Source: a virus (lineage: Duplodnaviria > Caudoviricetes). Taken from it: a stretch of 51,783 bases of DNA. Location: IMG/VR virus record IMGVR_UViG_3300031652_000006, positions 1 to 51,783 of that record; one strand, 5' to 3'. Made by a program: the position numbers and the translations under genes. Position 1 is the first letter of the stretch; each line of letters starts with the position of its first letter. The notes under the pieces are model-generated. The model made no database searches, was not told the origin of the DNA, and worked only from the letters and a program-made list of their open reading frames with translations. Shown one piece after another: positions 1 through 51,783 of this stretch.

Positions 1-13
1 GGTCACGGCAAAG
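1..13. repeat. Terminal direct repeat GGTCACGGCAAAG, left copy; probable cohesive end or circular overlap
   Basis: Identical to 51771-51783. Confidence 0.95.
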
Positions 14-54
14 CTCGGTTAACGCAATATTACAGTATTTGTGAACTTTAGGGA

Positions 55-110
55 AATAGTTTAATAAGAGTATAAAATTAATAATAGTTTAATAAGAGTA
101 TAAAATTAAT
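55..110. repeat. Perfect tandem repeat 2 x 28 bp (AATAGTTTAATAAGAGTATAAAATTAAT); possible terminase-binding (cosB-like) sites
   Basis: Copies at 55-82 and 83-110 seen directly; function inferred from position next to the genome end. Confidence 0.85.
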
Positions 111-317
111 ATTAGTAATATAAAATATTAAAATAATAGATCGATAGGCCGAAACCCTATCGCTCGATAACACAATGGTGTGTTACGATTTGCTCTTTAG
201 CCGCACCGATAAACACTAATTTTTAGGGTAGAAAAAATGATTAAAAAGCGTTTGTTCAATACGATTGATCGTAGGTGCGGCTGTTTAAAAATAAACCTTT
301 ATCAAAGGAGCATATAA

Positions 318-542
318 ATGGATGATAATTTGAAACCTAGTAAGCCTGGTTATTATTGGTGGGAAAACATAGCAGGAGAAAATCACATAGCATATTTTAT
401 GTATAGCAACAACGGTACACTAATAACAAACGGCCTGATACCGAGATTCACAGTACTGTATGACGCTCTTGTAGACTGTACAGTGGATGAGTTTGAGACC
501 GGTTGCAATTTTAAACGTTGGCTCGGACCGGCCTATCCTTAG
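318..542 (+). CDS. Hypothetical protein, 'KPGxWW...WLGxA' paralog family
   Basis: SD AAGGAG upstream; motifs shared with 39469-39792 and 39891-40178. Confidence 0.8.
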   Translation: MDDNLKPSKPGYYWWENIAGENHIAYFMYSNNGTLITNGLIPRFTVLYDALVDCTVDEFETGCNFKRWLGPAYP

Positions 543-560
543 TTAAAAGGAGTTTTACAA

Positions 561-818
561 ATGGGTTATTATAGAAATGATTCACCAGTATCATTGGGAA
601 AGGCCCGCGTTATTGCCCTGGGCGAAAAAGTGGTTTATTTAGAAGTCGCGCATCGTGGTACTATATGTGTACCCCAGGATGCCGTATGTTATAGAAAGTT
701 TATGCATATTATACCGGACTGGGAAGAAGTGTTTGTTAAAACATGGTTTTTAGATATAATAAAAACAACATTTTTGGGTCAGGATAAAATTAATGAAGCG
801 AATAAAAATAACTGTTGA
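561..818 (+). CDS. Hypothetical protein
   Basis: SD AAGGAG; operon context. Confidence 0.7.
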   Translation: MGYYRNDSPVSLGKARVIALGEKVVYLEVAHRGTICVPQDAVCYRKFMHIIPDWEEVFVKTWFLDIIKTTFLGQDKINEANKNNC

Positions 819-1017
819 TTTAGAATTTTATATAGAAGATAATACTAAGTTTGTTGCCTTTGATAAAACAGGTGTGCTAGTACAAAGTAGTGTACCTATG
901 AAACGAGGCAAAAACGGAGAGTGGGAGGCCAGCACAAGAAGAAATATTTTAGACGATGATCTTATTTATGAGATTCACGAAATAATTAATTGGAAAAAAA
1001 CTTTAAGGGAGATTTAA
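793..1017 (+). CDS. Hypothetical protein, 'YxAVD...NWxxTL' paralog family
   Basis: MKRIKITVDLE..KFVAFDKTG..INWKKTL matches four other ORFs. Confidence 0.8.
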   Translation: MKRIKITVDLEFYIEDNTKFVAFDKTGVLVQSSVPMKRGKNGEWEASTRRNILDDDLIYEIHEIINWKKTLREI

Positions 1018-1019
1018 AA

Positions 1020-1229
1020 ATGAAAAAAGTAAAACTTGAAATTGAAGTAGATGTACAAGACACAACGAAGTATGTAGCGGTGGATAAGGATGGAACTATC
1101 ATAGAGAGCGAGTATAGTATGGTAGCTCCGGACGATAGTATTGTGTGGATAGCAGAGAATTGTGGAGGATCTGAGTGGACTGAGATAGACACTATTTCAA
1201 ATTGGAGAGATACTTTGACTGAGGTGTAG
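1020..1229 (+). CDS. Hypothetical protein, 'YxAVD...NWxxTL' paralog family
   Basis: ATG 1020 after GGGAG; KYVAVDKDG..SNWRDTL. Confidence 0.8.
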   Translation: MKKVKLEIEVDVQDTTKYVAVDKDGTIIESEYSMVAPDDSIVWIAENCGGSEWTEIDTISNWRDTLTEV

Positions 1230-1230
1230 T

Positions 1231-1926
1231 GTGACAAGTAAAAAGCCTTGGTTAAAATTTATGGAGAGCTTACCTTTTGTAGAAGATCCACCTGGGCCAC
1301 AGTGGTTAAGCCCGATAGTTTACTCAAGTCGTGCCGAGACCGTGCCACAAGCCGTTCGACGCGCTGTGGAAAAAGGTACTATTAAACGAGAGCATTGCTT
1401 AGCAACTGGTAATAAAATTCGAGCTGGGTATAAGCTATTGATAAACTGGAATGAGACGGCATATAATTATATACGAACACGACATAAACGATCTTGGCCC
1501 GCTGATTTTGACATTGATTCTGGAGAGTACAGACCAATCCCCGTGGGAAAAAGTAAAAAGAAGATTACGAAAAAGAAAGTTACGAAAAAGAAAACAGTAA
1601 ATTTAACTGAACTAGATTTAATAGACAATATTCAGGATGCTAAACTTGCTATGGAGAAGTTAAAAATAGCAGAACGTCAAAGGGACTACGACATTGCTGA
1701 TAATAAATTAATACCTATTGAATCAGTTGTTGAAATTTGTGTATCTTTAGCTCACGCTATTAAGTCTCAACTTATGCGCTTTATTGTTTTAGCTTCTTCA
1801 GATTTATTGGCTTGTACCGAGATTAATGAAGTACGGAAAACTTGTGAGAGATATTTTAAAGATGTTTTATCGGAAGTGGAAAGCATTATTAAAATAAAAG
1901 ATCACATAGAAAAAAATAACGAATAG
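1231..1926 (+). CDS. Terminase small subunit (Nu1-like)
   Basis: Immediately upstream of gpA-type terminase; N-terminal HTH-like segment and AKLAMEKLKIAE..KLIPIESV coiled region. Confidence 0.7.
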   Translation: MTSKKPWLKFMESLPFVEDPPGPQWLSPIVYSSRAETVPQAVRRAVEKGTIKREHCLATGNKIRAGYKLLINWNETAYNYIRTRHKRSWPADFDIDSGEYRPIPVGKSKKKITKKKVTKKKTVNLTELDLIDNIQDAKLAMEKLKIAERQRDYDIADNKLIPIESVVEICVSLAHAIKSQLMRFIVLASSDLLACTEINEVRKTCERYFKDVLSEVESIIKIKDHIEKNNE

Positions 1927-1928
1927 AT

Positions 1929-3944
1929 ATGCCTTCCGGTAGACCTAAGAAATTAAAGAGTATCGATAGTGTTGATAAAATAACGACACCATTAAAACAA
2001 AAAGAAATTATTCAATCGGTTGCAAATGCTTTAATAATACAAGATACTCCGGATTTAGATATTTGGTCAGACGAAAATCGTTTTCTACCGCCCGAGACTA
2101 GTTCTGAACATGGTAAATGGCGGACATCTAGATTTCCTTTTTTGCGTCGTGTCATGAAATGTTTATCCGCGAGTTCAATTGCGCGTGAGATTGTATTTGT
2201 TAAAGGCGGTCAGCTTGGCGGTACCGAATGTGCAATAAATTGGTTACTGCACAGTACTGTTTGTGAGCCAGGTCCATCGGCGTATATCCAGAAAACAATA
2301 GACGCGGTAAAAGCTTTTGTTAAACAAAAATTTCGTCCCGCTATTAGACACTGTAGTGCTGTTGCCTATACGCTTGGTGATAAGAAACCAACAGGTTATT
2401 CCAACGCTATTTTAGATATGGGTTATCCGGGAGGTTTTATTTCTTTCGGTCCGGCCAATTCATCCGACTTTTTAAAATCCAAATCACTGTTGCGCGGTGT
2501 GTTGGATGAAGAAGATCAATATGAATTGAGTATCGATAACCAGGGGTCACCTCGTTTAATGCTTAAAAAGAGGATGGCGAACTTTCCAAATTCAAAGTTA
2601 CTTAGGATAAGTACTCCTGTGTTGAAAGAGCTCTCCACAATTGAACCAGGTTTTCATGAAGGTTCAGAAGAGTTGTATTATGTTCCTTGCCCAAATTGCA
2701 ATCCTGACGCAAGTGATACGAAGTTTATGTTTGCTATTGAGCATGATAATATTAAATGGTCTAAAGAGATAAATCCAAAAACAAATGCACCTATTAGAGT
2801 GTGGTGCGAATGTCCTTCTTGTGGATATGAGATAGACGAGTCAAAGCACAAAACATGGATGTTAAAAAAAGGTGATTGGTTTTCAACAAAAAATTATGAC
2901 GACCCAGAAACACCACTATCTAGATACCGAGTTGGGGATGTTGAATTTCCTTCGTTTAGGCTACCTTCTTTTTATTCTCCGCTTGGCTTCTATTCTTGGT
3001 ATGACGCGGCTCATGATTTTTTAGAGTATAAAAGAACTGGTGATATTTCCTTATTGCAGGTTTATATCAATCAATGTTGCGCTGAAACTTTTTCATTAAC
3101 TGGTAGTGACATTGATCATACTGGCTTATATATGCGTAGAGAGTCTTATAGCGGCTCAAAGAATTTATTCGATGTTCCGAACGAAGGACTATGCTTAACA
3201 GCTGGTGTTGATGTTCAGGATGACCGCTTAGAAGTCGAGGTTGTAGCCTGGGGAATATTAGAGGAGTCTTGGTCTATAGATTACAAAGTATTACCTGGTG
3301 ATACAGCTTTGACAGGAAATATTTATGGTATGCTACCAAATGGTCAGCCAACAGTGTGGAGACTACTACATGATTATTTAAGCAAGCGATGGCGGCATGA
3401 GTCTGGTGTGGATATGCCGGTCGAAGTAACAATGATTGACTCCGGGGGTCATAGGTCTGATGAAGTTCATCAGTTTTGTAGGCCTCGTGAAAATTTGAGA
3501 ATATGGCCTATTAAAGGCCAAGGCGGTTGGGGAAATGGTTTGTGGAGACGTTCTACACGACGGCATGAAAAATATAAAACAATAGACTATCGTTTATTCG
3601 TTGACGAGTTAAAGTCCAAGCTTTACGCATTTCTTCGTATTCAAACACCTGGACCGGGGTATTGTCATTTTCCTAAGAAGGATGTTTACTCGGAAAAATA
3701 TTTTAAAGGGTTGACTTGTGAACGATTACAAACGCGCACAGTTCGAGGTCAACAACAATTGTATTGGGACACTCCGCCCGGTGCGCGTAACGAGCCATTA
3801 GACTGCCGAAACTATGCTTACGCCGCGTTTTCTGCATACGGTATAGATTTATTTAAAAGAGCATCAGTTGGATTGCAAAGTATATTTGGTAGCATGGCAC
3901 GGGTTAAGAAAATAAAATTACGCAAAGGTAGTAGAGGTTTGTAA
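1929..3944 (+). CDS. Terminase large subunit, lambda gpA family
   Basis: VKGGQLGGTE Walker A, VLDEED Walker B, ISTP, YYVPCPNC, AGVDVQDDRLE, IDSGG, RNEPLDC. Confidence 0.97.
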   Translation: MPSGRPKKLKSIDSVDKITTPLKQKEIIQSVANALIIQDTPDLDIWSDENRFLPPETSSEHGKWRTSRFPFLRRVMKCLSASSIAREIVFVKGGQLGGTECAINWLLHSTVCEPGPSAYIQKTIDAVKAFVKQKFRPAIRHCSAVAYTLGDKKPTGYSNAILDMGYPGGFISFGPANSSDFLKSKSLLRGVLDEEDQYELSIDNQGSPRLMLKKRMANFPNSKLLRISTPVLKELSTIEPGFHEGSEELYYVPCPNCNPDASDTKFMFAIEHDNIKWSKEINPKTNAPIRVWCECPSCGYEIDESKHKTWMLKKGDWFSTKNYDDPETPLSRYRVGDVEFPSFRLPSFYSPLGFYSWYDAAHDFLEYKRTGDISLLQVYINQCCAETFSLTGSDIDHTGLYMRRESYSGSKNLFDVPNEGLCLTAGVDVQDDRLEVEVVAWGILEESWSIDYKVLPGDTALTGNIYGMLPNGQPTVWRLLHDYLSKRWRHESGVDMPVEVTMIDSGGHRSDEVHQFCRPRENLRIWPIKGQGGWGNGLWRRSTRRHEKYKTIDYRLFVDELKSKLYAFLRIQTPGPGYCHFPKKDVYSEKYFKGLTCERLQTRTVRGQQQLYWDTPPGARNEPLDCRNYAYAAFSAYGIDLFKRASVGLQSIFGSMARVKKIKLRKGSRGL

Positions 3945-4783
3945 TGGCTATAAATGTATTAAGCTTATTTGATGGTATTAGTTGTGGACAGTTAGCTTTG
4001 CGGCGATCCAAAATAGCTGTTGCTAATTATTATGCTAGTGAAATTTGTAGTAAGTCTATTGCGTTGACTAAACGTAATTGGCCTAGCACAAAGTTCTTAG
4101 GGGATGTAAGAAAAATACGTAGTAATAGTAAAATAAAAATACATTTGTTATTGGGAGGTAGTCCTTGTCAAGGATTTAGTTTCGCAGGGAAAAATTTAAA
4201 TTTTAAAGATCCGCGTAGTAAATTATTTTTTCATTATGTACGTTTGCTAAGGGAATGTTTGCCTACATTTTTTTTGTTTGAGAATGTGCGTATGTCAAAA
4301 AAAAGTATAGATATTATAAATAAATATTTATGTGTTGAACCAATAGAGATCAATAGTAATTTAGTTAGTGCACAAAATAGAAAAAGATTATATTGGACTA
4401 ATATTCCTAATATTGAACAACCTAAAGATCGTAATATAAAATTAAAAGATATACTTGAAACCGACAATTTAAAATTACAAAACTACAAAGTACCTTATAC
4501 GAAAAGTAGAGTTGCTATGTGGGAAGGTAAATGTAAAAACATAACATACGAAGATAAATCTAGTTGTGTAACAACTAAGCAAGATCGTTGGTCTAACGCA
4601 GGTTTAATAGCTTTTGAAAATTTTTGTCGTTTTTTAACTACTATTGAGCTAGAGCGCTTACAAACTTTACCCGATAATTATACACGTATGTTTGGTTTAA
4701 GTGATTTAGATCGTCAAAAATTAATAGGAAATGCTTGGACTGTAGATATAATATCGCACATTTTAAATCATACTAAGAAATAA
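3944..4783 (+). CDS. DNA (cytosine-5) methyltransferase
   Basis: LSLFDGISCG, GGSPCQGFS, FENV, AQNRKRLYW, ERLQTLPD, IGNAW motifs. Confidence 0.95.
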   Translation: MAINVLSLFDGISCGQLALRRSKIAVANYYASEICSKSIALTKRNWPSTKFLGDVRKIRSNSKIKIHLLLGGSPCQGFSFAGKNLNFKDPRSKLFFHYVRLLRECLPTFFLFENVRMSKKSIDIINKYLCVEPIEINSNLVSAQNRKRLYWTNIPNIEQPKDRNIKLKDILETDNLKLQNYKVPYTKSRVAMWEGKCKNITYEDKSSCVTTKQDRWSNAGLIAFENFCRFLTTIELERLQTLPDNYTRMFGLSDLDRQKLIGNAWTVDIISHILNHTKK

Positions 4784-4784
4784 C

Positions 4785-4813
4785 TTGACGTAAAGAATAA
4801 ATTTTTATATACA
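4785..4813 (+). promoter_or_regulatory. Putative sigma70 promoter TTGACG-17-TATACA
   Basis: Consensus similarity in an intergenic region. Confidence 0.45.
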
Positions 4814-4839
4814 TCTTTATAGCCAATCTCCTTGTCTCC

Positions 4840-4880
4840 GAAACCCTTGTAGATCCATTCCTACAAGGGTTTCTTTTTCT
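4840..4880 (+). terminator. Intrinsic terminator
   Basis: Perfect 13-bp stem GAAACCCTTGTAG/CTACAAGGGTTTC followed by a T-run. Confidence 0.9.
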
Positions 4881-4957
4881 GTTTTCAAGTTATATATTAT
4901 ATATTTTGTATTTGTTTCATTTGGGTTTTGTGCCCAGTTGTGCAGATAGAATTATTG

Positions 4958-4986
4958 TTGACAAAATTTTTGAATTTTTTTATGCA
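4958..4986 (+). promoter_or_regulatory. Putative promoter for the structural operon, TTGACA-17-TATGCA
   Basis: Perfect -35 box just downstream of the terminator and upstream of gpW. Confidence 0.5.
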
Positions 4987-5007
4987 CTTAGTTAGTGAGG
5001 TGTTGCC

Positions 5008-5244
5008 TTGGCTACATTGGCCGAAAGAATTACAGAGACTGAAACTAGACTCGCTATGTATATCGCGGCAGAACAGGCAATCGTGAAGGGTGGACAGTCT
5101 TACTCGATTGGTAATAGATCTTTAGATCGTGGTGATTTAAAAGAAATACGTCGGGCTATTATACAATTAAATAATGAATTAAATGTGTTAAATAATGGAT
5201 ATAGACTACGTATGCAAAGAGTTGTACCTAGGGACGGAGTTTAG
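5008..5244 (+). CDS. Head-tail joining protein, gpW-like
   Basis: GQSYSIGNRSL..DLKEIR motif; directly precedes portal. Confidence 0.85.
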   Translation: MATLAERITETETRLAMYIAAEQAIVKGGQSYSIGNRSLDRGDLKEIRRAIIQLNNELNVLNNGYRLRMQRVVPRDGV

Positions 5245-6878
5245 TGTTAACACCAAGTATTAAAAAGACGGTACTTGATAAAATAGTTTCTTATTTTTCA
5301 CCTAGTGCAGGTATGAGACGTTATCAACAGCGCCTTAGGATAAGCGCTCTTGAGCAGAATGGCTATGTCATCCCCGGGTCGAGGCGAAAGGCTATGAAGG
5401 GCGTGACGGTGACCCCTGGCAGCCCTCGTCGCGACATCACTGATAAGCACATGCACATGGCTGGTTTGTCGCGAGACTTAGCGATGAACTCACCTCTCGC
5501 GGCGGCAATATTGGATCGTCTTAAAACAAATGCGGTAGGTGCTGGATTGCAGGTGCAGTCACGTATTGATGGATCTTTTTTAGGTATTAGCAATGATGAA
5601 TTAGATAAAGCAAAGTTAAACTTTGAACGTATGTTTGATATGTGGGCGAATAGTTTTGCGGCTGATTATGAATATCAACATTCATACGGCGTAATGCAGT
5701 CATTAGCATTTTTTAATATGCTCATGAGTGGTGATTTCTTTTTTATGCTGGTTTATCGTGAGCCACGTGAGAAAGGTTTTCCGTTTGGTACATGCGTAAA
5801 ATTGATAGACGCTGATTTAGTGCGTAATCCTAATTTTACTGACGTATACAGTCAAGATGTTGAAGGTGGGGTGCAATTAGATAGTAATGGCAATATTGAG
5901 GGATATTGGGTTTGGAACACATATCCGAATGAGACTATTGCTATGAAAAAAGTTGGCAAACCAACTTTTATACCATTATTTAACTCTGCTGGTCAGCAAC
6001 AAATTTATCACGTATTTGATCCGAAGCGATTTCATCAACGTCGCGGTGTTCCGCATTTAGCACCGTCGGCTGAATTGTTAAAACAATTGACACGAATATC
6101 GGAAGCCGAAGCCATGAATATTTTGGTCAGTAGTTTTTTCACAGTATTTGTTAAAGATGCGTCGGGTATGCCTACGTATTTACCAGATGCTTTACCACCC
6201 GAAGAAACGGTTACTGGTGGTGGAACTTATGGCCCGGGCGACTCAAATATATACGATAAAAATTTGTATGATGGTAATGATCTCGAGATGGGTTATGGAA
6301 ATGTTCTCTATTTAGATGACAATAAAGATATAACGATTGCGGACCCGAAAAGAACTGATCAGGATTTTTCGACCGTTTGGAATGCGCTGGCTACTCAAGC
6401 AACGGCTGGATCTAATATGTCTATAGAACACGCTCAATTGAGATATGACACTAGCTATACAGCGGCACGTGCGGCTAGAATAGATATGTGGAATATATAT
6501 GCTTATATGCGTAATTTATTAGTTAATAAGATGGATCAAATAGTATACGAGCGTGTTAGCGAGGAATCAGTTGTTCGAGGTAACTTGTTTGCTAAGGGTT
6601 TTCTTGACGATTATGCTAGAAAAAAGGCTTGGTGCAGATCTGCATGGATCGGTCCTGGACAAGGTTTCTTGAATCCACTACAAGAAGCCAAGGCAGCAGC
6701 TGTTGCAATAAATGCTAATATAGGTACGCGAGAGGAAGCCTACGCGTTATCAACTGGTAATAGATGGGAATCAGCTATGACACGAAAAGCGAGTGAACAG
6801 AGATTAATGGATACGCTGGGCTTAGTCGACGAGGTGTCAAAAGGCGATTTGTCCGGAACAGGAAATACACGTGTATAG
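5244..6878 (+). CDS. Portal protein, lambda family
   Basis: SRDLAMNSPLA, QRRGVP, SYTAARAA, WIGPG..LNPLQEA. Confidence 0.95.
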   Translation: MLTPSIKKTVLDKIVSYFSPSAGMRRYQQRLRISALEQNGYVIPGSRRKAMKGVTVTPGSPRRDITDKHMHMAGLSRDLAMNSPLAAAILDRLKTNAVGAGLQVQSRIDGSFLGISNDELDKAKLNFERMFDMWANSFAADYEYQHSYGVMQSLAFFNMLMSGDFFFMLVYREPREKGFPFGTCVKLIDADLVRNPNFTDVYSQDVEGGVQLDSNGNIEGYWVWNTYPNETIAMKKVGKPTFIPLFNSAGQQQIYHVFDPKRFHQRRGVPHLAPSAELLKQLTRISEAEAMNILVSSFFTVFVKDASGMPTYLPDALPPEETVTGGGTYGPGDSNIYDKNLYDGNDLEMGYGNVLYLDDNKDITIADPKRTDQDFSTVWNALATQATAGSNMSIEHAQLRYDTSYTAARAARIDMWNIYAYMRNLLVNKMDQIVYERVSEESVVRGNLFAKGFLDDYARKKAWCRSAWIGPGQGFLNPLQEAKAAAVAINANIGTREEAYALSTGNRWESAMTRKASEQRLMDTLGLVDEVSKGDLSGTGNTRV

Positions 6879-8199
6879 CCATATACTAAACGAAATATCT
6901 AAAAATTATTGGGCTATATCGAGTCAAGCATTTGCTTCATTATTGGATATTGTTAATAGGGACGATTTAAGCAAAGAACAAATTAATAGTTTACATACTC
7001 TTAATGACGATATAAAAGTAAATGCTTTTTCTCTATTAGGCGATTCCGTAGAAGGAACTCAGTATAGCTCTATACTAAATCGTACTGGTTTTATAACGAT
7101 ATATGGGCCAATCGTTCCTAGATCTAGCTACTTTTCACGTGCCAGTGGTGTAGCGTCGTATACCAGTTTGATTGATGAATTTAAATCGTTGGAAAACAAT
7201 TCGAATATTGATAGAATTGTTTTTATTCTTGACACACCGGGCGGCTCTACGACAGGTGTCAATGACTTATCATCTTTGATTTACAATAGTAAAAAAGAAA
7301 CTGCTAGTTTCGCTTGGATGGCAGCAAGCGCTGGTTATGAAATAGCGAGCGCCACCGATAAAATATATGGGCCGGCGACCGGTATATTTGGATCTATCGG
7401 AACAGTAGCGACTATTCGAGATACGAAAAAAAGAGATGAGAAAAACGGTGTTATTCAATACGAGATAGTTTCTGCTCAATCTCCTTATAAGCGTGCCGAT
7501 GTTACGACTGAAGAAGGTCGTGCTGTAATACAAAACTTGGTTGATAATATGGCACAGCATTTCATAGAGAACGTGGCAAAGTATAGAGGAATATCGTCAG
7601 AAACAGTTCTAAATGATTTTGGTAAAGGTGCGATCTTTTCAGGCAACGAAGCTATTGAGAGAGGTATGATTGATAATGTTTTACAGATAAATGACTTTGT
7701 GAATTTAATTACAGATATTAGTGACAGTAATAGACTGTTCACGCTTAACAATAGTAAGGAAAACAATATGAGTAATGAGGTAACAAAATTATCGGTAGAG
7801 GAAACTACGGTCGATACTTTGCGGTCAAGTCATCCTAAGCTCGTTAAAGATATAGAGCAATCGGCTATCGATAGCTATGTATCAAAAATACAAGCAATTG
7901 AAGCGTTAGCGGATGAGTACAAAGAGTATGGTAACAACGTGTACTTGGCTGTTAAAGATACTGTTGACACGCTTAAATACGACAGTGATGCAACTATCAA
8001 CAGTATCAGTATAGCTATAATCAAATCGGCCAGTACAGCATTTAGAGACCAAACAAATAGTTTTAAGAATGACGTGGATGAAGCAACAGATCTTGCGAAT
8101 AAAATCGGATCACAAAGTCCACCTAACAACACTGTGGATAAAGAGGTCGAAACAACAAATAGATTAGTAGCTGCTGGTAAGCACTTAGGAGGTGAATAA
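6871..8199 (+). CDS. S49 prohead protease with probable C-terminal scaffold domain
   Basis: DTPGG, AASAGYEIAS, GSIGTV motifs; follows portal. Confidence 0.92.
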   Translation: MYSHILNEISKNYWAISSQAFASLLDIVNRDDLSKEQINSLHTLNDDIKVNAFSLLGDSVEGTQYSSILNRTGFITIYGPIVPRSSYFSRASGVASYTSLIDEFKSLENNSNIDRIVFILDTPGGSTTGVNDLSSLIYNSKKETASFAWMAASAGYEIASATDKIYGPATGIFGSIGTVATIRDTKKRDEKNGVIQYEIVSAQSPYKRADVTTEEGRAVIQNLVDNMAQHFIENVAKYRGISSETVLNDFGKGAIFSGNEAIERGMIDNVLQINDFVNLITDISDSNRLFTLNNSKENNMSNEVTKLSVEETTVDTLRSSHPKLVKDIEQSAIDSYVSKIQAIEALADEYKEYGNNVYLAVKDTVDTLKYDSDATINSISIAIIKSASTAFRDQTNSFKNDVDEATDLANKIGSQSPPNNTVDKEVETTNRLVAAGKHLGGE

Positions 8200-8861
8200 T
8201 GTCTACTACCTCTACAGTATCGAGGGATAACTTGTTTGCAGGGGACTATCCTATTATTCGAGGAACGGTAACAGTTGCCGCTTCTCAGACGGCCGCTAGG
8301 GGTGCGGTTGTTGGGAAGATTACGATTGCGGCCGGTACCGCGGCGGCGGGAAGTAACACTGGTGATGGCGCGATTTCCGGATTTGCGTTGGCTGCTGGTG
8401 GACCGGCTAAGATCGGTACTTATGTCGCGACCTGTGTTGAAGCAGCTTCTGATAGCGGTATTTTTGAAGTTGTTGATCCGGATGGTATCTTGATCGGTAC
8501 ATTGACGGTGGCTGGAACGTTTACCGGGGGAGGTATTACGTTTGCGTTGGCTGACGGCTCTACCGATTTTATTGTCGGTGACTTGTTTAATCTTCCTGTC
8601 GAAGCTGGCAGTGGTCAGGTTAAGTTGCTAGATACAACAGCGACAGACGGATCGCAAAAATTTTATGGTGTTCTACTCGAAGCTGTAACGACTGGTGGTG
8701 GTGAAACAGCGCCAGCGGCAATTGCTAAGACAGGTGAATTCTTGTCGCAAGGTCTTACATTTGGCGGATCTACTGTGGTTGCTGATGTAATTGATGACAT
8801 GAGAAGTAACAGCTGTTTTGTACACACGTCTTACGCACTTGAGAATGTGCAGGTATCTTAG
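8199..8861 (+). CDS. Head decoration protein (gpD-like) with Gly/Ala-rich inserted domain
   Basis: DNLFAGDYP, RGAVVGKIT, DGSQ..GVL; lies between protease and capsid. Confidence 0.85.
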   Translation: MSTTSTVSRDNLFAGDYPIIRGTVTVAASQTAARGAVVGKITIAAGTAAAGSNTGDGAISGFALAAGGPAKIGTYVATCVEAASDSGIFEVVDPDGILIGTLTVAGTFTGGGITFALADGSTDFIVGDLFNLPVEAGSGQVKLLDTTATDGSQKFYGVLLEAVTTGGGETAPAAIAKTGEFLSQGLTFGGSTVVADVIDDMRSNSCFVHTSYALENVQVS

Positions 8862-8870
8862 GAGAATTAA

Positions 8871-9935
8871 ATGACTGATCTTACAAACCAATACACACCT
8901 CGAACAATGGTTGATGCTATGCGGCAAATAGCTAGACCAACTACGTTTTTATATGAAAAATTGGGCTTAATGAGCTCTGCAAAAATAAAGAGGCACAACA
9001 CTAAATACATTGAACTGGACAAAGTGTTCGGTAATCAGCTTGTAGCTGGGTATGTTAACAGACACGGTCCTGCTCACGTAGTTGGAAAGCTCGGTTACAG
9101 TAATGTAATCCATGTGTCTCCGTATCTTAAAGAAAAATATGTCTTTACTTCTGAGGATACTGAAGTCAGAGATCCAGGGATGACAATTTATGATGGTATC
9201 GCTAATATTGATGCGGCCGTCATGAATGCACTTAATGTATTGCGTGATCGATTTATTCGTATCGACGAACTACAAATTGCACAAGCTCTTCAGACAGGCA
9301 AGATAACAGTAAGTGGTGACGGTGTTTCTTTCGAAATTGATTTCGGCCAAGATGCTGGCCACCTGATTACACTTTCTGGAACTGCCCGTTGGACAGAATC
9401 AACATCTGACAAGCTCACACAGATTGGTACTTGGTGTTCGTTAATAGAAGATAAGGGGGCACCGACTCCCACCTGGATGATTGGTGAAAAGTCCGCAATT
9501 CAAAATCTTATTTCTGATACAAACGTAAAAGCGTTTCTAGATAACAGAGCAATCGAAATAGGTTCTATCAGGCCGCAGTATTTGAGTGCACAGAGAGCGA
9601 CATATGTTGGTACGCTCACTTATATCGGTTATAGCCTTGATTTGTATACGTACCAAGGTCTGTACGAAACAACAGATGGATCGACTGTCACAACGAATCG
9701 TTATATGACTACGTCGAATGTTATTCTTGGTAGTGATAATGCCGACGTTCGTAAGCACTACTGTAAAATCGAGAACTTGAAAGCAAAAGATCTCGGTTTC
9801 CGGGCGGATATGTTCCCGCTTATGGTTGAGATGGAAGATGGTAGCGCAGCTTATGTACAGCTGGAATCAGCACCGATGGTTGGCTTGCATCAGCCTAACG
9901 CTTTCGTTTGTGTCACAACTACTTCGGCGAGTTAA
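8871..9935 (+). CDS. Major capsid protein, lambda gpE family
   Basis: PTTFL, AQALQTGKI, IDFG, LESAP; size and synteny. Confidence 0.93.
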   Translation: MTDLTNQYTPRTMVDAMRQIARPTTFLYEKLGLMSSAKIKRHNTKYIELDKVFGNQLVAGYVNRHGPAHVVGKLGYSNVIHVSPYLKEKYVFTSEDTEVRDPGMTIYDGIANIDAAVMNALNVLRDRFIRIDELQIAQALQTGKITVSGDGVSFEIDFGQDAGHLITLSGTARWTESTSDKLTQIGTWCSLIEDKGAPTPTWMIGEKSAIQNLISDTNVKAFLDNRAIEIGSIRPQYLSAQRATYVGTLTYIGYSLDLYTYQGLYETTDGSTVTTNRYMTTSNVILGSDNADVRKHYCKIENLKAKDLGFRADMFPLMVEMEDGSAAYVQLESAPMVGLHQPNAFVCVTTTSAS

Positions 9936-9938
9936 ATC

Positions 9939-10220
9939 ATGTCACGCGTACGGATAATTTCAAACTGCTGTATAGACCATGATGGCATTTGTTACACGAG
10001 TGATGATGGTTGGTTTAATCTTCCGTGCAAAGCAGCAAAATATTTTGAGTCTAAGGGTTCTGTAGAAATAAGAGCATCAGATGATGAAGACGTCATTTTA
10101 GGGGATAATAAAGTATCGGTAATAGACGATTTAGATGAGATAGATTTTGACTCTCTTTGTACGGAAGAAGTAGCAAAAGAAAAAAAGCAAAAGAAAAACA
10201 GAAGACGAAAAAAGAATTAA
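9939..10220 (+). CDS. Small head-associated hypothetical protein
   Basis: Directly after the capsid gene; acidic then basic tail. Confidence 0.55.
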   Translation: MSRVRIISNCCIDHDGICYTSDDGWFNLPCKAAKYFESKGSVEIRASDDEDVILGDNKVSVIDDLDEIDFDSLCTEEVAKEKKQKKNRRRKKN

Positions 10221-10223
10221 ACT

Positions 10224-10643
10224 ATGCTGTCCGAAATATATACTAAAACTCTGTGGCAAATTTTCAACGGGAATATTGATTATACGAATGATGAATTTGC
10301 TGCTTATTTAATTAGCTACACCGCTTATACTCCGGATTCGGATAATGATACAGACATAGGTGATATTTCGGACAGCGCCATTTTGGCGACAGCAAATGTA
10401 ACAGGAAAATATATTGATGATCTTAATTTATATGCCGATTCGATAGTTTTTGAATCTGTGGATAATACTGGTGTTGATGGTGACGCTATAGTTATTTACA
10501 AAAAAGGAACAACTGTATCTGATAGTTTTCTTTATATGATTATCGATAGCAGTAAATCAATCACACTTCCTGTTACACCTGATGGAACTGATATAGTTGT
10601 TAATTGGCCAGTCGAAGGTTTAGTAGAAATAACAAAGTCATAA
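10224..10643 (+). CDS. Putative virion structural protein
   Basis: Acidic, beta-rich ORF in the morphogenesis operon (LPVTPDGTDIVVNW). Confidence 0.55.
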   Translation: MLSEIYTKTLWQIFNGNIDYTNDEFAAYLISYTAYTPDSDNDTDIGDISDSAILATANVTGKYIDDLNLYADSIVFESVDNTGVDGDAIVIYKKGTTVSDSFLYMIIDSSKSITLPVTPDGTDIVVNWPVEGLVEITKS

Positions 10644-11050
10644 TGCCAACTGTAACAATAGATTCTTCGATAAGTATAGATTTAGCTGTACAGCAAATTT
10701 CTGTATTAAAAAAGTCAATAGATTTTTTTAAGAATTTAATCTATTCAGATGACTTTATAAACAATTGGCTGAATACAAATGAGTTTGCGGTTACAGTAAC
10801 ATATCAGCACGCTATTGCTCGAACAGATGCGAATTATTCTTGTTTGTTTGATGATCCCCATGTTTCTTTTACTGTAGGTGAAGATCCTGGAATAAATAAT
10901 TTAAGACCACAAATTATGGTCTCCACAAGTGATTTAAAAGTTCGGCCAAATAAAAGTGACTATGTTTTCGTCGAAGGTAAAAAATATTTTGTTGACGACT
11001 ATGAACAAGATGGTGTCGGAACAACAACAATATATCTGAGGTCTGCATAA
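10643..11050 (+). CDS. Head closure / head-tail joining protein (FII-like)
   Basis: EFAVTVTY..DGVGTTTIYL; TAATG coupling at 10643; synteny. Confidence 0.7.
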   Translation: MPTVTIDSSISIDLAVQQISVLKKSIDFFKNLIYSDDFINNWLNTNEFAVTVTYQHAIARTDANYSCLFDDPHVSFTVGEDPGINNLRPQIMVSTSDLKVRPNKSDYVFVEGKKYFVDDYEQDGVGTTTIYLRSA

Positions 11051-11610
11051 TGTCTTTTAAACTAGTTCAACGTGCAATTATTAGACGGTATATACAGGAT
11101 ATGCTTATTGCTGATGTTGATATAGCGGATCGTGTTTTTACATCACGGCCTAACTCCGATTTATTTTTAGAAGAGTTACCAGCCATAAATATTCATTATG
11201 GGGAAGAGACAGCGACTCCTAACGTAGGTAACGATTTTTTTGTTTCTGAGTATAAAAAAATTGTTGAAGTAAATATTACTATTTGTGTTTATGATCAAAT
11301 TAAGATAAACGAGCAACCGGTCAAAACAAAACGTGGTCAGGATTATTTAGATTACTTAAGTTGGCAAGTTGAGCGATCATTTAGAAATGATCTTCGTTTG
11401 GCGCGTCGTTTACCAGATTTTGACGCCGATACAAATTATATGGGCTTGATTCACTCGAGTAAATTATTGGGAGTTTTGACATACGATATAGACACAAAAA
11501 ATGATATTGGTTGTCTAGGCAGTATGCTGAGATATGAACTAGTCTATGATGAACCGGGCTATATGGATAATATATATCCAGACTTTGAAGAAGCTTACAT
11601 TACTACATAG
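11050..11610 (+). CDS. Tail terminator / completion protein
   Basis: RVFTSR..ELPAINI motif; upstream of sheath. Confidence 0.7.
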   Translation: MSFKLVQRAIIRRYIQDMLIADVDIADRVFTSRPNSDLFLEELPAINIHYGEETATPNVGNDFFVSEYKKIVEVNITICVYDQIKINEQPVKTKRGQDYLDYLSWQVERSFRNDLRLARRLPDFDADTNYMGLIHSSKLLGVLTYDIDTKNDIGCLGSMLRYELVYDEPGYMDNIYPDFEEAYITT

Positions 11611-11619
11611 GTACAGTAG

Positions 11620-11823
11620 ATGAAAATTTTTGTAAAACCGAGTAGACCAGATTTAATTGTGAAGGATAAGTTTGATCGAACAATACCATCCAATGGAAAG
11701 AGTGTTTGTTATGACGTGTTTATTAAGAGATTACTAAAAAGTGGTGACTTAGTAAAAACAAACAAACCTAAAAACATAAGTAAAAAACAAGAGGAAAACG
11801 ATGCCAACAGCCGTACCAAGTAA
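11620..11823 (+). CDS. Mu gp38-like small protein (DUF2635-like)
   Basis: MKIFVKP..VKD..RLLKSGDLV; immediately before sheath. Confidence 0.75.
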   Translation: MKIFVKPSRPDLIVKDKFDRTIPSNGKSVCYDVFIKRLLKSGDLVKTNKPKNISKKQEENDANSRTK

Positions 11824-13279
11824 TATCATTATACCGTTTGTCGGGATTAGCTTCGACAACTCTTTATCTGGCGCTGCCTCGTCGGATGTTCCGGTCAAAT
11901 TACTGTTGATAGGGCAGCGTACATCCTCTGGTAGTGTAGCAGCTGAAATAGTTTATCTAGCTACAAACGCTAACGATGTTGGAGCCAAGTCTGGGTTTGG
12001 TTCTCAGTTGCACAGGATGGCTTTGTTTGCTACGGCAAACAACAAGACAGTACCTATGTATTGTGTTGGGCTTGACGATGCTGCTACATCGACAGCGGCT
12101 ACATCTGTGTGGACATTAAGTGGGACGGCCACAGCTAGCGGAGAGTATGTAACATATGTTGGAGGACAGCGTTATGCGGTAGGTGTTTCTATCGGGGACG
12201 CCGCCGCAGATATACAGATTGCGTTGACAACAGCTTTAACAGCTGATGTTAACAATTTACCTGTTACCGCTGCCGATGATGCAAGCGGCGAGATGACGCT
12301 TACTGCCAAGAACAAAGGTATAGCGGCTGGTGATCTTGATGTACGATTTAATGCTAATTTAGGTGAACAGTTGCCGGCAGGTTTGTCACTAACATCAGTT
12401 ACATTTACTGCTGGAACAGTAGACCCCGATGTCGCAGACGCATTAGCTGTACTAGGTTCAGATTGGTTTAATGTTATAGCGCAACCGTATACGGATAACA
12501 CCAATATGAATCTTATAGAAGCTTACCTTGATAGCGTTAACGCTCCTATGGAAATGCGTGACGCAATGTGCTATCAATCTCTTCGGGATACGCTAGCTAA
12601 CACTATTACGTATGGTTCTGACACGACAAATAGAAATAGCGAATGGATGGTTACGTTAGCTGTATATAAAAGAATGCAAAGTACATTCGAGATTGCATCC
12701 GAGGTTGCGGGTTTGACCGCGGTATCTATTCAGGATGACCCAGCAGTACCACTGCATAGGATGAATCTAATGAAAACGACTGCTCTTGATACAATAGATA
12801 AGTGGACAGCTGTTGAACGTAATTTGTTGGCTTTGTCTGGTATAGCTACGCTTTCTGATGATGTTGGTGTACAAACAGAAGCGACCGTCACTATGTATTT
12901 AAAAAACGACGCGGGCGCTGATGATACATCGTATCAACAGCAAAATACAATGTTTACCTTAAGCTCACTTCGTTATCGCTTTAGAAACTGGATTCTGTCT
13001 CGGTATCCCAGAGCAAAGCTTGCGTCTAACGCAGATTTAATAGGACCCGGGCAACAGATAATGACTCTTGATACGGCGAGAGATGAGGCAGTTGCTTGGT
13101 TTAAGCAAGCGCAACGTGATGGACTTGTTGAGCCTTCTCCTGCAGCGTTGACACAATTTAAAGCTGATTTAATTGTGGAAAGAGATTCTGGTAATGCAAA
13201 TAGAATAAATTGGATCTTACCGCCCGATCTGATGAACTTATTCATTGTCGGCAGTTCTGTAATTCAATTCCGACAGTAA
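11801..13279 (+). CDS. Tail sheath protein, Mu gpL-like
   Basis: LLIGQ, GFGSQLHRM, TAKNKGIAA, DDPAVPL, YPRAKLA. Confidence 0.95.
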   Translation: MPTAVPSNIIIPFVGISFDNSLSGAASSDVPVKLLLIGQRTSSGSVAAEIVYLATNANDVGAKSGFGSQLHRMALFATANNKTVPMYCVGLDDAATSTAATSVWTLSGTATASGEYVTYVGGQRYAVGVSIGDAAADIQIALTTALTADVNNLPVTAADDASGEMTLTAKNKGIAAGDLDVRFNANLGEQLPAGLSLTSVTFTAGTVDPDVADALAVLGSDWFNVIAQPYTDNTNMNLIEAYLDSVNAPMEMRDAMCYQSLRDTLANTITYGSDTTNRNSEWMVTLAVYKRMQSTFEIASEVAGLTAVSIQDDPAVPLHRMNLMKTTALDTIDKWTAVERNLLALSGIATLSDDVGVQTEATVTMYLKNDAGADDTSYQQQNTMFTLSSLRYRFRNWILSRYPRAKLASNADLIGPGQQIMTLDTARDEAVAWFKQAQRDGLVEPSPAALTQFKADLIVERDSGNANRINWILPPDLMNLFIVGSSVIQFRQ

Positions 13280-13292
13280 AGGTGTTAATACA

Positions 13293-13661
13293 ATGGGTGT
13301 CAAAAGGATAGCAGGATTTTTCGAAATTAAATATAACGGCATTAGTGTAAACGGTAGAGGAGACTTTACATTTAATCCAGGTCAACCGAAAAGAGAGGCC
13401 TTAATAAGCTCACGTACTGTTGACGGCTTTTCTGAGAAGGTTCAAGCTCCAACATTAAAAGGGATGATCACAGACTTTGGTGATTTACATGTTGTCGACG
13501 ATATTTTGAATATGGTCGGTGCAACTGTCACTGTAAAATCTGGTAATGGTAAAACGTATATGCTAGAAGATGCTTGGTATTCTGGTGACGGGGAAATTAG
13601 CTTTGAAAACGGAACTGTTCAGTTTGAATGCACAGGTGTTAGCGCTGAGGAAATGGGTTAA
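13293..13661 (+). CDS. Tail tube protein, Mu gpM-like
   Basis: KRIAG..KRE..GFSE..GNGKTY..AW; follows sheath. Confidence 0.9.
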   Translation: MGVKRIAGFFEIKYNGISVNGRGDFTFNPGQPKREALISSRTVDGFSEKVQAPTLKGMITDFGDLHVVDDILNMVGATVTVKSGNGKTYMLEDAWYSGDGEISFENGTVQFECTGVSAEEMG

Positions 13662-13964
13662 ATGACGAAAGAAAAACTAGTAACATTACCGCGCACTATT
13701 ACATTAAGTAAAGAAGTGACTATCGGTAATAAGGTAATCACACAGATAGAATTTGTGCGAGAACCGACAGCTGGATCGCTCGGTAAGCTGCCTATCATGA
13801 CTGAACATCAAAACATTGAACATTTTTTTCCAGTAATAGCTGCTATGACCGATCACCCAACCGTGGTTATTGAGAGACTCAGCTTTAAAGATTTTCAGAA
13901 GTGTCTGGCGGTAACACTCCCTTTTACGCAAGATTCGGAGATTGGCGACATGACTTCCGATTAA
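13662..13964 (+). CDS. Tail assembly chaperone
   Basis: REPTAG..IERLSFKDF; between tube and tape measure. Confidence 0.88.
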   Translation: MTKEKLVTLPRTITLSKEVTIGNKVITQIEFVREPTAGSLGKLPIMTEHQNIEHFFPVIAAMTDHPTVVIERLSFKDFQKCLAVTLPFTQDSEIGDMTSD

Positions 13965-14071
13965 TTGCAAGAATGTATAGATGGACACCGTCAGAGCTCA
14001 AAAAATTGACTGCCGATGAGTTAATTTTTTGGAGCAAAGCAGCTAAAGAATACGCAGAAGGTCGCTATTAA
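13919..14071 (+). CDS. -1 frameshift extension of the tail chaperone (G-T type); slippery site CCCTTTT at 13919-13925
   Basis: C CCT TTT is correctly phased; -1 frame reads ..WRHDFRLIARMYRWTPSELKKLTADELIFW..* and ends on the tape measure ATG. Confidence 0.85.
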   Translation, partial: PFYARFGDWRHDFRLIARMYRWTPSELKKLTADELIFWSKAAKEYAEGRY

Positions 14072-16155
14072 TGCCTACGCTAGCACCAGTAAAAGTTGAT
14101 ATTATTGGAGGTGACCAGTACACTAAGACTTTTAGCAATATGACTAAAAGTTTAAAATCTATTAGTGGTAAAGTTACTGCTACAGGTAAGTCGTTAACGG
14201 CTGGTTTAACTGTTCCGATAGTTGGTGTAGCGGTTGCCGGAATTAAAATGTCTAACGACATGAATAAAGCTATGGCCAACGTTGGTACGCTTATTCCGGG
14301 ACAGCGTGATCGTTTAGAAAAATTAAAACAGAGTGTCTTGGACTTAGGGGTAGCTACTGGTGCGAGCTCACAGGATATTGCTGACGGTCTATATGAAACT
14401 ATATCTGCATTTGGTAGCGCGGAAGACCCGATGAATAAATTGGCAATCGCTACTCGTATGTCGGTTGCAGGCATATCCACAGTTAAGGATTCGCTAAAAC
14501 TTGTGTCGGCTGTAACTAAAGGTTATGGTGATACTAGCGACGCGGCCGCGCAACAAGTCTCGGATATGGCTTTCAAGACAGTAGAGTTGGGGCAAACTAC
14601 CTTTCCTGAACTAGCTGCTTCTATTGGTAACGTTGTACCATTAGCGACAACACTTGGTATAAAACAAAAAGAATTATTTACTGGATTTGCGACACTAACA
14701 GGTGTCACAGGAAATGCGTCTGAAGTTTCTACTCAATTTGCTTCTGCACTAGGTGCTTTTATAAAACCGTCTGCTGACATGACTAAAACCGTAAAGAAAT
14801 TAGGTTACGAGTCATCTGTTGCGATGGTAAAAGAATTAGGTTTGAAAGAATCTTTAAATAAATTAAATGAAACAACAGGCGGTAGTGAAATAAAATTAGG
14901 TAAATTATTAACGCGAAAAGAGGGACTAAATTTAGCATTAACTCTGTTGGGACCGCAGTCTGCTAATTTTACCGAAAAATTAAAACAGATGGGTCAAGCA
15001 GCTGGTGCTACAGACAAAGCGTTTGCCGAACAGAATGATGGTATTAACAAAACAGGTGCTGCGTTTAATCAATTGACAGAGATTGGTTGTAAGTTTTTAG
15101 TACAGATAGGTGATAAGCTAGCACCTATTATATTGAATATTTTAAAAAAGCTACAACCGTTTGTCGATACTATATCAAATCTATCAGACGAGACTCTAGA
15201 GTTTGGTTTAAAACTTGGTGGTTTGCTCGCAGCGGTTGGACCCGTACTGCTCATTGTTGGTAAATTGGGTGGTGGTGTGTCTGGCTTAATGGCTTTGATT
15301 GGTGGGGCTGGTGGTTTGGGTGCTGTGTTTGCAGCTTTGACGGGTCCAGTTGGTATAGCTATCGCCGCTGTTGCTGCGTTTACTGCGGCCATGATTTATT
15401 TATGGGATGAGATTGCTCCAATTAGAGAAGCTGTGTTGGATCCGATAAAAAATACAATTGCTGATATAGCTAATGTTTTATCTTTTTCCACAGATGGTGC
15501 TAGCAGTTTTGGGGCTTCGATAAAAGATTTGACAGCTAAGATTTCGAGTCTCATCGCACCAGTTATAAAAGTAGCGGTATCGTTGTTTCTAATGCCATTG
15601 CGAATGATTGCACGTTGGGTTCGTATTGGTATTGAAGTATTTGGTATACTCGGCAAAGTTTTTTCCACTGTGTGGAGTGTAATTAAACTAGGTATTGGCT
15701 ATATTTCAAATCTGTGGAAAGAGTTTAAAGAAGGTACGGTGGTTGGACAGATATTGGTATCAGCTTTTAATACTGTTGCGGAAGTTGTTGGTAAAGTTTG
15801 GGAAAAGATAAAAGGCTTGTGGGATGTCGTAACAGGGTTTTTCGGTACCATTGGTGAAGTATTATCTGATTTAAATGATGAGGTAACCATAGCTGTTAAG
15901 AAACAAGAAGAGAAAACCGATGGAGTCAAGGCTAAAGCAGAAGTTGATGTAAAGAAATCGGGTACAACAAAAGAAGATAGCGATATAATACAAAACCCAC
16001 AACTGTTAGAGTCATTATCACTAAAAGAGCAAAAAGCATCTTTTGATATTAGTATAAAAGGTTTGGGTCAAGGGATGTCTGCTGAAGTAACAAATGCTAA
16101 GGGAGGAAAAATAAAACTGAATACTAAAGGCGGTATAATGGAGGGGAACATATAA
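14071..16155 (+). CDS. Tail tape measure protein
   Basis: LTAGLTVPIVG, TVELGQTTFPELA core; Gly/Ala hydrophobic and W-periodic segments. Confidence 0.95.
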   Translation: MPTLAPVKVDIIGGDQYTKTFSNMTKSLKSISGKVTATGKSLTAGLTVPIVGVAVAGIKMSNDMNKAMANVGTLIPGQRDRLEKLKQSVLDLGVATGASSQDIADGLYETISAFGSAEDPMNKLAIATRMSVAGISTVKDSLKLVSAVTKGYGDTSDAAAQQVSDMAFKTVELGQTTFPELAASIGNVVPLATTLGIKQKELFTGFATLTGVTGNASEVSTQFASALGAFIKPSADMTKTVKKLGYESSVAMVKELGLKESLNKLNETTGGSEIKLGKLLTRKEGLNLALTLLGPQSANFTEKLKQMGQAAGATDKAFAEQNDGINKTGAAFNQLTEIGCKFLVQIGDKLAPIILNILKKLQPFVDTISNLSDETLEFGLKLGGLLAAVGPVLLIVGKLGGGVSGLMALIGGAGGLGAVFAALTGPVGIAIAAVAAFTAAMIYLWDEIAPIREAVLDPIKNTIADIANVLSFSTDGASSFGASIKDLTAKISSLIAPVIKVAVSLFLMPLRMIARWVRIGIEVFGILGKVFSTVWSVIKLGIGYISNLWKEFKEGTVVGQILVSAFNTVAEVVGKVWEKIKGLWDVVTGFFGTIGEVLSDLNDEVTIAVKKQEEKTDGVKAKAEVDVKKSGTTKEDSDIIQNPQLLESLSLKEQKASFDISIKGLGQGMSAEVTNAKGGKIKLNTKGGIMEGNI

Positions 16156-17357
16156 TGGGTTGGAAAGAACAGTATTTGCCAGCGTCGTTCGGAAGTGTTC
16201 CTTTTTATGCAAAAGTATCATCTGTCAAAGGAGGTCGACGTCTCGTTACACATATGTATCCACAGTCTGACACGGTGGAACATGAGGATTTAGGGGCTGA
16301 CGACACTAAATTTTCGTTTAACGCCTATATAGTTGGTGACGATTATTTTTCAGCACGCGATAAGCTTGAAACTGAATTTAGAAAAAATACGGTTGGAAGA
16401 TTGGTTCATCCGTTTCGCAACGCGATAAATGTCAGAGTCGAATCGTATGCTTTGACTGAAGAAGCTGATCGCGGCGGTGTTGTTTTTTTTAATGTTACAT
16501 TTGTATTAGATCCAGAGCCTGCTTTAGCTGTTGTTGCGGATACAAAAAAACAAGTCGAATTGGTTAGCGCTGAATTAGATGTTGCCGTCGCTGACTGGTT
16601 TGAAGCTGTTTATGATATTGATAATATTTCTTTTGGTATACTAGATGATATTTTAGATACGCTCGATAGTGTTTTAGGTGTACTTGATAACGTAAAAAAA
16701 GCCGCTGCTACTGCGGCCGCTTTTAAACGACAGATTAGTAATATTCGTGGCAAGCTTATTTCGTTGCGAGTAAACGCGGGAGCTATAGCGTTCACCATGA
16801 AAGGTGTTGTAGATTTTGCTGTCGATACTGCTGATGACTTAGGTAATTTATTTTCAGCTAAAGATCAAAGTCGAGAGCAAAAACAAATATATGATAGTAC
16901 TAAGACACCATATACAAGCAATGTTACCTCAGACGTTGCTGAGAATTCAAGCTATCCATCAAAACAAATAAGGAATTTGGTAGCCTATAATACAGTCGCA
17001 TCTACAATGAAGCTTATGACAAAGATTAATTTTAAATCATCTAAGGATATAGCTGATGAACAAAAAATATTATTTGCGTCTATAGATGAGTTGTCTAATG
17101 ATAGCAGTATTGATGACACTATTTTTTCTGTGTTGCGAAAAGCCAGGGCGGTTGTATATAAATATTTGAGTGAAGAGGTTGAAGAGTTACCTAGTATTAT
17201 AACTATTACTCCACAGAGAAGTCGAAATACTTTAGAGCTGGCCAATGATTTTTATGGAAATATATCAGAGGAGCAAATCCTTATAGATTTAAACGGGATT
17301 ATACATCCGGGTTTTATACCGAAGCATGTAGAATTTTATTTGAGAACTAGGGTATGA
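16155..17357 (+). CDS. DNA circularization protein, Mu gpN-like
   Basis: WKEQYLPASFGSVPF, GGRR, EDLG, GRLVHP, IHPGFIP. Confidence 0.92.
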   Translation: MGWKEQYLPASFGSVPFYAKVSSVKGGRRLVTHMYPQSDTVEHEDLGADDTKFSFNAYIVGDDYFSARDKLETEFRKNTVGRLVHPFRNAINVRVESYALTEEADRGGVVFFNVTFVLDPEPALAVVADTKKQVELVSAELDVAVADWFEAVYDIDNISFGILDDILDTLDSVLGVLDNVKKAAATAAAFKRQISNIRGKLISLRVNAGAIAFTMKGVVDFAVDTADDLGNLFSAKDQSREQKQIYDSTKTPYTSNVTSDVAENSSYPSKQIRNLVAYNTVASTMKLMTKINFKSSKDIADEQKILFASIDELSNDSSIDDTIFSVLRKARAVVYKYLSEEVEELPSIITITPQRSRNTLELANDFYGNISEEQILIDLNGIIHPGFIPKHVEFYLRTRV

Positions 17358-18406
17358 GCACTGTTGAGATAGAAATAGGTGGCCGGTTGTTTTCAGGGTG
17401 GAAGTCTGTTCGTATAGACACGGATATTGAATCTCTCTCGTCTAGTTTTTCCGTAGGTGCCCGCGATAAAGATGGCCTGCTATCAAGTATTGTTGCTGGA
17501 ACTGAGTGTAAAGTATATATTGTTGATAAGACAAAAAAGTTGGTATTGGATGGGCATGTTGTTCAAAGAGAAAGATCTTTAACGTCTAGTGCGCATGATG
17601 TGTCTATATCTGGAAATGATAAACTAGCAGATCTTGTGGATTGTTCTGCTATAAAAAGTAATCGTGTGTGGATTAAAAAGAAATTCACAGCTATCATTAA
17701 AGCTGTAGCTTCTGAATTTTCAATAGATGTTAATACTACAGCTGTGGCGAGTGATCCTATTATCGATAAATATGTATTACAAACAGGTGAATCAGCTTTC
17801 GACACTATAGAGAGACTGTGTAGAACTCAAGGTGTTTTACCTATTAGTTCTTTCGATGGTAAATTGATTTTATCTTACGCGGCAACTGCCGCTGAAAGAT
17901 GTGTGGAAAATTTAGTTGTTGGTCAAAATATTCTAGATATTAAAGAGACTTCCGATTGGAACGAACGATTTAGTCAATATATATGTATATCACAAAACGC
18001 AGGTAATGGAAAAAAGTGGGATGCGGCTATATTGCAATGTAAAGCTGTATCATCAGATGCGTCGGTTACTCGGTATCGTCCGAAATTATTCACAGCAGAA
18101 AATAGATCTGATAACGCGATGTTAGTGAAGCGTGCCAATTGGGAAGCACAAGTAAGAGCAGGAAGATCAACAACTTATTCGCTGTCTGTATACGGTTGGT
18201 TCCAGAAAATAGCTGGTATCCCGACAACAACGTTGTGGGAAAAGAATAAGCGTATAAATTTAAAAGTGGACGCCTGGGATATAGATGAAGAATTGTTGGT
18301 AACTAGTGTTTCTTATTCACTAGATGATAATGGTGAAATTACATCTTTAACATTGCGACATCCAGACACTTATTTGAAAGATCCCACAGCGAGCATATCG
18401 ATATGA
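17354..18406 (+). CDS. Baseplate hub, Mu gpP-like
   Basis: FSGWKSV, DLVDCSA, GES, ERFSQY, RYRP, RANWE. Confidence 0.92.
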   Translation: MSTVEIEIGGRLFSGWKSVRIDTDIESLSSSFSVGARDKDGLLSSIVAGTECKVYIVDKTKKLVLDGHVVQRERSLTSSAHDVSISGNDKLADLVDCSAIKSNRVWIKKKFTAIIKAVASEFSIDVNTTAVASDPIIDKYVLQTGESAFDTIERLCRTQGVLPISSFDGKLILSYAATAAERCVENLVVGQNILDIKETSDWNERFSQYICISQNAGNGKKWDAAILQCKAVSSDASVTRYRPKLFTAENRSDNAMLVKRANWEAQVRAGRSTTYSLSVYGWFQKIAGIPTTTLWEKNKRINLKVDAWDIDEELLVTSVSYSLDDNGEITSLTLRHPDTYLKDPTASISI

Positions 18407-18948
18407 AATCTAAAATAATAGGCAGATTAACATCGATGATTGTCAAAGGTTTGGTGAAGGCTATTGATGACAGTACACAAGTACAATTGGTAAAAGTAGC
18501 GACGCGGCCTAATGAAATTATAGACGGTATGGAGAGAATTCAAAATTACGGGTTGAGTTCTAATCCGCCTGAAAACGGTGAAGCTGTTGTTGTGTTTGTT
18601 AACAGTAATAGTGAAAACGGTGTGGTCATAGCTTGCGACTCTGCAAGCGATCGTCCTACAGGCAATGACGCCGGTGATGTTTTACTATACTCAACACACG
18701 GGCAAATTATAAAACTTGGATCTGATACTAATATAGTGGCCACGCAAAGCGGAACTTTTAATATTGGTAATGGTAGTGATTTTGTTGCAATGTCTGCGAA
18801 AACAGATGCCTTGTTTACAGCTGTCCAGACTGCGTGCGCTACATTCGTTCCACCTGGCATTCCGGATGGAGGCGCCGCTTTAGCCACAGCTATAGCCAGT
18901 GCATTGTCTAGTATTGTTACCGCGTCTACAAACTTAAAGGCTGATTAA
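18403..18948 (+). CDS. Baseplate spike, Mu gp45-like
   Basis: ERIQNYGLSSNPP..EAVVVF..GDVLLY. Confidence 0.9.
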   Translation: MKSKIIGRLTSMIVKGLVKAIDDSTQVQLVKVATRPNEIIDGMERIQNYGLSSNPPENGEAVVVFVNSNSENGVVIACDSASDRPTGNDAGDVLLYSTHGQIIKLGSDTNIVATQSGTFNIGNGSDFVAMSAKTDALFTAVQTACATFVPPGIPDGGAALATAIASALSSIVTASTNLKAD

Positions 18949-18950
18949 TA

Positions 18951-19439
18951 ATGCAACTGCTGAATGATTTTAAATTCGAGTACAAGGCATCTACAGCAAC
19001 TACATTAGGTCCAGCCGATTTTGTTGTTTCAGGAAAAGATGTAATTTCAGATTCTACGTTTGAAACCTGTGTTACTATAACGCTTGGTACAGATGCTAGA
19101 GCAGCGGATTCTGATGTACTGCCGGCTGGTGTTACAACGAGGCGTGGTTACTGGGCAAACAATTTGTTAGGTGTAAATTTAGGTTGTAAACTTTGGCTAT
19201 TAGGTAGATCAAAACTAGACAACTTAACGGTTGCTTTGGCAAAGCAGTATGTAGAAGAAGGGTTCAATTGGATGGTAAGTGATGGTATAGTATCTTCAGT
19301 CGAAGTTACTGTATCAAGATACAATAGTCGTCAATTGAATTTTTTTGTTGTTTTTGTACGACCTGACCTATCAGAAATTGAGTTTAAATTTTTTGCTAAT
19401 TGGGAAAGCAATACTATAGGTAATTTAAATGTTAACTAG
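18951..19439 (+). CDS. Baseplate wedge protein, Mu gp46-like
   Basis: TDARA, RRGYWA, GCKLWLLGRSK, WMVSDG. Confidence 0.9.
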   Translation: MQLLNDFKFEYKASTATTLGPADFVVSGKDVISDSTFETCVTITLGTDARAADSDVLPAGVTTRRGYWANNLLGVNLGCKLWLLGRSKLDNLTVALAKQYVEEGFNWMVSDGIVSSVEVTVSRYNSRQLNFFVVFVRPDLSEIEFKFFANWESNTIGNLNVN

Positions 19440-20490
19440 GCCGAGTATAGAAGAAATATATCAACGTATAAAAGCTGATATGGAAAGTAGACTAACAGGA
19501 GGTCTGAAAGTTTTACGCGTGTCAATGTTAGGTATCTCTGCAACAGCTTTTTCTGGCGTGACACACTTAATGTATGGGTTTTTAGAGAGTATTTCTAGAC
19601 AGATGTTTGTTGATAAGGCAGATGAATATGGACTTACACGGTGGGGAAATATACTAGGGCTCCCAAGAGAGGCGCCTACGTATGCTACTGGTTACGTAGC
19701 TTTTACAGGTGTGTCTACATATACTGTTGTTGAAGGGACAGTAGTTGTCAACGGTAGCGGCATAGAGTATGAAACTCAAGATGACTTTGTTATAGGCACT
19801 GATACAATGGTAGAAATTGTCGCCACAACAGAAGGTGTGATTGGCAACACATCAGAGGATACGTTAAGTTTAAGCGTTCCGGACGTAAGCGTAAACACAG
19901 AGGTCGATGTTATTAGTGGCTTGGATGATGGCGCCGATTTAGAGTTATTGGAGAGTTGGCGATTAAGATTGTTGCAGCGATTACAGAATCCACCTGGATC
20001 GGGTAACGCCGCAGACTACGTACGATGGGCGTTAAGTGTAGCTAATGTAGATAACGCTTGGTGTATTCCAGAATATTCTGGGTCAGGTACAGTGGCAGTA
20101 GTAGTTTCAAAAAATGATTTTGAGTCAGTAGGCTTAACCGTATTAACAGATGTTGAAACATACATAGAATCTGTGAAGCCAGTACCGGCGGCCGTAACTT
20201 ATCTAGACATAAATCCTATTCCGGTAATATATACAATTGAAATAGAGCCATACAGCGTCGAATTACAAGGTGCTATTTCTGAAAAATTAAATGATTTACA
20301 TTTAGCTGAGTCTGGCCCAGGAAACACATTATTGCTCTCACATATACGCGCCGCTATAAGCTCATCGGGTGTAAATGATTATGATATTACAGATATAAAT
20401 GTAGATGGTTCATCGATAGGTGTAAATAATATAACATCATCAACTCCTGATACACCAGTTTTTGATTCATGTGTGTTTAGTGCACTATAA
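19429..20490 (+). CDS. Baseplate J-like protein, Mu gp47-like
   Basis: GADLE..WRLRLL..PPGSGNAADYVRWA. Confidence 0.93.
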   Translation: MLTRPSIEEIYQRIKADMESRLTGGLKVLRVSMLGISATAFSGVTHLMYGFLESISRQMFVDKADEYGLTRWGNILGLPREAPTYATGYVAFTGVSTYTVVEGTVVVNGSGIEYETQDDFVIGTDTMVEIVATTEGVIGNTSEDTLSLSVPDVSVNTEVDVISGLDDGADLELLESWRLRLLQRLQNPPGSGNAADYVRWALSVANVDNAWCIPEYSGSGTVAVVVSKNDFESVGLTVLTDVETYIESVKPVPAAVTYLDINPIPVIYTIEIEPYSVELQGAISEKLNDLHLAESGPGNTLLLSHIRAAISSSGVNDYDITDINVDGSSIGVNNITSSTPDTPVFDSCVFSAL

Positions 20491-21188
20491 TGACTGTTTT
20501 ATTTGATAAATTTAAATTTGCGCAACGTTGGTTTGAAAACGCTTACTCAGATTTACTCCACGATTTATTTCCAGACGGCTTTATTTGGATATTTGATCGT
20601 GTAAATTTTGTAAGTTATTTGCAAGATACGATTGGATCTTCTGTTTTATTGCAAGACAGTACATCGAGTGACACGGTACTACAGGATACCACATATTCAT
20701 CCGGAGGAAGCGGTAATATATTTAGAAGATTTCTATTTTGTTTCGCAGCAGAATTAGCGCGCTTCGAAGGAAAAGCGTGGGATGTACTGAATCAAACCGA
20801 TCCTGGTGTCGCAGTTGATTTATTGTCAGACTGGGAACGTGTATTAGGTTTACCCGAAGAATGTTTCGCCGATGAGACGCTAACTGTAGACGAACGCCAA
20901 GAGATAGCACACAATAAATTATTTTCTACAGGTGTAATTGCTAATGAATCTTTTTATATTAATTATGCGGCAACAATGGGCTTTACGGTTACAGTTGAAG
21001 AGATACCGGAAGATAGCTCTCCCAGAATTATGGGTGTCGCGATAATGGGTGTCGAACCAATGGGTGGATCTGGTGGTTACTCTATACTAAAAATAACGGT
21101 AGTTTCAGGCACTGGAAATATTAATGTTTTACAGTGTGCAATAGACAGATTAAAACCAGCACACGTAACTATAGTTTGGGTGATATAA
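20490..21188 (+). CDS. Baseplate protein, Mu gp48/YmfQ (DUF2313)-like
   Basis: LLSDWERVLGLP..C, LQC..LKPAH. Confidence 0.9.
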   Translation: MTVLFDKFKFAQRWFENAYSDLLHDLFPDGFIWIFDRVNFVSYLQDTIGSSVLLQDSTSSDTVLQDTTYSSGGSGNIFRRFLFCFAAELARFEGKAWDVLNQTDPGVAVDLLSDWERVLGLPEECFADETLTVDERQEIAHNKLFSTGVIANESFYINYAATMGFTVTVEEIPEDSSPRIMGVAIMGVEPMGGSGGYSILKITVVSGTGNINVLQCAIDRLKPAHVTIVWVI

Positions 21189-21189
21189 G

Positions 21190-23466
21190 ATGTCTTATGA
21201 AGAAGTTAGAATACAGCGGATAATAGATTTAATTGCTAATATAAATTCTGGACAGATTGCCATAGAGCCTGGTGCAGATAGCGACTTGGGTTATGCTATG
21301 CTTGGTTATAAAGATTCATCTGGAAATGCTTACAAAGTATTAGTGAAGGATGAACCTGGGCGATTGGCTTATTTAGACTTTGTGGATAATGATGATAGTA
21401 TAGGTGATGGTCGTTTGCTTTTTGATGATGATACAGATAGTTTTCATGTTGGTTTAAATAGTAGTGTAGATGTCACGTTGGGAGAAGACTCTTTAATACG
21501 AAGTTACAATAACTCGGGATCAGAAATAGCTAAGGGTGTAGCTGTTAAAATATCTGGTGTTAATAGTGGAGTACCAACAATTGCATTAGCAGATAAAGAT
21601 ACCGTTACTTTTTCTGATTTTGTATTTGTAACTTCAGAGGATATAGCAGATTCTTCTTATGGTTATATAGCACGTTATGATCATATCGATTCTTTGAATT
21701 TAAGTTCTTTTAGCGATAACGATACGTTGTGGCTTGACGATGATGGAGGTTATCAAAATACACAACCAAACGCACCTGCAGTGTCAACCAAGATAGGTAG
21801 TGTATTAAGTAATAGTGCAACACAGGGTATTTTATTTTCGGATATTAGTGTTGTACCGAAAATAACAGAGCTGTCCGATGTTAATCGGACTAGCGGCCCC
21901 TCGGATGGTCAAGGTTTAGCTTGGTCTGATTCGAATAATCGCTTTGAATTTGTTAATCTGTCTAGCGGTACGGCTACTTTAGCAGACGGTGCAGTTGGTT
22001 TTGGGGATTCGAGCAATGAGTTATTTGGCGATGATATAAACTTTACGTGGGATTATATAAACAGATGGCTATTGATAGGTGTCACAGCACCAATAAGCCT
22101 TAGTGGTAATGATTGCTTATATGTCGAGGGAATAACTGAACATAAGTCGACTGTATTTTTTAGAGCCGATGTTAGACTATATGACGATGAATTAATGCTT
22201 TTTGGCAGTCCAGGTGTTTCTTGCGGTATGTTTTTCAATACATCGCACACAAATGAATGTTTACAGTTGACTGTTGATAATACGTCTAGAAACTTTGTAG
22301 TTACAAGTTATGACGATAAAGGTGTGAATTGTAATTTTTCTTCGCAAACAAATCCAACATTGTTCTTAGCATCAGATAGTATAAACTCAGATCAAACACA
22401 GTACTTGAGTTTAACACACAACCAGGCAGATGGTTTGCTGACATCAGGAAAAGGGTCAGTAGCTTTTTCAGATGAGTTTGTTGCAGCATCAGACTGGACA
22501 GATACAAACATACCTTTATTTAATTCCTCTGCTGAATGGAGTGCAGCATATTCTTTGTTAAGTAGCAGTACTGGATCAGTGTGGGCTTTGATTGATGCGG
22601 CCGCTAATTCAGGCAGTAGTATTAGTAATTTGCAAGAAGCTTATGAAGGTGGTAATACTATTGTATCCACTAATTCTGATGGTCTAGTTTCAATTTCTAG
22701 CGATGCTAGTGCTACAGTACCTGTGCTTACATTAGCGAGTGGTAATGCAACTACAGGTGGGGATATAATTTCTATAAATAATGACAATATTAATGCTAAT
22801 GCTGTTTACTTTGAGGGATCTGCCGGAGATGGCGAAGAGGTTTTTGGGCATTTGTTGAAAGCAGATGGTTCTATTTCAATTTTAGGTGATTTTTCTTACA
22901 ATGGACGGGCTTTTTTCAACGCGCAAAAATACACCGGTGAAGGGACAACTGTATATGGGATTTTACGGGCGGAGGATACGGGTTCAGATTCAGGAGAAGT
23001 TAAGGTAGATAGTGATGGAAACGTCACTGTAACAAGTACTGACGACATCATTCTGAATTCTGCAAGCACAATTCAACTAGATGCAACAAGCTATATCACG
23101 TGTCAAGACACTTCTGTGCGAGATGTTCAGAATATTTCATATAATGACACATTAACATATGTTCATCTATTCTCGGGTGTTGCTTTTATAAATTGGATCA
23201 CAGGAACTAATATACAAAAAATAGACTTGGATGCAAACTGTACTTCTGTCAGCATGACAAATCCTGCTGGACCGGCAGAATTGCACTTAATTTTTGAATG
23301 CGACGGATCGTCTAGAACGTTTACAAATTTTTCGGGTACAGTCATCTGGTTCGGAGATAGTAATCCAGACACTACGCCTTATGCAGTTCCCGCAAATGAA
23401 GATGTTATTGTTAAGTTAATATTTGACGGTACTAGTTATCGTGCTTGGGTTATGTCGCAAGTATAA
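21190..23466 (+). CDS. Putative tail fibre / receptor-binding protein
   Basis: 758-aa acidic, S/D/G-rich modular ORF right after the baseplate; ELSDV..DGQGLAW fibre-type motif. Confidence 0.75.
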   Translation: MSYEEVRIQRIIDLIANINSGQIAIEPGADSDLGYAMLGYKDSSGNAYKVLVKDEPGRLAYLDFVDNDDSIGDGRLLFDDDTDSFHVGLNSSVDVTLGEDSLIRSYNNSGSEIAKGVAVKISGVNSGVPTIALADKDTVTFSDFVFVTSEDIADSSYGYIARYDHIDSLNLSSFSDNDTLWLDDDGGYQNTQPNAPAVSTKIGSVLSNSATQGILFSDISVVPKITELSDVNRTSGPSDGQGLAWSDSNNRFEFVNLSSGTATLADGAVGFGDSSNELFGDDINFTWDYINRWLLIGVTAPISLSGNDCLYVEGITEHKSTVFFRADVRLYDDELMLFGSPGVSCGMFFNTSHTNECLQLTVDNTSRNFVVTSYDDKGVNCNFSSQTNPTLFLASDSINSDQTQYLSLTHNQADGLLTSGKGSVAFSDEFVAASDWTDTNIPLFNSSAEWSAAYSLLSSSTGSVWALIDAAANSGSSISNLQEAYEGGNTIVSTNSDGLVSISSDASATVPVLTLASGNATTGGDIISINNDNINANAVYFEGSAGDGEEVFGHLLKADGSISILGDFSYNGRAFFNAQKYTGEGTTVYGILRAEDTGSDSGEVKVDSDGNVTVTSTDDIILNSASTIQLDATSYITCQDTSVRDVQNISYNDTLTYVHLFSGVAFINWITGTNIQKIDLDANCTSVSMTNPAGPAELHLIFECDGSSRTFTNFSGTVIWFGDSNPDTTPYAVPANEDVIVKLIFDGTSYRAWVMSQV

Positions 23467-23493
23467 AAAAGACAAAAATATTTGAGGTAAAAG

Positions 23494-23931
23494 ATGAAAA
23501 AGGAAACGACATTAATAAAATCACTTCACTATAAAAGATTATTTACAATTATGTGTAATAACAAAGCATCAATAAAATTTAATTATGCTGTGCTAAAAAA
23601 TTTAAAGAGTTTAAGTAAAGCTGTTCAAGAAACTGAAAAAATACGTGACGATATTTTAAAAAGTGATCTAGAACTGTCGAATCAGATAAAAGAATATGAA
23701 CAGAAATTATTAAAGCTAAATAGAAGTGAATCGACAGCATACAAAAAAGATTATGATACGTTGACTGATAAGTATTCAAATGCATGTGAAAAAAGAATAG
23801 AACTATTAAATTTGCCTGTTGTTTTCGACACATATAAATTTAATATAGCAGACTTAACTAATGTATTCGACGATTATACGACTGAGATCGCTAATTTGTT
23901 GCTAGAACTGGATTTGTTGGAAGATGGCTAG
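23494..23931 (+). CDS. Hypothetical coiled-coil protein (possible fibre chaperone)
   Basis: SD GAGG; follows fibre gene. Confidence 0.55.
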   Translation: MKKETTLIKSLHYKRLFTIMCNNKASIKFNYAVLKNLKSLSKAVQETEKIRDDILKSDLELSNQIKEYEQKLLKLNRSESTAYKKDYDTLTDKYSNACEKRIELLNLPVVFDTYKFNIADLTNVFDDYTTEIANLLLELDLLEDG

Positions 23932-24250
23932 TATATACGAAAGATTAACATCTGTAGAGGTAAATCTAAATAATTTAAATGAAAAAGTTGAGCGTAGGTT
24001 CGACGATTTTGAGTTACGACTTACAGAAAAAATAGAAAACATAGGCTCGTGTATTGCGAATGTTGATAAAAAAATAGATGCCCGTGTCAACAGTTGCCCC
24101 GTTCTTAGCGCTGTGAAAGAAAATCAAAAAAAATATTTAAAAGAAACGTTAGCTAAGAATAAAATTAAGAAAAATAGAATTATATCGATTATAATATCTA
24201 TAATTTTATTAACGACTGTAGCATTACTAAATTATCTAAAAGGAAACTAA
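23924..24250 (+). CDS. Holin-like membrane protein
   Basis: N-terminal coiled coil (ERLTSVE) and a single C-terminal hydrophobic helix. Confidence 0.5.
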   Translation: MASIYERLTSVEVNLNNLNEKVERRFDDFELRLTEKIENIGSCIANVDKKIDARVNSCPVLSAVKENQKKYLKETLAKNKIKKNRIISIIISIILLTTVALLNYLKGN

Positions 24251-25132
24251 ATGCATAGAATAGAAGATTGGGACGGCGATACTGTTACAGAAAGTGGCCA
24301 CAACCGATTTAAAGATCGTGCGCTACCCACATATCCAGGTACTGTGGACAAAGCGGAATTCAATAATGCTGTGATGGAGGAATTGTGCTACATTGTGGAA
24401 AACTATGGCGGTGATTGCGACATAACACCGTCTGCTGATCGTACAGCTGGATGGCACGCAGTACACGACGCCATATTTAGTGATGGAAACATAACCTCTG
24501 ATGCAATAGATAATATAAGTGTTGCCAAACTTTCTATAGGTACACTTTCTATAACTTCTGGAACGTACACGTGGGAACAAGCCTACGGAGGTTTAATTTA
24601 TAAGCAAGATGTTTCGGGAACTATTTATCAGCATACAATGTTTGATAACGAGGGTATCCACATTGATAGAAAAAATGGTGACCCAGAAGATGATGTTTAT
24701 TTAACTATAGACGGATTAGATTGTAAAATAGAGAATAGTGGCGGTACAGCTACTTTGCTGCGGACAGTGTATGGATCGCGCGGTATCACATACGCTGAAG
24801 GACCGGGTAATGTTTCCGCGTTTGAATCTGCCAATGTTCGTAAAGCTGTTTTTGACCTGTCGTCTGCGGCTTGGACGTTAGATGCGGGCAATGTTTATTA
24901 TTACGGTGCAGATTTGGACTCATCTGGTATACCAGACACAGCAGAGGTATACAGTGCTTTTGTCAAAGTATCATATGGTAGCGGTGGTTATTATCGTCTC
25001 CATCCGGCTGACGTGCGCATTAGTGCGAGTGGAGGTTACCTTGAATTAATCAGTATACGCATAGTATCGACAGCGGCACCAGATAACGGTTGTCAGCTAA
25101 TAATCGAATATGACGCTAGTTCGGTGTCATAA
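24251..25132 (+). CDS. Tail fibre protein with Mu-type baseplate-attachment N-terminus
   Basis: MHRIE..PGT..AEFNNAVMEEL..VE resembles the MHRID..QEEL N-terminus of Mu-like fibres. Confidence 0.75.
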   Translation: MHRIEDWDGDTVTESGHNRFKDRALPTYPGTVDKAEFNNAVMEELCYIVENYGGDCDITPSADRTAGWHAVHDAIFSDGNITSDAIDNISVAKLSIGTLSITSGTYTWEQAYGGLIYKQDVSGTIYQHTMFDNEGIHIDRKNGDPEDDVYLTIDGLDCKIENSGGTATLLRTVYGSRGITYAEGPGNVSAFESANVRKAVFDLSSAAWTLDAGNVYYYGADLDSSGIPDTAEVYSAFVKVSYGSGGYYRLHPADVRISASGGYLELISIRIVSTAAPDNGCQLIIEYDASSVS

Positions 25133-25146
25133 AGAAAGAGGTAATA

Positions 25147-25392
25147 ATGAAAAGTAAAATTGATTTGTTTGTAATGTGTTTTGCTATTGTTGCACTGATT
25201 ATGTCTTGTGCCTCATTAAAGAATAGTACAGATCCAGAAACGGTCATTACAGTTGTGAAAAGTGCTTGCGAAATCGCTTGTAGTAAACAAGTGGAGATGG
25301 ATCAAGAGTCATGTTACAAACTTTGTGATATGACAGATGATATTACAGATATGGTTGAAAAAAACTATGATATAAACTTAAAACAAAAATAA
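25147..25392 (+). CDS. Small Cys-rich lipoprotein
   Basis: Basic N-terminus, hydrophobic core, lipobox-like IMSC; CxxxC twice. Confidence 0.65.
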   Translation: MKSKIDLFVMCFAIVALIMSCASLKNSTDPETVITVVKSACEIACSKQVEMDQESCYKLCDMTDDITDMVEKNYDINLKQK

Positions 25393-25400
25393 AAATGCTA

Positions 25401-27359
25401 TTATTTTAAGTTTCCCCAGCTAGAACCTATTTCTTCATCAACTTTTAACGGTACCCTTAAGTCTAATACAGTTTCACAAGTGTGACGTATTTCTTTAAAC
25501 ACATTATCGCAATCGCCTGGATCGTCAAAATCAAGTTCATCATGTACAGTTAACAGTGGTACACCGACAGAATTAAACAAGCCATCCTCATAACATTTCA
25601 ACATACCTGCTTTTAAAATATCAGCCGCTGATCCTTGTAATTTTCTGTTTAGTGCTTTATGAAGCATTGCTCGAATTATCTCTGAACCGTATGTCTTTAG
25701 CGCTTTGTCATAAGGCAAAGGCTTCGGACGAGCTTCAAAGTAATCACGCCAATTTATAGGTTCATATAAGTTAAATCTAGATTTTCTACCAAGAATTGTG
25801 TCAATAAAACCGTTATTCTTAGCAAAGTTCATACACCATTCCATAGTCTCTTTAGCAAATGGTACACTTGTATGATAAGCTTCAAATAATTTTTTAGCTT
25901 CATCATTAGCAAGATTAAGATTATTTCCTAATCTAAATTCTGACATCCCATAAACAAGACCAAAATTAATAGTTTTAGCAGGTGATCTATCTAAAGTCAT
26001 ACCAGTCAATTTTTTAATCAAATCGATTGTCATGCTGTGATAATCTGTATTTGGTTTTGTACAGTATAAATGCCTAGCTTCATCACTACCATCACCGACA
26101 GCGAAATTGACAAGCATTCTATATTCAACTTGTGATTGGTCTTGTTTTCTCCACCCTTTATTATAAGGTATAAATAATTTTCTAATCTCTCTTCCAAGGG
26201 CGGTTCTGTATGGTACTTGTTGTAAATTTGGATCTGACGCTGACAAACGACCCGATCTTGTTCCACTCGCGTCACTGCGTAAAGGGTGAAATTGGCAATG
26301 TATTCTACCATTCACACTATGATTTATTATGGCATTTTGTATAAACGTATTTCTTAATTTATCTAACTCACGTATTTCCACAATTAGTTTGGCGATATTA
26401 CTTGAACTAAATGTTAAGAAATTTTTCGTGAAACTTGGATTGCCCTTCTCTGTTTTTTCGTACGCTAGTCCATTACGATCAAAAGCCGATGCTATACTCT
26501 TAGATGCGTAAACGTCAACGGATTGCTTTGCAGTCCAGTTTAATTCTTTCTGCTTTTTTAGTTGTTGTTGTTTTAGTTTATCTGATAGCTTGTCAGCAGC
26601 TTCTAAGTCTATTCTTACACCACGTTGACGCATTTTGACAAGTAGTGGAATCAATTTATTCTCCATTATAAATAGATCCCATAAGTTTTCAGCTTTCAAT
26701 TTTTTGTATAGAACAGGCATGAGCCTGAGCGGAATATCAACGTCGCTCTCGGCATAAGGACCGACAAGTTGCGGCGGTGTTCTGTGGATATTAGCTCGCT
26801 GTTTACCGTTTGGCTGTCCCCCGAAAGCTTCTGAGCACCATTGATATAAGGTGTTGCTTTCTTTTCCTAAGCCTAGATATTTTTTGCCTAAGGCGTCTAA
26901 TGCAACAGGGTCTTGCTCAGACAGTAACGCTTCTGCAAATTGGACATCGTACAGTTGACCTTTAACATCAATACCTTCTTCCGATAACCAACCGACATCA
27001 TACAATAGATTCGCCCCAACTTTAGGTGTATTTGTGGACAACTCTTTTTTAAGCCAATTAAAAACTTTTTCAGGTTTTAAATTTAAACTACAGCCTACTG
27101 TATGACGAACAGGAAGGTACCAGCGACCGTCATTGTCTGCCCCAATAGAAACACCAACGATATGCCCTTCTCCGCGAGCCCATCCCGGTCCTCGCTTGAT
27201 CAACCCCGGATCATAAGTCTCCACATCGATTGCCAGTAATTTGGCATCCGATAAACGCGGTAAATCTCTAGGCGGTTTCCAGTTGTTAGAAGGTATAGGC
27301 GGTATTTTTCGCTTTTTTGCTTTTAGAACTGAATTTATATTCCAAAATATACCTGTCAT
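25401..27359 (-). CDS. polA: Family A DNA polymerase with 3'-5' exonuclease domain
   Basis: DVET, TRSGRLS..PNLQQVP, DQSQVEYR, KTINFGLVYG, LQGSAAD, VHDEL. Confidence 0.97.
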   Translation of the reverse strand: MTGIFWNINSVLKAKKRKIPPIPSNNWKPPRDLPRLSDAKLLAIDVETYDPGLIKRGPGWARGEGHIVGVSIGADNDGRWYLPVRHTVGCSLNLKPEKVFNWLKKELSTNTPKVGANLLYDVGWLSEEGIDVKGQLYDVQFAEALLSEQDPVALDALGKKYLGLGKESNTLYQWCSEAFGGQPNGKQRANIHRTPPQLVGPYAESDVDIPLRLMPVLYKKLKAENLWDLFIMENKLIPLLVKMRQRGVRIDLEAADKLSDKLKQQQLKKQKELNWTAKQSVDVYASKSIASAFDRNGLAYEKTEKGNPSFTKNFLTFSSSNIAKLIVEIRELDKLRNTFIQNAIINHSVNGRIHCQFHPLRSDASGTRSGRLSASDPNLQQVPYRTALGREIRKLFIPYNKGWRKQDQSQVEYRMLVNFAVGDGSDEARHLYCTKPNTDYHSMTIDLIKKLTGMTLDRSPAKTINFGLVYGMSEFRLGNNLNLANDEAKKLFEAYHTSVPFAKETMEWCMNFAKNNGFIDTILGRKSRFNLYEPINWRDYFEARPKPLPYDKALKTYGSEIIRAMLHKALNRKLQGSAADILKAGMLKCYEDGLFNSVGVPLLTVHDELDFDDPGDCDNVFKEIRHTCETVLDLRVPLKVDEEIGSSWGNLK

Positions 27360-27360
27360 T

Positions 27361-28311
27361 TTAGTGTATAATTTTGCCTGCGATTAGTCCTTTTAGGTTT
27401 GATCCAGTGAAAGGACATGGGCTTGGGTACGACGAGAAATCAATATGTGTAGCAATGTCTTGTAGATCACTTAATTGCTTATAAGAGAAACGACTGGTTT
27501 TTATATTATTTAAGCTAGGTACAATGACTTGTGCTCCTTTGTCAAAATCTATATGAGTTTGAAGTTTATTTTTTGTTATATACACATCACTATCTTTGTT
27601 TAAAAAATTTTTTATTTTTTTTAAGCTTTCGAAAAAATCTGATTTAATAGTAGTAGCTTTATTTATATTCGTTTTTATTTCATAGTCATCAGGCCAGCGT
27701 GCATCAATACAAGACGTTTTTAAAATACCTTTTTTATATAAAAAATATAAACAATTATCCTTTTCTGATATGAAAGATGGCGCTATGTTAATGCGTAATA
27801 AATTCATTACTGTTTGTGCTGGAATGATATAATTTTTAGTCAGTTTTAAATCAATAGCATGTTCAATAAAAACTAAGCTGTTAGTCGACAACATTTTTCC
27901 TTGTCGTAATAAAATTCCTGTAGCCCACTGATGCGCAGTATCAGTAGCCATAAATCTCGATAATTTTTTAATTATGTCTAGAAAGTTTTTTGGAACTTTT
28001 ATTTTTTTAAATTTTTTCGGTGGTTCGACAAAACATGAATCGTGTTTCGGTAAATTTATTTTTACGCCATTGCCAGTAGCAATAAATTTATTATTTGTTT
28101 CGTATAAGCTTTCTAATTGAGTAGCTTTATAAGCTTCAAAGAATAGTTTACTATTTACACAAATATCTTGCTTGTTGGAAAACAGATGCCAGGTTGACAT
28201 AATGCCATCTGTTGTAAAAATTATACCTTTGTGGGTACTAACTAAACTTGTGCTAGGTACTAATTGGGTTTCACTTGTAGTGCCACACACGAAATGTATT
28301 GCTTTATCCAT
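27361..28311 (-). CDS. DNA polymerase beta sliding clamp-like protein
   Basis: TDG, WATGILL..STNS, RWPD, PCPF..GLIAG; adjacent to Pol; start MDKAIHF assumed. Confidence 0.75.
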   Translation of the reverse strand: MDKAIHFVCGTTSETQLVPSTSLVSTHKGIIFTTDGIMSTWHLFSNKQDICVNSKLFFEAYKATQLESLYETNNKFIATGNGVKINLPKHDSCFVEPPKKFKKIKVPKNFLDIIKKLSRFMATDTAHQWATGILLRQGKMLSTNSLVFIEHAIDLKLTKNYIIPAQTVMNLLRINIAPSFISEKDNCLYFLYKKGILKTSCIDARWPDDYEIKTNINKATTIKSDFFESLKKIKNFLNKDSDVYITKNKLQTHIDFDKGAQVIVPSLNNIKTSRFSYKQLSDLQDIATHIDFSSYPSPCPFTGSNLKGLIAGKIIH

Positions 28312-28330
28312 AATTATTTTTTGAAACTGA

Positions 28331-28732
28331 TTACTTGGATGTGCGTTTTCGGAGCGCTGGTAGACTGTGTTCTTTGCGCCAGTTACACATGACCACACCG
28401 ATCAACGCATTTGAAGGATCAAATTCTGGATGCTTTACTCGAATAGAGTTTACTCGCGCAATGACAGCTTGTCTGTCTGGTTGCTCGCCCGTTTTTTCAT
28501 ACATCATGTCTAGCAATTTTCTCAATTTGTTAGACACGCTATTAGCTCTCGGTCCTCTTTTTGTCGTTTCTTTTTCAGCTACTTTCTCTTTGACTGCCTT
28601 TTTCTTAGCCGCGCTCTTTTTTTCTACCTTCTTCTTGGCAAGTGTTTTCTTAGCCGCTTTCTTATTGGTAGACGTCTTCTTGGCCACTTTTTTTTCAGCT
28701 ACATTTTTTTTCTTTGTTTTTTTTGCAGACAC
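28331..28732 (-). CDS. Basic protein with histone H1-like Lys/Ala-rich N-terminus
   Basis: Repeated KKAAKK/KKVAKK segments followed by a small helical domain. Confidence 0.7.
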   Translation of the reverse strand: MSAKKTKKKNVAEKKVAKKTSTNKKAAKKTLAKKKVEKKSAAKKKAVKEKVAEKETTKRGPRANSVSNKLRKLLDMMYEKTGEQPDRQAVIARVNSIRVKHPEFDPSNALIGVVMCNWRKEHSLPALRKRTSK

Positions 28733-28759
28733 TTTTTAAATTCCTTTCTATAAATATTG

Positions 28760-29026
28760 CTAATACTTTTTTAATATATATTTCTTTAACTTGTCAAGCT
28801 TATTCTTATTAAAAATAAAACTATTTGCTTTTTTTGTTGTTATATACAAATAATCGGATTGTATCTCTAACAAATCGGATAGGGTCATGATTATTAAGCG
28901 CGTTTTTATATCACGTTCATTTAGTTTTAATAGTTTACTTACTCTATTAATTTCAAATGTTTTATTCGTATGTCTCAACACATATATTACGTTTATAATA
29001 TTAATGTTTTTTGAATCGGGCGCCAT
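28760..29026 (-). CDS. Putative winged-helix protein
   Basis: VSKLLKLNERDIKTRL..LLE..YITTKK pattern. Confidence 0.45.
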   Translation of the reverse strand: MAPDSKNINIINVIYVLRHTNKTFEINRVSKLLKLNERDIKTRLIIMTLSDLLEIQSDYLYITTKKANSFIFNKNKLDKLKKYILKKY

Positions 29027-29031
29027 ATCAA

Positions 29032-29301
29032 TTACTTTTTACGCTGTTGCCGAAGTCTTTTTCGACGATTCGCATCTTGCTGTCTATTTCGAAAATTTGT
29101 GTATTCATTTTCAATGACCGGAATAATTTTTTTTATTCTTGCATCGATTTCTTTGGTGCTAATTTTATTTCTAATGCTATATCCGAAGCTTCGTAATATA
29201 TTAATTTTGTTTTGTCTTTTTATCTTTTTTATTTCGCATAGACAAATAGCTAATCTTTTTAGCTTAAGCTGTCTTATCTTGATAGAATGTCTCGTACTCA
29301 T
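29032..29301 (-). CDS. Hypothetical basic protein
   Basis: SD GGAG; operon context. Confidence 0.6.
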   Translation of the reverse strand: MSTRHSIKIRQLKLKRLAICLCEIKKIKRQNKINILRSFGYSIRNKISTKEIDARIKKIIPVIENEYTNFRNRQQDANRRKRLRQQRKK

Positions 29302-29310
29302 TTTTACTCC

Positions 29311-29589
29311 TTATAATTTTGAGATTTTGTCCAGCACATGTGTAACAAAAATGGAACTGACACATAACAAATCTGGTTCCCTTGACAAAACTGTCGAATC
29401 AAAATCAAGGCATCCGTTTTTTCCGATAACTGCTACTTTATACACTATGCCATTTACTTTTTTAATAACCGATGCACCATATCCATTTGCAAATTTAAAT
29501 CGCCACTTTTCTCTAGGATCGTTACCCAATCGGTCAAGAATTACGTGTTTCTCACAATTATGCTCAAACGATTTCATAGTCTTCCTCAA
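29311..29589 (-). CDS. Phage hypothetical protein
   Basis: FKFANGYGASVI..VAVI motif, familiar from phage accessory genes. Confidence 0.75.
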   Translation of the reverse strand: MRKTMKSFEHNCEKHVILDRLGNDPREKWRFKFANGYGASVIKKVNGIVYKVAVIGKNGCLDFDSTVLSREPDLLCVSSIFVTHVLDKISKL

Positions 29590-29613
29590 TTTTCGGTTGT
29601 TTCTGTTACCATT

Positions 29614-29817
29614 TTATTTCGTTTCTGTTCCCTTATTTCGCCCGCTATTAATAATTCTGAGGAGGGCCCAAACGCTCGGCGAGTTTGGTGCCATGTCGAC
29701 AGGCCTTTTTCTGAGATCTTCTCTTGATGGCCCAGTCTCGATGACATGTGGGTCACGCTTCTCGCTTTGCAGAGAATATTGAATTTTTGATTTTTTCATT
29801 TTCATTCTTCTCCCCAC
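29614..29817 (-). CDS. Hypothetical protein
   Basis: ORF on the coding strand; start uncertain. Confidence 0.45.
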   Translation of the reverse strand: MGRRMKMKKSKIQYSLQSEKRDPHVIETGPSREDLRKRPVDMAPNSPSVWALLRIINSGRNKGTETK

Positions 29818-29821
29818 CGGG

Positions 29822-29995
29822 CTAATCGTCTAGCCGCGCTAGACGCCAGTTTATATCTGATCTCGTTACTACTAACTGTTTCAATTCGTCACATGAAAAG
29901 AATGTTATAGGATCACATACGTTCTTTTCGTAGACCCAAAAATAATATTGATCGAAATCTACGTAGAAATTGCCACGCTCGAAGATTTTATTCAT
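29822..29995 (-). CDS. Hypothetical protein, 57 aa (MNKIFERGNFYVDFDQYYFW..); not in the ORF track
   Basis: SD AAGGAG; overlaps upstream stop; translated by hand. Confidence 0.7.
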   Translation of the reverse strand: MNKIFERGNFYVDFDQYYFWVYEKNVCDPITFFSCDELKQLVVTRSDINWRLARLDD

Positions 29996-30233
29996 CTGTA
30001 TCTCCTTCTTCTCGCCTTTTTGCCGCCATTTCCCACAGATGGCTGATTCTGACAGTCTCCGCCTTTTTTACTGGACAAGTGTCGCACTCGTCCCCGACTT
30101 TCCCGGGACACTCTCCACAGTTAAAATATTTTAATACGCTCTCTGCATGAGCGAGCGTGAACTCACCATCGTATTTACACATTGCTGCCCATAGTTCGCT
30201 CTTTGTCCATGTCCATGTTTTTTCCGTATTCAT
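29988..30233 (-). CDS. Cassette gene: small Cys-rich protein
   Basis: SD AAGGAG directly after hairpin repeat R1; two CxxC motifs. Confidence 0.8.
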   Translation of the reverse strand: MNTEKTWTWTKSELWAAMCKYDGEFTLAHAESVLKYFNCGECPGKVGDECDTCPVKKAETVRISHLWEMAAKRREEGDTDE

Positions 30234-30250
30234 CTCATCTCTCCTTTATA

Positions 30251-30310
30251 GCCGAATCGGCTGCCACTCCCGCCCGCCACAGAGTGACGGGCAGGGTGGG
30301 GGTCGGTTCA
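30251..30310 (-). repeat. Intergenic GC-rich hairpin repeat R1
   Basis: TGAACCGACCCCCACCCTGCCCGTCAC-TCT-GTGGCGGGCGGGAGTGGCAGCCGATTCGGC on the minus strand. Confidence 0.95.
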
Positions 30311-30610
30311 GACAAATAGTTTTTTCAATTTTTCTACTACCGCCTCGCCCCCATCTCCGATCCAATTGGCCAGGTCGCCCAAATCTTCCTCAGAACAACC
30401 GTCGGGACCAGCCCAGCACTCAGCGATCTCCTCAGCATAGTCAGGCAACTCATCAACTGACAGCTCACGCTGATAGAACTGCATGATTGTATTTCGATTC
30501 CAATCGTACTCCCCTACCTCAAAAGCTGGTATTTCATCGAGAGTACAGATCCACGTTGTACCTTCGGGAATTCCAGTAGAAACCAACCAATTTAGTATCA
30601 ATTTTGTCAC
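30308..30610 (-). CDS. Cassette gene: small acidic protein
   Basis: GTG 30610 after AAGGAG; stop overlaps R1. Confidence 0.8.
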   Translation of the reverse strand: MTKLILNWLVSTGIPEGTTWICTLDEIPAFEVGEYDWNRNTIMQFYQRELSVDELPDYAEEIAECWAGPDGCSEEDLGDLANWIGDGGEAVVEKLKKLFV

Positions 30611-30628
30611 TTTCTTTCTCCTTTTTCT

Positions 30629-30674
30629 GGCCGAATTGTCCGCCATGACTGGCGGGCAGGGTGGAGGTCGATTA
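30629..30674 (-). repeat. Hairpin repeat R2 (3' arm partly deleted)
   Basis: TAATCGACCTCCACCCTGCCCGCCAGTCATGGCGGACAATTCGGCC. Confidence 0.9.
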
Positions 30675-31250
30675 GTCGTGTGTAATCATGATTGCAATGT
30701 CGAAGGTATCATTTCCTTCGGCGTCTGTATTGCCATCCCCTGTCCATTCGGCTACAGCACCTACTGGAGCTATCAGCTCACGTATGCGATGCAACTCGAC
30801 ATCCGCATCGGGGTAGTCGTCACTATCCTCCGGCGATGCCTCTCCCGCTGACACCGCGAGTATGAGTCGGTCATCGTCGGATGAGGCAGAAAGATCATAT
30901 CCCTCTGCCTCGATTATGGATCGTACTCGATCCAACATATCAGATAGCAAAATAAATTCGATATACCCATATTTCGATATATATTCTGCTGTTCCTCTCG
31001 GCTTATGGCCGATCGCTTTCCAAACCTTCCCGTCATCCATCTGTATGATCGCTGTACCGCTGTACGATGGCACCGTTCCCCATCTTACGGTACGATACGA
31101 CCGATCATCTATTCCATTTAAGAGAGCCAACTCATATGTCGGCTCTTTGCTGCGCAAGTCGCTGGATAAAGATGTTGCACGTCGCACTAGGACGTCTAGC
31201 TGGTCAGCACTCATCCCACTTAGGTCGCATTCTTTCGCCATTTTACTCAT
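30672..31250 (-). CDS. Cassette gene: apparently two-domain protein with very acidic C-terminal half
   Basis: ATG 31250 after purine-rich RBS following R3; stop overlaps R2. Confidence 0.8.
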   Translation of the reverse strand: MSKMAKECDLSGMSADQLDVLVRRATSLSSDLRSKEPTYELALLNGIDDRSYRTVRWGTVPSYSGTAIIQMDDGKVWKAIGHKPRGTAEYISKYGYIEFILLSDMLDRVRSIIEAEGYDLSASSDDDRLILAVSAGEASPEDSDDYPDADVELHRIRELIAPVGAVAEWTGDGNTDAEGNDTFDIAIMITHD

Positions 31251-31266
31251 CTTTTTCTCTTTTTCT

Positions 31267-31326
31267 GGCCGAATCGGCCGCCATTCCCACCCGCCATGAC
31301 TGACGGGCAGGGTGGGGGTCGGTTCA
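31267..31326 (-). repeat. Hairpin repeat R3
   Basis: TGAACCGACCCCCACCCTGCCCGTCAGTCATGGCGGGTGGGAATGGCGGCCGATTCGGCC. Confidence 0.95.
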
Positions 31327-31617
31327 GCGATCTGGTCCCTCGTCACTTTCCCCGGACAACCACGCCGCGCATGCAGCTTCGGCATCCTCGGTCGACGGGT
31401 ATCTACCGAAGATCATATCACACCACATCCACCAGGCCCCCGCTTCGTCGTCTGTGTCGAGGTATAGGAGTCCAGGATCCTCGCTAGCTATCTCTTCTGC
31501 ATACTCTACACAGACATCATCTAGATGTCCCTCAGTGTCGTCTGCGTATTTGCAGAGCTTAGCGTTGGGGTTTGCGCGCTTGAATTCGATAGCCTCGTAC
31601 GCGATCAATTTTATCAT
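31324..31617 (-). CDS. Cassette gene: small, highly acidic protein
   Basis: ATG 31617 after AAGGAG; stop overlaps R3. Confidence 0.8.
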   Translation of the reverse strand: MIKLIAYEAIEFKRANPNAKLCKYADDTEGHLDDVCVEYAEEIASEDPGLLYLDTDDEAGAWWMWCDMIFGRYPSTEDAEAACAAWLSGESDEGPDR

Positions 31618-31634
31618 TTCTTTCTCCTTTACTT

Positions 31635-31696
31635 GGCCGAATCGGCCACCACTCCCGCCCACCACTGAGTGATAGGCAGGATGAGAGTCGATTCTA
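31635..31696 (-). repeat. Hairpin repeat R4
   Basis: TAGAATCGACTCTCATCCTGCCTATCAC-TCA-GTGGTGGGCGGGAGTGGTGGCCGATTCGGCC. Confidence 0.95.
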
Positions 31697-31867
31697 GTTA
31701 CTCGGTCGGCTTTGCTCTATTTCCTTGCCGAGCGCTTCAGCACACATTCTTCCGAGTTCGCCTCTCTCTTTGGTGGAGAGTTCGCGCATCTCGCTCATGG
31801 TGACTTTTCGGCCACCGTCTGCCTCGAAAAATTCTTTGATCGCTTTTACATTTGTTGTTTTTTCCAT
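31694..31867 (-). CDS. Cassette gene: 57-aa protein (MEKTTNVKAIKEFFEADGGRKVTMSEMRELS..); not in the ORF track
   Basis: SD GAGG; stop TAG overlaps R4; translated by hand. Confidence 0.8.
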   Translation of the reverse strand: MEKTTNVKAIKEFFEADGGRKVTMSEMRELSTKERGELGRMCAEALGKEIEQSRPSN

Positions 31868-31897
31868 TGCTCTTTCCTCTGTTTTTTTGCTGCTTGA

Positions 31898-31943
31898 TTG
31901 CAGCTCATATTATTAAGTATAGGGGCTAAATTAATAAGCGCAA
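31898..31943 (-). promoter_or_regulatory. Putative early promoter, copy 2 (TTGCGC-16-TATACT)
   Basis: ~46-bp near-identical duplicate of 32304-32349; sigma70-like boxes; A-tract upstream. Confidence 0.75.
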
Positions 31944-31980
31944 GCCTTTTTTAATGAAATTTATAGATCGCAATTTTTTA

Positions 31981-32038
31981 CCGTAAATCGGCCACCATTC
32001 CCATCCGCCACTGGGTGGCGGGCAGGGTTGTGGGTCTA
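31981..32038 (-). repeat. Hairpin repeat R5 (divergent)
   Basis: TAGACCCACAACCCTGCCCGCCAC-CCA-GTGGCGGATGGGAATGGTGGCCGATTTACGG. Confidence 0.9.
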
Positions 32039-32278
32039 AGATATATAGCGACCTGCATTTTTTGGATCGCTTTTAACGATCCGCATACACAGGGGACAAG
32101 GTGTCATCTGTCCAAGATCTGGATGTATCCATGGTCTCACACGTAGGCGATCAGCCCACGATTGATCGTAAGAACCAACCGGAGCACCACAGATAGTACC
32201 CCTACAACGATTTGACTTGTCGCGGTACCACATGTTACCGCGTGCTGGTTTCAGCTGTTTTCTGATATGAAAAATCAT
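32036..32278 (-). CDS. Cassette gene: small basic protein with possible Zn ligands (TICG..CPLC)
   Basis: ATG 32278; stop overlaps R5. Confidence 0.7.
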   Translation of the reverse strand: MIFHIRKQLKPARGNMWYRDKSNRCRGTICGAPVGSYDQSWADRLRVRPWIHPDLGQMTPCPLCMRIVKSDPKNAGRYIS

Positions 32279-32303
32279 TTCTTTCTTCTTTCTCGCTGCT
32301 TTG

Positions 32304-32349
32304 TTGCAGCTCATATTATTAAGTATGGGGACTAAATTAATAAGCGCAA
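32304..32349 (-). promoter_or_regulatory. Putative early promoter, copy 1 (TTGCGC-16-CATACT)
   Basis: Duplicate of 31898-31943. Confidence 0.7.
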
Positions 32350-32352
32350 CAA

Positions 32353-33933
32353 TTAAAAAGCTCTTTTTAGAATTTTCGGATATTTATTATCCATTCTCAC
32401 TAGAATTTGCTTTGGCTTTTTAAACTCTGATATTCTGTTCAGGGCTTCTTGAACCGTTTTAGGTGGTACAGTTTTTGCAACTTCTCTCCATACTTTACTA
32501 CCTATAAAAGAGGCAAACCCGACATGCTCAAAGCATAGCCATTCTCGGATTTGTTTTTTTCCACACTGGTAGATCAGCATTAAAGACGGAGGCGACTTTG
32601 TCTTGATATTTGCTTTGGCATACAGCCGATCAACGTCGAACCAAATCTTCTCAGTCTCTTTTTTTATTATGTCCCGTTCGTCGTTTTCTTTCTCGAGTCG
32701 CGTCATTGCCGGAAATTCATTTCCACAGTCTGGGCAAATTTTTGTTGTTGCATGTACAATTGATTTGCACTTTTGGCAGACCTTAACAAACACATTTCGA
32801 CCTTTACCGCGACCATTACATTTTTTGTCGGGAACAACGACATCGTTAATAGGTCCGAGTCTCTTAGTATTACCGGCAAAATCCAACACGAGACAGTTCT
32901 GTTTATAGGGTGCTGGCCTAGTACCACGCCCAACAGTTTGTACCCACAATCCAGGTGAGCACATAGGTCTAAGCATAATGATTAAATCTATAGCTGGAAA
33001 GTCAAACCCCGTGGTTAGCAATTGCGCATTAACAAGCGCACACAAAGAACCATTCATGAAAGCCTTTAGAGTTTCACTTCTTTCTTTATCCGACATTTTT
33101 CCATCTATGGTAGCAGCTTTAATACCTAGTCTATTCAATTCCGCTGCGATGTGCCGACTGTGGTCCAACCCCGTGGAAAACACTAGCCAATGATCTCTGT
33201 TAGCGCCTTTAATAGTTGCCTCTTTTAGCGCTGCTTTTGTAATAGATATTTTATCGACGGCTTGCTGTAATTCTTTTGGCATATACTCGCCACCTCGGAT
33301 ATGTACTTTCGATACGTCTAATTTTTCATCGGTTTCTTTTGTTATTAAATTAGACAAGTAACCGTGGTCAATATACCAATTAAAGCTGTCGAGTTGTGTG
33401 GAGTCATGACAAATGTCATCAAAAATAGTACCTTCAGTAAGCAATCCGCTGTTGAGTCTATATGGAGTAGCACTTAATCCTATTATTCGGATTGACTTAT
33501 TTTTTAGTTTGAATTGATTAAGTGCTTTTTGATACATGGTATTACTTCGGTCCGGTATAAGATGACACTCATCAACGATTATATAATCAAACACACCTAA
33601 TTGATCAGTTTTGTCGTAGATAGAAGCTATACCAGCAAAAATAATATCTTCGGTCGTATCTCTTTTTCCTATTCCTGCTGAGTATATTCCTATCGTTTTA
33701 CTAGGTCGATAGTAGTTAAAAAGCTGTCGATAATTTTGTTGTATGAGTTCTTTTATGTGGGTTAATACTAGCACGCGTTTGTTTTGATACTCGGAAAAGT
33801 ATCGAATTAACGCCGCAATTATGATGCTTTTGCCGGTACCTGTTGGCATCGCAATAATAGGATTGCCGCGTTTTTTATGTAGATAAGCTAGTGTCTGTTT
33901 CAAGACACTTTTTTGATACGACCGTAATTTCAT
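32353..33933 (-). CDS. SF2 DEAH-box helicase, RadD-like, with C-terminal Zn finger
   Basis: PTGTGKS, DECH, GLSATP, LTTGFD, QTVGRGTR, CQKC..CPDC. Confidence 0.95.
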   Translation of the reverse strand: MKLRSYQKSVLKQTLAYLHKKRGNPIIAMPTGTGKSIIIAALIRYFSEYQNKRVLVLTHIKELIQQNYRQLFNYYRPSKTIGIYSAGIGKRDTTEDIIFAGIASIYDKTDQLGVFDYIIVDECHLIPDRSNTMYQKALNQFKLKNKSIRIIGLSATPYRLNSGLLTEGTIFDDICHDSTQLDSFNWYIDHGYLSNLITKETDEKLDVSKVHIRGGEYMPKELQQAVDKISITKAALKEATIKGANRDHWLVFSTGLDHSRHIAAELNRLGIKAATIDGKMSDKERSETLKAFMNGSLCALVNAQLLTTGFDFPAIDLIIMLRPMCSPGLWVQTVGRGTRPAPYKQNCLVLDFAGNTKRLGPINDVVVPDKKCNGRGKGRNVFVKVCQKCKSIVHATTKICPDCGNEFPAMTRLEKENDERDIIKKETEKIWFDVDRLYAKANIKTKSPPSLMLIYQCGKKQIREWLCFEHVGFASFIGSKVWREVAKTVPPKTVQEALNRISEFKKPKQILVRMDNKYPKILKRAF

Positions 33934-33984
33934 TTGTTTGTTGATTGTCTTACGCTACAGACAGTCTATAACCTAATTCTTGAG

Positions 33985-34146
33985 CTATTTTTTAAAAGCG
34001 GTTATACCAAGCTTAGTTCTAGCGCGTTGAACAGCAGAAGCCGATACACCTAATTTATCCGCTATAACACGATCTGATACTTCACCTAAATGTTATTTGT
34101 CCCAAGCTATGTTTTTTTCTTGGCCATAAGCGCACATCCTAAACAT
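33985..34146 (-). pseudogene. Interrupted HTH protein gene
   Basis: IAWDK*HLGEVSDRVIADKLGVSASAVQRARTKLGI; in-frame TAA at 34093-34095. Confidence 0.65.
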
Positions 34147-34210
34147 AGTATACACAAAATTAATAAAAGCGATACTTTTTTAAAGCTACGCATTTAATTA
34201 CGTGTATTAT

Positions 34211-34426
34211 TCAGGAAATCGACAAAAATGTATCCTGCCATAGCTTACGATAAGTCGGGACTTTGCTTGCGACTCGACAACAATTACAGCAATTCGCTCT
34301 AAGAAAACCGACTACAGCTCTACGTGCGGACAGTAAATCAGTATAGGATCCTTTTAATCGTTCTTTTGGTACATCTATAACACGATAAACATTATCTATT
34401 TTTATGATTATATATTTTTTTGGCAT
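34211..34426 (-). CDS. Hypothetical protein
   Basis: SD GAGG; operon context. Confidence 0.6.
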   Translation of the reverse strand: MPKKYIIIKIDNVYRVIDVPKERLKGSYTDLLSARRAVVGFLRANCCNCCRVASKVPTYRKLWQDTFLSIS

Positions 34427-34431
34427 ACTAA

Positions 34432-35409
34432 CTAACCTCGTATTGCTTCGATTATTTCACGAAGCATAAAGCTATTCGTATTGGCTGGCCCGTACAAAAT
34501 TAATTCTTTTCGATTCGGCAGTATAATTTCCATCGAAATGTTTTCTGTGTCTACATTTTTTATTTTTGTTTTATATGGTAGTAAATCTTCATGATAAATA
34601 TGTCCTTCACAAAAAGAATTTGTATTAGATATTAAATTTTTTGGTAAATACTGTTGACATTTCCATGATTTCTTTACAGTTGGTTTGCAAAAAGCGCACG
34701 TGCGACAATTTATTTCTACGGGGGCTACCTCCCAACAAATATCGCGATAGTCGCACATCTTGCATTTAAAAAACGTTTTTGTCTTAGCAATACGAGAGGG
34801 TGCTGAGTCACTATAAATTATTTGTTTTGCTCTTTTTATATACTCCTTTGCAACCGATTTCTTTATTTTAAATTGTTCGAGATGTATCTCTTCAGTATTC
34901 GCATTTAAAGCAAAATACAAAACGTAATTTAACTTCATTAGATAGGCATATACCGTTGCTTGGATATAATGCTGTAAAAAAGCTTTTTCAACTTTGTTCT
35001 TTACTAATTGCTTAAAGTACTGATCACCATGTGTCTTTATTTCTAGTACGTGTGGTTTGGGACCTAATTCAATAGCTTTGAGAATACCGTCTAAGCTACC
35101 ACCAAAATGGCCATCTAGTGTGGATACTTTAAACTGTTTGTTATTTTTATTGTGTGTCCACAATGTAGCGCCGGATTGTTTTAACCAAACCGATACACGT
35201 GGTTCAGTGATTAAACCTCGTTCAAAGATTCTTAATTTACGGGCGTCGTGCTTGATTTTTTTTGCCCATCTAAATGTATACCAGATGTATCGGGCACAAT
35301 CGTGTCCAATAATAGAGGCACCTAGATGATTTCTAAAATTGTACTTAGCGTTTTGCTCGATAGCTGTATTGATACTGCTTAGCAGTTTGTCGGTAGGTTT
35401 TATAGGCAT
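34432..35409 (-). CDS. PD-(D/E)XK exonuclease, Cas4-like phage recombination nuclease
   Basis: HLGASIIG..C, GSLDG, LEIKT, QxxxY, CKMCDY..C. Confidence 0.9.
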   Translation of the reverse strand: MPIKPTDKLLSSINTAIEQNAKYNFRNHLGASIIGHDCARYIWYTFRWAKKIKHDARKLRIFERGLITEPRVSVWLKQSGATLWTHNKNNKQFKVSTLDGHFGGSLDGILKAIELGPKPHVLEIKTHGDQYFKQLVKNKVEKAFLQHYIQATVYAYLMKLNYVLYFALNANTEEIHLEQFKIKKSVAKEYIKRAKQIIYSDSAPSRIAKTKTFFKCKMCDYRDICWEVAPVEINCRTCAFCKPTVKKSWKCQQYLPKNLISNTNSFCEGHIYHEDLLPYKTKIKNVDTENISMEIILPNRKELILYGPANTNSFMLREIIEAIRG

Positions 35410-35418
35410 GATCGTTCA

Positions 35419-36108
35419 TTACTTTCGTGCTTTTCTACCTTTTTTTGTGGCTTTTTTAGTAGTTTTCTTTGTATTTTTAGTTTTAGTCTTTTTCTTTACG
35501 GGTTTTTCTTCTTCCTCGTCATCTTCCCACGGAAAGCTTTCTTCTTCGTCATCTTCTTCCTCGGCATCTTCTTCGACATCGTCCCAAGGTTCTGATTCTT
35601 CTTCTGTATCATCTTCCTCGGCGTCGTCCCACGGTTCTGATTCCTCATTTTCCTCTTCAGTGTCCTCTATACTCTCGTCAGCATCCCACGATGTATCCTC
35701 GGAATCGGCTTCTTCAAATTTTGAGTAAACTTGAATTTTATTTTGATCTTTATAGCCATTAGTACCCGGTGCAACAACTACATTAATAAGCAAAGGTTTG
35801 TCATGCAATTGTTGCGTATTCTTAATACGCTTTATTCCAAGTGCATGACAAATAGCCGACAATTGTGCTTCGGCTATTTGAACAGCTTCTTTATTAGGGT
35901 TAACCAGATTAAGACGATCAAATAGAACGCGTCCCTTGTACTCCGGTCCCATTACTTTGACCTTAATTTTAAGATGTTTTCCTTTCCCAGAATTGTTTTT
36001 AACCATTTCCGTGGCGACAATTTTTGCCTGATATTCACCTGCTGGTATCAAACCAAAACCTTCGTTAGGTGCGACCTTTCCTGCGTCAAATTCAAAATCT
36101 ACTCCCAT
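35419..36108 (-). CDS. ssDNA-binding protein, DUF669-like
   Basis: IPAGEY, GPEYKGRVLFDRLNL..A..IA..LSAIC..QLHDKP; next to Sak4. Confidence 0.85.
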   Translation of the reverse strand: MGVDFEFDAGKVAPNEGFGLIPAGEYQAKIVATEMVKNNSGKGKHLKIKVKVMGPEYKGRVLFDRLNLVNPNKEAVQIAEAQLSAICHALGIKRIKNTQQLHDKPLLINVVVAPGTNGYKDQNKIQVYSKFEEADSEDTSWDADESIEDTEEENEESEPWDDAEEDDTEEESEPWDDVEEDAEEEDDEEESFPWEDDEEEEKPVKKKTKTKNTKKTTKKATKKGRKARK

Positions 36109-36112
36109 CTAA

Positions 36113-36790
36113 TTACTCCTTAACACTGCGCATGATCTTATTTATTATGCGCGTCAAATTTGGTGACTCTTTTTTGTTTAGTGCACCGCTTCTATCCTTA
36201 GCGATGCACTGAAAATTTGCTTGTGTTCTTAGAAATCTTTTTCCATCATTATCAGCTTCCATTCGAAAAACACCGTCAAATAAAAACTGCAACTTGTTTT
36301 CTAATTTACCGCCCGGCATATTAGGCGAAAAGTAAACAGAAGAATCCTGCCTATCTACTGTGGATACCTCCTGTGCACTGAAATAAACGTTCTTACCTGG
36401 TAGATCTCGAAACTGTTTTATAAGTGGCACAACGCTGTCAATTAGTTCACCATACGCTTGACGCTTGTCTTTGAAACGTGTTTTCGCATCTGTTAAGACT
36501 ACCTCAGCAATTTCAGTTATTGAATCTAAACATACTGTTTCAAACACTTTCGCTTTTGCACTTTTACTTACAAAATTGAACGCTTCGATTATGTCACCAT
36601 AACTTCTAATTGGAATAACAGGAATATCAAATTCCCGTAACGAAAGCAAACCACCTTCACAGGTTAAAATGATAGGTTTAGGTGCTGTTGAACAGAGCTT
36701 TGTTTTACCAACCCCAGCTTTACCATACACAACAATTTTTACACCGTTAATTCGTGCCTGTTTTTTTGTTGTTGTAAAAATTAAGGACAT
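36113..36790 (-). CDS. AAA_24 / Sak4-like ATPase
   Basis: YGKAGVGKT, EGGLLS, LDSITE, AKDRSG. Confidence 0.92.
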   Translation of the reverse strand: MSLIFTTTKKQARINGVKIVVYGKAGVGKTKLCSTAPKPIILTCEGGLLSLREFDIPVIPIRSYGDIIEAFNFVSKSAKAKVFETVCLDSITEIAEVVLTDAKTRFKDKRQAYGELIDSVVPLIKQFRDLPGKNVYFSAQEVSTVDRQDSSVYFSPNMPGGKLENKLQFLFDGVFRMEADNDGKRFLRTQANFQCIAKDRSGALNKKESPNLTRIINKIMRSVKE

Positions 36791-37167
36791 TTAATTTTCT
36801 CCAATTTACAGTTACAAATTCTTTGTCCTGGATTGTAACAATGAACAAAACCTTTATAGCTATTGTAACATTGACGATTACTATTTATATGACTTTGTCG
36901 AAATAAATCTTTTGTATCTATTATCTCCTCTTTCCAATCATCAGGAGTATATCCAGTTAACTCCCACGCTAAAACACCTCCAGTAATTTTTTTACTTCTG
37001 ACAATTCGCTTACTTTTCATTCTACGAAGATAAGTACCGGCTGTGCTTGTAGCGGATGCACCCGTAAGTTTAAAAACAGATACACCAATTTGTTTCGTTG
37101 TACATGTTCCATTTTTACGAATATATTCTACAATAGACTTATACTTATAGTTAACATCTTTTTTCAT
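36781..37167 (-). CDS. Putative winged-HTH protein
   Basis: IVEYIRKNG..TTKQIG..YLRRM..W pattern. Confidence 0.55.
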   Translation of the reverse strand: MKKDVNYKYKSIVEYIRKNGTCTTKQIGVSVFKLTGASATSTAGTYLRRMKSKRIVRSKKITGGVLAWELTGYTPDDWKEEIIDTKDLFRQSHINSNRQCYNSYKGFVHCYNPGQRICNCKLEKIKCP

Positions 37168-37930
37168 AATATTTTTTTATCAGCTGCTTTTCAGATTTAT
37201 TAAATACATCGTTACGTAGAGCCCATCTAATATAGCTATTTGGAACATTATTAATATTTTTGCCAGAATGTTTACCGAAAGTCAATATTAATTTATGATT
37301 TTTCATCACGACTCTCGTAGGCTCGTGTATAGTTGCTAAACAAAAATTAGATACATCCGTAATACAACCGTTTAGTTCAGTGTGTTTCCACAACATATTT
37401 TTAAACACTTCGGCTGTTGCTTCGGTATCATGCAAAGCGTTGTGCGCGTCTACAAAATTTTTTGAAGTATAGCATTTAAAGGCACCTGCCAATGTGTGAG
37501 GTAACAATTTTTTGTACAGTACAAACACATCAATGATATTTTTATCCTCTATAAGAAGTGTCTTGTTCAACGCGTTTTTAAAGTGTCTTTGCAGTATCGG
37601 AATATCAAAGCCATAGTGATTATATCCTGCCAAGTCACAATCTTGAAAAAAATTGTATAATTTAATAGCTATTTGCTTAAAAGTTTTCTTATTTCTAATT
37701 TTTATGTTGGTTATACCGTGTATATCGCTTGCTTCTTTTGGTATATTCATTTCAGGATTTAGTATTATGTTTAATTTTTTTGCTTTATCAGCTGACCAAG
37801 CGCCAGCCTGATTAGCTTGATATGTGTATTTTATCGCCGCAATTTGAACGATACGATCTTTTTCCACATCAATACCTGTTGTCTCTAAATCAAAAAAAAT
37901 AAGATCACGTACTAATTTTAGTTGAAACAT
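37151..37930 (-). CDS. DnaQ-like 3'-5' exonuclease (DEDDh)
   Basis: FDLETTG, GYN..FD, HNALHD; C-terminal FGKHSGK..VP..YIRW module. Confidence 0.93.
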   Translation of the reverse strand: MFQLKLVRDLIFFDLETTGIDVEKDRIVQIAAIKYTYQANQAGAWSADKAKKLNIILNPEMNIPKEASDIHGITNIKIRNKKTFKQIAIKLYNFFQDCDLAGYNHYGFDIPILQRHFKNALNKTLLIEDKNIIDVFVLYKKLLPHTLAGAFKCYTSKNFVDAHNALHDTEATAEVFKNMLWKHTELNGCITDVSNFCLATIHEPTRVVMKNHKLILTFGKHSGKNINNVPNSYIRWALRNDVFNKSEKQLIKKYYEKRC

Positions 37931-37931
37931 A

Positions 37932-38327
37932 TTAATCTTCTTTTGTGATTAATTTTAAATTAGGCTTGGCGGGTTTGACAGTCAAGCACTCATCAAAAAT
38001 ATCTTTTACTTTCTGTGGCAATGCATCATATACCGCTTTGTTTAAATTATACTTTTGGCGCACTACACTTTCTTTATATTGTTTAGGTAAATCATCACAT
38101 ATTTCATCAAAAACCGTCGAATCAATTGATCGTGTGTATGTTTGAACACATTTCAGACTCACCTGATCAGAAAAAATTACTTCTCTTGTGCCTTCCTGAT
38201 CTTTTTGAAAAATTTTTAAGAAAATTTGATCGCGTATTTTACTCTCCTTTTCTTTTAAATCTTTTAACTGTTTTGTCAGTTCGTTCCAACGCTTAATCAA
38301 TTCTTTATCTTTTTTTGTTAATAACAC
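37932..38327 (-). CDS. Phage hypothetical protein of the replication/recombination module
   Basis: LKEKE..R..EGT..FDECLTVKPAKPNLK. Confidence 0.7.
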   Translation of the reverse strand: MLLTKKDKELIKRWNELTKQLKDLKEKESKIRDQIFLKIFQKDQEGTREVIFSDQVSLKCVQTYTRSIDSTVFDEICDDLPKQYKESVVRQKYNLNKAVYDALPQKVKDIFDECLTVKPAKPNLKLITKED

Positions 38328-38352
38328 TTAAATTAATCCTTTTATTTACCGG

Positions 38353-38577
38353 CTATTCTATCTTGTTTACCAGGTTTACTATCTCATGTAGCCGTGTTTT
38401 TATTTTTACCCGCAAACTTATGTTAGATTCTTCAATTTCATCATAGCTATTAAAATCAATTATAGTTCTATCATGTAATAGCCTGTTAAAAACTTCTAAA
38501 AATTGATTTTCGTTTTCGTCTACCGCTATTTTCAGTTCAGCCTGTAAAAGCCAAGGCTTTATAATTGTATACTTCAT
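38353..38577 (-). CDS. Hypothetical protein
   Basis: Overlapping start/stop with neighbours. Confidence 0.6.
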   Translation of the reverse strand: MKYTIIKPWLLQAELKIAVDENENQFLEVFNRLLHDRTIIDFNSYDEIEESNISLRVKIKTRLHEIVNLVNKIE

Positions 38578-38759
38578 ATATTTTTCCTTCTAAAACGAAT
38601 ATTTCTTGTAACATCATTCGATATACTTTTTTTCAAAACAATGTTTATTATATTCATAATTCGTATAACTAACAATAAACAAACGATATTGAATAAAATA
38701 ATTAGTAATAGTATACAATAAAGCATTCTTAAACTTTCGACATTGACTTGAGCCAACAC
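38574..38759 (-). CDS. Small membrane protein
   Basis: One hydrophobic helix and a basic tail. Confidence 0.5.
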   Translation of the reverse strand: MLAQVNVESLRMLYCILLLIILFNIVCLLLVIRIMNIINIVLKKSISNDVTRNIRFRRKNI

Positions 38760-39031
38760 TTGTCACTTATCTTATTTATAATAGCCTGTAAAGCTTTTTT
38801 TGCATCATAAAAATTAGTAAACCAAAAATGTGGATTGAAAGAAACGTCAACATTAACAGTAGTACTATCTTTTGAATTAACTAGTACTATTTCAGGTTCA
38901 CTACCATTCAGTACACTAAAACGTGTTACTGTATATTCTTGTATCATATCATCGACAGATTCAGTACCTTCCAAATGATACACAGGTTTATTTTGTAAAG
39001 CACACTGGCACAACTCAAGTACTTCAATCAT
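38729..39031 (-). CDS. Hypothetical protein
   Basis: ORF in operon. Confidence 0.65.
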   Translation of the reverse strand: MIEVLELCQCALQNKPVYHLEGTESVDDMIQEYTVTRFSVLNGSEPEIVLVNSKDSTTVNVDVSFNPHFWFTNFYDAKKALQAIINKISDKCWLKSMSKV

Positions 39032-39122
39032 TATTTATACCCTTTTCCTTATCAAATTCTACAACACGATAGCGATCGAAGTCGTTTTCTTACCAATATA
39101 ATACTAGTTTATCCCGTCTCAT
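39024..39122 (-). pseudogene. Degenerate remnant resembling the 'RPDKPGYWW' family
   Basis: MRRDKLVLYW*ENDFDRY..; ATGA-coupled start; TAA at 39090-39092. Confidence 0.45.
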
Positions 39123-39340
39123 TGATTCACCTTCACTAAGCTTTCACACCAGTTTATCGGTACTAACTTTTCGTCTTTACTACTATCGCTTGAGTACCAA
39201 TAGCCATCGTTGGGTGAATATTCCGGCACATGCAACTTCGGTTTTTCGAAGTATGCGTATATTTCGCAATCTGAGTCAACGGCTATATACGTGCAACCAT
39301 CTGGCACCACGACATCCATAGTTATTTTCACGGTTTTCAT
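39119..39340 (-). CDS. Hypothetical protein, 'YxAVD...NW' family
   Basis: MKTVKITMDVVVPD..YIAVDSD..INWCESL. Confidence 0.8.
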   Translation of the reverse strand: MKTVKITMDVVVPDGCTYIAVDSDCEIYAYFEKPKLHVPEYSPNDGYWYSSDSSKDEKLVPINWCESLVKVNQ

Positions 39341-39344
39341 AAAT

Positions 39345-39551
39345 TTAAACCAAGCACAAGTTAATATACCTCATTAAAAGTACAAGTAATATCACCACAA
39401 ATAATGTTAGTGTCAATATCCCCTCAGCTCTTTTCAAAAATTCGTTTATGCTATCCAGTTTATCTGGTTTATTCTTCATCGTCGCCCCCATCAAGCAAGT
39501 ACTCTTTAACGTCTTTATATTTAACCCAATCGCCATCATTAATATCATCAT
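39345..39551 (-). CDS. Small membrane protein (true start probably MKNKPDK)
   Basis: C-terminal hydrophobic helix. Confidence 0.5.
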   Translation of the reverse strand: MMILMMAIGLNIKTLKSTCLMGATMKNKPDKLDSINEFLKRAEGILTLTLFVVILLVLLMRYINLCLV

Positions 39552-39792
39552 ATTTGTCGCTACACTCTAGACCTGAGTAAGTGAGTTCATATCGTTGCAC
39601 TTTTTTGGGCGGGCACGCTGGGCCAAGCCACCTGAAAAACCAAGGGGTTTTTTCTATTGCGCTAAGCGTACATAATTGAGGGTAACAAAGCAATTTTTGT
39701 TCACTGTTAAAATTAACATATTGTATTACAGCTTCTCCATTGTTTGTTCCATACCACCAGTGTCCAGGTTTATCTGGTCTATTCTGCATCAT
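39469..39792 (-). CDS. Hypothetical protein, 'RPDKPGxWW' family
   Basis: RPDKPGHWWY..WLGPACPPKKVQRY..WVKYKDVKEYL. Confidence 0.8.
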   Translation of the reverse strand: MMQNRPDKPGHWWYGTNNGEAVIQYVNFNSEQKLLCYPQLCTLSAIEKTPWFFRWLGPACPPKKVQRYELTYSGLECSDKYDDINDGDWVKYKDVKEYLLDGGDDEE

Positions 39793-39890
39793 CGTCTCCG
39801 ATCAGATACTCTTTTACGTCGTCGTAACGTATCCATGTTCTCTATTTCTGTATCACTTTGTCGATTCATCATACCATACTCAACTTAGTG

Positions 39891-40178
39891 TTAGTCATCG
39901 ATGTCCATCCAGAGTAACAAGGCAGCGTCGACAACTTCCGGTATTCTTGTCGTTATAGGACCTTGCTGAAGAACTTGATACCTGTCAACCTTCTTCGACG
40001 GATGCGCCTGGCCGAGCCATTCGCCGAAATCTGACGAACATTCGAATACCGAAACACGAACAGGACGATGATTCTTAATTACGCATAATTCACAAGAATA
40101 TCCATCAAAAATATCAGCGATTCTTTCCGTCCCATAAGATGTTTTGTACCACCAATACCCTGGCTTATCCGGTCTCAT
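39891..40178 (-). CDS. Hypothetical protein, 'RPDKPGxWW' family; C-terminus disrupted
   Basis: ATG 40178 after GGAGG; out-of-frame WIRYDDVKEYL remnant near 39779-39840. Confidence 0.75.
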   Translation of the reverse strand: MRPDKPGYWWYKTSYGTERIADIFDGYSCELCVIKNHRPVRVSVFECSSDFGEWLGQAHPSKKVDRYQVLQQGPITTRIPEVVDAALLLWMDIDD

Positions 40179-40378
40179 CACTTCACCTCCGTGAATGTTT
40201 CGCGCCAGTTGATAACCTTGGCATGGTGGATCGTATTCCATTTTGTATTCCTCGGAACGGGCATTTCCTAATTCCAATCATCACGTAGTCGGTACGATGC
40301 AAGCCCATTCACATCAACAGCCGCATGAGATGCATCGTCTGGCACATCGACCTCAATCATTATTTTCACGGTTTTCAT
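40178..40378 (-). pseudogene. 'YxAVD...NW' family gene with a single in-frame TAG (pseudogene or read-through)
   Basis: MKTVKIMIEVDVPDDASHAAVDVNG..WN*EMP..INWRETFTEVK; SD AAGGAG; TAG at 40268-40270. Confidence 0.8.
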
Positions 40379-40545
40379 TTATTTTCTCCTTGTCGCTCTA
40401 GACTAACACACAAAAAATAACCAGGTGTTGCTATCTACAAGCTAACGGACACACCCGGAAAATCCGGCCTCAATCAGCGTGCCTAAGGCGCCGGCACCGT
40501 TTAGCTAGGTGCACTAAACTAGTCAAAGCCACGGAGGACAATGGC

Positions 40546-40589
40546 CTTGACTTAGTAATATATTGCATGCAATATATTACCTTGTCAAG
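40546..40589. promoter_or_regulatory. Palindromic overlapping divergent promoters / operator
   Basis: Perfect 26-bp palindrome 40555-40580 flanked by TTGACT (+) and TTGACA (-), at the strand switch. Confidence 0.8.
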
Positions 40590-40605
40590 CTTGAAGGAGG
40601 GCAAC

Positions 40606-40794
40606 TTGTTAAAAAAAGATCTGCTGGCAATCACCTTAGAAAAATTTAAAGAGTGTAACAAAACGTTTTTAGAGATCAGTGAAGAAACCGGACTACCTTA
40701 TCACTGGTTAACAAAACTAAGATGGATCAAAAATCCATCTGTTAAAAGAGTACAAAAATTGTATGAATATCTGACAGGTAAGGATCTTGTCTAA
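40606..40794 (+). CDS. Cro-like HTH regulator
   Basis: TTG start after AAGGAGG; EISEETGLPYHWL..NPSVKRVQKLYEYL. Confidence 0.85.
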   Translation: MLKKDLLAITLEKFKECNKTFLEISEETGLPYHWLTKLRWIKNPSVKRVQKLYEYLTGKDLV

Positions 40795-42977
40795 TGCTAC
40801 CACGCGAGCTTAAAAAGCTCACACAGTGGTGTGTCAGTGTGTCTCCACAAGACAAGGCACCGCGACAACCAAATGGTGAATACGCATCTGTGAATAATCC
40901 TGCAACTTGGTCAACGTACGAAGAATGTAAAAAATCTGGCTATAAATTAATAGGCTTTGTGTTTAGTGATGATGACCCGTATACATGCATTGACTTAGAT
41001 GACCATGATGACAAGCCTGCCACTGAAGAGCAAAAAAGAAGATTTTCCAAAATAATAAAATATGCAAAATCATACGCAGAAGTCAGTCTTAATAAAAAAG
41101 GTTACCATGTAATTATTAAAGGAAAAACATCAAACGGGTTTCATAAGGATAATATCGAATTATTTTCTCAAGGAAAGTATGTTATTCTAACCGGTGATCC
41201 CCATGTGAAAAAACCGATAGCAAGACGACAAAAGCTCATAGACACGCTGTGCACTGAATACCTGGCAGTAAGCAACAGCATAGCACAGAATCAACGTGAT
41301 GGCTCGGTTATGATGAGTGATGGCGACCTGGTTCACAGGGCAGGACACGCCACAGACGGCGACAAATTCAAACGTTTATGCTTTGGCGATTGGCAAGCTG
41401 ACTATTCGAGCCAATCCGAAGCGGACCTAGCTCTGTTTTCAATACTTTGCTTTTATACAAAAAATGATGAACAAGTCATACGTATATTTAGATCTACGGA
41501 ATTGGGTAAACGATCAAAAGCACAACGCGACGCTTATATGCAATACAATCTTAGAAGAGCACGCTCAACAGAAATACCAAAAGTAGACATGGAGGAATTT
41601 CAAAAGACACTCCGCGTTGAATCAATTAATAAAACGAAGAAAAAGTCAACAAAAAAAGAATGGATCTCCTCGCCTGGTTTAATCGGTGAAATAGAAAACT
41701 ATATTTATAACAGTGCGGCCAAACCAGTGCATGTTATAGCAGAAGCGGCCGCGCGTTCTTTTATATCAGGTATAGCCGGTCGTGCTTATAATATTAGTAA
41801 TACAGGTCTTAATCAATACATAATCTTAATAGCCAGTACCGGCAAAGGCAAAGAGGCGATGGCAAGTGGAATCGAAAGACTAGTCTCCGCCATACGCCCA
41901 AAATATCCAGCTATTGACGTGAGAATTGGGCCAGGTAATTTTGCTAGCGGACAAGCTATATTAAGAAATGTTGATCGGCAAAAATGTTGTGTGGCAATAT
42001 TAGGCGAAATAGGCCAGACATTAAAAATTATATCGGACGCACGCGCCTCGAACGCTGAAAAAATGATATTAAAAGTATTACTAGACTTATACGGCAAAAG
42101 CGGTGCTAGTCATGTATTACGCGCTAACGTATACTCAAATTCAGAAAAAGATACGCGTGTTGTACAATCACCTGCATTAACAATACTAGGTGAAAGTAAT
42201 CCACAAACATTTTTTGAAGGTATGACTGAAACACTAATAACAAATGGTTTAATACCGAGATTCACAGTCATGAATTATGCAGGTAAGCGAGTTGCTACAA
42301 ACCGCAATGCTTTTTTCAAACCGGAGGACAAACTTATTAAAAAAATAATAAGATTAGCTTATATTACTTCCGATATAGAGCACAAAAACCTAATAAAGAA
42401 TATACAAGTCTCCACAAAAGGTATGAAACGAATACACGACTTTGATCAATATGTGGATGAGCTTATCAACAGATCAACCGACGGGGTACATGCGCAATTG
42501 TGGAACCGTGTCGGCTTAAAGGTGTTGAAATTAGCCGGTATCGGTGCCGTCGGTTTAAACGTAGATAATCCGGTTGTTTCCACGTGGGTTGTTGACTGGG
42601 CTATCAGAGAAGTAGTCGGAGAGACAAAAACTTTTTTAAAAATATTTAACGATGGCGCATTTGCCGCTGGTAATTTACGTCAAGAGAATGATATTATTAG
42701 GGTGATGCAGGAGTACGAAAGAATGTCTGTTGAAAAAAGGAGATCTTATTATGTACCGAAAAAAATAATAGGTGAGAAACGTTTGATACCGTTCGACTAT
42801 ATTAGACGTCGTGTAAGACGTCTAAACAGTTTTAGTAATGATAGACGAGGTGAGGTAAAAGCGTTACGAGATCTAATGCGAGAATTGGTGGAGTCGGGTC
42901 GCGTGTTACAAATGGCACCTTCGGATGTGTCTGATAAGTACGGCTTATGGACTTCACTCTATGTTTTTAAATGGTAA
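40794..42977 (+). CDS. Primase-polymerase fused to a P-loop helicase-like (DUF3987-like) domain
   Basis: LPRELK..QW, IDLD, YAEVS..GYH, SQSEAD, ASTGKGKE, NGLIPRF. Confidence 0.9.
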   Translation: MLPRELKKLTQWCVSVSPQDKAPRQPNGEYASVNNPATWSTYEECKKSGYKLIGFVFSDDDPYTCIDLDDHDDKPATEEQKRRFSKIIKYAKSYAEVSLNKKGYHVIIKGKTSNGFHKDNIELFSQGKYVILTGDPHVKKPIARRQKLIDTLCTEYLAVSNSIAQNQRDGSVMMSDGDLVHRAGHATDGDKFKRLCFGDWQADYSSQSEADLALFSILCFYTKNDEQVIRIFRSTELGKRSKAQRDAYMQYNLRRARSTEIPKVDMEEFQKTLRVESINKTKKKSTKKEWISSPGLIGEIENYIYNSAAKPVHVIAEAAARSFISGIAGRAYNISNTGLNQYIILIASTGKGKEAMASGIERLVSAIRPKYPAIDVRIGPGNFASGQAILRNVDRQKCCVAILGEIGQTLKIISDARASNAEKMILKVLLDLYGKSGASHVLRANVYSNSEKDTRVVQSPALTILGESNPQTFFEGMTETLITNGLIPRFTVMNYAGKRVATNRNAFFKPEDKLIKKIIRLAYITSDIEHKNLIKNIQVSTKGMKRIHDFDQYVDELINRSTDGVHAQLWNRVGLKVLKLAGIGAVGLNVDNPVVSTWVVDWAIREVVGETKTFLKIFNDGAFAAGNLRQENDIIRVMQEYERMSVEKRRSYYVPKKIIGEKRLIPFDYIRRRVRRLNSFSNDRRGEVKALRDLMRELVESGRVLQMAPSDVSDKYGLWTSLYVFKW

Positions 42978-42994
42978 AATAAAGGAGGTTTGCT

Positions 42995-43204
42995 GTGAAA
43001 ATAAAAATAGATTCAGATGGTTTTTTGGTGATTCAAAGAGGAACTGAATTTAGAGGAGTACACTGTCCGCTGATAAAAGATGAATAGTGTGGGGACTGGT
43101 GCGCGCTATTTGGTGAGCCAAAATTAATTAACAAAAATATATTGGTTGAGCTTTGTTATAAAACACTAAGTGTAAAAAAAGAAGACTTTGAGGATAAACG
43201 ATAA
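42995..43204 (+). pseudogene. Cys-rich protein gene with a single in-frame TAG (pseudogene or read-through)
   Basis: SD AAGGAGG and GTG start; MKIKIDSDGFLVIQRG..HCPLIKDE*CGDWCALFGEP..; final TAA overlaps next ATG. Confidence 0.75.
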
Positions 43205-43437
43205 TGAAAGATAATATAAAAAAAATAGTTCCAAGCAATTGTGAAGAATATAGGGTGCACGTAGGAAAAAGATGTTACTCTATAAATATTTCTGTCGATG
43301 CAACATTAAAAGAAATACAAAAGGCACTAACAGATGTTTTAATAAACGATATGCGTATAGACAAGATAATGAGAATAGCAGATAATCTTTTCAAGCAAAC
43401 AAAAATTGATCTCTGTAGTCAGTATAAGAAATTTTAA
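43204..43437 (+). CDS. Hypothetical protein
   Basis: TAATG coupling; GAGG upstream. Confidence 0.6.
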   Translation: MKDNIKKIVPSNCEEYRVHVGKRCYSINISVDATLKEIQKALTDVLINDMRIDKIMRIADNLFKQTKIDLCSQYKKF

Positions 43438-43449
43438 AGAGAAACGATA

Positions 43450-43713
43450 ATGTGTTTATTAAACAAAGAATGTAAAACAGAAAAAGCAATCGCGATAAGA
43501 ATTCACCAGGAGTGCTTAGCCTATATAAAAGACAACGATATACGCATAACCTATTTGGCCCTACACTTAGATCTACTGTTGCCGGAAGTTAAACGTTTAC
43601 TCGAACAAAAGTACTGGGGAATAGAGAAAGCAATGCGTATAGCATCAGCCTTAGACTTTAATTTATCGATGACAATATATTATCCTAATTCACATATTCC
43701 GAGTGGTTTATAA
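43450..43713 (+). CDS. Putative XRE-type HTH protein
   Basis: LALHL..EVKRLL..IEKAMRIASALD. Confidence 0.55.
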   Translation: MCLLNKECKTEKAIAIRIHQECLAYIKDNDIRITYLALHLDLLLPEVKRLLEQKYWGIEKAMRIASALDFNLSMTIYYPNSHIPSGL

Positions 43714-44017
43714 TATGGCAATACAAATAAATACTGTATATCCGATATTCGGTGGAACACTAGACGGTACAAATACAGAAATACTCAGGCCTTATTTAGA
43801 ATATGACGTCAAGTCAGTGACACCTGCTAACGTTCTTAACTTCGATAAAGATATTGATCCGAATAGTAACTTCGAATTGGAAAAAGAAATTTATAAAAGA
43901 GCAACTTTTATAAATCCAAAAAATAACGAAAAAATTGTCGTGTATATATTCATGGGTTACTATGCGAAAATTGAAAAACAAATTTTACAAGAGTTATCTG
44001 AACGCTGGGGTCTATAG
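43703..44017 (+). CDS. Hypothetical protein
   Basis: FGGTLDG motif; operon context. Confidence 0.65.
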   Translation: MVYNMAIQINTVYPIFGGTLDGTNTEILRPYLEYDVKSVTPANVLNFDKDIDPNSNFELEKEIYKRATFINPKNNEKIVVYIFMGYYAKIEKQILQELSERWGL

Positions 44018-44248
44018 ATGAAACAATATAAAGAAATAGAAATAACAATAAAAGTAAAAGTACCGACTGAAGCTAAATACATAGCAGTAGATAGCAATGG
44101 AACAATAAACGCTTTCGACTTAGAACCAATTTTGTATGAACCATGTTATAGTCCAGAGGACAATTTTTGGTGTGTTAGACATCCGTCAATGTTTTTGGAA
44201 AGAGTAGTCCCAAGTAATTTTCGCGAAACTTTGATAAAAATAGATTAG
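44018..44248 (+). CDS. Hypothetical protein, 'YxAVD...NW' family
   Basis: KYIAVDSNG..YSPEDNFW..SNFRETL. Confidence 0.8.
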   Translation: MKQYKEIEITIKVKVPTEAKYIAVDSNGTINAFDLEPILYEPCYSPEDNFWCVRHPSMFLERVVPSNFRETLIKID

Positions 44249-44250
44249 CT

Positions 44251-44688
44251 ATGAGACCAACATTTAACGATATTTATATGAAAATGGCTGAATTGATCGC
44301 TATGCGATCAACATGCAGTAGGAGACAAGTCGGTTGTATTATTACTACGTTTGATAATACAAGGGTACTGTCGGTTGGGTATAACGGAAACGCAAAAGGA
44401 CTTCCTAATCAATGTGATAATCCGACAGAACATGGAAAGTGTGGATGTATACATGCTGAAGAAAATGCGTTAATCGCGTGTTCGGAACTTGCAATAACCC
44501 CTAAGAAAGTGTTTGTGACGGTCTTTCCATGCGTGATGTGTTTGAAGAAAATTGTTCAGTTACAAAATGTAAAGGAAATTCACTTTTTGGATGACTATTA
44601 TGGAAATAATTTTACTTTTGAAACAAATATATTGCTACTAAAACATACATACAGTGATTATTATCATAATGATAAAAATAAGAAATAA
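44251..44688 (+). CDS. dCMP deaminase
   Basis: RSTC..VG, GYNG, HAEENA, PCVMC. Confidence 0.95.
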   Translation: MRPTFNDIYMKMAELIAMRSTCSRRQVGCIITTFDNTRVLSVGYNGNAKGLPNQCDNPTEHGKCGCIHAEENALIACSELAITPKKVFVTVFPCVMCLKKIVQLQNVKEIHFLDDYYGNNFTFETNILLLKHTYSDYYHNDKNKK

Positions 44689-45259
44689 AGAAGATTTTTA
44701 TAAACAAGCAGCATTAGGATTTTGTGGAAACACAATGCGCACGTGGTCATCTGTAAAAGAATATTGGCCTTATAGATTACAGTATCCACAAGTGGGTTTA
44801 CGTCGCACAATAATTAATCACAAAGATAGTTTCGCCAGAATACCATGGGAACAATTAATAAGCAAATTGGATATATATGATATAAAAGAGGGTACATATA
44901 TTATATCAGAAATACCAGATCCAGGTATAGAAGGGAGAAACGGCCTACAAGGTGAACTAACTTGGGGTAGTTTTAATAAAGGTGCAGATGCCGGTTTTAT
45001 TTTTTATTATACAAAAACTCTTGGCTACATGCGACACAGACTAGAAGAGTCAGGCGCAATGGCGTATGGCTTTGAAGCTGTAGATCTAATTAGGCGCCAC
45101 TGCGACGATAATGATTATGAGATGCTGATGAATCTATTCGATTATTATAGCGATTTATCCACATGTGATTATCCTGTGATTGAGTTTGCAATAATGAACA
45201 AGAGTTGTGGGGTTCTAAATAGACATTTGGTTATATGGGAGATAAGAAATGGTTACTAA
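44669..45259 (+). CDS. Phage hypothetical protein, possibly an enzyme
   Basis: GN..RTW, QGEL, VIEF, IWEIR motifs; function not recognised. Confidence 0.65.
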   Translation: MIKIRNKEDFYKQAALGFCGNTMRTWSSVKEYWPYRLQYPQVGLRRTIINHKDSFARIPWEQLISKLDIYDIKEGTYIISEIPDPGIEGRNGLQGELTWGSFNKGADAGFIFYYTKTLGYMRHRLEESGAMAYGFEAVDLIRRHCDDNDYEMLMNLFDYYSDLSTCDYPVIEFAIMNKSCGVLNRHLVIWEIRNGY

Positions 45260-45295
45260 TATTGGACTCGTTAAGACAGAAAGGTAAAGCGAAAA

Positions 45296-45523
45296 ATGGG
45301 TGATCAAAACTGGGAAAAAGGTTGGTTGGATGAAGTTCTCTCTCAAGCCGATCAAGTGGTAAAAAGTTGGCCTTCCTGTATGCGAGAACCTGAAATGAGA
45401 TACCCACTTAATCGTCACAGGGAAACTTACGGCGCATCGCCAAATATTACTGAAGAGGTTAATATCACGGCCAAACTGGCAAGCGGTCAAAAAAATGAAA
45501 CACCGAAATACTGCTACAAATGA
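45296..45523 (+). CDS. Hypothetical protein
   Basis: ORF in operon. Confidence 0.6.
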   Translation: MGDQNWEKGWLDEVLSQADQVVKSWPSCMREPEMRYPLNRHRETYGASPNITEEVNITAKLASGQKNETPKYCYK

Positions 45524-45803
45524 AAGTTTAAAATCAATGAAAGTATCTATATGGCTAATACTGATATTAACTATATCCACAGTGGTAGTTGCTATTACGC
45601 GACACGATTCGATGGAACCCGTGTGGTTACAGCTTATGATTATCGTGCTGGCCGCGCTGGGGCTACTAATGGAAGAAAAAGCATCAACTAAGGATAAGAG
45701 AAAAAATGAAGGTAATTATAAATGCAAGGTTCGGTGGGTGACGAGGTCGGGATGTCTGAGGAAGAATGGACTGAAATCTTGGCAACAAAGCCTAGGGTTT
45801 TAG
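45495..45803 (+). CDS. Two-TM membrane protein
   Basis: Two hydrophobic helices. Confidence 0.55.
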   Translation: MKHRNTATNESLKSMKVSIWLILILTISTVVVAITRHDSMEPVWLQLMIIVLAALGLLMEEKASTKDKRKNEGNYKCKVRWVTRSGCLRKNGLKSWQQSLGF

Positions 45804-45879
45804 TTATGTATCCTAAGTAAAAAATTAAATTTTATTAAATATGTGCTCAACACCAATACATTTTCTATGTCTGTTCGCT

Positions 45880-46207
45880 AAAAGTAGGGGACGAAATTTA
45901 ATACGCGTCCCCTACTTCTTCCCCTATTTTCTCCCTAAAAAATATCAAATATATCAGACACTTAACTCTTTTTTTGGACTAGGGGACGAAAAATGGAAAA
46001 TAGATGAAAATGAAGTGCTATATATTGAGAGATTTTCTCCCCTCTCTTTTTCTTCCCCTATACCCTATATTATATATATATATATGTATATATTATATAT
46101 TTTTAGGGAACAGAGTAGGGGACAAAATAGGGGAATAGGGGAAGATTAAGCATGTTTTTGTGTGCAACTAACTGAAATCACTGTGGAAAATACCGTCCCC
46201 TACTTTT
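45880..46207. other. Putative replication origin
   Basis: Multiple TAGGGGA(CG) iterons on both strands around an alternating-AT core. Confidence 0.7.
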
Positions 46208-46705
46208 TTGGAGCGAATTATGAAAAAAATAGACAATTATATTAAATTAAATAAGAATAAAAAAATAGAATTGAAAAAAGCGTTGACCATAAAAGATAAA
46301 CATATAAAAACTCAAATAGCCATTACGGTAGGTCGAACTAGTTTACGAAGTATAAGTAGGCTTGGTTTGGACAACACATTAATGAGATTAATAATTGAAT
46401 GTGATGATGAAATAAATAAATTATATAAAATAAAATGTATATACAACGATATACTTTATAAAAATGAGTCTTTAAATAAATCAATAAAAGAATATAATAT
46501 AAATAAAAAAAGTGCTATAGATTATTTGGAGCGTACTATTACAAAGTGCACTCAATGCGGTAATGATACTAAAAAAACTATTTACTTTAAAAATGAATTT
46601 TTGTGTCGAAATTGTTTGTGCCCAAATGAAGATCATGGTAGATTACTAGTTATTACTGTGGAGAATTTACATACGATGCATTGCGGTGATTTTATGAAAC
46701 GATAA
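46208..46705 (+). CDS. Hypothetical protein with C-terminal Zn finger
   Basis: CTQC..CRNC. Confidence 0.65.
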   Translation: MERIMKKIDNYIKLNKNKKIELKKALTIKDKHIKTQIAITVGRTSLRSISRLGLDNTLMRLIIECDDEINKLYKIKCIYNDILYKNESLNKSIKEYNINKKSAIDYLERTITKCTQCGNDTKKTIYFKNEFLCRNCLCPNEDHGRLLVITVENLHTMHCGDFMKR

Positions 46706-46716
46706 AGGAGAACAAA

Positions 46717-47082
46717 ATGAAAAATTCAGTCAAACGATGTGAACGAAGTTATAAGATGTTTTATTTTTCAGGAACACCGGTCCTGGCAGAAGTTACCTTG
46801 CTACAACCTTGGACACTGCTTGATGTAGGACTTAACTTTAATGTCGCCTCAACACAAGACAACGAGCTTGTTACTATTAATAGAATTGATACAGCTATGA
46901 ATTCTTGGTTACTAAGCTGTTTTGATCCGAGTAAATTAAGCGCTCCTGAGGATGTCTCTAAAGTTTGTCGCTTTGAAAAGGGTTTTCAAGCTAATGATAC
47001 TGTATCGATTAGTTTTCTAAACACAGACCAACGAAATATTAATGTTTGCGTTCAGTACGAAATAAACTACGATATTGGTTGA
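46717..47082 (+). CDS. Hypothetical protein
   Basis: SD AAGGAG. Confidence 0.7.
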   Translation: MKNSVKRCERSYKMFYFSGTPVLAEVTLLQPWTLLDVGLNFNVASTQDNELVTINRIDTAMNSWLLSCFDPSKLSAPEDVSKVCRFEKGFQANDTVSISFLNTDQRNINVCVQYEINYDIG

Positions 47083-47091
47083 GGTTATAAA

Positions 47092-47346
47092 ATGAAATCA
47101 ATGAAGTATATAATAGGTGTTTTGATAATGACGAGTTTTATCGGTACGTACACATTTTTTAATAGTACCGATAATCAAATACCAAACGAAATTCCAAACA
47201 CTATGGTTTTGTCTGATTGTGAAAATTGTTTAGATGCAAGTACAGACGCGGACACAGATACAGATATTGACGTCGATACAGATACAGATGTCGACACGGA
47301 CACAGACGCCGATACAGATACGGATACTGATACGGATGCAGATTAA
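47092..47346 (+). CDS. Exported or membrane-anchored peptide with (DT/DA/DV)n acidic tail
   Basis: N-terminal hydrophobic segment; 6-bp degenerate repeats ~47233-47343. Confidence 0.75.
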   Translation: MKSMKYIIGVLIMTSFIGTYTFFNSTDNQIPNEIPNTMVLSDCENCLDASTDADTDTDIDVDTDTDVDTDTDADTDTDTDTDAD

Positions 47347-47764
47347 CGGACGACAAAAAGGTGCACAAGCAGAAAGAGAAGTTATCAAAAAGCTACAAGC
47401 TGTTGTAGATTATGTTCTCGGAAAAGATATGTGTGTATTAAAGCGTAACCTAGAACAATATCGTGGTGGTGGCGCCGATGTAACTTGTTCCGTGGAAAGA
47501 TATGACTTGTTCTCTTTTGAAATTAAGCGTTGTGAGAAGTTGATGCTTGAAAAGTTTTGGAAGCAAACATTGAAGCAAGCTAAACAATCAAAACGTCGGC
47601 CCGTGTTAATTTTTCGGCGTAATAGAGAATCCTGGTCTGCTATGATCTTTATAAATTTAGGTACACAAAAAAATATCAAGGCTATTATTTCGTTGAATGA
47701 TTTTTTGAAATATTATGCTGAAATGTTAAACAGAAAGAGTAAAAAATGCAAGTTGCACACGTAA
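47336..47764 (+). CDS. Holliday junction resolvase-like PD-(D/E)XK nuclease
   Basis: KGAQAERE, RNLEQ..GGAD, EIKR.E, WKQ..QA, PVLIFRRNR. Confidence 0.85.
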   Translation: MQINGRQKGAQAEREVIKKLQAVVDYVLGKDMCVLKRNLEQYRGGGADVTCSVERYDLFSFEIKRCEKLMLEKFWKQTLKQAKQSKRRPVLIFRRNRESWSAMIFINLGTQKNIKAIISLNDFLKYYAEMLNRKSKKCKLHT

Positions 47765-48108
47765 CAGGAGCTATAGCCGCAGATGATTCTATATTAGGTT
47801 TTAAAAATAAAAGTGTTGCTATAGAAGTAGCTTATCGTTTGAGACAAGCTGGTTATGCAGTTATATGTGTGCATGAAAATTTGGTTGGTAGTGATGTGCT
47901 GAATCACCAACAATGGCTAAAACATGATTTGGCAATCTTAGAGCGTTGTGATGTGTGTGTTGTGTGCGATAACTGGTATGATTCAAAAGGAAGTATAGAA
48001 GAAATTCAGTTCTGTTTAGATCGTAATATTAAGTTAATACGAGCATCTATAAAAGATAAGCTTCTAATATTAACAGATTTTGTTTTTAGTAGACCGACCG
48101 AGGTATGA
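47746..48108 (+). CDS. DUF4406 / nucleoside deoxyribosyltransferase-like protein
   Basis: WL..DL..LERCD..W..SKG..E. Confidence 0.8.
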   Translation: MQVAHVTGAIAADDSILGFKNKSVAIEVAYRLRQAGYAVICVHENLVGSDVLNHQQWLKHDLAILERCDVCVVCDNWYDSKGSIEEIQFCLDRNIKLIRASIKDKLLILTDFVFSRPTEV

Positions 48109-48290
48109 CTAATATGGATTTGCGATTCTTTATATTGTTGTTTGTAATAAGTGGTGCAGATCTTTATGAATATAACTTTGGAGTGTCTGTGTATGGCATT
48201 TTGTTTTTATTTTCCGTAGTGGCGATTTTTATAGAGTTGATAATGAGATACATAAATTATTTTACAAAAAGAAAAAATAATAATGACTGA
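48105..48290 (+). CDS. Small two-TM membrane protein
   Basis: Two hydrophobic helices and a basic C-terminus. Confidence 0.6.
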   Translation: MTNMDLRFFILLFVISGADLYEYNFGVSVYGILFLFSVVAIFIELIMRYINYFTKRKNNND

Positions 48291-49047
48291 CGCGAAAATA
48301 AAAATTGATTTAACTGAATTTAGTAAAACAGCTCGAAAGCATATTAAAAGAGATTGGCCTGCTTTTGTTGTCAATGCTTTTTCAGAAATGGCTGAAATGG
48401 CCAGAGATGGTGCGCGAATCTTAACGGGGCAACGATTTAAACTACACTCCGATTATGTGATTAAAGGTATCAAGCATTATCCACAAAATGCCAATCAAAA
48501 GAACATGGCAGCGCAAGCGTTGAAAAAACATGGTGATATGAATGCATCGGTATATTTACGTGGTGCTAGAAATGCAAAGAAAAGTTTGCAATTTATGGCA
48601 GATCATGAGTTTGGAGAACAGCGTAATGCGCAAAATAAGTATATCGCTGTTCCGACTAAAATGTTAAAGAGTAAAAATTTTCGAAGTAATAGAGGTAGAG
48701 TCAAGAAATCTTTTACCCCTAAACATCTTTTGAAACGATTCAATGAATCGGGTAGTACGTTTGATGGTAATACCACACGATCTAAAAGTAGAGTACGTAA
48801 AAAACGTATGCCAGGTAGTCCTTTCATTGTTATGGGGTCGTCCGGTAGACCATTTATTGTTAGACAAGTTCGACGTTCTAAAAAGAATAGTAAAGGTAAA
48901 TTAGAGTTCTTGTATATACTTAACCCTAGTGTCAATATAAAATTGAAGTGGGGTTTTGTTAAGATTGTATACCGTGTCGTTAGAGCGAATTATAGTAAAG
49001 TATTAGGTAAATATTACAAACGATTGCCTAATTATCGAGGAAAATAA
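48283..49047 (+). CDS. Basic protein, possibly tail-completion (gpZ-like)
   Basis: R/K-rich; FMADHEFG, IAVP, PFIV, LY.L..SV.I pattern. Confidence 0.5.
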   Translation: MTDAKIKIDLTEFSKTARKHIKRDWPAFVVNAFSEMAEMARDGARILTGQRFKLHSDYVIKGIKHYPQNANQKNMAAQALKKHGDMNASVYLRGARNAKKSLQFMADHEFGEQRNAQNKYIAVPTKMLKSKNFRSNRGRVKKSFTPKHLLKRFNESGSTFDGNTTRSKSRVRKKRMPGSPFIVMGSSGRPFIVRQVRRSKKNSKGKLEFLYILNPSVNIKLKWGFVKIVYRVVRANYSKVLGKYYKRLPNYRGK

Positions 49048-49072
49048 TTTTTCACGCTTTTTTAATAAAAGC

Positions 49073-49100
49073 TTGACAGCTTATTAAAAAAGGCTAGACT
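49073..49100 (+). promoter_or_regulatory. Putative sigma70 promoter TTGACA-16-TAGACT
   Basis: Near-consensus boxes, AT-rich upstream tract, SD AGGAGG downstream. Confidence 0.65.
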
Positions 49101-49117
49101 CAATAATAGGAGGTGTA

Positions 49118-49648
49118 GTGATGAAAAACTCGATATTTTGTTTTATGTTATTAGCAAGCATTTTGTTTGGTTGCTTAGAAGCAGAAACTATATATATTGA
49201 TAAAAATTGTAACATGGATGAGATACAAGCGATATTTCGAGCGGTCGATAAAATTAATGCTGTCTTAGGGTACAAAGAAGTTGCGGTTGTCGGCAGTAAA
49301 AAGGTTGATTACGAAATTGAAGCTAATGAAACAAACGGTGTATCGATGTTCATGTGCATTTCCAGCAACTCAGATGGCGCACATTTTCCTAAGTTTGATA
49401 TTAGTGTTGGACGTAACTGGCGAGATGATATTTATGTACGCTCGGATATAACAACGTACGGTGATTATGGTATTCGAGGTTTTGAGTCAGTGGCTATGCA
49501 TGAGCTGATGCACTTTATCGGTGTTGGTGGTGATGAACACACAAATGATTCAAACGATGTGATTAGTAAGTATTTTAATCCAAGTACTATGCCGATTGAA
49601 TACTCTGACACTGATAAAGAACTAATAAAGAAATATTCAAGGAGATGA
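49118..49648 (+). CDS. Zinc metalloprotease lipoprotein (matrixin/metzincin-like)
   Basis: Lipobox LFGC; HELMHFIGVGGDEH. Confidence 0.8.
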   Translation: MMKNSIFCFMLLASILFGCLEAETIYIDKNCNMDEIQAIFRAVDKINAVLGYKEVAVVGSKKVDYEIEANETNGVSMFMCISSNSDGAHFPKFDISVGRNWRDDIYVRSDITTYGDYGIRGFESVAMHELMHFIGVGGDEHTNDSNDVISKYFNPSTMPIEYSDTDKELIKKYSRR

Positions 49649-49651
49649 TAA

Positions 49652-50134
49652 ATGAATATAACAGTAAGGGTTAATCCATTTACTAATGAGGTGATTTGTT
49701 GCCAGCGATTTAGTTTTTTGATAGAGGCTAATTTGCAGAAAGCGGATTTGCGATATGTGGATTTGCAAAACGCGAATTTGCGCTATGCGAATTTGCAGGA
49801 AACAGATTTGCGGTGTGCGGATTTAAGATACTCAGATTTGCAGGAAACGTATTTGAAATACGTGAATTTGCAGGAAGCGAATTTATCGCATGTGAACTTT
49901 GGACAATCATATTTGCAAAAAGCGAATTTAAAGCATGCTATTTTGAGACAAGCGGATTTGTGTCACGCTAATTTGCAGTACGCGGATTTGCGTCACGCTG
50001 ATTTGCGTTATGCTGATTTGCGTTACGCTGATTTGCGTCACGCTAATTTGCGTCACGCTGATTTGCGTCACGCTGATTTGCGTTACGCTGATTTGAGTCA
50101 CATTGATTTGAGTCACACATCGATAAAGAATTAA
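49652..50134 (+). CDS. Pentapeptide-repeat protein
   Basis: A(D/N)Lxx repeats; 15-bp DNA units. Confidence 0.95.
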   Translation: MNITVRVNPFTNEVICCQRFSFLIEANLQKADLRYVDLQNANLRYANLQETDLRCADLRYSDLQETYLKYVNLQEANLSHVNFGQSYLQKANLKHAILRQADLCHANLQYADLRHADLRYADLRYADLRHANLRHADLRHADLRYADLSHIDLSHTSIKN

Positions 50135-50160
50135 TAAAGAAATATTCGAGGAGATAATAA

Positions 50161-50862
50161 ATGAATATAACAATTAAAGTTAATCCGTTTACTAACAAGG
50201 TTATTTGTTGTCAGCAGTTTGATACTTTGCGGAAAGCTGATTTACGGCGCGCGAATTTGCAAGGCGCGAATTTGTGGCACGCGAATTTGCAAGACGCGTA
50301 TTTGTGGCACGCGAATTTGCAAGACGCGAATTTGCAAGACGCGGATTTGCAAGGCGCGAATTTGCAAGACGCGGATTTGCAAGGCGCGGATTTGCAAGAC
50401 GCGGATTTGCAAGGCGCGAATTTGTGGCACGCGAATTTGCAAGACGCGAATTTGCGGCATGCGAATTTGCAAGACGCGTATTTGTGGCACGCGAATTTGC
50501 AAGACGCGTATTTGTGGCACGCGAATTTGCAAGGCGCGAATTTGCAAGACGCGGATTTGCAAGGCGCGAATTTGTGGCACGCGAATTTGCAAGGCGCGAA
50601 TTTGCGGCATGCGAATTTGCAAGGCGCGAATTTGCAAGACGCGGATTTGCAAGGCGCGAATTTGGATTTTTCTTCTGGTATATCATTATGGTGTGGAGGT
50701 CAGAGTATTAAATTAGACACGAAGCAATTGAAACAAATTCTCTCGCATACCTTTTCTATGCAATCGAACGATGCTGAGTATTTGCGGTTGAGAGAAGAAG
50801 CGAGAAAATTTTGTTTTGAGTCACATATAGCACAGCATATTGACTGGCTCAAAGAAAGGTAA
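50161..50862 (+). CDS. Pentapeptide-repeat protein with C-terminal LWCGG domain
   Basis: A(N/D/Y)L(QG/QD/WH/RH) repeats. Confidence 0.95.
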   Translation: MNITIKVNPFTNKVICCQQFDTLRKADLRRANLQGANLWHANLQDAYLWHANLQDANLQDADLQGANLQDADLQGADLQDADLQGANLWHANLQDANLRHANLQDAYLWHANLQDAYLWHANLQGANLQDADLQGANLWHANLQGANLRHANLQGANLQDADLQGANLDFSSGISLWCGGQSIKLDTKQLKQILSHTFSMQSNDAEYLRLREEARKFCFESHIAQHIDWLKER

Positions 50863-50868
50863 TTCAAA

Positions 50869-51465
50869 ATGTTTTTTAAAGATTATATTGAAGAAGCCGT
50901 TAAGACCGAGTCGAATGATTTTGATGCCATCGGTGGACGCCTCAATAACGAATACGTCGTCAGAATGTTGCACGCTGGTTTGGGTATGGTTACAGAAACT
51001 AGTGAATTGTTTGCTGCAATAGATAAAATGGACTTAGTAAATATAAGAGAGGAGTTAGGTGACTTGTTCTGGTATATAGCTATAGCTTATGATTCTATTA
51101 ACACGGAATGTGAGTTCACCTCTAAATGCTATCCATATGTTCCTTTGTCAAATTGGTGGAAAGGTTGTGGAGAGTATAAAATGGAGCATTTGCTACTACG
51201 CAGTATAAGTGAATTCATCGACTCTATTAAGAAGAATATATTTTATGGTAAACCTTTAGAAAGAAAAGAAGTACTATATACGTTACAAAGTATATTTAAT
51301 AAGACTTTTTGGATTATGGGTTCGTTTGATTGCATAGACTTAGATAGTGTATTGACGGACAACATTAAGAAGCTTCAACTAAATAGGTATGATGGATCAT
51401 TTAGTGAGGAGCGTGCGTTGAATCGTGATGTTGAGAATGAGCTTAGTCATATGAAGGAGAAGTAA
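50869..51465 (+). CDS. MazG-like nucleotide pyrophosphohydrolase
   Basis: LG..TE..E, EELGDLFWY, NIKKL..RY. Confidence 0.88.
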   Translation: MFFKDYIEEAVKTESNDFDAIGGRLNNEYVVRMLHAGLGMVTETSELFAAIDKMDLVNIREELGDLFWYIAIAYDSINTECEFTSKCYPYVPLSNWWKGCGEYKMEHLLLRSISEFIDSIKKNIFYGKPLERKEVLYTLQSIFNKTFWIMGSFDCIDLDSVLTDNIKKLQLNRYDGSFSEERALNRDVENELSHMKEK

Positions 51466-51704
51466 TGATGCTGGAAAGACACGACGCAATAGAGCGTGCT
51501 CAAAGTTTGGTAGGTACCACAGTGTTATATAAGAGTATAGATCATAACGATAATGTCTATACATCTAGCAGTACAGTTAGTCATTTTATTATATACAAAG
51601 ATTGTATAACTGTGTTTCTATACGAAGCAGACATGGAAGTACCTTTAGAGGCTTGCTTTAACTTTAGATACAAGGAAATTTGTTATGTTAATTCTGATTA
51701 TTAA
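51465..51704 (+). CDS. Hypothetical protein
   Basis: SD AAGGAG; TAATG coupling. Confidence 0.7.
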   Translation: MMLERHDAIERAQSLVGTTVLYKSIDHNDNVYTSSSTVSHFIIYKDCITVFLYEADMEVPLEACFNFRYKEICYVNSDY

Positions 51705-51742
51705 TAAGCAACAAGCGTGCCATATTAAATTTAATAAGGCTT

Positions 51743-51749
51743 GGGTCCT
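51743..51749 (+). other. cosQ-like packaging termination signal GGGTCCT
   Basis: Identical to lambda cosQ; 21-nt spacer to the terminal repeat; gpA-type terminase present. Confidence 0.7.
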
Positions 51750-51770
51750 TCTAAACACCTATAAAATAAG

Positions 51771-51783
51771 GGTCACGGCAAAG
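51771..51783. repeat. Terminal direct repeat, right copy
   Basis: Identical to 1-13. Confidence 0.95.

Follow-up and report, generated by a model that had tools for sequence, protein, structure and literature searches.

The hairpin repeat of about 60 nt that separates small early genes in this viral genome is best read as a promoter-less, PeSL-like spacer. Our favoured explanation, held at slightly better than even confidence, is an element of two hairpins that reaches from a stop codon to the next ribosome-binding site (RBS), probably serves as an exchange joint and is probably cut by RNase III. Judging by the comparison of related arrays, the repeat is likely to be a common homology joint for gene exchange between phages, and the conservation of its fold suggests that the hairpin likely shapes phage mRNA. 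Below, the window denotes the whole stretch of 51,783 nt that was analysed.

The array and its genes

The five repeat copies reported in the preliminary description (R1–R5) are all real and all lie on the minus strand; an HMM and covariance model search of the whole window yielded no sixth copy. The array and its surroundings comprise the following features:

29614..29805, minus strand: T-family gene, 63 aa, beyond the array as delimited in the preliminary description
29988..30233, minus strand: cassette gene F, 81 aa
30250-30310, minus strand: R1, hairpin copy
30308..30610, minus strand: cassette gene E, 100 aa, no family
30629-30674, minus strand: R2, hairpin copy with an internal deletion and a weak fold
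30672..31250, minus strand: cassette gene D, 192 aa, no family
31267-31326, minus strand: R3, hairpin copy
31324..31617, minus strand: cassette gene C, 97 aa, with an acidic N-terminal domain of ~55 aa
31635-31696, minus strand: R4, hairpin copy with a G-C to A-T compensatory pair
31694..31867, minus strand: cassette gene B, 57 aa, no family
31868..31943, minus strand: promoter-like leader Pb, 5-bp hairpin and RBS
31980-32038, minus strand: R5, hairpin copy with a degenerate 5' end
32036..32278, minus strand: cassette gene A, 80 aa, no family, missing from the array of the relative L026
32279..32349, minus strand: promoter-like leader Pa, TTG..-16 nt-(T/C)ATACT, 5-bp GC hairpin and purine-rich RBS (repeat D8)
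34432..36790, minus strand: candidate recombination genes for a Cas4-like exonuclease, a DUF669 SSB and a Sak4-like annealing protein

The described layout held throughout. All five copies overlap the stop codon of the upstream ORF; R1–R4 run up to a purine-rich RBS and have no U-tract 3' of the stem, and 3' of R5 an AT-rich stretch leads to the promoter-like repeat. R2 lacks ~14 nt, apparently lost between two short direct repeats. Promoter and terminator predictions fell in none of the five hairpin copies. The array was rightly described as GC-rich (49.0% vs 37.2% elsewhere); nowhere else in the genome is the GC content as high. The promoter-like leader, with two copies in the window and five in L026, constitutes a second, PeSL-like type of joint; its sequence suggests that it may act as a promoter, and Pa was not called by a sigma-70 scan.

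None of the six cassette genes of the window belongs to a PHROG or Pfam family, and PADLOC found no match for 25 array proteins. The acidic N-terminal domain of gene C is present in all four phage backbones that carry the repeat and represents a large unnamed family (903 matches). The structure model of gene C (pLDDT 89) matched, in Foldseek searches, a single uncharacterised marine viral protein and nothing in the PDB. Gene D has six homologues (57–88% identity). A catalase identity was rejected, the weak sequence matches (E 0.005 or higher) being taken as chance. Homologues of the T-family gene are situated 3' of full repeats in L026 and L068, and in run X4 a repeat variant lies immediately upstream of such a gene.

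The reported lack of an integrase was borne out by Pfam and PHROG scans and by a tyrosine recombinase search of the window. Among 87 ORFs (at least 45 aa, on the expected coding strands, with opposite-strand and nested ORFs left out), the Pfam or PHROG scans revealed no integrase, transposase, HUH protein or RT. The Cas4-like/SSB/Sak4-like cluster is a candidate for acting at the repeats.

Distribution of the repeat and exchange of genes

A covariance model, as proposed in the preliminary description, identified 22 full copies and another 3 that are degenerate, spread over 10 phage-type contigs with four unrelated backbones. Terminase and portal proteins of the window are only 22% and 21% identical, respectively, to those of backbone B, and seven window core proteins have no match in backbones C and D. 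In the three complete relatives searched, the repeat occurs in the array only. The metagenome scan gave 37 matches, with full copies in three contigs (L026, L033, L035) and partial ones in the others; five of 33 matches in a two-arm viral scan were true, L104 being the sole new one, and L003, L122, and L126 were rejected as carriers since their matches are partial or due to chance. A GTDB pattern scan requiring one exact 21-mer produced 26 matches, among them no full copy and no host chromosomal array, the host itself being possibly absent from GTDB. The repeat has no match in 50,697 phage and 72,556 plasmid records. The nearest cultured-phage terminases are only ~35% identical, viral scans seeded with the helicase and with gene D retrieved no relatives, and the names returned by a lipoprotein search were uninformative. 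Rfam, also suggested as a check, returned for the window only a chance match (E 1.7) outside the repeats, and nothing for four relatives.

The proposed swapping of genes at the repeats is supported by these relatives, in which the repeat recurs while the genes between its copies, and the order of these genes, differ in every contig; hence, invariant content between repeats, named beforehand as the observation that would count against swapping, is not what they display. The window and L026 have 95–98% identical flanks and different arrays. The body of R5 together with the downstream promoter matches L026 at 94% over 139 nt, behind another gene there. Backbones B and C share gene U with 4 mismatches in 369 nt, and the repeats flanking this 99%-identical gene differ on either side. 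Between backbones A and B, gene X is 88% identical, with repeats at both borders, and gene F is 82% identical at the nucleotide level, starting from the first base of the repeat; in L074 (backbone B), gene F lies 3' of a repeat and is fused to gene Z. Overall, 28 shared segments have 52 informative ends: 28 of these ends coincide with joints on both genomes (hairpin/hairpin in 13 cases), 14 with a joint on one genome, and 10 with none, a count in which joints occupy ~23% of the arrays and genome pairs are not independent. Given the 10 ends inside genes in both genomes and the F–Z fusion, the repeats are not the sole route of exchange.

Within the repeats, the crossover point has no fixed base: the loop of L067b and L074b goes along with the upstream gene X, and the R5 body with the downstream promoter. 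Repeat halves show weak linkage to the genes beside them (12 tests, p = 0.019 and 0.022 without correction). Copies are as similar between backbones (79% identity) as within arrays (80%), with a maximum of 98%. At least 23 exact nucleotides are shared by 37 of 183 between-backbone copy pairs (in 70-nt windows including the RBS start) and by only one of ten pairs within the window; an exact match of ~23 nt is the size reported for Red-beta (PMC3945230). As for annealases, the window encodes Sak4, backbone C has ERF and exoVIII, and backbone B contains homologues of the latter pair at 64–88%. Contigs of run X1, the possible source run, drop rare forms and contain no excised circle or deletion joint, and joints in runs X2 and X3 reflect L026-like strains. 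In the exchange step, which we consider quite probable, Sak4 or ERF would anneal two copies, with crossing over at variable internal points, during co-infection or upon infection of a lysogen. Single genes would thus be swapped, deleted or added, and repeat copies mixed.

The layout of one gene per palindrome would also suit a single-stranded DNA hairpin that is the substrate of a recombinase acting in trans, be it a host IntI-type enzyme with altered core specificity or another enzyme, which would make these arrays a system similar to CALINs and common to several phages. We regard this as improbable. In attC sites, the R'' core is RYYYAAC, AAC and GTT are paired, and, the crossover being fixed, the body of the site stays with one of its neighbouring genes. 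The repeat resembles them in its start at a stop codon, with 5' AAY overlapped or abutted by the upstream stop codon in 22 of 23 copies (in the exception, L068c, the two are 5 nt apart), and in an invariant extrahelical base. An ATT triplet invariant in 21/21 copies and an outer stem that pairs better on the non-coding strand also favour this reading. Moreover, attC arrays in virulent phages, likewise lacking an integrase, are recombined by IntI1, and GTTRRRY is given as the R' core (PMC9892861). However, RYYYAAC and GTTRRRY, already noted as missing from the window copies, are absent from both strands of all 21 copies. At the left end, 14 copies have the triplet AAC and 5 have AAT, the right triplet is always ATT, and the extra A is on the 3' arm of the coding strand. 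There is no single crossover point, and the repeat body is tied consistently to neither the upstream nor the downstream gene, with counter-examples both ways. The window and the complete genome C lack a tyrosine recombinase, and that of backbone B (405–416 aa, ~16 kb from the array) looks like an ordinary phage integrase. Neither a Y1 transposase in the four genomes nor a host array among the GTDB matches was found. We likewise give little credence to a non-attC recombination site, formed as single-stranded DNA by the hairpin with its unvarying bulged base and served by a host or trans-acting enzyme, through which the phages of one uncultured host would share a gene-cassette standard; if true, unrelated lytic and temperate phages would draw their early genes from an integron-like pool without an integrase of their own.

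Fold of the repeat and its predicted role in mRNA

The stem consists of an 11-bp covarying inner helix ending at a bulged A; four more pairs extend it to ~15 bp, and its long form has 23 pairs. The bulged A46 and the pairs A16-U48 and A28-U35 are invariant in 21/21 copies. Paired cells make up 90.4%, as compared to 88.0% in shuffled alignments, and the 10 cells with double changes were matched in 0/500 shuffles, a control that takes no account of relatedness. In the inner stem, pairs 25-38 and 27-36 remain paired through double changes, the former including the compensatory G-C to A-T change in R4, which had been correctly recognized. The apparent double changes in the outer stem (pairs 4-60 and 9-55) are not credible and seem to result from misalignment. 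G-U cells outnumber A-C cells in the inner stem (48 vs 9), and the ratio is reversed in the outer stem (9 vs 51). Together, the inner-stem double changes and the tolerance of G-U point to selection on the fold of the mRNA strand. The earlier claim of better folding on this strand thus holds for the inner stem, but not for the whole element (2/5 window copies), for which the mRNA strand is favoured in 6/21 family copies folded as RNA and 10/21 folded as DNA. As mRNA, R1, R3, and R4 have folding z-scores of -4.6, -3.5, and -3.9, and R5 (-1.8) and R2 (-1.1) do not stand out. Strand-specific mismatches disfavour a cruciform or double-stranded palindrome. A look-alike of the ECF-sigma promoter consensus GAAC-N16-CGTC within the repeat was rejected, as its would-be -10 box varies with its stem partner.

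The element is better called two hairpins, because its 3' end forms a small hairpin of its own. The latter is predicted before the RBS in 14/23 copies, or 17/23 with the ribosome footprint blocked; it also stands alone 5' of RBSs, and is similar to the promoter-leader hairpin, each at about -8.5 kcal/mol.

With regard to RNase III, whose sites have A-U or U-A at position 2 of the proximal box and avoid G-C at position 4, the latter position would presumably be C-G in the GC-rich stem. The bulge is flanked by A16-U48 and the near-invariant U20-G43, with the register of the box set by the numbering that we assume. According to PMC3867540, C-G at proximal-box position 4 blocks cleavage by the E. 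coli enzyme, and RNase III requires a helix of ~11 bp; where the helix is bulged, cutting tends to affect one strand, which leaves a 3' hairpin that stabilises the RNA. The predicted inner stem attains this length on the mRNA strand. In a second step, advanced tentatively and at a little under even confidence, RNase III would nick the 3' arm of the 11-bp inner helix that the bulge terminates, so that a protective 3' hairpin stays on the upstream cistron and the downstream cistron begins with a 5-bp hairpin and RBS, the leader design of promoter-led genes. The repeat would likely be kept since cutting by host RNase III yields separately stabilised messages.

It is possible, though rather unlikely, that the same homology joint carries a hairpin that stays uncut and grades operon expression, either by leaky attenuation or by holding up 3' exonucleases in the manner of REP, perhaps with ribosomes stalling at the adjacent stop codon. 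This is consistent with the start of the GC-rich inner helix ~10–14 nt past the stop codon, and with R5 and its L026 twin closing a unit right before a new promoter. REP hairpins are known to stabilise the mRNA upstream of them and, if less than 15 nt from a stop, to influence translation (PMC12306157), and PeSL stem-loops are effective terminators (PMC2839356). However, R1–R4 have no U-tract, and the invariant bulged A and the separate RBS-side hairpin are left unexplained. Termination would have to be weak, because for four of the window's downstream genes there is no further promoter-like element. A further, distinctly less probable alternative is that the large hairpin has no present function and only the RBS-side part matters, the hairpin having spread as a passenger since any 60-mer shared beside an RBS promotes exchange and gene conversion. 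Deleted, collapsed or half copies do persist (R2, L078, L035 4631-4697, L079), small hairpins stand alone in L067, L066, L068, and L074, and homogenisation alone could account for sequence conservation. The double changes at 25-38 and 27-36 and the excess of G-U over A-C speak against this alternative.

Relation to known systems and implications

The preliminary description spoke of an undescribed system, which is an overstatement: PeSL shuffling of single phage genes, by recombination between repeated intergenic stem-loop/SD elements, has been published for the T4-type phages RB49/phi1, PST, and nt-1 (PMC2839356, PMC4122927). PeSLs similarly are stop-to-start modules, each with a stem-loop and an SD, that flank small, variable genes of unknown function, with single genes gained, lost or replaced and with varying crossover points, and their design fits the window's repeat of promoter, 5-bp hairpin, and RBS. 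By contrast, the PeSL carries a promoter, whereas the GC-rich 60-nt repeat has no sigma-70-type -35/-10 promoter (this is a separate element) and combines a long covarying stem with an invariant bulge and a second hairpin. PeSLs are described within a T4 subgroup, unlike this repeat, which spans unrelated small-phage backbones, and PeSL mini-circles have no counterpart in the contigs examined here. What sets the repeat apart from PeSL is that it lacks a promoter, is long and made of two hairpins, and is common to phages whose backbones are unrelated. Our literature search, covering few subscription journals and no supplements, found no published description of such a repeat.

Early RNase III sites of T7 and SPO1/SP82 are also interrupted intercistronic helices of about two turns between small early genes; they have been tested as cleavage sites, whereas cleavage of our repeat is predicted only. 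To our knowledge, they are not near-identical repeats serving as exchange joints between unrelated phages. REP/BIME elements occur as many dispersed copies in host chromosomes, often with a Y1 (RAYT) gene; in contrast, the repeat was found in full in no GTDB chromosome by the 21-mer scan, forms one array per phage, and takes in the downstream RBS leader, and none of the four phage genomes has a PF01797 gene. Both are GC-rich imperfect palindromes past a stop codon with a possible role in mRNA stabilisation (PMC12306157).

The repeat would provide a sequence-defined route for the trade of early accessory genes among unrelated phages of one community, in which temperate and integrase-less phages both take part, the source of the window being a marsh phage. 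It would widen the PeSL idea from promoter cassettes of T4 relatives to a promoter-less joint across lineages. Finally, the repeat singles out over 20 small proteins of unknown function as an early pool that can be swapped, including the 55-aa domain family, with its 903 representatives and without a named family or solved fold; this pool may be a good hunting ground for host-takeover or counter-defence functions.

Layout of the array and its genome

The hairpin repeat is a real, conserved gene-junction element. On the minus strand of the window, the order is promoter-like leader, A, R5, leader, B, R4, C, R3, D, R2, E, R1, F, where A–F are cassette genes and R1–R5 repeat copies. As the preliminary description had it, all five copies overlap the stop codon of the upstream gene, four of the five end at the RBS of the next gene, and the block is richer in GC (49% vs. 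37% in the genome). Folding is far better than in shuffled sequences for R1, R3, and R4, but not for R5 or the deleted R2. The promoter reported after R5 is indeed promoter-like, but it belongs to a second repeat (two copies in the window, five in the closest relative), each copy of which carries a -35/-10-like pair and an RBS, most with a 5-bp GC hairpin in between. Since a sigma-70 scan does not call this leader repeat, we only infer that it acts as a promoter.

The 51.8-kb window genome is myovirus-like and encodes a lambda-type terminase and portal, a Mu-like tail, polA, an SF2 helicase, a Cas4-like exonuclease, SSB, Sak4, and RusA. Neither a tyrosine recombinase nor a Y1 transposase was found in it, in agreement with the claimed absence of an integrase. 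Exactly 13 nt are common to both ends (1–13 and 51771–51783), just upstream of the small terminase; because these may form a cos-type cohesive end, the window is probably a complete genome. The CheckV figure is 76%. Sequencing runs containing window DNA are labeled salt marsh or marsh metagenome; the window may come from one of them, X1.

Cassettes in four phage backbones

Pattern scans and a search with gene C yielded nine further contigs with the hairpin. A covariance model was built from 21 copies, without R2, two degenerate ones, and an L104 copy found later; run on 20 sources, it scores 22 full copies at ≥45 bits and another three, degenerate, at about 21 bits. GTDB, INPHARED, and PLSDB yielded no full copy, and the proposed Rfam check gave no match to a known family. 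In three complete relatives, the copies are confined to the array. The hairpin-bearing contigs represent four backbones, i.e., phage genome types; relatives with the same repeat but other genes or order, which had been named as the expected support, were found, and every array differs.

Table. Hairpin-bearing contigs and their arrays (T–Z and n-numbers, array genes other than A–F)
Backbone A: window, A-B-C-D-E-F; flanks 95–98% identical to L026
Backbone A: L026, n177-C-T-n58-X-T-n88-T'
Backbone B: L067, C-X-Y-Z-W
Backbone B: L066, C-U-Z-W
Backbone B: L074, C-X-(F fused to Z)-W
Backbone B: L033 and L104 (the latter placed by gene order), other genes
Backbone C: L068, V-T-C-U-Y-Z-W-T; complete, terminal repeats
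Backbone D: L035, C-n86-n78-n74-n90; AT-rich fragment
Backbone D: L078, C-n156; AT-rich fragment

The terminase and portal of the window and backbone B are 21–22% identical, and seven window core proteins have no matches in backbone C or the examined 28 kb of D; B and C have an ERF/exonuclease module and several other genes in common. The backbone B array lies between the terminase and a head-tail gene, on the opposite strand; in two complete members, an integrase of phage type lies some 16 kb from it. In L068, the array adjoins ERF and exoVIII, and no tyrosine recombinase was found in this complete genome. The copies of gene U in backbones B and C have only 4 differences in 369 nt, gene X is 88% identical from repeat to repeat between A and B, and for gene F the window and L074 show 82% identity from the first base of the repeat. 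The comparative evidence for cassette exchange across unrelated phages is good. In sequencing run X4, the window's T-family gene is preceded by a repeat variant, and in L073 the start of one gene follows a repeat-derived RBS (by eye), which suggests that the cassette pool is probably larger than the listed arrays.

Cassette U (L066 5030–5398, L068 6049–6417) contains two candidate genes, a 122-aa ORF and an overlapping 60-aa ORF in a different frame. The in-frame fusion of gene F to gene Z in L074 (6562–6957) is an exchange within coding sequence, not at a repeat. An additional gene of L078 (4140–4690), missing from L035, begins at a collapsed repeat, whose 5' end is joined to the small hairpin, the large one being gone.

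None of the six window cassette genes belongs to a PHROG, Pfam, or PADLOC family; from position and size, our guess is host takeover or counter-defence. The 55-aa acidic domain of gene C (window 31327–31617; proteins P0014–P0162) is present in all four backbones and defines a large family that has no name (903 representatives at E ≤0.001), with a confidently modeled fold (pLDDT 89) whose only match is an uncharacterised marine viral protein. Other domains are frequently attached to it, such as pentapeptide repeats (P0018) and, judged by eye, head-protease/scaffold-like proteins (P0060 and P0068). Two more phages with gene C, L079 and L073, have only a truncated or vestigial hairpin copy.

Other features of the window
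3944–4783: C5 methyltransferase
27361–28398: processivity-clamp-like protein
39472–40277: two small paralogous genes, one with 84% nt identity over ~200 nt to backbones B and C; a second accessory region in common, lacking the hairpin
44251–44688: dCMP deaminase, 59% identical to the L073 homologue
47092–47346: small membrane-anchored protein with a tail of Asp-Thr repeats
49118–49648 (L002 719–1249): lipoprotein-like protein with a weak M10 metallopeptidase match, common to backbones A and C (39% identity)
49652–50862: pentapeptide repeats, recurring in L026 (~2270–2870, ~1380–1650; one gene inserted directly after the array) and L035 (~170–690)
50869–51465: MazG-like pyrophosphatase

Site and probable mode of exchange

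The 28 segments shared between arrays have 56 ends, of which four fall on the boundary of the stretch compared and were left out. A joint coincides with the end in both genomes for 28/52, in one for 14, and in neither for 10, joints making up ~23% of the arrays and the genome pairs not being independent. Thirteen of the 28 are hairpin/hairpin and 15 promoter-leader or mixed.

One fixed crossover base would tie the repeat body to the gene on one side, upstream or downstream, and the body follows neither consistently. Both repeats flanking the 99%-identical U differ in the inner stem; identity between R5 and the L026 copy L026b starts at the left arm and includes the downstream promoter, with different upstream genes; and copies L067b and L074b have a common loop and upstream gene X with different downstream genes. 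In 12 permutation tests, linkage shows no more than a weak gradient, the upstream gene going with the left outer arm (p = 0.019) and the downstream gene with the right inner arm (p = 0.022), both values uncorrected. Similarity of copies is 80% in the same array, 82% in the same backbone, and 79%, up to 98%, across backbones; at least 23 exact nt are common to 37/183 between-backbone pairs and only 1/10 window pairs (70-nt windows including the RBS start). The window encodes the annealase Sak4, and backbones B and C encode ERF; PMC3945230 describes phage annealases as recombining short, diverged sequences, with a minimal Red-beta segment of 23–27 bp. Together, these observations make homologous exchange with gene conversion the simplest reading. 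No circles or deletion joints are visible in assembled contigs of run X1, the possible source.

Integron attC arrays do occur in virulent phages, according to PMC9892861. The attC cores RYYYAAC and GTTRRRY are, as previously stated, in no copy on either strand; unlike attC, the repeat has the right triplet ATT in 21/21 copies and no fixed crossover.

RNA structure and relation to PeSL

In the 21-copy alignment, 90.4% of cells are paired vs. 88.0% in shuffles that ignore relatedness, with the structure drawn from the same sequences; there are 10 double-change cells, and slid controls reach 31–52%. The credible double changes affect pairs 25-38, 27-36, and 26-37, all within the 11-bp inner stem. 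On the mRNA strand, this stem has G-U 48 times and A-C nine times, the outer stem showing the reverse (9 and 51); better folding of the whole element on that strand, claimed previously, holds for only 6/21 copies. A bulged A at the inner-stem foot never varies, nor do the ATT triplet and the pairs A16-U48 and A28-U35.

A separate 4–6-bp 3' hairpin is predicted in 14/23 copies in context and 17/23 with the bases under a terminating ribosome blocked, the long outer pairing being favored in five. It keeps its pairing with loops of 3 to 6 nt, is also found alone before RBSs, and resembles the promoter-leader hairpin in size, energy, and position; thus, the same hairpin-RBS design heads each cistron. 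A message cut just 5' of the small hairpin would account for these heads. Against RNase III cleavage stand the GC-rich stem and one box position in it, which would presumably inhibit the E. coli enzyme. PMC3867540 puts the RNase III requirement at ~11 bp and has bulges favoring single-strand cuts, with a stabilising 3' hairpin left. A strong rival is that the hairpin would stay uncut on RNA as a leaky attenuator or REP-like barrier (comparison from PMC12306157).

No description of the hairpin repeat was found in the literature searched, coverage being incomplete. In the promoter-early stem-loop (PeSL) cassettes of T4-type phages, repeated stop-to-start modules recombine with one another, which shuffles ORFans and gives rise to mini-circles (PMC2839356 and PMC4122927). 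The hairpin repeat likewise would work as a repeated stop-to-start module shuffling genes, but it has no promoter and hence falls outside PeSL proper. It is a variant that follows the PeSL principle without a promoter and has a putative RNA function.
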